30,579 nt of DNA from a virus (IMGVR_UViG_3300004941_000003:1-30579), one strand, 5' to 3'. Positions 1 through 30,579 are shown, numbered from the stretch's first letter. A program made the numbers and translations. The notes: a model not told the origin generated them from the letters alone.

Positions 1-83
1 CAGGTATATTTACAAACGAGGTAAGGGTGAACTATGTAAACTTAAACCTTATTACGCCTAACCCTCCTAACTTTATTAACTGG
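1..83. repeat. Terminal overlap copy 1: identical to 30497-30579. Marks circular closure or terminal redundancy of the contig.
   Basis: Read directly. The string caggtatatttacaaacgaggtaagggtgaactatgtaaactt...ctttattaactgg occurs at both window ends. Unique length is 30496 bp. Confidence 0.95.
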
Positions 84-1634
84 TTTGGAGATGGAGCGCA
101 CAGCATAACTATTTATATAGGTAACACAAGTAGCTCTAATACTTACTATTTAGATGTGTTCAGAAATGGCGTAATAGTAAACAGTATAGCAGCTTCAGGA
201 GATACTCTTTTTAACCCTGTTACTTCTGTTAACAACGTGCCTGGATTAAACGATATATACACTTTTGAGGTAAGAGCGGAAAACACACCTATAAACTTTG
301 ATTTTAGCATAGCTTATAAGTTTGTAGCTGGCTATCTATTTGATGACGGAGGGGTAAGCGTTCCCGAAGTAGCGGAGTATGCTTGTCAGTTTGAGACGTT
401 AGGCAACACAATGAGCAGCGACTTAAATATATCTTTGTCTGCTCCTGATATGTTAGTAAGCGAGTACTTTTCGGGGGTACTTAGAATGTTTAACTTGACT
501 TGCTATCCTACAGACGAAAATACTTTTCAAGTTGAGCCGTTAGAGTTTTGGTACAGCCTAGGCGAGGAAATAGACATAACCGAGTATACGGATGTTAGTA
601 AAATAAAAATTGACCGACCTAAGCTATATAACAATATAGAGTTTAACTGGAAGGAGAGCAAGGCTTTTTTAAACGAGGCGTACAAGGACATAAACAACTT
701 ACAATACGGAACGCTGCGTAATTACTTTGGCTACGATGGAGGAGATTTTAAGATAGAATTACCTTTTGAAACTTTGCTATTTAATAAGTTTACGGATACT
801 GATTTACAAGTAAGCTATTCACTAGAAGAAGCACCTAGTTATACGCCTTATATACCAGCTCCTGTTATGTTATATTTATACGATAGTAAGACGGTATCTT
901 TTTACTTAACAGATGGAGTAACTCCCGAGGAGATTACAAGCTATATGCCTTTCGGACAGGAGATATATTACAACGCTGCCGACTACTCGATTAACTTTAA
1001 CGAAGAGATAAGCTCACTTACTTTAGAGCCTGTCAGTAATTCACTTTATAACGTATATTATCGAGCTTATTTACAAAACTTATTTAGCAATAAAGCGAGG
1101 GTCGTAACGGTGGAAACAAACTTGCCTTTAAGGTTACTTAATTCTATCCAGTTAAACGATGCGCTAATAATACGAGATAAAAAGTACAGGATTAACTTAA
1201 TGAAGTCGCAGTTAACGACGGGAAAAGTAACACTTGAGCTAATTACTGACATAGTGACACAACCGAGGACTATACCACCTACTGCTCCTCCATTACCTGT
1301 AGGTGGTGGCGATTTAGTTTTACCGATTAAACCTATTAAACCGAGTAAGGGCGGTTATTGGACTATTGTACCCGCTGCTCCTTATCCTTGGATAACTACG
1401 ACACCTATAAAACTTGTAAAGCAGACAGGTGAAACAAACGTAGAATTTGACGTAGCAGCGAACGCAACAGGCAGCACGAGGTCTGCTTATTACGATGTAG
1501 AATTTTACGACGGTGACGGCAACCTATACAAAAGCGAACCTTATGTAATTACACAAGGCTCAAGCGTAGGGTTTATATTAACTGAGGACTTCGGATATTT
1601 ATTACAAGAGAACTTAGACAAATTACAGCAATGA
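1..1634 (+). CDS. Large tail-tip/baseplate-like structural protein, C-terminal part. Same ORF as 29725..30579 through the circular junction, about 801 aa in total.
   Basis: The frame is open from base 3. Through the 83-bp overlap, codon position 27 maps to 30523, which is in frame with ATG 29725 (798 nt = 266 codons). The GTG at 27 in the ORF track is therefore internal. Size, tail-module position and a Pro-rich linker (PPTAPPLPVGGG) fit a tail-tip or receptor-binding protein. No enzymatic motif was recognised. Confidence 0.6.
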   Translation, partial: GIFTNEVRVNYVNLNLITPNPPNFINWFGDGAHSITIYIGNTSSSNTYYLDVFRNGVIVNSIAASGDTLFNPVTSVNNVPGLNDIYTFEVRAENTPINFDFSIAYKFVAGYLFDDGGVSVPEVAEYACQFETLGNTMSSDLNISLSAPDMLVSEYFSGVLRMFNLTCYPTDENTFQVEPLEFWYSLGEEIDITEYTDVSKIKIDRPKLYNNIEFNWKESKAFLNEAYKDINNLQYGTLRNYFGYDGGDFKIELPFETLLFNKFTDTDLQVSYSLEEAPSYTPYIPAPVMLYLYDSKTVSFYLTDGVTPEEITSYMPFGQEIYYNAADYSINFNEEISSLTLEPVSNSLYNVYYRAYLQNLFSNKARVVTVETNLPLRLLNSIQLNDALIIRDKKYRINLMKSQLTTGKVTLELITDIVTQPRTIPPTAPPLPVGGGDLVLPIKPIKPSKGGYWTIVPAAPYPWITTTPIKLVKQTGETNVEFDVAANATGSTRSAYYDVEFYDGDGNLYKSEPYVITQGSSVGFILTEDFGYLLQENLDKLQQ

Positions 1635-1774
1635 AGCATATACTAGAATTGTTAAAGATGAGCGACTGGCACGGGGTTAGTGAAAACGTGGACATAGCAA
1701 AAGGAAAGTACAAGCTCGAGACTACTATTAAGGGCAAAATGAAACAAGAGAAAAGACGTAAAGCATGGCAATAG
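1631..1774 (+). CDS. Small hypothetical protein (47 aa, MKHILELLKMSDWHGVSENVDIAKGKYKLETTIKGKMKQEKRRKAWQ)
   Basis: It is below the ORF-track size cut-off. ATG 1631 overlaps the upstream stop (ATGA), and its TAG at 1772-1774 overlaps ATG 1765 of the next gene. It fills an otherwise 130-nt gap in a densely packed operon. Confidence 0.35.
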   Translation: MKHILELLKMSDWHGVSENVDIAKGKYKLETTIKGKMKQEKRRKAWQ

Positions 1775-3747
1775 AGAAAACAATAGAAATAAAGGTAGAT
1801 GCTAAACAGGCTACCAAGTCACTAGATGAGTTAGGCGGCAGCTTCGAGGATGTATACGGAGAGATACAGCCTTTGTCGGGTCGTATAGGAGAGCTAGAGG
1901 ATAGGCTTTACGAAATGGCTGTTGCTGGACAGCAAGGCACTCAAGAATTTAAAGACCTTACAGCCGAAGTCGGTAAAATGAAAAAGGTAATCGTTGACAC
2001 CGATATGGTAGTTGACGGTATGAGCCAAACAATGGCGCAAAACTTAGGCGGTGCTTTAGGCGGTATTACTTCAGCTTTTGAACTTGGCGCGGGTGCTATG
2101 GGAGCTATGGGCGTAGAGAGTGAAAAGGTAGAGGAGGCACTTTTAAAAGTTCAGAGTGCTATGGCTATTGCTCAAGGGGTGCAAGGTATTCGAGAAGCTA
2201 TACCCGCGTTCAACGGGCTTAAAAATAGCATTGTTTCGGCTGCGAGTGGTTTAACTACATTTCAAAAAGCGTTAATAGCTACAGGGCTAGGGGCTATTGT
2301 TGCGGTGGTAGGTGCTTTAGCTGCTAACTGGGACAAGGTAACAGAATTTCTCAGAGGCACAACTAAACAACAGCAAGCATATAACGAGGTAGCAAATAAA
2401 GCGGTAGAGATAGCAAGCGAAGAGCTTAACGCTTTAGACAAATTACAGCGCACTATAAACGATGAGACGGTAAGCAGAGAGGATAAGAACGCAGCCGTAA
2501 AAGAATTGCAAGAGGGTTACCCTGACTTACTTAAAAATATAGATGCTGAGGAGGTAAGTTTAACCGAGCTAAACAAGGCTATAGAGTTGAACTCAGAATT
2601 AGTTATGCTTAACGCTCAAATGCAAGCAATAGCAGAGCTACGAGCTGAGGCGATGAAAGAGAAAATACAAGCCACTACAGATGCTCAAACAGGACAGAAT
2701 GAATCTTGGTTAGATGGAATTACAGCGATAACAGCTTATACGTATGGACTTGGTGATGTAGTAAATGAGGAAACTTTAGCAGCTCAAAGAACTAAAGAAG
2801 CTACTAAAGCTGCCGAAGATAAGATAGATGTTTACGATGAGTTAGAAAAGTCTATTCAAAGTCAAGTTAAAGCACTAAAAGAGCAGCTAGGCGTAACAGA
2901 TGAGCAAAAGCTATCAGAAAAAGAATTAGAAGAACAACGCAAGAAATACGCAGAAGATAGAAAGGCTCGTATAATAGCCGAAATGGAGGAAGAGGCTAGA
3001 CTTCGCAGAGATGCCGATAATTTTATAAAAGACCTTGAGGAAAGACTGGCTTTAGAAAAAGAATTAAAAGAAAAAGCAGCTAGAGAAGACAAGGAAAGAG
3101 AGCAAGCTTTATTAGAACAGATACAAGCAAGCTTAGACGCTGAATTAGCAGCCGAAGAAGCTAAAATAGATGCTGCAATAGAAGCCGATAACAAAAAGAA
3201 AGAACTAGCCGAAGCAGAACTACAAAGAGAAAGAGAGTTACAAAGCGCAAAACTAGATTTAGCGGGTGCAACTTTGCAAGGAATAGGCAACCTAGTAAAT
3301 GCGTTCGCTGGTGAAAACGAGGAACAACAAAGAAGAGCTTTTAACATAAGCAAGGCTATTAGTATAGCGCAAGCAACTATAGACACTTACAAAGGTGCTA
3401 CGGCTGCTTTTGCTTCGACTGCTGCTAGCCCTTTAGGTATTGCTAACCCCGCTGCTCCTTTTATTGCTGCTGCTGCTGCTGTTGCTGCTGGACTTGCTAA
3501 CGTGGCGACTATTGCTAGACAACAATACCAAGGCGGTGGCTCGGGAGGTGCTGGGGGCGGTGCTGGAGCTTCTAACCCGCCCGCGGAACTATCTAACCCC
3601 GCAACTTTTAACGTAGTGGGCAACACAGGCACTAACCAACTAGCTCAGACCTTAGGGCAGCAACCTTTACAGGCGTATGTAGTGGCGGGAGATGTTACCT
3701 CGGCTCAGTCGCTCGAAAGAAACAAAATACAACAAAGTACACTTTAA
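1765..3747 (+). CDS. Tape-measure-like protein (660 aa)
   Basis: Long coiled-coil, E/K/A-rich central region. Gly/Ala-rich hydrophobic segments (MAQNLGGALGGITSAFELGAGAMGAMG; LIATGLGAIVAVVGALAANW; PFIAAAAAVAAGLANVATIA) and a GGGSGGAGGGAG tract, as commonly seen in siphovirus tape-measure proteins. It sits in the tail module. Assigned by composition and architecture only. Confidence 0.5.
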   Translation: MAIEKTIEIKVDAKQATKSLDELGGSFEDVYGEIQPLSGRIGELEDRLYEMAVAGQQGTQEFKDLTAEVGKMKKVIVDTDMVVDGMSQTMAQNLGGALGGITSAFELGAGAMGAMGVESEKVEEALLKVQSAMAIAQGVQGIREAIPAFNGLKNSIVSAASGLTTFQKALIATGLGAIVAVVGALAANWDKVTEFLRGTTKQQQAYNEVANKAVEIASEELNALDKLQRTINDETVSREDKNAAVKELQEGYPDLLKNIDAEEVSLTELNKAIELNSELVMLNAQMQAIAELRAEAMKEKIQATTDAQTGQNESWLDGITAITAYTYGLGDVVNEETLAAQRTKEATKAAEDKIDVYDELEKSIQSQVKALKEQLGVTDEQKLSEKELEEQRKKYAEDRKARIIAEMEEEARLRRDADNFIKDLEERLALEKELKEKAAREDKEREQALLEQIQASLDAELAAEEAKIDAAIEADNKKKELAEAELQRERELQSAKLDLAGATLQGIGNLVNAFAGENEEQQRRAFNISKAISIAQATIDTYKGATAAFASTAASPLGIANPAAPFIAAAAAVAAGLANVATIARQQYQGGGSGGAGGGAGASNPPAELSNPATFNVVGNTGTNQLAQTLGQQPLQAYVVAGDVTSAQSLERNKIQQSTL

Positions 3748-3756
3748 ACGTAAATA
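3731..3756 (+). promoter_or_regulatory. Candidate late promoter/leader motif (AAC-N15-CGTAAATA, 4 nt before ATG 3761)
   Basis: AAC at 3731-3733, a 15-nt spacer, CGTAAATA at 3749-3756, then agtt and the ATG. One-mismatch copy of the motif at 4524, 7507 and 26968. Confidence 0.35.
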
Positions 3757-3760
3757 AGTT

Positions 3761-4342
3761 ATGGAATTACAAGAAGTAGAATTATTCATTAAGGACGAAA
3801 ACGAGGACGGAGTATTCGCCGTATCGTTAGTAGAGAACCCCGCTATTGAGGAGAACTTTATAGCCTTGTCGGGTTACAAAATGGAGCTTAAAGTAGTAGA
3901 CGACGAAAAGCGTATAGTTACAGGGCTTGCTTTAGTACCTGAGAAACGTATTTATCGTAAGATTAAAGAGAAAGAGTTTAACATATACTTCTCAAAAGAA
4001 ACTATCTACAAAACTGCGGAGCTATTTATGAAGAAATTAAACCTTAACAACGTGACTTCTGAACACGAGCGACCTGTTACAGGCGTTTCAGTTATTGAAA
4101 GTTGGTTAGTTGAGGACACAGATAAGGACAAAACAGCACTTTATAACCTAAAAGCTCCTGTAGGAAGTTGGGCTATTACTATGAAAGTATACAACGATAA
4201 CGAATGGGAGAAAATAAAAGCGGGCGACTACAAAGGGTTTTCTATTGAAGGTATTTACCAAGGGTTAGAAGCTTTAGAGATGAGCAGCGAAAACGAGATA
4301 ATCGAGGAACTTAAAGCTATATTAAATGAAAACACCAAGTAA
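3761..4342 (+). CDS. XkdF-like putative prohead protease / head-maturation protein
   Basis: N-terminal VSLVENPAIEENF and C-terminal ...GDYKGFSIEGIY resemble the phage XkdF-like (Peptidase_S78_2-type) family. It lies upstream of the scaffold-like and capsid genes. Confidence 0.55.
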   Translation: MELQEVELFIKDENEDGVFAVSLVENPAIEENFIALSGYKMELKVVDDEKRIVTGLALVPEKRIYRKIKEKEFNIYFSKETIYKTAELFMKKLNLNNVTSEHERPVTGVSVIESWLVEDTDKDKTALYNLKAPVGSWAITMKVYNDNEWEKIKAGDYKGFSIEGIYQGLEALEMSSENEIIEELKAILNENTK

Positions 4343-4517
4343 AACAAGCCCGAAAGGAGGGCGCAAAGGATGCCTTTGTAAAGATGGTAAGACTTATTCT
4401 CGTAAATGCTGCGACGGAACTATAGGAGCGCAAGGAATAGGAAGTACTGTAAACACTAATAATTCAACCGTCGTAAACGAGGACACAACGCGAACTATTA
4501 CCCGCGTTTCTAGTTAA
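4326..4517 (+). CDS. Small basic cysteine-rich hypothetical protein (63 aa)
   Basis: ATG 4326 overlaps the end of the upstream gene by 17 nt, and the ORF fills an otherwise 210-nt gap. It has four Cys in the pattern C-x-C...CC (KGCLCKDGKTYSRKCCDG). No homology recognised. Confidence 0.35.
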   Translation: MKTPSKTSPKGGRKGCLCKDGKTYSRKCCDGTIGAQGIGSTVNTNNSTVVNEDTTRTITRVSS

Positions 4518-4523
4518 ATTTAT

Positions 4524-4549
4524 AACAGACAGAAAATAAAACGTATATA
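4524..4549 (+). promoter_or_regulatory. Candidate late promoter/leader motif (AAC-N15-CGTATATA, 3 nt before ATG 4553)
   Basis: AAC at 4524-4526, a 15-nt spacer, CGTATATA at 4542-4549, then cta and the ATG. Confidence 0.4.
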
Positions 4550-4552
4550 CTA

Positions 4553-5464
4553 ATGAAAGTTCTTTTAGAGAGTTACACAGATTACCCTCAGAGCGCAACT
4601 AACAACGCAAAGAGAGCGCTTGAATGGGTAGATAAACACGGCTGGGGTACTTGCGGAGAAGCTACAGGAAAGGCGAGAGCTAACCAACTAGCAAATAGAG
4701 AGCCTATAAGTAGAGATACTATAGCGAGGATGGCAAGCTTCAAAAGACACCAACAGCATAAAGACGTACCTTATAGCGAGGGTTGCGGTGGTTTAATGTG
4801 GGACGCTTGGGGAGGCACTTCGGGTATTGAATGGGCAATTAATAAGTTAAACAAAATAGAAATGAAAGAACAAGTAAACGAGCTACTTCGTAAGATAGGT
4901 TTAAAAGCCGTAGAAGTAAAGCTAGAGCAAATTTTAACAGCTGACGGACAAGCAGCTTTAGAAGCTGAAGTATTCGAGGCGGGACAGCCTGTATTTATCG
5001 TTAATGAGGACGAGAGAATACCTTTGCCTGTAGGTGAGTACGAAATGGCAGAGGACATGATTCTTAAAATTGAAGAGGAGGGAATTATCGCTTCTTTCGA
5101 GAAAAAAGAAATGGAAGAGGAAGCTGCTGAGGTAGAAGCTGAAGAGAAAGAAATGGAAGAGGTAGCTGCGAGCGAAGAGCCAACTGCTACACCTGTAGCT
5201 AAGAAAGTAGTTGAGTCAGTATCTAAAGAAACTTACTTTTCAGCTGAGGAAAGAGAATCTTTAATTGCTGAGTTGAAAGCTCAGATTTTAGCAGAACTTT
5301 CTAAAGAGGAAGTAAGCGAGGAAAAAGAGGAAACTACAGAAGAGGTAGAACTTTCTAAGCCTATCCAACATAACCCTGAGAACGCACAACCTAGACAACA
5401 GATTTCTTTTAACAAAAAAGAGCAATCTTTGAAGTCTATGGTTTACGATTTAATTTCAAAATAA
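4553..5464 (+). CDS. Scaffold-like head assembly protein: conserved N-terminal phage domain plus a highly acidic coiled-coil C-terminus
   Basis: The N-terminus (YPQSATNNAKRALEWVDKHGWGTCGEATGKARANQLANREPISRDTIARMASFKRH...GGLMWDAWGG) resembles a conserved domain seen in phage head modules. The C-terminal half is E/K/A-rich (EEEAAEVEAEEKEMEE). It lies between the protease-like gene and the major capsid gene. Confidence 0.45.
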   Translation: MKVLLESYTDYPQSATNNAKRALEWVDKHGWGTCGEATGKARANQLANREPISRDTIARMASFKRHQQHKDVPYSEGCGGLMWDAWGGTSGIEWAINKLNKIEMKEQVNELLRKIGLKAVEVKLEQILTADGQAALEAEVFEAGQPVFIVNEDERIPLPVGEYEMAEDMILKIEEEGIIASFEKKEMEEEAAEVEAEEKEMEEVAASEEPTATPVAKKVVESVSKETYFSAEERESLIAELKAQILAELSKEEVSEEKEETTEEVELSKPIQHNPENAQPRQQISFNKKEQSLKSMVYDLISK

Positions 5465-5472
5465 TAATAAAA

Positions 5473-5832
5473 ATGAGACAGGAAATTTACAACGCATTAT
5501 TTAGCGAGAAAAAAGAGGTTGAGCTTTCAAAAATTGAAGTTGAACTAGCAAGCATTAACGAATTAAAGGCAGCCTTAAAAGAGGGAGATAAATCTTTAAA
5601 AGCTGTAAGGGGTGCATCTACTCAGTTTGAAGAAGCACGAAGAGAACTTATTAAAGGACTAGGAACTGCTAATAGTGCTATTAAGCAATTGACAGGTGTT
5701 TCTGACGCTTTTGCTTCTGCTGCTAAAGCTTTAGGCTTAAGTGCTGATTCAGTAAAAGAATATAACGAAGTACAGGATAGAATTACTACTATGAAAAACT
5801 TTGTAAATAATTACGAAAAACAACTAAAATAA
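5473..5832 (+). CDS. Hypothetical coiled-coil head-module protein (119 aa)
   Basis: ORF with an ATG start immediately upstream of the major capsid gene. Alpha-helical, coiled-coil-like composition. Function not assignable. Confidence 0.5.
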   Translation: MRQEIYNALFSEKKEVELSKIEVELASINELKAALKEGDKSLKAVRGASTQFEEARRELIKGLGTANSAIKQLTGVSDAFASAAKALGLSADSVKEYNEVQDRITTMKNFVNNYEKQLK

Positions 5833-5862
5833 GTAAATAACAATTTTTAAATAAATAAAACA

Positions 5863-6819
5863 ATGGCAACAACAACATCAATTACTACTACTTATGCGGG
5901 GGAGTTCGCGGGTAAGTATGTAGCTGCTGCGCTTTTACCAGCGCCAACAATCGCTAACAACCTTATTACGGTTAAGCAAAACGTAAAGTACAAAGAAGTA
6001 CTTAAAAGAGTAGGTCTTAACGACATCGTAAAAGACGGTTCTTGCGACTTCGACCCTACTTCAACTTTGACTCTTACAGAGCGTATCTTAGAGCCAAAAG
6101 ATTTACAAATTAACCTTTCTTTGTGTAAGTCTGATTTTCGTTCTGACTGGGAAGCTATCGAAATGGGTTACTCTGCTTTCGATAACCTACCTAAGAACTT
6201 CGCTGATTTCTTAATCGCTCACGTAGCTGAGAAGTCTGCTGCTAGAAACGAGCTTTCTATCTGGCAAGGAGACAAAACTGTAACAGGACAGTTTGACGGA
6301 TTCGAAACTTTGTTAGCTGCTGACGCTGAACTACCAGCTGCTCAAGAGGTAACAGGTATTGCTGTAACATCCGCTAACGTACAAGCTGAGTTAGGTAAAA
6401 TCGTTGACGCAATGCCTGACACTCTTTACGGACGTGAAGACTTGAGATTGTATGTTTCTAACAACATCTTTAAAGCTTATGTACGTGCTTTAGGTGGATA
6501 CGGAGCTGCTGGAGTAGGAGCAAACGGATTCGAGAACAAAGGTAACATGTGGTACACTACAGGAGGAGCTTTGTACTTCGACGGTATCCCTGTTGTAATG
6601 TGTCCTGGTATGTCTGCTGACACTGCTATCCTTTCAACTATCGATAACTTGTACTTCGGTACAGGATTGCTTTCTGACCACCAAGAGGTTAAAGTATTGG
6701 ATATGGCAGACCTTGACGGTTCACAAAATGTACGCGTAATTATGCGATTTACTGCTGGTGTAAACTATGCTTTCGCTGCTGACGTAGTTACTTACGGAAT
6801 TGTTAACGCGGTTAATTAA
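5863..6819 (+). CDS. Major capsid protein (HK97-fold type)
   Basis: 318 aa. The N-terminus MATTTSITTTYAGEFAGKYV..., the size and the codon usage of a highly expressed gene (highest local GC) fit a capsid protein. It follows the protease/scaffold genes and is followed by a strong intrinsic terminator. Confidence 0.75.
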   Translation: MATTTSITTTYAGEFAGKYVAAALLPAPTIANNLITVKQNVKYKEVLKRVGLNDIVKDGSCDFDPTSTLTLTERILEPKDLQINLSLCKSDFRSDWEAIEMGYSAFDNLPKNFADFLIAHVAEKSAARNELSIWQGDKTVTGQFDGFETLLAADAELPAAQEVTGIAVTSANVQAELGKIVDAMPDTLYGREDLRLYVSNNIFKAYVRALGGYGAAGVGANGFENKGNMWYTTGGALYFDGIPVVMCPGMSADTAILSTIDNLYFGTGLLSDHQEVKVLDMADLDGSQNVRVIMRFTAGVNYAFAADVVTYGIVNAVN

Positions 6820-6843
6820 TAACTAAATTACTAACTTATAAAG

Positions 6844-6869
6844 GGGTGGGTTAACGCCCGCCCTTTTTT
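6844..6869 (+). terminator. Rho-independent terminator after the capsid gene
   Basis: Stem GGGTGGG (6844-6850) pairs with CCCGCCC (6857-6863) with one G-U pair. A 6-nt loop is followed by T6 (6864-6869). Confidence 0.8.
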
Positions 6870-6885
6870 ATAAAAAATAGAAAAT

Positions 6886-7449
6886 ATGGCATGTGATATT
6901 ACAGCTGGAAGACTTGAGCCATGTAAAGATAGCGTAGGAGGTTTAGACGCGGTTTATTTCATCAATTACGATGATTTACCAGCAGACCAAATTACCCTTG
7001 ACGTAGATAGCCAAGTTACAGCAGTAGGAGGAACACCTACAGCGTACAAGTACGAAATTAAAGGAACGTCTAGCCTAGAGAGTGCTATTAACTCCTCTCG
7101 TGAAAACGGTACTACTTTTTTCGACCAAGTATTAAGCTTGATGTTAAAGAAGCAAGACCTAGCAACGCACAAAGAGGTAAAACTTTTAGCGTACGGACGA
7201 CCTAAAGTTATCGTAAGAGACAATAACAATAACTTCTTTTTAGTAGGTTATGAGCATGGAGCAGACGTAAACGGTGGCTCTATTGTTACAGGTGCTGCTT
7301 TTGGAGACATGAGCGGATATAACTTGACTTTCCAAGCAATGGAGAAACTACCTCCTTTGTTTATGAATGCAAGCTCAGACCAAACTTTAGCAGATTTGGG
7401 GATGAATATTCAGCTAGGAGACGGCACAACTGTTACGCCTACGCCTTAA
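6886..7449 (+). CDS. Major tail (tube) protein candidate
   Basis: 187 aa beta-rich protein directly after the capsid gene and bracketed by two strong terminators, which suggests very high expression. Its sequence pattern (LEPCKDSVGGLDAVYFINYDD ... VIVRDNNNNFFLVGYEHGADV ... GDMSGYNLTF) resembles siphovirus tail tube proteins of Bacteroidota phages. Confidence 0.55.
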   Translation: MACDITAGRLEPCKDSVGGLDAVYFINYDDLPADQITLDVDSQVTAVGGTPTAYKYEIKGTSSLESAINSSRENGTTFFDQVLSLMLKKQDLATHKEVKLLAYGRPKVIVRDNNNNFFLVGYEHGADVNGGSIVTGAAFGDMSGYNLTFQAMEKLPPLFMNASSDQTLADLGMNIQLGDGTTVTPTP

Positions 7450-7476
7450 TTTTTCATAGTTTAATTGTTTATTAAG

Positions 7477-7503
7477 GGGCAGCTTTCGGGTTGCCCTTTT
7501 TTT
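7477..7503 (+). terminator. Rho-independent terminator after the tail tube gene
   Basis: Stem GGGCAGC (7477-7483) pairs with GGTTGCCC (7490-7496). A 6-nt loop is followed by T7 (7497-7503). Confidence 0.8.
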
Positions 7504-7506
7504 ATT

Positions 7507-7535
7507 TGAAACAAAATGAGCTTTTAACGTATATA
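7507..7535 (+). promoter_or_regulatory. Candidate late (ECF-sigma-type) promoter: TGAAAC-N15-CGTATATA, 4 nt before ATG 7540
   Basis: TGAAAC at 7507-7512, a 15-nt spacer, CGTATATA at 7528-7535. It lies immediately after a terminator, so downstream genes need re-initiation here. Confidence 0.45.
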
Positions 7536-7539
7536 AGAT

Positions 7540-7869
7540 ATGATAATACTAGAAGAGACAGGAACTGCTCAAACTTTTAAAATAGTGCCTCGTGAATTAG
7601 TCGCGGACAGCATGGTAATTTTAAACGAGCTTACGGACGTTTCAGAGACTTACGCAATAACGCCTACAGTAGATAGATATTATTTAGTTATCGAAGAGGT
7701 ACTTAATTTGAAAGAGGGCAACTTCTATACATTAGAGGTAAAGAACGGCAGCGAGATAGTATATAAGGGTAAGATATTCTGTACTAATCAAAGTATAAGC
7801 ACCTACTCGGTAAACAATAACGAATATACAAGCTATAGCAGCACAAACGATTACGTAACTTATGAGTGA
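7540..7869 (+). CDS. Hypothetical virion-module protein (109 aa)
   Basis: ATG start preceded by the CGTATATA motif. Its end overlaps the portal start (7862). Confidence 0.5.
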   Translation: MIILEETGTAQTFKIVPRELVADSMVILNELTDVSETYAITPTVDRYYLVIEEVLNLKEGNFYTLEVKNGSEIVYKGKIFCTNQSISTYSVNNNEYTSYSSTNDYVTYE

Positions 7870-9628
7870 TATTAAGATATTCAATTTAGCAGCTTACGAG
7901 CAGCCTGAGATAAAAGAGGACACTAGAAACGAGTGGGTGGAATACGGAGAAGCTAACGACTACTATAACTTCCTTATAGACCGTTCTCGAAAGTCTACGA
8001 CTAACAGCGCAGTAATTAACAATATTTCGCGTTTAATTTACGGGCGTGGGCTTCATGCTATGGACGCAGCTAGAAAGCCGTCGCAGTACGCTGCTATGCG
8101 TTCTATATTTAGTGCTGAGTGTTTACGTAAGGTTATTAAAGAGCTTAAGATGTTAGGCGCGGGACATTTTCAAGTTCACTACGACGAAAAGCATACTAAA
8201 GTAATTAAGGCCTACCATATACCTACTAACTTAATACGCCCTGAGAAGTGCAACGCTGAGGGAGATATAGAAGGTTATTATTATTCTGACAACTGGGAGG
8301 ACACTAGAAAGTTCACTCCTAAACGTATACCCGCTTTTGGTACTTCAAAAGAAAAGATAGAGATACTTTGTATTAAAGATTACGCTGTAGGCGTTAAGTA
8401 CTTCGGGGAGATTGATTACCTCGCTGCTGTACCTTATGCAATATTAGAGGAAGAGATTAGCGACTATTTAATAAACGAGGTACAAAATGGCTTTAGCGGT
8501 ACTAAGGTTGTTAACTTCAATAACGGAGTGCCTGACCAAGAAAAACAGGAAGAGGTAAGCAGAAAGGTACTAAACAAATTAACAGGTTCGAGAGGGCAAA
8601 AAGTTATAGTAGCTTTTAACTCAAACGCGGAAAGCAAAACAACGGTAGACGATATACCTTTGAACGATGCGCCTCAGCACTACGAATATTTGAGTAAAGA
8701 AGCAGAGCAAAAGATTTTAACAGGACATACAGTAACTTCCCCTATGTTAGTGGGTATTGTTACAGATAACCAAGGGTTCAGCTCAAACGCGGACGAGATA
8801 GAAGTAGCAGCACGTTATTTTTACAACGCTACTATACAGCCTTTTCAAGAGTTAGTGATTGACGGAGTAGATAAGATTTTAGCTTTTAACGGTATTAGCT
8901 TAGACCTTTACTTTAGACGTTTAAACTTACTCGAAGAGATAGAGGTACAGGAACAGGAAGAGGAGCAAGAGAGCGAAATGAATTTTAGTTCACAGCTTGA
9001 CGACTTATTAGCTGAGTTCGGAGAAGAGGAGAGCGAAGAGTGGGAGCTTATAGATGCGCGAGAAGTTGACTACGACCAAGAGGATGAGTTAGACGCTCAA
9101 GTAAAGGAATGGGAGGAGCAGATGAAGCCTAAAAAAAGCCTATTATCTAAGCTTATGGAGTTAGTAGGTACAGGAAGAGCTAACCCGAATAAACCGAGCG
9201 AACAAGATAGAGAGATAGAAGGCTTTTACTTCAAGGTGCGTTATAAATATGTAGGTAACGAAGCTCCTGAGCGCGACTTTTGTAAGGCAATGATGAGAGC
9301 AGCTAAGATTTACAAAAAGGAGGACATAGACAAAATGAGCATAAGCGTAGTTAACGCAGGCTTTGGAGAGTTCGGAGCAGATACTTACGATATATTCAAG
9401 TTCAAGGGAGGACCTAGATGCCACCATAAATGGGAAAGACGCACTTATGTTTCTATGCGTAAAAACGCTTCGATAGGTTCTCAGGATACTTCACAAGTAA
9501 GCACAGGTAAAGCTGAGAAATTTGGCTATAGAGTTCGTAACCCTAAAGAGGTAGCTATGCAGCCTAACGACATGAGATATAAAGGATATAGTCCTAATAA
9601 CCCTAACAGACCCCAAGACGCAAGATAA
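7862..9628 (+). CDS. Portal protein with an acidic linker and an extra C-terminal Cys/His-containing domain
   Basis: The N-terminal ~340 aa (EWVEYGEANDYYNFLIDRSRKSTTNSAVINNISRLIYGRGL...) resemble portal proteins of Bacteroidota phages. An acidic linker follows (EEIEVQEQEEEQESE...). The C-terminal ~150 aa contain FCKAMMRAAKIYKKEDIDKMS...FKFKGGPRCHHKWERR. Confidence 0.65.
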   Translation: MSDIKIFNLAAYEQPEIKEDTRNEWVEYGEANDYYNFLIDRSRKSTTNSAVINNISRLIYGRGLHAMDAARKPSQYAAMRSIFSAECLRKVIKELKMLGAGHFQVHYDEKHTKVIKAYHIPTNLIRPEKCNAEGDIEGYYYSDNWEDTRKFTPKRIPAFGTSKEKIEILCIKDYAVGVKYFGEIDYLAAVPYAILEEEISDYLINEVQNGFSGTKVVNFNNGVPDQEKQEEVSRKVLNKLTGSRGQKVIVAFNSNAESKTTVDDIPLNDAPQHYEYLSKEAEQKILTGHTVTSPMLVGIVTDNQGFSSNADEIEVAARYFYNATIQPFQELVIDGVDKILAFNGISLDLYFRRLNLLEEIEVQEQEEEQESEMNFSSQLDDLLAEFGEEESEEWELIDAREVDYDQEDELDAQVKEWEEQMKPKKSLLSKLMELVGTGRANPNKPSEQDREIEGFYFKVRYKYVGNEAPERDFCKAMMRAAKIYKKEDIDKMSISVVNAGFGEFGADTYDIFKFKGGPRCHHKWERRTYVSMRKNASIGSQDTSQVSTGKAEKFGYRVRNPKEVAMQPNDMRYKGYSPNNPNRPQDAR

Positions 9629-10140
9629 TGGCAAAAGCACTATTAATAACTAGAGACGATATAGTAAAGAAAACTGCGTTAAACGGAAACGTAGACGTAG
9701 ACTTATTTATTCAGTTTGTAAACATAGCACAGGATACTCATATACAGAATTACCTAGGTACTGACTTACTCGAAAAGATACAAGCTTTAATAGTAGCGGG
9801 AACTTTAGACGACGTTGCAAACGCGGACTATAAAGCCCTATTATTAGACTACGTTAAAAGTATGCTTATTCACTGGGCTATGGTTGAATATTTACCTTTT
9901 GCTAGTTACACGATAGCTAACAAAGGGCTGTATAAACATGGCGCAGAAAACAGCGAAACTGTAAGCAAAAACGAAGTAGACTTTTTAATAGAGAAACAAA
10001 GAAACATAGCACAGCATTATACGCGGAGATTTATAGATTATATGTGTTTTAATCAAAGTAAGTTTCCTGAGTATTACAGCAATAGTAACGGTGATATGTA
10101 CCCTAGTAGCGAGAGCGACTTTGGAGGGTGGGTAATATAG
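9628..10140 (+). CDS. Head-tail adaptor/connector-like protein
   Basis: 170 aa helical protein. Its start overlaps the portal stop (TAATG), and its position directly after the portal fits an adaptor. Assigned by position and general resemblance only. Confidence 0.4.
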   Translation: MAKALLITRDDIVKKTALNGNVDVDLFIQFVNIAQDTHIQNYLGTDLLEKIQALIVAGTLDDVANADYKALLLDYVKSMLIHWAMVEYLPFASYTIANKGLYKHGAENSETVSKNEVDFLIEKQRNIAQHYTRRFIDYMCFNQSKFPEYYSNSNGDMYPSSESDFGGWVI

Positions 10141-10211
10141 ATATATGAAGAGATACGAGCCAAAACAGACGAACGTAATTAAGTTAAAAAAGTACATTAA
10201 AAAGCTAGAAA

Positions 10212-10703
10212 ATGGCAGACAGCAGAATAAGTAATTTAACAGCGGCTACTAACGCAAGCTCAGGAGATGAGTTTGTATTGGTTCAAGGCGGTGTTACTAA
10301 AAAGATAGACTTCGACGAGTTAGTAGGTGCTTTCCCCGCTGAGTTAGTTATAGCTTGCTCAGATGAGACTACAGACCTAACTACAGGCACTGCTAAGGTG
10401 ACTTTTAGAATGCCTTACAAAATGCGAGTAGAAGAGGTTAGAGCGAATGTAAATACAGCTCCTGTAGGCAGCACGTTAGGCGTAGATATTAACAACGGAG
10501 GAGCTTCTATATTAAGCACTATTATAACTATTGACGACGGGGAGAAAACAAGCACAACGGCAGCTACACCTCCTGTTATTAACGTATTAAGCGCTGTTAT
10601 ATTAGACGATGCAGAAATAACTATAGATATAGACCAAGTAGGAAGCACAACAGCTGGAAAGGGGCTTAAAGTAGTGATAATAGGAAGAAGAGTATTAACA
10701 TAA
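10212..10703 (+). CDS. Virion structural protein (fibre/appendage-associated candidate)
   Basis: The N-terminus MADSRISNLTAATNASSGDEFVLVQGGVTKKIDFDEL is a motif commonly seen at the N-termini of phage tail-fibre or tailspike-type proteins. The rest is beta-rich. Confidence 0.4.
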   Translation: MADSRISNLTAATNASSGDEFVLVQGGVTKKIDFDELVGAFPAELVIACSDETTDLTTGTAKVTFRMPYKMRVEEVRANVNTAPVGSTLGVDINNGGASILSTIITIDDGEKTSTTAATPPVINVLSAVILDDAEITIDIDQVGSTTAGKGLKVVIIGRRVLT

Positions 10704-10717
10704 AATAAATAAAAAAG

Positions 10718-10987
10718 ATGCAATTTAAGACAGAAGAGATTATAAGCGGTTTACAAGGTACGAAAGTAGTAAACGACGCTACAGAATTAACTCAAGACTT
10801 TGATACTATTGTAACTCTAGAGGATACGGTTTTTACTTCTATTAAGATAGGAGGAATTGACGTAAAAGACGAGTATGTAACAACGCCAGCTACAGCAGTT
10901 AAGGCGGGTGCAATTATTCGACCTACACAAAACCAAGTATTCTCAGGAGTTCAGTTAACTAGCGGAAGCGTAGTAATAGTATTATAA
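10718..10987 (+). CDS. Hypothetical structural-module protein (89 aa)
   Basis: ORF with an ATG start, tightly packed between two fibre-like genes. Confidence 0.5.
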   Translation: MQFKTEEIISGLQGTKVVNDATELTQDFDTIVTLEDTVFTSIKIGGIDVKDEYVTTPATAVKAGAIIRPTQNQVFSGVQLTSGSVVIVL

Positions 10988-10988
10988 G

Positions 10989-11825
10989 ATGTACACTTAC
11001 GGTAATATGTATATAATTAACAGTTTTAGGTTTGGAGGAGGAGCAGCACCGAGCGACCCTGACTTTACAATGTTGGTAAAGACTGACAACGCGGGTACAA
11101 GTGCAAGCGACCAGTTTACTATACCAACAGGTGGAACAGGATATAATTACGACGTTGACTGGGGGGACGGCACAACTTCAACAGGAGTAACAGGAAGCAC
11201 TACTCACACTTTTCCAAGTGCGGGTAATTATGTAGTTAAGATTAGCGGGGCGTTTCCGCGTATTTTCTTTAACAATGGAGGCGATAAACTTAAATTGTTA
11301 GAGGTACAGAATTGGGGTAATATTGCATGGACAAGTATGGATTCTGCTTTTGAAGGATGTTCTAATATGGATGTAACAGCAACAGATGTACCGGACTTGT
11401 CAAGTGTTACAAATATGACTTTTATGTTTTTTGTTGCTTCATCATTAGTAGGTAATTCAAGCTTTGAAAATTGGGACGTTTCAAATGTCACTAATATGAG
11501 CTATATGTTTAATGGTGCTTCATCATTTAACCAAAATTTGAGCGCATGGCAATTAAATAATGGGCTTACTACTGGGTTTCGTATGTTTAGAAGTAGCGGA
11601 ATGAGTACAGCTAACTATACAGATACAATAGTAGGATGGGCTAATTACACAACTACAAACGGAGCGCCTTACAACGTCAGTATGTCAACTCAAACAGGAA
11701 TGATTTATGACACCTCAAGAAGTGGAGGTGCTAACTTTGCAGATGCTGGAGCAGCACGAACATACCTAACAACAGCAACACCAACAGGAGCGGGTTGGAC
11801 AATATCAGGAGATACAGTAATATAA
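10989..11825 (+). CDS. Tail fibre/adhesin-like protein with DUF285/BspA-like repeats
   Basis: Repeated units MDSAFEGCSNMD..., VTNMTFMFFVASSL...FENWDVSNVTNMSYMFNGASSFNQNLSAWQL... match the DUF285 (BspA-like) repeat pattern F.ga..Fn.dis.WdvS.Vt.M..MF. The N-terminal part (YDVDWGDGTTSTGVTGSTTHTFPSAGNYVVKISG) is PKD/Ig-like. Confidence 0.65.
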   Translation: MYTYGNMYIINSFRFGGGAAPSDPDFTMLVKTDNAGTSASDQFTIPTGGTGYNYDVDWGDGTTSTGVTGSTTHTFPSAGNYVVKISGAFPRIFFNNGGDKLKLLEVQNWGNIAWTSMDSAFEGCSNMDVTATDVPDLSSVTNMTFMFFVASSLVGNSSFENWDVSNVTNMSYMFNGASSFNQNLSAWQLNNGLTTGFRMFRSSGMSTANYTDTIVGWANYTTTNGAPYNVSMSTQTGMIYDTSRSGGANFADAGAARTYLTTATPTGAGWTISGDTVI

Positions 11826-11831
11826 TAAGAT

Positions 11832-12026
11832 ATGTTAAGACAAATAGTAGATAAAGATACATGGTACATTGCTCACAATGAAGATTTGAGCGTTATACAT
11901 TACGGCTTCTGCCCTAACGGTACTTCCTTAGATAGCGGGCAGCCGATTATAGAAGAATTTGATAACGAGGCGGATTGGTTAATAAGATTAGCTGAACTAG
12001 GAATAACACCTGAAGATGAAATCTAG
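11832..12026 (+). CDS. Hypothetical protein (64 aa)
   Basis: ORF with an ATG start. Its end overlaps the holin start. Confidence 0.45.
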   Translation: MLRQIVDKDTWYIAHNEDLSVIHYGFCPNGTSLDSGQPIIEEFDNEADWLIRLAELGITPEDEI

Positions 12027-12453
12027 CACTTTTATAGGGTATATATTAACGAGCTTGGCGGTATTTTTAACCCCGATAGCTCCGTTAATGGTCGTAGTAG
12101 CTTTAGCAATAGTTATAGACACGTTTCTAGGCTTATACAAGGCGTATAGAACTAAGCAGACTATAACAAGCCACAAATTAAGTAGGGTAGCTTTTAAAGT
12201 GCTTTTCTATGAGTTATTAATAGTTATAATGTACCCTATAGATGTTTATATAATAAACGGCAGTATATACGGAATAAGCCACGTATTGACTAAGGGAGCT
12301 TGTTTGTTACTCGTTTTCATAGAATTATTAAGCGTAGACGAAAACATAAGAGCGATAAATAAAGATAAAGGCGCGGAGTTTTATTTTAAAAAATTACTAC
12401 ATTTGATTCGTAAAGGCAAAGAAGCCATTACAGATATTAAGAAAAAACTATGA
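12016..12453 (+). CDS. Holin
   Basis: 145 aa with several hydrophobic helices (FIGYILTSLAVFLTPIAPLMVVVALAIVIDTFLGLY; VLFYELLIVIMYPIDVYI; GACLLLVFIELLSV) and a charged C-terminus. Its stop overlaps the endolysin start (ATGA). It resembles the holin family in which the helix is followed by D.f.G. Confidence 0.65.
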   Translation: MKSSTFIGYILTSLAVFLTPIAPLMVVVALAIVIDTFLGLYKAYRTKQTITSHKLSRVAFKVLFYELLIVIMYPIDVYIINGSIYGISHVLTKGACLLLVFIELLSVDENIRAINKDKGAEFYFKKLLHLIRKGKEAITDIKKKL

Positions 12454-13022
12454 GAATAGGCATAGACTGCGGGCATGGTGGACTAGATGAACAAGGAAAC
12501 TATGTAACAGCGGGTAAACGCTCTCCTCACCCTGTAGACGGTAAATGGTTCTACGAGGGAGTAAATAACAGAAAGTACGGTATTGAGTACGCTCAAGTGC
12601 TTGAGAAGTTCGGGCACGAAGTAGTGTTTATTACAGACCCTTACGACTATAAAGACGTGCCTCTTTCGACTAGGGTAACTATTGCTAACGCTAAGGATTT
12701 AGATTTACTCGTTTCTATACACTCGAACGCTGCTAACAATACTAACGCGAGAGGTTACGAAGTATTTACTTCTGAGGGAAGCGGTTACATAAGCAATAAG
12801 GCAGCCGACAACTGGGTAAAAGAGATGAGCGAGACTTTCCCCGAGCTACGCAACCGAGGACACAAAAAAGCAAACTTTTCGATTATAAAAAGGACAACTT
12901 GCCCCGCTATATTATTAGAGCTAGAGTTTCACACTAACGACGAAGCAGTAAGGTTACTCAGGAGCTGGGAGTTTAGATTCAAAACATCGTTAGTACTAGC
13001 AAACGCAATAAACAATATATGA
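12450..13022 (+). CDS. N-acetylmuramoyl-L-alanine amidase (endolysin, Amidase_3-like)
   Basis: Motifs IGIDCGHGG, LLVSIHSNA, GYEVFTS and PAILLELEFHTN match the zinc amidase family. Confidence 0.85.
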   Translation: MRIGIDCGHGGLDEQGNYVTAGKRSPHPVDGKWFYEGVNNRKYGIEYAQVLEKFGHEVVFITDPYDYKDVPLSTRVTIANAKDLDLLVSIHSNAANNTNARGYEVFTSEGSGYISNKAADNWVKEMSETFPELRNRGHKKANFSIIKRTTCPAILLELEFHTNDEAVRLLRSWEFRFKTSLVLANAINNI

Positions 13023-14089
13023 AGAAACGAAAACCAGCAAGTAAGGCAGTAAAAGAATACGAACAGATAAGAGTAAGGGTTTACCCCGATGAGTTAGAAG
13101 CCTTAAACAACCTACGTAACCTTTGGAATGCTGCAATAGATAACGGAACAGACCCTAGAGAAGTAAAACATGGCTGGATAAAATCTAAAGAAAGTAGCCT
13201 ATTCATAAAGAACCACAACTATAAAGAGCCTGAGACAGTAGCTATAGAGAAGTCGTTTAACGAACTACTTGAAGCGTTTAAGGAATACGCACCTAAATAC
13301 CCTACTATTGTAAGGGAGAAAACTAAAGACGCTCACTTATTAGTAGTAGACCCTGCAGATATTCACATAGGTAAACTTTGTCGAGCGTTTGAGACAGGAC
13401 AGGAGTATAACTCACAGATAGCTGTTAAAAGAGTTAAAGAGGGCGTACAAGGGTTGTTAAACAAGTCGCAAGGGTTCAACATAGATAAGATACTTTTAGT
13501 TATAGGAAACGATATTCTACACACCGACACACCGAAACGACAAACGACAAGCGGAACGCCACAAGACACGGACGGTATGTGGTACGACAACTTTCTAGAC
13601 GGGGTTCGTCTTTATGTAGACCTTATAGAAATGCTTATGCAAGTCGCAAACGTTCACGTAACATTCAACCCAAGTAACCACGATTATACAAGCGGGTTTT
13701 ATTTAGCTCAGCTTATTGCTACGCACTTTAGACAATCCGCGAATATTACTTTTGACGTTTCAATAAGTCACCGTAAATATTTTACCTACGGTTTAAATTT
13801 AATAGGCAGCACACACGGGGACGGGGCGAAAACGAATGATTTACCTCTACTTATGGCACACGAAGCGAGCGACTGGGGGAAATGTAAGCATAGATATATT
13901 TACACGCACCACGTACACCACAAAACAGCTAAGGATATTATGAGCGTATGTATTGAGAGTTTACGAAGCCCTAGCGGCGCGGATTCATGGCATCACAGAA
14001 ACGGGTATATTCACGCTCCTAAGGCTGTAGAGGGTTTTCTTCACCACCCTATCCACGGACAAATAGCACGTTTAACACACTTATTCTGA
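13019..14089 (+). CDS. Calcineurin-like metallophosphoesterase-like protein
   Basis: Ordered motif series DPADIHIG, VIGNDILH, PSNHDY, GSTHGDG and THHVHH resembles the DxH / GD(N) / GNHD / H / GH motifs of metallophosphoesterases. Assigned by motif only. Confidence 0.45.
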   Translation: MKKRKPASKAVKEYEQIRVRVYPDELEALNNLRNLWNAAIDNGTDPREVKHGWIKSKESSLFIKNHNYKEPETVAIEKSFNELLEAFKEYAPKYPTIVREKTKDAHLLVVDPADIHIGKLCRAFETGQEYNSQIAVKRVKEGVQGLLNKSQGFNIDKILLVIGNDILHTDTPKRQTTSGTPQDTDGMWYDNFLDGVRLYVDLIEMLMQVANVHVTFNPSNHDYTSGFYLAQLIATHFRQSANITFDVSISHRKYFTYGLNLIGSTHGDGAKTNDLPLLMAHEASDWGKCKHRYIYTHHVHHKTAKDIMSVCIESLRSPSGADSWHHRNGYIHAPKAVEGFLHHPIHGQIARLTHLF

Positions 14090-14538
14090 TGAGATACCTA
14101 CTAATTATATTATTATTCGCAAGCTGTAGCCCTACATGGCACGTTAAAAAGGCGGTAAAAAAAGGCTGGACACCCGAAAAAGAGACAGTAACAAATAGAA
14201 CTATACGACTTATTAAAGTTCACGACACTATCACTAACGAGGTAATAAGAATAGACACGCTACACGAAGTCGAGACTAGGACTATATACCAAGACAGACC
14301 TTTGCTCAGATATGAGACTAAGTTAATACGCGACACTATTAGAATAAAGGAGAAAGCCGACACGAAGCAAATAGAAGCTCGTTTACGCACTGAATACAAA
14401 AAAGCAATAGACACTATCAAAGCACAGCAGAAACGCTGCAGATGGTGGCTTTATATGCTTATAGGCGGTGTGCTTGTTTATTTCCGTCGCTACTTATGGC
14501 GGGTAGTTAAATTTCTTATTTCTCAGATACCAATTTAA
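14089..14538 (+). CDS. Unimolecular spanin candidate (N-terminal lipoprotein signal plus C-terminal transmembrane helix)
   Basis: MRYLLIILLFASC is a signal peptide with a lipobox-like FASC. The central region is charged. The C-terminus has a hydrophobic helix WWLYMLIGGVLVYF. This is the same architecture as phage T1 gp11-type u-spanins, and the gene is near the holin and amidase. Confidence 0.5.
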   Translation: MRYLLIILLFASCSPTWHVKKAVKKGWTPEKETVTNRTIRLIKVHDTITNEVIRIDTLHEVETRTIYQDRPLLRYETKLIRDTIRIKEKADTKQIEARLRTEYKKAIDTIKAQQKRCRWWLYMLIGGVLVYFRRYLWRVVKFLISQIPI

Positions 14539-14568
14539 CGTAGTTTTATTCAGTTAGTTTTCAAGCAG

Positions 14569-14608
14569 TTACAAATTAATTACAAAAAACTTTGTAAATA
14601 ATTGCAAA
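14569..14608. promoter_or_regulatory. Operator-like repeat cluster upstream of the early promoter
   Basis: TTACAAA at 14569-14575 and 14580-14586, its inverted partner TTTGTAA at 14591-14597 (palindrome TTACAAA-aaac-TTTGTAA), and the related TTGCAAA at 14602-14608. Confidence 0.35.
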
Positions 14609-14613
14609 AAAAC

Positions 14614-14644
14614 TTGCACGAACTAAACTTGTGTATTATATTTG
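14614..14644 (+). promoter_or_regulatory. Host-type (Bacteroidetes sigma-A) early promoter
   Basis: AAAAAACTTGC with TTG at 14614-16, a 20-nt spacer, then TATATTTG (14637-14644), which matches the TAnnTTTG -7 consensus. It sits in the largest intergenic gap at the head of the small-gene block. It has nearly the same architecture as the promoter at 22268-22297. Confidence 0.65.
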
Positions 14645-14671
14645 TCTCATAACAATTAAAAACAAATAAAC

Positions 14672-14836
14672 ATGAAAAATTTAGAAAGGGTAAACGAAAG
14701 AGTAAACCAATTAGTAAATAGATTAGGTTTGAAAGAAGCTAAAGAGGTAGCAGTTGAAATGTGCCAATGCAACTTTCCTTTTGAAGAGAAGTATTTTTGG
14801 GGTTGTGTATTAAAGCAATTAAACGAGCAAAAATAA
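14672..14836 (+). CDS. Small early hypothetical protein (54 aa, MKNLERVNERVNQLVNRLGLKEAKEVAVEMCQCNFPFEEKYFWGCVLKQLNEQK)
   Basis: It is below the ORF-track cut-off. It is the first ATG after the early promoter and has the same A-rich leader as the next gene. Confidence 0.5.
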   Translation: MKNLERVNERVNQLVNRLGLKEAKEVAVEMCQCNFPFEEKYFWGCVLKQLNEQK

Positions 14837-14858
14837 TAACAACTAAAAACAAATAAGC

Positions 14859-15089
14859 ATGAAAGAAGAACAATTAGAGCTAGACGGTTTAATCGTAACC
14901 TTTGAATACGATAAGAGATTTGCAGAACCAGAAGTAGGATATATGATAGACTACTGGTTTTGGGAGGTAATAAGTGTAGAAGTAGCAAGTGATGTACTTT
15001 ACGATGCTTATGATATTTTAGATAGGCTAAGCGTTAAAGACTTAGGTAGAATAGACGACGAAATCGAGGAATATTTAAACAACAAATAA
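14859..15089 (+). CDS. Early hypothetical protein (76 aa, acidic)
   Basis: ATG start preceded by a near-duplicate of the 14649-14677 leader. Confidence 0.55.
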   Translation: MKEEQLELDGLIVTFEYDKRFAEPEVGYMIDYWFWEVISVEVASDVLYDAYDILDRLSVKDLGRIDDEIEEYLNNK

Positions 15090-15256
15090 TGTTATACAAA
15101 CTAAAAACAGAAACAAAGACTATCTACCGTAACAGTGCGGTAGAAGTCGCAAAGGTCTGCGGATGTTCGGCAGCCACTATCTACACTAGACTAGGTAGAA
15201 AAGGACAAAAGAGCGATATTATTAACGGAGTAGAAATAACAATAGTAGAAATATGA
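15089..15256 (+). CDS. Small helix-turn-helix DNA-binding protein candidate (55 aa)
   Basis: It is below the ORF-track cut-off. The start overlaps the upstream stop as TAATG and the stop overlaps ATG 15253 as ATGA. Translation is MLYKLKTETKTIYRNSAVEVAKVCGCSAATIYTRLGRKGQKSDIINGVEITIVEI, and SAVEVAKVCGCSAATIYTRL looks like a classic HTH. Confidence 0.5.
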   Translation: MLYKLKTETKTIYRNSAVEVAKVCGCSAATIYTRLGRKGQKSDIINGVEITIVEI

Positions 15257-15501
15257 AACCATTTATTCAAACAAGCATAGCAGCAGCAGTATTTATTATT
15301 ATAGCAGTATTATTTATTGCACTGCACAAAATAGAAAACTACAAAGAACAAGTAGAAGAGCAGAAAGAAACTATCTACGAGCTAAAGGAGGAACTACATA
15401 CCTACGAAGTGATGTACTTAAAATGCGCGGGTAACATTGAAGGCGATAATTACGAAGTGCAATACTTAGAAAATAAACTTAAATTTTGTAAAACTAAATA
15501 A
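15253..15501 (+). CDS. Small membrane protein (N-terminal TM helix plus coiled coil)
   Basis: The hydrophobic segment SIAAAVFIIIAVLFIALH is followed by an E/K-rich helix. Confidence 0.5.
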   Translation: MKPFIQTSIAAAVFIIIAVLFIALHKIENYKEQVEEQKETIYELKEELHTYEVMYLKCAGNIEGDNYEVQYLENKLKFCKTK

Positions 15502-15503
15502 TC

Positions 15504-15800
15504 ATGAAAGTAAGAACAAACGACGGAAAAGAGGGAACTATAGTAGAAAGAAAAACTAATCAAGTTCTAGTAAAGTTTAACAATGGTACGGTAAAAGGAT
15601 ACCGACCTGAGCAAGTGCAAGAGATAGGAAAGCCAGCTAACAGCTTAAAGCCTCCTAGCCGAGAGCGTGACTTGTTAATACGAACGATTGAAACGATTGA
15701 AGGAATGAAAAAGATAGCGAAAGAATCAAAAACAGAATTTGCGCGAGGTGCTGATATGGCTTATAGTTTAGTGTTAGAAATGTTAAATGATTTGAAATGA
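15504..15800 (+). CDS. Early hypothetical protein (98 aa)
   Basis: ORF with an ATG start. Its stop overlaps the next start. Confidence 0.5.
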   Translation: MKVRTNDGKEGTIVERKTNQVLVKFNNGTVKGYRPEQVQEIGKPANSLKPPSRERDLLIRTIETIEGMKKIAKESKTEFARGADMAYSLVLEMLNDLK

Positions 15801-16234
15801 TGAAAGCAAACGAATTTAGAATAGGTAATTTAGTGATTAATAACGATATAATTTATAAGGTTGTATCTATTGATGAGGAAGGTATAATGGCAGACCCAGT
15901 TAGTCAAAAACACACTATTGATGTGAATATACGTGGTTTAGTTAAACCCATCCCCCTCACAGAAGAATGGTTGTTTCGGTTTGGGTTTGTTAGTGATAAT
16001 TATGAGTTTCAAGAAACTTATTATATTGACATAAGCACAAATGAGCGATATGATTACCAAACATTTATTCAAGCTATTGACATGGGCGGTTATGTAAATA
16101 TCTATATTAAAGAATTGGAGCGAGAACATGAAAAATATTTTAGTAACGCATTTATCAAAAGAGTTACACACATCCACACTTTACAAAACCTTTACTTTGC
16201 CCTAACAGGTGAGGATTTAATACTAGAGAAATGA
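15797..16234 (+). CDS. Early hypothetical protein (145 aa) in a low-GC patch
   Basis: ATGA overlaps on both sides. Spot GC counts of 28-33% per 60 nt compare with about 38-45% in neighbouring genes. Confidence 0.5.
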   Translation: MMKANEFRIGNLVINNDIIYKVVSIDEEGIMADPVSQKHTIDVNIRGLVKPIPLTEEWLFRFGFVSDNYEFQETYYIDISTNERYDYQTFIQAIDMGGYVNIYIKELEREHEKYFSNAFIKRVTHIHTLQNLYFALTGEDLILEK

Positions 16235-16521
16235 TAAAATACGAAAACTCAATTAAGCGCAAGATTAAAGAAATCTACGAGCGCAATCAAGAAGTAACAG
16301 GAAAGGAACTCAGCAAAATATTGAAATGCGATTTGAACTGGGCTAGAATGTGCCTATCTAATCTAAAGTACGAGGATGGAAAAGCTGAGTATAAGCCTTA
16401 CATAGTTCCTCCCCCGCCTAGTAGAGAAGACCGCCACCACGATAGTAACAGGTGGCACGACATAGAGGAGGACATAAAAGAAGTAGATGTAGACGAACTA
16501 TATAAACAAGCAATGATATGA
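16231..16521 (+). CDS. Early hypothetical protein (96 aa)
   Basis: ORF with overlapping start and stop codons. Confidence 0.5.
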   Translation: MIKYENSIKRKIKEIYERNQEVTGKELSKILKCDLNWARMCLSNLKYEDGKAEYKPYIVPPPPSREDRHHDSNRWHDIEEDIKEVDVDELYKQAMI

Positions 16522-16736
16522 AAATAACACTAGAATTTAAAGACGAAGACGCAGAGGAAGCGTTAACAGCCTTAGACGGCTACAAGTGGAAGTTAGCACT
16601 TTGGGACCTAGACCAGTATATGAGGTCGGAAATAAAGTACAATCCTGACTTAACAGAGCAAGCATACATAGCTTTACAAGAATGTAGAGATAAAATAACA
16701 ATACTATTGCAAGAATATAACTTAAAACTAGACTGA
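16518..16736 (+). CDS. Early hypothetical protein (72 aa, acidic)
   Basis: ORF with overlapping start and stop codons. Confidence 0.5.
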   Translation: MKITLEFKDEDAEEALTALDGYKWKLALWDLDQYMRSEIKYNPDLTEQAYIALQECRDKITILLQEYNLKLD

Positions 16737-16960
16737 TGACAAAAGAAGAGAAAATAATAAACGTAGCGGGCTTAGTGTACACACTTCGAGATTTACTAGA
16801 AGAGGTCGACTGGAACAGGGAACTCAAACAAAGAACAAAGAACTACGCAGCATACCTCGATAGGTTAGTAAGAGAGATAGCAGCTGATAGAGATGTATGG
16901 CAAGAGTTAGACGAATTACAAGAGCATTTTTATAATAATTTTGTGCGGGAAACGAAATAA
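16736..16960 (+). CDS. Early hypothetical protein (74 aa)
   Basis: ORF whose start overlaps the upstream stop. Confidence 0.5.
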   Translation: MTKEEKIINVAGLVYTLRDLLEEVDWNRELKQRTKNYAAYLDRLVREIAADRDVWQELDELQEHFYNNFVRETK

Positions 16961-16973
16961 ATAGTTATATTTG
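16940..16973 (+). promoter_or_regulatory. Host-type promoter in front of the ParB/PAPS-reductase-like cassette
   Basis: TTTG at 16940-16943, a 22-nt spacer, and TATATTTG at 16966-16973 immediately after the stop codon at 16958-16960. Confidence 0.5.
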
Positions 16974-16978
16974 CACAA

Positions 16979-17072
16979 GTTGCGGGTTCAAAAATAGGCA
17001 ACTAAAGGAATTAATAAAAGCCTTGTAATGAAAGCGCATGAACCCCGCTGGATTTACAGGGCTTATTTTTTT
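16979..17072 (+). promoter_or_regulatory. Structured leader with a terminator-like hairpin (attenuator, riboswitch-like element or small RNA candidate)
   Basis: Small hairpin GTTGC (16979-83) / GCAAC (16998-17002). An 11-bp stem AAGCCTTGTAA (17018-28) / TTACAGGGCTT (17054-64) is followed by T7 (17066-72). A competing long-range pairing joins GCGGGTTCA (16982-90) to TGAACCCCGC (17039-48). Confidence 0.4.
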
Positions 17073-17090
17073 ACCAAATAAATTAAAATT

Positions 17091-18227
17091 ATGAATGATT
17101 TAATTAAAGAGTCCTTTTTGAAGGATATTGAAAAAATGGATTTATGTAGTAAGGTAGATTACATAAATGAATTGAGGTTGTTTATACACAAAAACTCACC
17201 GTTTAAAAATGAGCCAGTCGATTATGTCAAATGGGTTGTGAATGAAAACGTAGTTTCTAACGACTATAATCCAAATAAGGTTGCTCCACCAGAAATGGAA
17301 TTGCTTGAGGTTTCTATTTTAAACGATGGATATACGCAGCCTATAGTTTCATGGTCTAATCCAGATAAAGATGGAAAGACTGAGGTTATTGACGGTTTCC
17401 ATAGGAGCAGAGTAGGTAAGGAATCAGTTGTTGTAAAAGACAGAGTAATGGGCTTTCTTCCAGTTGTTGATATTAGAACGGAGCAGTCCAGTAAAAATGA
17501 CCGTATAGCGTCTACAATTAGACACAACCGTGCGAGAGGTAAGCACCAAGTTGATGCAATGAGTGAAATAGTTATTGAATTAAAGAACCGTAATTGGTCA
17601 AACAAACGTATTGCAAAACAGTTAGGTATGGATGAAGAAGAAATACTTCGCCTTTGTCAAATTTCAGGATTAGAACATTTGTTTAATGACCGAGATTTTA
17701 GCAAAGCATGGGTAAGCGAAGAATCAAACGAATCGTTTATTCCAGTACACGATAAACTTCTTCCTATTGAAATAGAACAGTATAGAGCAGGAAACACGAA
17801 TGACCCAAATAGAATATTTCATACATATGATAAATGGGAATGCTATAAAGCAGGTTTTTACGAATCAAAGCATCCAAAGAAAACTCATGAGGCTTCAATA
17901 AGAATATTTAAAGAAATAATATCTAATCAAGAATCGTTTAGAAATGCTTTAAATATTGTGATAACAGAGTGGAAATACAGTTGTGAACATTATTTAACGA
18001 ATAACAGCATGAACAGAATAGCGTGGTTAGGTCAAGCTGCTGTATGTGCTAAAAGCGGTGTTCCTTCTAGGTATTCTAGTGCGTGGTTTGAGATTGACGA
18101 AGAAACTAGAAATAAAGCTAATCAAACGGCATTAGAGTTTTTAAATAAGTGGTTAGTCGCAAACAATAGAGAGGAAGTTAATATGCCGTCAGCATTGAAT
18201 ACAGGTAGACAAGTTGAACTTTATTAA
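17091..18227 (+). CDS. ParB/sulfiredoxin-fold (IbrB-like) protein with an extra C-terminal domain of unknown function
   Basis: Motifs TEVIDGFHRSRVG and TIRHNRARGKHQV, followed by an HTH-like NWSNKRIAKQLGMDEEEILRL, match ParB-like nuclease-domain (IbrB-type) proteins. About 180 further residues (YDKWECYKAGFY ... WKYSCEHYLTNNSMNRIAWLGQAAVCAKSGVP) are unassigned. Confidence 0.7.
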   Translation: MNDLIKESFLKDIEKMDLCSKVDYINELRLFIHKNSPFKNEPVDYVKWVVNENVVSNDYNPNKVAPPEMELLEVSILNDGYTQPIVSWSNPDKDGKTEVIDGFHRSRVGKESVVVKDRVMGFLPVVDIRTEQSSKNDRIASTIRHNRARGKHQVDAMSEIVIELKNRNWSNKRIAKQLGMDEEEILRLCQISGLEHLFNDRDFSKAWVSEESNESFIPVHDKLLPIEIEQYRAGNTNDPNRIFHTYDKWECYKAGFYESKHPKKTHEASIRIFKEIISNQESFRNALNIVITEWKYSCEHYLTNNSMNRIAWLGQAAVCAKSGVPSRYSSAWFEIDEETRNKANQTALEFLNKWLVANNREEVNMPSALNTGRQVELY

Positions 18228-18237
18228 TTACATAGTT

Positions 18238-19449
18238 ATGTCAAGAAAAAGAGAAATAGATATTTCGGTGTTAGAAGCAGCAAAGCAAAGAATATCTAAG
18301 ACGTTTGATGATTTTGAAAGAACGTATATTAGTTTTTCAGGTGGTAAAGATTCTACGGTAATGACGCACTTAGTTTTAGATGAAGCTAAAAAGCGTGGTG
18401 TTAAAGTAGGTTTATTAATTATTGACCTAGAAGCGCAGTACGAAGCTACTATTTCACATATTGAAGAAATGATAGAAACATATAAAGACCATATTGATTT
18501 ACATTGGTTTTGCGGTGAACTACTGCTTAGGAATGCTGTTAGTGATTTTGAACCTAAATGGGTTTGTTGGGACGAAGACAAAAAAGACCAATGGGTAAGG
18601 GAAAAACCTAAATTAGCTTCCGATTTAAGTCAATACGATTTCTATGTTCCTAAAATGGAGTTCGAAGAATTGATGGTTATATTTGGAGAGTGGTATTCAC
18701 AAGGTAAATTAACCGCTGCATTTATTGGTATTCGTTCAGATGAAAGTTTACACCGTTATAGAGCTATAACATCAAATAAAGATGGTTTAATGCATAAAGA
18801 CTATAAATGGACTACTAAAGTTTCAAGTGAATTATTTAACGTGTATCCGATTTACGACTGGAGAACGGAAGATATTTGGATATTTCACATGAAGTCAAAA
18901 CTACCTTATAACAAGATATATGACCTTATGACTAGGGGCGGTGTTAAGTTTAGCGAACAAAGACTTTGCCAGCCTTATGGAGATGACCAAAAGAAAGGTT
19001 TATGGCTTTACCATATTTTAGAGCCTCAAACATGGTATAAATTAATTAACAGGGTAAGCGGTGTTAATTCAGGTGCTTTGTACGTCAAGGAAAGAGGAAG
19101 TATAAATGGCAATACATCTATTGATAAACCCGATGGTTATACATGGGAGCAATACACAAACTTTTTGTTAAAATCGCTACCTAAAAAAACACAAGAAAAC
19201 TATCGAGATAGGTTTGAAAAGTTTATAGCTGGATGGCTTCAAAGGGGTTATAAATCAATACCTGATGAAGCACCTCATTCACTAGAAGTTAAGTGTTGGG
19301 CGCCATCATGGAAGCGAATGGCTCGTTGTATATTAAGAAATGACTACTATTGTAAAGGTTTAGGACAAACACAACCAAAGTCAGAGGCGTACGAAAAGTG
19401 GAAGTCAATAAAATACAAAAGAAAATTAGCTGAAAATTTGAATAAATAG
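18238..19449 (+). CDS. PP-loop ATPase of the PAPS-reductase family (IbrA/DndC-like) with a DUF3440-like C-terminal region
   Basis: PP-loop ISFSGGKDSTV, IGIRSDES and YPIYDWRTEDIWIF are PAPS-reductase-family motifs. The C-terminal WAPSWKRMARCILRNDYYCKGLG resembles the IbrA-type extension. No ECG(L/I)H catalytic tail of true CysH is present. ATG 18238 is preferred over the TTG at 18214 given in the track. Confidence 0.75.
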   Translation: MSRKREIDISVLEAAKQRISKTFDDFERTYISFSGGKDSTVMTHLVLDEAKKRGVKVGLLIIDLEAQYEATISHIEEMIETYKDHIDLHWFCGELLLRNAVSDFEPKWVCWDEDKKDQWVREKPKLASDLSQYDFYVPKMEFEELMVIFGEWYSQGKLTAAFIGIRSDESLHRYRAITSNKDGLMHKDYKWTTKVSSELFNVYPIYDWRTEDIWIFHMKSKLPYNKIYDLMTRGGVKFSEQRLCQPYGDDQKKGLWLYHILEPQTWYKLINRVSGVNSGALYVKERGSINGNTSIDKPDGYTWEQYTNFLLKSLPKKTQENYRDRFEKFIAGWLQRGYKSIPDEAPHSLEVKCWAPSWKRMARCILRNDYYCKGLGQTQPKSEAYEKWKSIKYKRKLAENLNK

Positions 19450-19457
19450 TATATTTG
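19450..19457 (+). promoter_or_regulatory. Host-type -7 promoter box (TATATTTG) for the replication module
   Basis: TATATTTG lies directly after the stop at 19447-49. The surrounding 35 nt are a near copy of 16958-17000. Confidence 0.45.
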
Positions 19458-19484
19458 TAGCGGGGTTTTATAGGCATATAAGTA

Positions 19485-19520
19485 AAAGGTTGTTCGTGTT
19501 TACCTTTCCCCTTTCTTTTT
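19485..19520 (+). terminator. Weak hairpin plus T-rich tract
   Basis: AAAGGT (19485-90) / ACCTTT (19502-07), 11-nt loop, then ccccTTTcTTTTT. The stem is AT-rich, so it is at best a weak terminator. Confidence 0.3.
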
Positions 19521-19544
19521 AAAAACACGATTAAAAAAAACACT

Positions 19545-20126
19545 ATGGCAACAGGCAAAAAATCATTTATCGCATACTGCGACTGGCTCGAAACATTTGA
19601 GGAGCTAGACGATGCAGAAGCGGGTAGATTAGTAAAACATCTATTTAGATACGTTAACGACTTAGACCCGCAGACCGAGGATAAACTAACGAAAATGACG
19701 TTTATACCTATCAAACAAACACTAAAGCGCGACCTTAAAAAACATGAAGCGGTAGCTGAAAGAAACCGAGAAAACGGAGCAAAGGGAGGTAGACCCAAAA
19801 AACCCACTGGGTTATCTGGGTTAAATGAAAAACCCAAAAAAGCCGATAGTGATAATGATAGTGATAATGTAAATGATAATAAAGATATATATATGTCTTT
19901 TAAGCATTTGAAAATAACAAAAGCAGAATGTATAGAGCTAAACAAGAATTACACAAAAGAGCAAATAGATACAATACTAGAAGCTATACAAAACTATAAA
20001 GGCAATACTAAATATGTTTCCTTATATTTGACGGCTAAGAACTGGCTTAAGAAAGAACACGGAGAAAACGGACGTGCAAAAGTAGACCCGTTAGTAGAAC
20101 ACGTTAAAAAAGCTACGAATACATGA
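19545..20126 (+). CDS. Replication initiator / replisome-organiser-like protein
   Basis: The N-terminus FIAYCDWLETFEELDDAEAGRLVKHLFRYVND resembles N-terminal domains of phage replisome organiser proteins. A basic linker follows (GAKGGRPKKPTG). It is the first gene of the replication module and has internal repeats. Confidence 0.4.
   Translation: MATGKKSFIAYCDWLETFEELDDAEAGRLVKHLFRYVNDLDPQTEDKLTKMTFIPIKQTLKRDLKKHEAVAERNRENGAKGGRPKKPTGLSGLNEKPKKADSDNDSDNVNDNKDIYMSFKHLKITKAECIELNKNYTKEQIDTILEAIQNYKGNTKYVSLYLTAKNWLKKEHGENGRAKVDPLVEHVKKATNT
19845..19880 (+). repeat. 12-nt tandem repeat (gatagtgataat x2 plus degenerate gtaaatgataat) encoding DSDNDSDNVNDN
   Basis: Read directly: 19845-19856 is identical to 19857-19868, and 19869-19880 is diverged. 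Confidence 0.85.
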
Positions 20127-21109
20127 TACTCAACAACGGACACAGCACAAAGTTTCTGACGGACTACCGCGACGGTAAGATACCTAAAGGCTTAAAACTA
20201 GGCTGCGCTTTAGATGAGAGCTTTGTATACAAGCATAACCAGTTAAACATCTTTCTAGGGCATGACAACGTAGGTAAGACGTATTTTCAACTTTGGTACT
20301 TTCTAGCTCTAGCAACTAACCACGACTTAAGCTTTTGTTTATTCTGCGATGAGAACAGCGCGGGTAAGATTATGCGCGACCTAGTACAGATGTACTGCAA
20401 TAAGCCCTTTATGGATTTAACGCACAAAGAAATAAGAAGAGCGGAAATAAAGCTAGAGAATCACTTTTCGTTTATTGACAATACTAAACGATACGAGCCG
20501 CGGGAGGTAATAGACTTATACTTAAACTCAGGTAGAGATACGCTACTAATAGACCCGTGGAACTCACTTAAGACGGATTTAACCTATTCTAGTAACTACG
20601 ATGTATTGAATGAGCTAAAGATGGTAACTAAAGAGGGAAAACACTCGGTATTCATAAACGCGCACCCTACAAGCGCAAGCGGTAGACTGGGAGCTGTTTA
20701 CCCTAAAGACCACCAATGGCAAGGGCAAGTAAGAATACCTTTTAAGTCGGATATTGAAGGAGGTAAAGCTTTTGCGAATAAAGCGGATGACTTCGTAGTT
20801 ATTCACCGATTAACTTCGCACGCTGAGTTATGGAAGTTTACTATGATTGAAGTAGCAAAGATTAAAGACACGGACACAGGAGGAAAGCCTACTTTTCAAG
20901 ACCAGCCTATTATGTTAGATTATAACTATGGTTTAGGGTTAACTGTTAACGGGGTAGATGTTATTAAACGCCCTCAAGCATTTCAGCAGAAAATTATACC
21001 TAACGAGCCAAAGGAGGACTTAAACAAATTTAAAAATATTAACTTTGATATTGAGAACGGGATAGATGAAGACCCGCACGAGATATGGAACACAATTAAA
21101 ACGCCATGA
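20123..21109 (+). CDS. P-loop ATPase, DnaB/RepA-like replicative helicase candidate
   Basis: Walker A GHDNVGKT and Walker B-like TLLIDPWN, with RecA-like spacing. It follows the initiator-like gene with an ATGA overlap. Confidence 0.5.
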   Translation: MILNNGHSTKFLTDYRDGKIPKGLKLGCALDESFVYKHNQLNIFLGHDNVGKTYFQLWYFLALATNHDLSFCLFCDENSAGKIMRDLVQMYCNKPFMDLTHKEIRRAEIKLENHFSFIDNTKRYEPREVIDLYLNSGRDTLLIDPWNSLKTDLTYSSNYDVLNELKMVTKEGKHSVFINAHPTSASGRLGAVYPKDHQWQGQVRIPFKSDIEGGKAFANKADDFVVIHRLTSHAELWKFTMIEVAKIKDTDTGGKPTFQDQPIMLDYNYGLGLTVNGVDVIKRPQAFQQKIIPNEPKEDLNKFKNINFDIENGIDEDPHEIWNTIKTP

Positions 21110-21399
21110 GTTACGCAATAGATGTAGTATTAAGCAAAGGTGCTATAAGACTAGCAGCTGAGCAGTTAAAAGCAATTAACGCTAAGGTAAAGGAGAAACA
21201 ACCTAGCCATGAATGGATAGAGACTAACGAGAAATGCATTGAGCAGCTTACTGAGTTATATTATTTTCTCCTATCTGTAGACAAGCAGTTAACTGAGACA
21301 AACAGGGAAAACTTTAACCAGTACAAGCTGTTACTTGAAAAGCAGAGAGAGATAGACGACCTAAAGAAACAATTAAACGAAATGAAAGAGTTATTATGA
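21106..21399 (+). CDS. Hypothetical coiled-coil protein (97 aa)
   Basis: ORF with overlapping start and stop codons. Confidence 0.5.
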   Translation: MSYAIDVVLSKGAIRLAAEQLKAINAKVKEKQPSHEWIETNEKCIEQLTELYYFLLSVDKQLTETNRENFNQYKLLLEKQREIDDLKKQLNEMKELL

Positions 21400-21758
21400 A
21401 TTTCTGCTCAGATTTTAGACACGATTTAGAAGTAGGACAAATAGGCGAAAAGCTTTTAAATGATATTCTTAACTTTAAAACTATTGAAGTCAAAAGAGAT
21501 AGCTGGATACATAAAAGCGGAAATATAGCTATTGAGTTTGAAAGTAGAGGTAAACCCTCAGGAATAGCAAAAAGCACAGCTGACTGGTGGGCAATTATTT
21601 TTAGTGGAGAATATAAAGACAAATTTATTTTAATGATTGAAGCTAACAAATTAAAAGAGATAGCTAGAATATATTACAAAAAAGGAAATATTAAAGAAAT
21701 GGGAGATAATAATACTAGTAAATCAGTATTAATACCCTTAAAAGAATTATTTATATGA
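21396..21758 (+). CDS. Hypothetical protein, possible PD-(D/E)XK nuclease fold, in a low-GC patch
   Basis: IEVKRD ... GNIAIEFES ... SGIAKSTADWW is tentatively nuclease-like. A spot GC count gives about 27% per 60 nt. Confidence 0.3.
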   Translation: MNFCSDFRHDLEVGQIGEKLLNDILNFKTIEVKRDSWIHKSGNIAIEFESRGKPSGIAKSTADWWAIIFSGEYKDKFILMIEANKLKEIARIYYKKGNIKEMGDNNTSKSVLIPLKELFI

Positions 21759-22288
21759 GAGCTAAAAAGTGCAAAGTATGTAAAGAGAAGTTTGAGCCGT
21801 TACGCCCTTTACAGGTTGTTTGCTCTACCAAGTGCGGCTACGAATACACGAAACAACAAAAGGAGAAGCAATGGAAGGAGAGAAAAAAGGAACTCAAAGA
21901 AAAGCTACTTACCCGCTCCGACTACTTAAAACTAGCACAGGCTGCTTTCAATGCTTACATACGTGAAAGAGATAAAGATAGAAGCTGTATAAGCTGCGGA
22001 ACGTATAATGGCAAAATGAACGCGGGACACTACATGAGCGTAGGAAGCACTCCCGAGCTTCGCTTTAACGAAGACAACGTGCATAAACAGTGTGAACGCT
22101 GTAATACTTTCTACTCAGGTAACTTAATTAACTACCGTATAGAATTAATAAACAGAATAGGAGAAGAGCGCGTAAATTTGTTAGAGCGCAAAGACCTTGA
22201 GCCGCTAAAGATGACTATTGACGAAATCAAGGAACTAACAAAAAAGTATAAAAAACTATTAAAAAACTTGCGTAACAATTCTAAATAA
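21755..22288 (+). CDS. ninG: NinG/Rap-like recombination endonuclease
   Basis: N-terminal CKVCKEKF...VVCSTKCG and central CISCG...NAGHYMSVGSTPELRFNEDNVHKQCERCN...SGN match the lambda NinG family pattern. Confidence 0.75.
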   Translation: MRAKKCKVCKEKFEPLRPLQVVCSTKCGYEYTKQQKEKQWKERKKELKEKLLTRSDYLKLAQAAFNAYIRERDKDRSCISCGTYNGKMNAGHYMSVGSTPELRFNEDNVHKQCERCNTFYSGNLINYRIELINRIGEERVNLLERKDLEPLKMTIDEIKELTKKYKKLLKNLRNNSK

Positions 22289-22297
22289 CTATATTTG
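22268..22297 (+). promoter_or_regulatory. Host-type promoter for the recombination module
   Basis: AAAAAACTTGC with TTG at 22268-70, a 19-nt spacer, and TATATTTG at 22290-22297. Near-identical architecture to the promoter at 14614-14644. Confidence 0.6.
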
Positions 22298-22320
22298 CAT
22301 AAACAATTAAACTTTTAAAC

Positions 22321-22845
22321 ATGAAAAATCTATTTAAAGCAATTGCTGATTTTCAGCAAGAAGTACCAACGATTCACAAGGGAACAAAGGGCTACGGCTA
22401 CAGCTATGCAGACCTCCCTACTATCTTTGAAAAGATTAACCCTTTACTAAAAAAGCATGGCTTAGGCTTCATGCAGCACTTAGGAACTAAAGAGGGCGTT
22501 AACTACATTGAAACTATTATCTTTCACATTGACAGCGGGGAGAAAGTTTCTAGTGAGGTTGCTATGCCTTACGTACAATTAAAGGGGATGAATGACTTTC
22601 AAAGTTTTGGTTCGGGAGTTACTTACTTTAGACGTTATGCTTTGAGTTCAGCTTTAGGACTTGTAACAGATGTAGATAACGACGCAGCTGGTGAACAAGA
22701 AAAGAAAGTAGTTAAGAAAGCAAGTTTAACTTCTGCTCAGTTCAACAAAGCGGTAAAAGCTATTGCTGAGGGTACTTACACAAAGGAGGAACTTATAGAA
22801 AAGTTCGAGTTAACTAAAGAACAAACTAAAAGCCTAGAACAATGA
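22321..22845 (+). CDS. erf: ERF-family single-strand annealing protein
   Basis: FQQEVPTIHKGTKGYGYSYADLPTIFEKINPLLKKHGL ... GSGVTYFRRYALSSALGL is typical of the ERF superfamily. Confidence 0.7.
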   Translation: MKNLFKAIADFQQEVPTIHKGTKGYGYSYADLPTIFEKINPLLKKHGLGFMQHLGTKEGVNYIETIIFHIDSGEKVSSEVAMPYVQLKGMNDFQSFGSGVTYFRRYALSSALGLVTDVDNDAAGEQEKKVVKKASLTSAQFNKAVKAIAEGTYTKEELIEKFELTKEQTKSLEQ

Positions 22846-23549
22846 ATAAATACTATTGTCATGCTTCGGGGGTTGGTAAAATAATGGCTAACCCTCGCAC
22901 GAAGTCGGAGTTCTTAAGTAAGACGGCTAAGACTGCTGTAGAGGAGCAATTTTTATATAATGAGTTCGGAGTTAAAAAAGACTTCTCTAACCGATATACT
23001 GAAAGGGGTACTAACCAGGAGGACGAAAGTATATTATTTTTCTCAAAGGTTACGGGTAACTTCGGAGTTCAGAAAAACGAGGAACGCTTTAAAAACGATT
23101 ACTTTGTAGGAACGCCCGACATAATTACTGAGGATTCAATTATTGACATAAAGACAAGCTGGGACGCTACTACGTTTCCTTGGTTTGATAGCGAGCTGCC
23201 GAATAAAGATTATATGTACCAGCTTTTGGCTTACATGGACTTAACAAGAAAGCTTAACGGCTACGTGGCTTATTGTTTAATCAATCATACAGAGGATGCT
23301 ATTCAGGACGAGATAAGAAGGGAAACGTGGAAACTAAAAGCTATTGACCCTACAGACGAGCAAGCACTAGAGATAGAGCAAAAGGTTAGAGATAGAATGC
23401 AGTTCGATAGAATACCTGAGAATTTACGTGTAAAGATATTCGAAGTTGAGTACGACGAAAACACGGTAAACAAAATGAAAGAAAGAGTAAAGGAGTGTAG
23501 AGAATATTATTCTATGCTTGAAGCGTCAATTAGTAAATTAACAAAATAA
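22842..23549 (+). CDS. YqaJ/lambda-Exo-like PD-(D/E)XK exonuclease
   Basis: GTPDIITEDSIIDIKTS provides the D...D-x-K core, with YQLLAYM downstream. It is adjacent to, and overlaps, the ERF gene as the expected exonuclease partner. Confidence 0.55.
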   Translation: MNKYYCHASGVGKIMANPRTKSEFLSKTAKTAVEEQFLYNEFGVKKDFSNRYTERGTNQEDESILFFSKVTGNFGVQKNEERFKNDYFVGTPDIITEDSIIDIKTSWDATTFPWFDSELPNKDYMYQLLAYMDLTRKLNGYVAYCLINHTEDAIQDEIRRETWKLKAIDPTDEQALEIEQKVRDRMQFDRIPENLRVKIFEVEYDENTVNKMKERVKECREYYSMLEASISKLTK

Positions 23550-23551
23550 AT

Positions 23552-23803
23552 ATGGAAACAATTTTTGCAGAGGGTTTAATCGTTAAAAAGAATGATAACG
23601 CGCCCGACTTCGTGCTATGTAATTTAAGCGTAAAGGTCGAAGAGTTTGAGAAGTTTATGAAAGCTAACGTAAAGAACGGCTGGGTTAACTTGAGTGTATT
23701 AATGGGTAAAAGTGGCAAGCCTTACGCGAAGCTAGATACCTACGAGCCAAAGGAGGAAACAGTAGCACAAGCCGCACAAGAGAGCGACGATTTACCTTTT
23801 TAA
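23552..23803 (+). CDS. Short SSB-like protein with an acidic C-terminal tip
   Basis: 83 aa ending in ESDDLPF, which resembles the conserved SSB C-terminal DDDIPF tail. It lies directly after the ERF and exonuclease genes. Confidence 0.45.
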   Translation: METIFAEGLIVKKNDNAPDFVLCNLSVKVEEFEKFMKANVKNGWVNLSVLMGKSGKPYAKLDTYEPKEETVAQAAQESDDLPF

Positions 23804-23804
23804 T

Positions 23805-24005
23805 ATGAAAAAAACAGAAGTACTTAAAAAGCTAGACGAGTTAGTCCCTCAGTTAAGAGATGAGGTTAAATGGACTAAGATAGAAGCAACCGCTGCAGTA
23901 GTTCAAACGTATCGAAGTTTTAGACACGTGGCGAAGCTTCAGGGCTTACATGAAAGCAATGTAAAAAGAAGATGCGAAAAGTTTATTCTGGGTTATGAGA
24001 AATAA
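23805..24005 (+). CDS. Hypothetical protein (66 aa), possible HTH
   Basis: FRHVAKLQGLHESNVKRRCEKF looks HTH-like. Weak call. Confidence 0.4.
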   Translation: MKKTEVLKKLDELVPQLRDEVKWTKIEATAAVVQTYRSFRHVAKLQGLHESNVKRRCEKFILGYEK

Positions 24006-24048
24006 TGTTATCTTTGTCGTGTTTCATGGTTTAGTTTTAATGTTTAGG

Positions 24049-24075
24049 GGGAAGTTTAACGACTTCCCTTTTTTT
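24049..24075 (+). terminator. Rho-independent terminator closing the early/middle region
   Basis: Stem GGGAAGT (24049-55) / ACTTCCC (24062-68), 6-nt loop, then T7 (24069-75). Confidence 0.8.
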
Positions 24076-24078
24076 ATT

Positions 24079-24086
24079 TATATTTG
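24079..24086 (+). promoter_or_regulatory. Host-type -7 box (TATATTTG) only 5 nt upstream of the sigma-factor ATG
   Basis: TATATTTG at 24079-24086 and ATG at 24092. This implies a leaderless or near-leaderless transcript. Confidence 0.5.
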
Positions 24087-24091
24087 TCAGC

Positions 24092-24586
24092 ATGGAAAGA
24101 ATATACGCCCAGCATAAGAAGTGGGTAAACATAGTAAACAACTTAGGAGGTGGAGACTTCTCCGAGGACATAGTACAGGAGATGTATATTAAGCTTATGA
24201 ATATCGAGCTAAAAGAACAAACAGCTGATACTTTCGTATATTATATATTAAGAAACATGACTTACGACCTACACAGGAAACAAAAGAACGTCTGTAAGGT
24301 AGATTTAAACGAGTTAAGATTCCTAACTTATGAGGAGTGCGAGGGAAAAGAGGAACTAGAAATAATACACGAAAGAATAGAAGAAGAAGTAGACAGCTGG
24401 CACTGGTACGATGAGATGCTATGGAAGCTATACAAAGAGGGTAGGAGCATGAGAGAACTAAGCAACGAAACAAAGATAAGTTTAAGCTCAATCTTTCACA
24501 CTATAAAAACCTGTAAGGAGAGAATAAACGAAGCGGTAGGGGAATCGTATGAGGATTATTTGAACGGAGATTACGAATGGATATGA
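24092..24586 (+). CDS. Phage-encoded sigma-70 family (ECF-like) sigma factor
   Basis: Region 2-like SEDIVQEMYIKLMN and FVYYILRNMTYDLHRKQK. Region 4 HTH-like MLWKLYKEGRSMRELSNETKISLSSIFHTIKTCKERI. The 164-aa length is typical of group IV sigma factors. Confidence 0.75.
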   Translation: MERIYAQHKKWVNIVNNLGGGDFSEDIVQEMYIKLMNIELKEQTADTFVYYILRNMTYDLHRKQKNVCKVDLNELRFLTYEECEGKEELEIIHERIEEEVDSWHWYDEMLWKLYKEGRSMRELSNETKISLSSIFHTIKTCKERINEAVGESYEDYLNGDYEWI

Positions 24587-24780
24587 CAACAGGAAAAGCA
24601 TTTAAAATACTAGACAACTTTATAGAGAACTATCCCGACTATGAAGAGATAATTTTAAGCAAAGAGATTTACACAAGGATAGGACTTGACGAATACAAGG
24701 AACGCAAATTAATAACCAGCCCTTACGTACCTAAAAGAAGCGTATACGGGGTTAAATTAGAAGACAATGGAGAAGAGTAA
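24577..24780 (+). CDS. Hypothetical protein (65-67 aa)
   Basis: The ORF overlaps the sigma stop. The start could be ATG 24577 or ATG 24583 (ATGA overlap). Confidence 0.45.
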   Translation: MDMTTGKAFKILDNFIENYPDYEEIILSKEIYTRIGLDEYKERKLITSPYVPKRSVYGVKLEDNGEE

Positions 24781-25204
24781 CGAATACTACGAGAACTTAG
24801 ACAAACGTACAAAGGAGTACAAAGAATGGAAGGAACGCTTCAACGAGGCAAACGAGGAAACCTCAGAGGGCCTAGGAGATACTATAGAGAAAGTAACAGA
24901 AGCTACAGGAATAAAAAAGCTAGTTAAGTTTATAGCTGGTGACGACTGCGGCTGTGATGACAGAAAAGAGAAACTAAATAAGATATTTCCTTATAATAAA
25001 CCTGAGTGTTTAGAAGAGGACGAATATAACTATCTAGCAGACTTCTTTAGTAAGCCTAAGACAATGATTAAACCCGACGAACAAAAGGAACTAGTAAAAA
25101 TATATAACAGGGTTTTACACTACGACTTTAAACCTACAAGCTGCGGAAGCTGTTTTAGAGGGGTGCTCAACAAACTAGAAACTCTATTTAATCAATACCA
25201 ATGA
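24767..25204 (+). CDS. Hypothetical protein with two Cys pairs (145 aa)
   Basis: DDCGCDD and TSCGSCF suggest possible metal binding. No family recognised. Confidence 0.45.
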   Translation: MEKSNEYYENLDKRTKEYKEWKERFNEANEETSEGLGDTIEKVTEATGIKKLVKFIAGDDCGCDDRKEKLNKIFPYNKPECLEEDEYNYLADFFSKPKTMIKPDEQKELVKIYNRVLHYDFKPTSCGSCFRGVLNKLETLFNQYQ

Positions 25205-25386
25205 TGTACTACTACATAAAGTTCAACAAGTCAGTAGGAGACATGGACTTAATGCGAGAGGTAATAGAACACGTAAAACACGGACAATATATAATAGACT
25301 TCGTAGAACACTTAGAAGACGACCTAGACGTGGAAATAATAGACATAGACAGAGAGCAGTTCGATATGCTTTTAAACATGAATTAA
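25201..25386 (+). CDS. Hypothetical acidic protein (61 aa)
   Basis: ORF with an ATGA overlap. Confidence 0.45.
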   Translation: MMYYYIKFNKSVGDMDLMREVIEHVKHGQYIIDFVEHLEDDLDVEIIDIDREQFDMLLNMN

Positions 25387-25405
25387 AAGTTAATTTATAT
25401 TAATT

Positions 25406-25696
25406 ATGGATAAGAGGAAACAAAACGGAGGACACTCAACAAAAAGTAAAGGAGTAGACAAACGTAAGAACGAATATAGAGAAGCCCTACAACTAGCAGC
25501 AGATGTAGACGACGTAGTTAGAGTATTACAAACGGTATACAAGAAAGCTACACAGGACAACGATATACCAGCAGCTAAATTATTTTTAGAGTACTACCTA
25601 GGCAAGCCAAAAGAAAGCGTAGATATACACACTACAGGGGAAAACGTAGTTAGTTTTAATGACTTACTGAAAGCCGTAAGGAGTGATAAAGATTAA
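25406..25696 (+). CDS. Terminase small subunit candidate
   Basis: 96 aa with a basic N-terminus (KRKQNGGHSTKSKGVDKRK). Its end overlaps the large-terminase start. Assigned mostly by position. Confidence 0.4.
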   Translation: MDKRKQNGGHSTKSKGVDKRKNEYREALQLAADVDDVVRVLQTVYKKATQDNDIPAAKLFLEYYLGKPKESVDIHTTGENVVSFNDLLKAVRSDKD

Positions 25697-26885
25697 CGAA
25701 AAGTATTTAGTCTTAGATAATGATTCGCGCTACTACATTTGTACAGGTGGTCGTGGTTCGGGCAAGTCGTTTTCTATTGGATTACTTCTTTGTCTTTTAA
25801 CTGTAGAACCTAACCATGTTATTCTTTTTACTCGTTATACTTTGCGCTCAGCTGGTATATCTATTATTCCCGAGTTCTTGGAGAAAATAGAGCTACTAGG
25901 CTGGCAGGATAGATTCCATATAACCAAGGACGAAATAATAAACAAGCAGTCGGGCAGCCGTATACTATTCAGAGGTATTAAGACAAGCTCAGGAGACCAA
26001 ACAGCTAACCTCAAATCTTTACAAGGGGTAACAACTTGGGTCCTCGATGAAGCAGAGGAGTTAACCGATGAGGAGACCTTTGATAAGATAGATTTAAGCG
26101 TAAGGGCGAAAGGAATACAGAACAGGGTAATACTAATAATGAACCCTAGTACAAAAGAGCATTGGATATATAACCGTTTCTTTGAAGTAAGGGGAATACA
26201 GGAGGGAAGCAACGTCACAAAGGGGGACACTACCTACATACACACAACCTATCTAGACAACTTAGACAACCTCAGCGAAAGTTATATTAATCAAATAGAG
26301 AACATAAGAACACGAAGACCTGAGAAGTTTAAACACCAAATACTAGGTGGCTGGCTCGACAAAGCAGAGGGCGTTATATTTAGCAATTGGACGATAGGCA
26401 AGTTTGAGCAAGCAGCTCCGAGCGTATACGGGCAAGACTTCGGATTCTCAGCGGACCCGACTACATTAGTAGAGACAAGCATAGACAAGGCAAACAAGAA
26501 AATATATATTAAACTACATTACTATAAGCAAGCGTTAACAACTTCACAGATAGCAGAATTAAACAAACGATTCGCGGGGAGCAGTTTAATAGTAGCGGAT
26601 TCAGCAGAGCCTAGGTTAATAAGTGAGCTAAGCGTAAGTAATAACATAGTCCCTACAATCAAGGGGCAAGGTTCAGTGACTTACGGTATTGCATTGCTTC
26701 AAGACTTCGACTTAATTATAGACGAGGGAAGTACCGACTTAATCAAGGAACTAAACAACTACTGCTGGTTGGAAAAGAAAAGCAGCACGCCTGTAGATAA
26801 ATACAACCATGCTATCGATGCGCTTAGGTACGCTGTAAGTTATCAACTAGAGAACCCGACTAGGGGAGAGTACCATATAAGGTAG
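25683..26885 (+). CDS. Terminase large subunit (PBSX/Terminase_3-like)
   Basis: Walker A GGRGSGKS, Walker B VLDEAEE, and nuclease-domain motifs ADSAEPRLISEL and HAIDALRYAV. The start is apparently GTG 25683, because there is no in-frame ATG upstream of the Walker A motif. Confidence 0.9.
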   Translation: MIKINEKYLVLDNDSRYYICTGGRGSGKSFSIGLLLCLLTVEPNHVILFTRYTLRSAGISIIPEFLEKIELLGWQDRFHITKDEIINKQSGSRILFRGIKTSSGDQTANLKSLQGVTTWVLDEAEELTDEETFDKIDLSVRAKGIQNRVILIMNPSTKEHWIYNRFFEVRGIQEGSNVTKGDTTYIHTTYLDNLDNLSESYINQIENIRTRRPEKFKHQILGGWLDKAEGVIFSNWTIGKFEQAAPSVYGQDFGFSADPTTLVETSIDKANKKIYIKLHYYKQALTTSQIAELNKRFAGSSLIVADSAEPRLISELSVSNNIVPTIKGQGSVTYGIALLQDFDLIIDEGSTDLIKELNNYCWLEKKSSTPVDKYNHAIDALRYAVSYQLENPTRGEYHIR

Positions 26886-26900
26886 GTTAACTTAATAAAT

Positions 26901-26954
26901 GGGAGGGGAATAATGTTAAGCGCATAGAGGCTAAGTATACTAGCCACCCCTCTC
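26901..26954 (+). other. Imperfect nested hairpin downstream of terL, without a T-tract
   Basis: Outer stem GGGAGGGG (26901-08) / CCCCTCTC (26947-54) with one G-U pair. Inner stem GGCTA (26929-33) / TAGCC (26941-45) with a 7-nt loop. Confidence 0.4.
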
Positions 26955-26967
26955 ACTACCGACTTAA

Positions 26968-26993
26968 TACAAAAACACAATTAAACGTATATA
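26968..26993 (+). promoter_or_regulatory. Candidate late promoter/leader motif (TAC-N15-CGTATATA, 4 nt before ATG 26998)
   Basis: CGTATATA at 26986-26993, then attt and the ATG. The -35-like position has TAC rather than AAC. Confidence 0.35.
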
Positions 26994-26997
26994 ATTT

Positions 26998-27705
26998 ATG
27001 AAAGTTAAGATACAACTTCCTGAGAGCTTAAGAGAGGTAACGCTCGCACAATACCAGCACTTTTTAGAACGTGCAAAAGGTCTAGGAGAAAACGAGCTAA
27101 AGGCGTTAATGGTAGAATGCTTTTGTTTGATACCAGCGGACAAAGTTAAGCTAATAGAACGCGCTTCTGTAGAGGAGGTATGTTTACACTTAGATAACTT
27201 ATTTATTCAAGAGAAAAGTCTAGTAAACAAGTTCGAGTTAAAGGGCTTCAAGTTCGGCTTCGTGCCTAACCTTGACGAGATGAGCTTCGGGGAGTACGTG
27301 GACTTAGATAAGTACATAGGAGACTGGTCTAATATGCACAGGGCAATGGCTGTTTTATTCAGACCTATAGGAACTGAGATAAAAGAGGAGTACACTATAG
27401 TACAATACGAGGGGAGTGATGAATACGCGGAACTAATGAAGTTAATGCCTTTAGACGTAGTGTTAGGCGCACAGGTTTTTTTTTGGAATTTAGGAAGCGA
27501 GTTACTAGCAGCTTTACCGAGTTATTTAGAGAAGGAGGGGAGGGCGATTATTCAACTAGGGCGCAGTTCGGGAGAAAGTGGGGATGGTATAGCTCAATCT
27601 ATCAACTCGCTAGAGGGGATGTTAGAAACTTTGAAGCAGTCACTAAGCTCAGACTTTCAACAGCACTCACTTACCTCACTTTTGAAAGCGAGAAAAACAG
27701 AATAG
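26998..27705 (+). CDS. Tail assembly chaperone-like protein (G-like, zero-frame product, 235 aa)
   Basis: LTLAQYQHF..., FGEYVDLDKYIGDWSNMHRAMAVLFRPI and the presence of an internal slippery run with a -1 ORF fit the tail-assembly-chaperone G/GT paradigm. Confidence 0.5.
   Translation: MKVKIQLPESLREVTLAQYQHFLERAKGLGENELKALMVECFCLIPADKVKLIERASVEEVCLHLDNLFIQEKSLVNKFELKGFKFGFVPNLDEMSFGEYVDLDKYIGDWSNMHRAMAVLFRPIGTEIKEEYTIVQYEGSDEYAELMKLMPLDVVLGAQVFFWNLGSELLAALPSYLEKEGRAIIQLGRSSGESGDGIAQSINSLEGMLETLKQSLSSDFQQHSLTSLLKARKTE
27476..27484 (+). promoter_or_regulatory. T9 slippery run (candidate programmed -1 frameshift or transcriptional slippage site)
   Basis: Zero-frame codons are GTT TTT TTT TGG (27475-27486). 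The -1 frame is open from 27423 to 27740. Confidence 0.6.
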
Positions 27706-27740
27706 AGACAAACGAGATAAAGAAACAATTTAAAAGATGA
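27483..27740 (+). CDS. -1 frame extension (T-like part) of the chaperone. Predicted fusion product is about 247 aa (162 aa of the G frame plus 85 aa).
   Basis: It is the only + strand ORF of at least 61 aa fully embedded in another + strand gene. It begins exactly at the T9 run, and its TGA (27738-40) overlaps ATG 27737 of the next gene, whereas the zero-frame stop leaves a 31-nt gap. Confidence 0.55.
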   Translation: MEFRKRVTSSFTELFREGGEGDYSTRAQFGRKWGWYSSIYQLARGDVRNFEAVTKLRLSTALTYLTFESEKNRIETNEIKKQFKR

Positions 27741-28189
27741 CATCATACTACGACATACTAAACACTATTAAGGCACAGTTAGAAGCTGATGTATTCGTTA
27801 ACACGGTAACTCAAGGAGATATATTCGACGTTGATTTAAGCAAGCAGACTATCTTTCCGCTTAGTCATATAATGGTAAACAGCGTAAACAGGGAAAGCAA
27901 TATATTAAGATTTAGTGTTACTGTTATGTGCATGGATATAGTAGACAAAAGTAAAACCGAGACTACAGATATATTCTTAGGCAACGACGACGAACAGGAC
28001 GTATTAAACACTCAGTTAGCTGTAGCACTTCGTATGCTTGAGATATTCGACAGGGGAGACAACGTAAGAACTTTTAGAATAGACGGAGACCCTACAATAG
28101 AGCCTTTTACAGAAAGGTTCGAAAACTACTTAGCTGGATGGGCTGTTACCTTCGATATATTAGTACCTAACGACATGACTATATGTTAA
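27737..28189 (+). CDS. Neck / tail-completion-like protein (150 aa)
   Basis: Small protein in the tail/neck block. Overall pattern resembles head-tail joining proteins. Assigned by position. Confidence 0.35.
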   Translation: MTSYYDILNTIKAQLEADVFVNTVTQGDIFDVDLSKQTIFPLSHIMVNSVNRESNILRFSVTVMCMDIVDKSKTETTDIFLGNDDEQDVLNTQLAVALRMLEIFDRGDNVRTFRIDGDPTIEPFTERFENYLAGWAVTFDILVPNDMTIC

Positions 28190-28701
28190 GTGACGAGGTA
28201 AAAATAGAGCTTAGTAAATTCGCTAAGGCGGTGATTAAGTCAAGCCGTAGCAACCTAACACGCAAAGGTAAGAACGCGAGTAAGGAGCTTTATAGGTCGT
28301 TAGACTTTGATTTAAACGTAACAAAGAACTCTTTTAGCTTAGCTTTTCTTATGGAGGCGTACGGTAAGTTTCAAGACGTAGGGGTAAGCGGTAAAAAGAA
28401 GAAATACAACACCCCCTTTAGTTACAAGTCAAAGATGCCTCCAGCTAAGGCGTTCGACAAGTGGACTATTAAAAAGGGGTTAGCTCCTCGAGACAAAGAG
28501 GGGAAGTTTATAAGCCGCAAGAGCTTGAACTTCTTAATAGCCCGCAGCGTATATAACAACGGAATAAAGCCTAGCCTGTTTTTTACTAAGCCCTTTGAAG
28601 CAGCGTTTAAACGATTACCTGAGGACTTAATAGAGAAGTTTGGACTAGACCTAGAAGACTTTTTAACATTCACAACTAATAATTTACCTAATGGCAACTA
28701 G
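28183..28701 (+). CDS. Neck / head-tail joining-like protein (172 aa, basic)
   Basis: The ORF overlaps both neighbours. Assigned by position only. Confidence 0.3.
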   Translation: MLSDEVKIELSKFAKAVIKSSRSNLTRKGKNASKELYRSLDFDLNVTKNSFSLAFLMEAYGKFQDVGVSGKKKKYNTPFSYKSKMPPAKAFDKWTIKKGLAPRDKEGKFISRKSLNFLIARSVYNNGIKPSLFFTKPFEAAFKRLPEDLIEKFGLDLEDFLTFTTNNLPNGN

Positions 28702-29725
28702 CATATTTGTACGAAGCCCTTACATAGTTAGTAAGACTAGCTCAGTAGGAAACGTCGTAAAAGCGGAACTATATATTTACAATAACCCCTCAAGTGTACC
28801 TATTAACCCTACTTATACTTTGAGCAAAGTTATACCTAGTTCAATAGCAACTACAGCGCATTTTGATATAAGCCCTTACTGTAGGGAGTACATTTCTTTT
28901 CAGAAGTTTACAAGTGCTTCAGTAGAGACAGCAGCGGGGAACAGTGAGTATTGTAATATACAAGTAAAGGTCTACGTAAACGAGGTACTCGACAGCACTA
29001 CAGATTATGTAGCTTTTGACGGCTTCGGATATTACGAGCAAGGATATAACCCAAGCTTAGGAGATACAAGCGGGATAACAGACAGCGCAGTATTTTTAGA
29101 TGAGGGTACTTACTATGTACAGGAGACAGGAAACGGAGGAGGCATCTACTTTAACAACGTCTCTGGTAGTTTAACGCAAGCGGTTTATAATTCAACAGAC
29201 GCTATAAGCTTAAACAACGGGGTTAAATTCGTGCCTTACGTACACCCTAGCCACATAGGAGTAACTAACATAGTAGAGATTTACGAGGCGGGCTTCCCTG
29301 TACGCACTTACACCTTTGAGCCTATATGTGAGCCTAAGTACACGCCTTTAGTATGTGACTTTATTAATCAGTACGGGGTATGGCAGCAAATTATTTTCTT
29401 TAAAGCAAGCGAGCGTAACTTCGAAGCAACGGGAACTGAATACAACTTAATGCCGTCTAGTATCAATTACGACATTTACGAGAACAGGAGACAGGTATTT
29501 AACAGAAACGCGAAAAAGAGCATAACAGCTAACACGGGCTTCGTACCTGAGACTTACAGCAACGTAATGAAGTCAATGTTATTAAGTGAAAAGATAATGC
29601 TAGACAATGAGCCTGTAAAGCTAAGAACTCAAAACGTAAAATTACAAGAGCATATAAACGACAAGCTAATTAATTACAGGGTAGAGTTTGAGTACAGCCA
29701 TAACCAACTAAACTACGTTATATAA
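28691..29725 (+). CDS. Virion structural protein (distal tail/baseplate candidate, 344 aa)
   Basis: Beta-rich protein immediately upstream of, and overlapping (TAATG), the 801-aa tail-tip gene. Confidence 0.35.
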   Translation: MATSIFVRSPYIVSKTSSVGNVVKAELYIYNNPSSVPINPTYTLSKVIPSSIATTAHFDISPYCREYISFQKFTSASVETAAGNSEYCNIQVKVYVNEVLDSTTDYVAFDGFGYYEQGYNPSLGDTSGITDSAVFLDEGTYYVQETGNGGGIYFNNVSGSLTQAVYNSTDAISLNNGVKFVPYVHPSHIGVTNIVEIYEAGFPVRTYTFEPICEPKYTPLVCDFINQYGVWQQIIFFKASERNFEATGTEYNLMPSSINYDIYENRRQVFNRNAKKSITANTGFVPETYSNVMKSMLLSEKIMLDNEPVKLRTQNVKLQEHINDKLINYRVEFEYSHNQLNYVI

Positions 29726-30579
29726 TGCGGACGGTACAGATATACATAAACGATGAGATACTAGACTTATTCGATGATGAGAATATAGAAGTAAGTTCGA
29801 GTATTCAAAACATTAACGACATTGCGAAAGTATTTACCGACTTCTCGCAGCAGTTTACTGTACCCGCTTCTCCGCGTAACAATGAGATATTTAAACACTA
29901 CTATCAGAATGACGTAGAGGACGGCTTTATAGCCAAGGAGAGACAGCCAGCGAGGATAGAAATAAACTACACGCCTTTTAGAAGAGGTAAGATACAGCTA
30001 GAGGGTGCTGAGTTAGTAGAGGGTGAAGCACAACATTACAGTATAACTTTCTATGGTGATGTTGTTACGCTTAAAGACCTTTTCGGAGATGACAAGCTAA
30101 GAGACTTAGACTATAGCAGTTTGAGTTTTGAGTATAACTATGCGAATGTAAAGAATAGTATTGTTTCGACTGCTGAGGAGGATATACGTTTTCCGCTTAT
30201 TTCTAGCGAGCGAGTTTGGGAGTACGGAGACCTTTCGAGTAACGATATAGAAACAAGTGCGGGGGCTATCAATTACACCGAGCTACAGCCAGCGGTTAGA
30301 GTGCCTAAAATTATCGAAGCAATAGAGGACACCTACGGCGTTACCTTTACAGGGAACTTCCTAACAAACGACAGATTCAAGAAACTTTATACATGGTGGA
30401 AAAATGCGGACGCTCCTACTTTTAACGTAACGGCTTTACCTTTAGCTTTTAACCCTAGTAACACTACTTGCATAACTGAGTTTAACGGACAGAACGCAGG
30501 TATATTTACAAACGAGGTAAGGGTGAACTATGTAAACTTAAACCTTATTACGCCTAACCCTCCTAACTTTATTAACTGG
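29725..30579 (+). CDS. Large tail-tip/baseplate-like structural protein, N-terminal part. It runs off the window end and continues at base 84 through the circular overlap.
   Basis: ATG 29725 is followed by 285 codons with no stop up to the window end. Translation starts MRTVQIYINDEILDLFDDENIEVSSSIQNINDIAKVFTDFSQQFTVPASPRNNEIF, an N-terminus resembling tail proteins of Bacteroidota siphoviruses. Confidence 0.6.
   Translation, partial: MRTVQIYINDEILDLFDDENIEVSSSIQNINDIAKVFTDFSQQFTVPASPRNNEIFKHYYQNDVEDGFIAKERQPARIEINYTPFRRGKIQLEGAELVEGEAQHYSITFYGDVVTLKDLFGDDKLRDLDYSSLSFEYNYANVKNSIVSTAEEDIRFPLISSERVWEYGDLSSNDIETSAGAINYTELQPAVRVPKIIEAIEDTYGVTFTGNFLTNDRFKKLYTWWKNADAPTFNVTALPLAFNPSNTTCITEFNGQNAGIFTNEVRVNYVNLNLITPNPPNFINW
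30497..30579. repeat. Terminal overlap copy 2 (identical to 1-83)
   Basis: Read directly from the sequence. Confidence 0.95.

Follow-up and report, generated by a model that had tools for sequence, protein, structure and literature searches.

What does a phage gain from a two-gene cassette that sets an IbrB-type ParB-like protein beside an IbrA-type PP-loop enzyme? The question is raised by a 30,579-nt stretch of viral DNA (IMGVR_UViG_3300004941_000003:1-30579; referred to here, at its full length, as the window), which belongs to a marine Flavobacteriaceae phage. An original prediction, made from the sequence alone, took the pair to be a horizontally acquired DNA-modification or anti-restriction system that had been inserted into, and had duplicated, an ancestral promoter region. 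Profile and fold searches, together with comparisons across related phages and cellular genomes, now make a ParB-guided, ATP-dependent DNA modification countering host restriction the best reading of the cassette, and they replace the account of its insertion. The features concerned are as follows.

14637, 16966, 19450, 22290 and 24079, + strand: intergenic TATATTTG boxes
16940-16973, + strand: backbone promoter (-33 TTTG at 16940-16943, 22-nt spacer, -7 box TATATTTG at 16966-16973)
16974-17072, + strand: structured leader RNA of about 100 nt, part of the backbone and not of the cassette
16979-16983/16998-17002: leader stem P1
17018-17028/17054-17064: terminator-like leader stem P3, followed by U7 at 17066-17072
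17091-17720, + strand: IbrB-type ParB-N and HTH core, residues 1-210 of gene 17091-18227 (DGFHRSRVG at residues 101-109, IRHNRARGKH at residues 143-152)
17799-18227, + strand: all-helical C-terminal domain of no family, residues 237-378 of the same gene (about 140 residues)
18238-19449, + strand: IbrA-type enzyme, PAPS_reduct plus DUF3440
About 18325-18924: PP-loop/PAPS_reduct domain, residues 30-229 of the enzyme (SGGKDST at residues 34-40)
About 18940 to about 19416: DUF3440, residue 235 to about residue 393 of the enzyme
19443-19544, + strand: right junction region, with the second TATATTTG box at 19450-19457

The two cassette proteins

Both open reading frames, 17091-18227 and 18238-19449, are real genes on the + strand, as they had been called, and ATG 18238 is the right start of the second, since its homologues open with MSKKKELD. 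The product of this second gene matches PF01507 (PAPS_reduct; 3e-18, 66.9 bits against a cut-off of 22.5, residues 30-229) and PF11922 (DUF3440; 2.2e-34, 119.3 bits against a cut-off of 25), Pfam yielding nothing else apart from a weak ATP_bind_3 match, and it matches PHROG 2302 at 3.5e-88. The same two Pfam domains are carried by all 120 proteins among the IbrA homologues listed. The architecture predicted for the gene is that of IbrA, and the earlier call of a PP-loop, PAPS-reductase-like enzyme other than CysH is borne out; the motifs quoted for it (SGGKDST, IGIRSDES, YPIYDWRTEDIW and WAPSWKRMARCILRNDYYCKGLG) were all found, and the ECG(L/I)H tail is missing from the translation, as claimed. 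An IbrA profile also matches FAD synthase, CysD and CysH structures, as well as TilS-type proteins, and curated CysH, DndC and CysD models all fall far under their cut-offs on the protein. No invariant cysteine was found across eight diverse IbrA proteins; C92 and C372 alone are widely retained, so there is no sign of an Fe-S triad.

ParB-family membership of the first gene rests on fold and PHROG evidence. The 'ParB-like' families PHROG 2159, 26387 and 1033 match its product with values from 5e-66 to 3.5e-7, the strongest being PHROG 2159 ('ParB-like partition protein', 5e-66, residues 29-220), and PHROG 498, the phage ParB-methyltransferase fusion type, also matches the core (4e-7). Foldseek paired the predicted model (pLDDT 71) with KorB (8qa9), ParB (6t1f) and Noc (7ol9, 7nfu) at probability 1.0, with E values of 2-5e-3 and a target TM of about 0.4; the model thus points to a ParB-N fold followed by a predicted HTH DNA-binding domain. 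Pfam ParB_N reached a sub-threshold 16.9 bits (cut-off 26.3, E 0.0066), and a profile of 41 ParB-like sequences found no match among PDB sequences. The ParB call therefore stands, as an IbrB-type ParB supported by PHROG and fold, at less strength than had been stated. Its quoted motifs (DGFHRSRVG, IRHNRARGKH, YDKWECYKAGFY and WKYSCEHYLTN..NRIAWLGQAAVC) are all present, the first of them invariant in 41 of 41 homologues. An intein-like insertion in the homologue P0242, judged from sequence hallmarks alone, falls exactly in the invariant DG(Y)|TQP, which argues that this site is functionally critical. Representative homologues (n=2337) are mostly about 210 aa long and span the core alone; a cupin (ectoine-synthase-like) domain is present in some IbrB proteins.

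Beyond the core, the window's protein carries the extra C-terminal residues for which no family had been recognised, and searches of Pfam, PHROG and PDB folds were all blank. Pfam and PHROG returned no family for this domain, and for its AlphaFold2 model (pLDDT 92.2, pTM 0.87) the best fold match among solved structures had an E value of 1.6, that is, none; one viral model matches the fold at E 3e-3. Its invariant positions include W13, E14, S61, C62, E63, N68, N72, R73 and W76, and a conserved ..GRQxELY tail closes the protein. The domain also occurs as stand-alone proteins of about 145 aa and as an ORF of its own in locus L020 and the phages Mwe-JY13, XCL1123 and Amjad_SA, and a 132-aa ORF of Mycobacterium phage Gaia matches it weakly and in part (81 residues at 28% identity, E 4e-6).

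Pairing and spread of the module

The cassette genes are co-oriented and 10 nt apart. Of the 80 IbrA loci, drawn from many phyla of Bacteria and Archaea through species-representative genomes, 78 have a ParB core within 3 kb on the same strand, and in the two without one the contigs end at or near the gene; the ParB partner of IbrA is near-obligate. Phages of Streptococcus, Mycobacterium, Flavobacterium, Pseudoalteromonas, Pseudomonas and 'Microcystis' likewise carry the two genes side by side. The IbrB-then-IbrA order with the extra helical domain is confined to seven of the 80 genomic loci. An SNF2 helicase lies directly upstream of IbrA at 16/80 genomic loci, and the phages CHPC1148 and FCL-2 have one there too; this is a DNA-translocase context. 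Phages with otherwise unrelated genes carry the cassette proteins at 69-85% identity, in loci whose GC ranges from 0.29 to 0.485, and this upholds the view of a horizontally acquired two-gene module; the cassette is mobile and under strong purifying selection. In the two bacterial chromosomes examined, the pair had no consistent restriction partner.

A slot shared with DNA methyltransferases

Flanking DNA in related phages is about 86-92% identical to the window as far as about 17093-17109 and once more from 19544, about 19845 or 20090, the homology returning exactly at 19544 in L008. Between these points lies a slot, directly 3' of a conserved promoter and leader RNA, the content of which differs among relatives. 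It may hold an SNF2/DEAD helicase with an N6_N4 methyltransferase and MazG; an N6_N4 methyltransferase with a ParB-like N-terminus joined to it, alongside a small ORF, such fusions filling it in the sister phages L006, L008, L025 and L039; a DGQHR-motif ParB-like gene; or genes of unknown function. L022 and L024 have no cassette, and a DUF6291-like replication gene directly follows their leader. The methyltransferases found at the slot are orphans, without restriction enzymes. No SNF2 or methyltransferase homologue was found in the window, nor any integrase or lysogeny module among the window genes examined. Positional equivalence with methyltransferase cassettes is circumstantial; it lends independent support to the proposal of DNA modification or anti-restriction, as near-identical backbones carry methyltransferase cassettes or nothing at the slot, and because relatives place DNA methyltransferases there it favours such a role over a sulfur-metabolism module.

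The leader RNA above the slot folds with a z-score of -2.67, and the bases of its P1 loop (GGGUUCA, 16984-16990) and of the apical loop (UGAACCC, 17039-17045) are complementary. A search with nhmmer recovered 25 loci with 13 distinct sequences. RNAalifold predicted 21 pairs, six with compensatory changes. Cognate loop-loop complementarity spans 7-9 nt in all eight variants tested, against 2-6 nt wherever the two loop sequences differ, and the putative loop-loop pairing covaries. Rfam gave no match to the leader at E<=1.

Comparison with known systems

E. coli IbrA/IbrB and the phage 'IbrA/IbrB' pairs, exemplified by Flavobacterium phages FCL-2 and 6H and by Streptococcus Moineauvirus, comprise the same two families, adjacent and co-oriented, with a ParB-like protein of about 200 aa. 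Compared with the phage examples, the window's IbrA is 33-40% identical and its ParB core 43-50%. The window departs from them in its order, IbrB then IbrA, in the fusion of ParB to an extra helical domain, and in having none of the upstream SNF2 helicase of FCL-2 and CHPC1148. We rate the cassette as a new variant of an already known, biochemically uncharacterised IbrB/IbrA kind; the literature searched yielded no biochemical or genetic data for phage IbrAB, in agreement with the original statement that the pairing has no demonstrated biochemistry.

A ParB/Srx-superfamily protein of DGxHR type and a PP-loop enzyme with a PAPS-reductase domain are also features of DndB/DndC, SspD and BrxP systems, in which the PP-loop enzyme acts on DNA (PMC12914056, PMC12839542), as we infer for the window's enzyme. 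Phosphorothioate DNA is made by the PAPS-reductase-domain proteins DndC, SspD and BrxP, and DndC-type chemistry depends on conserved Fe-S cysteines, on a desulfurase and on a partner P-loop NTPase such as DndD, SspC or BrxC (PMC12914056). Those systems have a conserved Fe-S cysteine set, whereas IbrA has none, and DndB is a dispensable regulator, whereas the partner of IbrA is near-obligate. Because neither a DndD/SspC/BrxC-like P-loop partner nor a cysteine desulfurase was found in the cassette, phosphorothioation-type chemistry is, as judged from gene content, not favoured. Identity with DndC was rejected, TIGR03183 giving 25.7 bits against a cut-off of 290.4 and covering only residues 163-226, as was identity with BrxP (of type 4 BREX, with a DUF4007 fusion and BrxC/BrxZ/BrxL neighbours), since Pfam shows no DUF4007. 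Assimilatory CysH shares with the IbrA-type enzyme a PAPS_reduct fold and a PP-loop-like motif, SGGKDS; the IbrA-type enzyme differs in its extra DUF3440 and its ParB partner. CysH was rejected as well: NF002537, TIGR02057 and TIGR00434 score 24.6-34.5 bits against cut-offs of 154-254, and there is no ECGLH.

ParB homologues of phages or defence islands partner post-replicative DNA-modifying enzymes in the 5mYOX176/ParB176 and DpdB/DpdA systems (PMC13229309, PMC12839542). A DNA thymine dioxygenase needs a phage ParB homologue to activate it on double-stranded DNA (PMC13229309), and DpdB is described as a ParB-like ATPase driving preQ0 insertion by DpdA (PMC12839542). The enzymes in these cases are an Fe/2OG dioxygenase and a TGT, whereas the partner in the window is a PP-loop protein; the 5mYOX-associated ParB is without an obvious DNA-binding domain, whereas the window's ParB-like protein has its predicted HTH. 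The phage ParB-N6/N4 methyltransferase fusions of PHROG 498 type occupy the identical slot and have an IDGHNR-type ParB-like N-terminus, but join it in one polypeptide to a SAM-dependent methyltransferase, in place of the separate ATP-dependent PP-loop enzyme of the window.

Possible function of the cassette

We give about even chances to the cassette being a self-contained, horizontally exchanged IbrB/IbrA module for DNA-directed modification, used instead of a DNA methyltransferase. In such a scheme, the promoter at 16966 would drive transcription through the terminator-containing structured leader into both genes. The ParB-like protein would bind DNA via its ParB-N/HTH core, possibly in a nucleotide-gated manner, and would recruit or activate the IbrA enzyme on replicating phage DNA. 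IbrA, as a PP-loop ATP pyrophosphatase, would adenylate an oxygen on the DNA backbone or a base, after which a nucleophile would displace AMP to leave a covalent modification; the fused helical domain and DUF3440 could serve as specificity or transfer modules, and phage DNA so modified would evade host restriction. A bolder claim, which we consider rather doubtful, is that IbrA, the ParB-like protein and the helical domain are the founding example of a new post-replicative DNA-modifying class, installing by PP-loop adenylation a mark distinct from methylation and from canonical Dnd/Ssp phosphorothioation, and swapped, as methyltransferases are, into a slot under an undescribed kissing-loop leader RNA.

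The substrate might instead be tRNA or other RNA, the nucleotide pool or a protein, with sulfiredoxin-like or PP-loop adenylation chemistry in the service of host takeover or counter-defence and the phage DNA left unmodified. The PP-loop superfamily is rich in enzymes that modify tRNA or act on small molecules, as the FAD synthase, CysD and TilS-type matches of IbrA recall, sulfiredoxin, which repairs proteins, has the ParB/Srx fold, and the cupin domain on some IbrB proteins suggests small-molecule chemistry. A non-DNA substrate is made unlikely by the best folds matched, those of the DNA-clamping proteins ParB, KorB and Noc with an HTH, by the frequent presence of an SNF2 DNA translocase next to IbrA, and by the slot being common to DNA methyltransferases, ParB fusions included. 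It is quite unlikely that the ParB/HTH protein and IbrA are a transcriptional co-activator pair switching on phage or host promoters, as the predicted HTH and phage records annotated 'co-activator of prophage gene expression' would have it. The name comes from the genetic requirement for ibrAB in E. coli eib expression, a regulatory activation that is the only experimental phenotype on record for E. coli IbrAB within the second-hand account available (PMC4541368). Backbones that are about 90% identical lack the pair or carry methyltransferases, so it is no required regulator, and DNA modification could itself cause a regulatory phenotype. A transcription-factor role for a PP-loop ATP pyrophosphatase is, to our knowledge, without precedent.

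In one Sphingobacterium genome the neighbours of the pair are a serine recombinase, an AbiEii toxin and the R subunit of a type I restriction system, and PAPS-reductase and ParBc proteins figure as candidate effectors of NAP-based defence operons in a preprint of 2026 (10.64898/2026.04.06.716658); both would suit a competition or defence module that, in place of protecting the phage's own genome, marks or damages the DNA of co-infecting phages or of the host, or an abortive-infection-type effector. We hold this to be very unlikely: the cassette contains no nuclease and no other partner of effector type, the window genes examined include neither an integrase nor a lysogeny module, the orphan methyltransferases that replace it are typical of self-protection, and the PADLOC matches to DndC and BrxP that might speak for defence are weak and partial, spanning only about 65 residues of the PP-loop domain (for BrxP, E 1.3e-6 over 70 residues). 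Most improbable of all is an auxiliary metabolic gene, a viral CysH boosting assimilatory sulfate reduction during infection. PHROG 2302 and 424 are PAPS-reductase families listed under 'moron, auxiliary metabolic gene', and a virome survey of such genes counts a DUF3440-bearing clade as viral CysH (10.1101/2021.01.05.425418), but the low scores of the curated CysH/PAPS-/APS-reductase models (all 20-35 bits, with cut-offs of 154-254), the missing catalytic C-terminal cysteine motif, the ParB partner at 78/80 loci and the interchange with DNA methyltransferases at the slot all count against it.

Boundaries of the cassette

A distinct low-GC island and an insertion that duplicated a promoter had both been proposed, and neither holds. 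Cassette GC is 0.342, against 0.369 for 19481-22288 and 0.384 for the genome, and the two genes have the 8th and 9th lowest GC of 44; the early-gene block to the left (14539-16960) is equally low at 0.3435 (0.344 rounded), so the cassette does not stand apart. The backbone promoter, which overlaps the stop codon of a 74-aa gene upstream, is kept in all relatives whatever cassette comes downstream, so that the left promoter and leader are backbone. The TTTG/TAnnTTTG arrangement is the Bacteroidota promoter type. A single promoter is present in the empty-site relatives L022 and L024, as a duplication on insertion would require, and the second box is also missing from relatives with methyltransferase cassettes.

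As for the flanking repeat, TAAATAGT(T)ATATTTG does occur in exactly two copies, at 16958 and 19443 (0/100 shuffles), yet it neither extends past a 15/16-nt box nor is specific to the flanks. Local alignment of the two cassette-flanking intergenic regions recovers that box alone, with a score of 25 that was matched in 17/2000 shuffles and 13/1485 genomic windows, and similarity outside the box is at chance (739/2000). TATATTTG has seven copies on the + strand, five of them intergenic although intergenic DNA makes up 6.8% of the genome, so the 'repeat' is mostly the phage's promoter consensus. With the right box one of five consensus boxes and alignment beyond it at chance, a promoter-duplicating insertion is not supported.

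The right junction region, in which no significant fold was detected (z-score 0.31), is found in the IbrAB carriers, namely the window, L012, L004 and L020. The methyltransferase-cassette relatives are without it, their last cassette gene abutting or overlapping DUF6291; in the window its promoter probably re-promotes DUF6291 and the replication genes. About 100 nt long, the region looks identical, by eye in the printed sequence, in L020, where the ParB-like protein is 49% identical and the DUF6291 gene is a different allele. Because it is apparently unchanged beside a divergent cassette, its pattern is that of a conserved junction or a recombination linker rather than of a target-site-like duplication.

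Cassette exchange on a shared backbone

The IbrA/IbrB-type gene pair of the window occupies a slot, between a leader RNA and the DUF6291/replication genes, whose contents differ among viruses that share the surrounding backbone; this variability marks the slot as a hot spot of cassette exchange, filled mainly with DNA modifiers, of which IbrAB is one interchangeable option. The elements concerned are as follows.

16974–17072, + strand: leader RNA, ~100 nt, directly 3′ of a TATATTTG promoter
17091–18227, + strand: gene for the IbrB-type, ParB-like protein
18238–19449, + strand: gene for the IbrA-type, PP-loop/PAPS-reductase-like protein
19443–19544: right junction, with a second promoter box

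The neighbouring 328-aa replication protein has counterparts of 74–98 % identity on 22 viral contigs. In the closest relatives, DNA identity of ~86–92 % extends as far as window position ~17093–17109, and homology to the right of the slot restarts at 19544 (L008), ~19845 (L006 and L009) or 20090 (L014).

Table. Contents of the slot in related loci (L-numbers)
Same IbrAB cassette: L003, L004, L005, L012
DEAD/SNF2-type helicase, N6_N4 methyltransferase and MazG-like protein: L007, L009, L010, L013, L027
ParB-like N-terminus fused to N6_N4 methyltransferase, plus a small ORF: L006, L008, L025, L039
272-aa protein with a DGQHR ParB-type motif; a C5 methyltransferase also nearby in the same genomes: L014–L016
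160-aa ORF: L100
Empty, the leader being followed directly by the DUF6291-like replication gene: L022, L024, L230

Pfam recognized no family in the 172-, 160- and 286-aa ORFs of the alternative cassettes. Several cassette variants co-occur in some samples, for example JGI 3300025759. The occurrence, on one backbone, of IbrAB, an SNF2 helicase with a methyltransferase, a ParB–methyltransferase fusion or an empty slot amounts to a natural cassette series, which provides a direct argument that IbrAB belongs with the DNA modifiers. The series also makes the DNA-modification hypothesis directly testable, as a ready design for finding both the mark and the host defences evaded. The cassette of the window is a variant, carrying an additional fused domain, of a known but biochemically uncharacterized pair. 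The analysis also defines two unannotated elements, the structured leader RNA that heads the slot and a third, helical component. As a separate observation, L230 (a distant relative, oriented, with the slot empty) encodes a 286-aa protein with the PP-loop-like motif SLSGGKTSS, located ~1510–2370 past its leader; this protein lies in the replication module and has no Pfam match.

Composition and flanks of the cassette

The original prediction described the cassette as a low-GC segment that had been inserted with duplication of a promoter region. Its GC content (0.342) is close to that of the early block on its left (0.3435), with the right flank at 0.369 and the genome at 0.384, and its genes rank eighth and ninth lowest among 44; hence, the cassette is not a distinct low-GC island, and the compositional argument fails. 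As for the flanks, the box TAAATAGT(T)ATATTTG occurs exactly twice in the window, at both ends of the cassette as had been claimed. Local alignment of the two flanking intergenic regions returns that 15/16-nt box alone, the rest being at chance level; the supposed longer repeat is not confirmed, and the box represents two of five intergenic promoter boxes. TATATTTG has seven + strand occurrences, five of them in intergenic DNA, which makes up 6.8 % of the genome, a distribution that identifies it as the phage −7 promoter box; the intergenic copies are a likely phage promoter consensus. The five intergenic boxes have (A/T)-rich flanks, with TAAATAnnTATATTTG in three.

14637, + strand: TATATTTG box
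16966, + strand: TATATTTG box
19450, + strand: TATATTTG box
22290, + strand: TATATTTG box
24079, + strand: TATATTTG box

Since the match is confined to the box, and since the left promoter and leader are backbone in all relatives, the argument for an insertion scar does not hold. The possibility that the right intergenic region derives from the entire leader by decay was also considered, and was rejected because alignment beyond the box does not rise above chance.

The IbrA-type protein and its ParB-like partner

Both ORFs, and every motif originally quoted for them, were found, and the family assignments proved right, on Pfam and PHROG matches for IbrA and on PHROG and fold for the ParB-like protein. 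The IbrA-type product (403 aa) matches PAPS_reduct (3e-18) and DUF3440 (2.2e-34) in Pfam, as well as PHROG 2302 (3.5e-88). Curated models for CysH, CysD, DndC and APS reductase all scored far under their cut-offs, and the product contains no ECG(L/I)H motif, as had been stated. An Fe–S or conserved-cysteine signature was sought across diverse IbrA proteins and was not found. On other phage backbones, a 171–176-aa ORF overlaps the 3′ end of IbrA (L028 7214–7744, L030 7211–7741 and L032 7206–7721); the L032 ORF matches Pfam PDDEXK_1 at 1.1e-5, and Pfam gave no family for the other two of the three. This ORF, absent from the window, may be an additional IbrA partner.

The ParB-like product (378 aa) matches PHROG 2159, ‘ParB-like partition protein’, at 5e-66. 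Pfam returned nothing at 0.01 for it, ParB_N reached only E 0.0066 on its N-terminal half, and sequence searches of the PDB with the single sequence and with a 41-sequence profile gave nothing meaningful; its AlphaFold2 model (pLDDT 71) matches the N-terminal and HTH regions of KorB, ParB and Noc with a Foldseek probability of 1.0. A search of 1.84 billion representatives yielded 2337 homologous clusters, most of ~210 aa and consisting of the ParB core only. When the ParB alignment was compared by hhalign with the ParB–methyltransferase fusion and with the DGQHR-type protein, only the motif was covered in each case, with E values (0.07 and 0.011, respectively) that are not significant. One homologue, P0242 (637 aa), carries a ~260-aa insertion exactly between DG(Y) and TQP of the invariant motif of the ParB domain. 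With Cys as its first residue, HN at its end followed by Thr, and LAGFLDGEG inside, this insert looks like a LAGLIDADG intein, judging from these residues; Pfam found no match in it.

A helical third component

The C-terminal domain of the ParB-like protein (residues 237–378) indeed belongs to no recognized family, as the first reading of the sequence had it, with none returned by Pfam or PHROG and a best E of 1.6 against solved structures. It is confidently predicted to adopt an all-helical fold (pLDDT 92.2, pTM 0.87), for which a fold search gave one unnamed viral model at E 3e-3. Its invariant residues include W13, E14, S61, C62, E63, N68, N72, R73 and W76, and the C-terminal end of the product has a conserved ..GRQxELY tail. 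Because the domain occurs alone, as proteins of ~145 aa (P0341, P0346 and P0366), and as its own ORF beside IbrA/IbrB in phages Mwe-JY13, XCL1123 and Amjad_SA and at locus L020, it is best regarded as an optional third component. Mycobacterium phage Gaia has a weak, partial match (28 % identity, 81 residues, E 4e-6) within a 132-aa ORF. The last ~60 residues of IbrA (..IPDEAP...WKRMA.C.L.ND..CK.LG, within DUF3440) also recur in other phages, in a small ORF or segment of their own that directly follows the stand-alone helical domain.

L020 786–1055: IbrA-tail-like ORF/segment
L267 (Gaia) 5925–6089: IbrA-tail-like ORF/segment
L270 (XCL1123) 4350–4511: IbrA-tail-like ORF/segment

This adjacency hints that the helical domain and the IbrA tail may cooperate.

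Spread and neighbours of the pair

IbrA/IbrB-type pairs are very common, yet without known biochemistry. At least 404 loci occur among species-representative genomes, both homology searches having given at least 8000 scored candidates each. Among 80 IbrA loci from species-representative bacterial and archaeal genomes of many phyla, 78 have a ParB core within 3 kb on the same strand, the other two contigs being truncated. Seven of the 80 loci also have the helical domain, in each case encoded after ParB and before IbrA. At many genomic loci, the ParB core begins 430–740 nt past IbrA, which suggests either a gene between the two or an N-terminal extension like that of the Gaia IbrB partner, gp104 (L267 4308–5207), in which an N-terminal ectoine-synthase-like cupin (Pfam 1.3e-32) is joined to ParB_N.

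An SNF2 helicase stands directly upstream of IbrA, giving a three-gene SNF2–IbrA–IbrB arrangement, in 16 of the 80 genomic loci (L272–L351), and it is likewise directly upstream in Streptococcus phage CHPC1148 and Flavobacterium phage FCL-2. Coordinates are given for two loci with this helicase.

L002 2764–4002: site with an SNF2-family helicase directly upstream of IbrA
L269 1240–2451: site with an SNF2-family helicase directly upstream of IbrA

A DEAD/SNF2-type helicase is also the first gene of an alternative cassette in sister phages. The two bacterial neighbourhoods sampled had no common partner of the pair. The cassette proteins of the window share 69–85 % identity with counterparts in phages that have otherwise unrelated genes and loci ranging in GC from 0.29 to 0.485, indicating horizontal spread under strong purifying selection.

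Leader RNA and right junction

The left promoter and the ~100 nt 3′ of it are kept in all slot relatives, whatever cassette comes next, and the leader also occurs in L006, L007, L008, L014, L022, L027, L100, L230 and L257; it belongs to the backbone, where it heads the replication module, and not to the cassette. True copies were recovered by nhmmer; two loose DNA patterns run on viral contigs gave mostly chance matches among the matches listed, and Rfam returned none at E≤1. The leader folds into a 5′ hairpin followed by a long, terminator-like hairpin and U-run, with a conserved UGAA/GGAU internal loop and compensatory changes in 6 of 21 predicted pairs. Complementarity of 7–9 nt between the loop of the first hairpin and the apical loop of the second is present in all eight variants examined, which have six different loop sequences, and the loop pairing covaries. 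Pairings between variants span 2–6 nt where the loops differ, and the three variants with the GCUCUCAC loop in common cross-match over 8–9 nt, as expected. A candidate anti-terminator pairing in the leader, AAAGG with CCUUU, also seems to covary but spans only 3–5 bp.

The right junction has no significant fold and is missing in relatives with methyltransferase cassettes. Inspection of the printed sequence by eye suggests that it is identical in L020, where the ParB-like protein is 49 % identical, the DUF6291 allele is different, and the helical domain and IbrA-tail-like peptide are separate ORFs. Its behaviour is that of a conserved linker joining mosaic modules, and it probably re-promotes downstream genes.

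Mechanism and alternative roles

PP-loop enzymes convert ATP to AMP and PPi, activating oxygen for substitution. DndC, SspD and BrxP, all of which have a PAPS-reductase domain, make phosphorothioate DNA, for which a P-loop NTPase partner is needed (PMC12914056). In phages and Dpd systems, enzymes that modify DNA have ParB homologues as activators or as ATPase partners (PMC13229309, PMC12839542). In the cassette, the ParB-like protein would target or activate IbrA on phage DNA, and IbrA would put a covalent mark on that DNA, shielding it from restriction. Canonical phosphorothioation is not favoured as the mark, because the P-loop NTPase needed in Dnd, Ssp and BREX systems (DndD, SspC or BrxC) has no counterpart in the cassette, nor is there a desulfurase; because diverse IbrA proteins share no conserved triad of cysteines; and because a search of the window for an SNF2 or methyltransferase homologue found none.

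A regulatory role was the original phenotype in E. coli, according to the citing statement in PMC4541368, but it is hard to reconcile with the fact that the pair is dispensable in sister phages. Virome surveys count this clade as viral cysH, a sulfur-metabolism gene; nevertheless, a CysH-type metabolic role fails on the scores of the curated models and on the missing catalytic motif. A non-DNA substrate is conceivable, as is a role in defence or competition, instead of the marking of phage DNA proposed here.

The phage genome and its host

An exact 83-nt terminal duplication (bases 1–83 equal 30497–30579) identifies the window as a complete phage genome of ~30.5 kb, assembled as a circle; the same genome was found as ENA contigs of 30,877 and 30,452 bases. 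All of its genes are on the + strand. Megablast of the 16–21 kb part of the window against GenBank phages gave no match. The large terminase is nearest to those of Nonlabens phages (55 % identity) and then Riemerella phages (47 %), and thus the host is probably a marine member of the Flavobacteriaceae. The early region has a second, small indel site: contigs L003 and L005, near-identical in other respects, lack a 145-aa ORF (15797–16234), and their 98-aa and 96-aa genes abut. Gene 10989–11825 contains, at 11393–11527, two 54-nt copies that are 80 % identical and 81 nt apart; they are an internal protein repeat, and the L003 homologue of the gene has Pfam DUF285. Finally, three similar GC-rich hairpins with T-runs (GGGG..CCCTTTTTT), which lie in intergenic gaps, are likely to serve the structural and late operons as intrinsic terminators.

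6836–6869: hairpin with T-run
7469–7502: hairpin with T-run
24041–24074: hairpin with T-run
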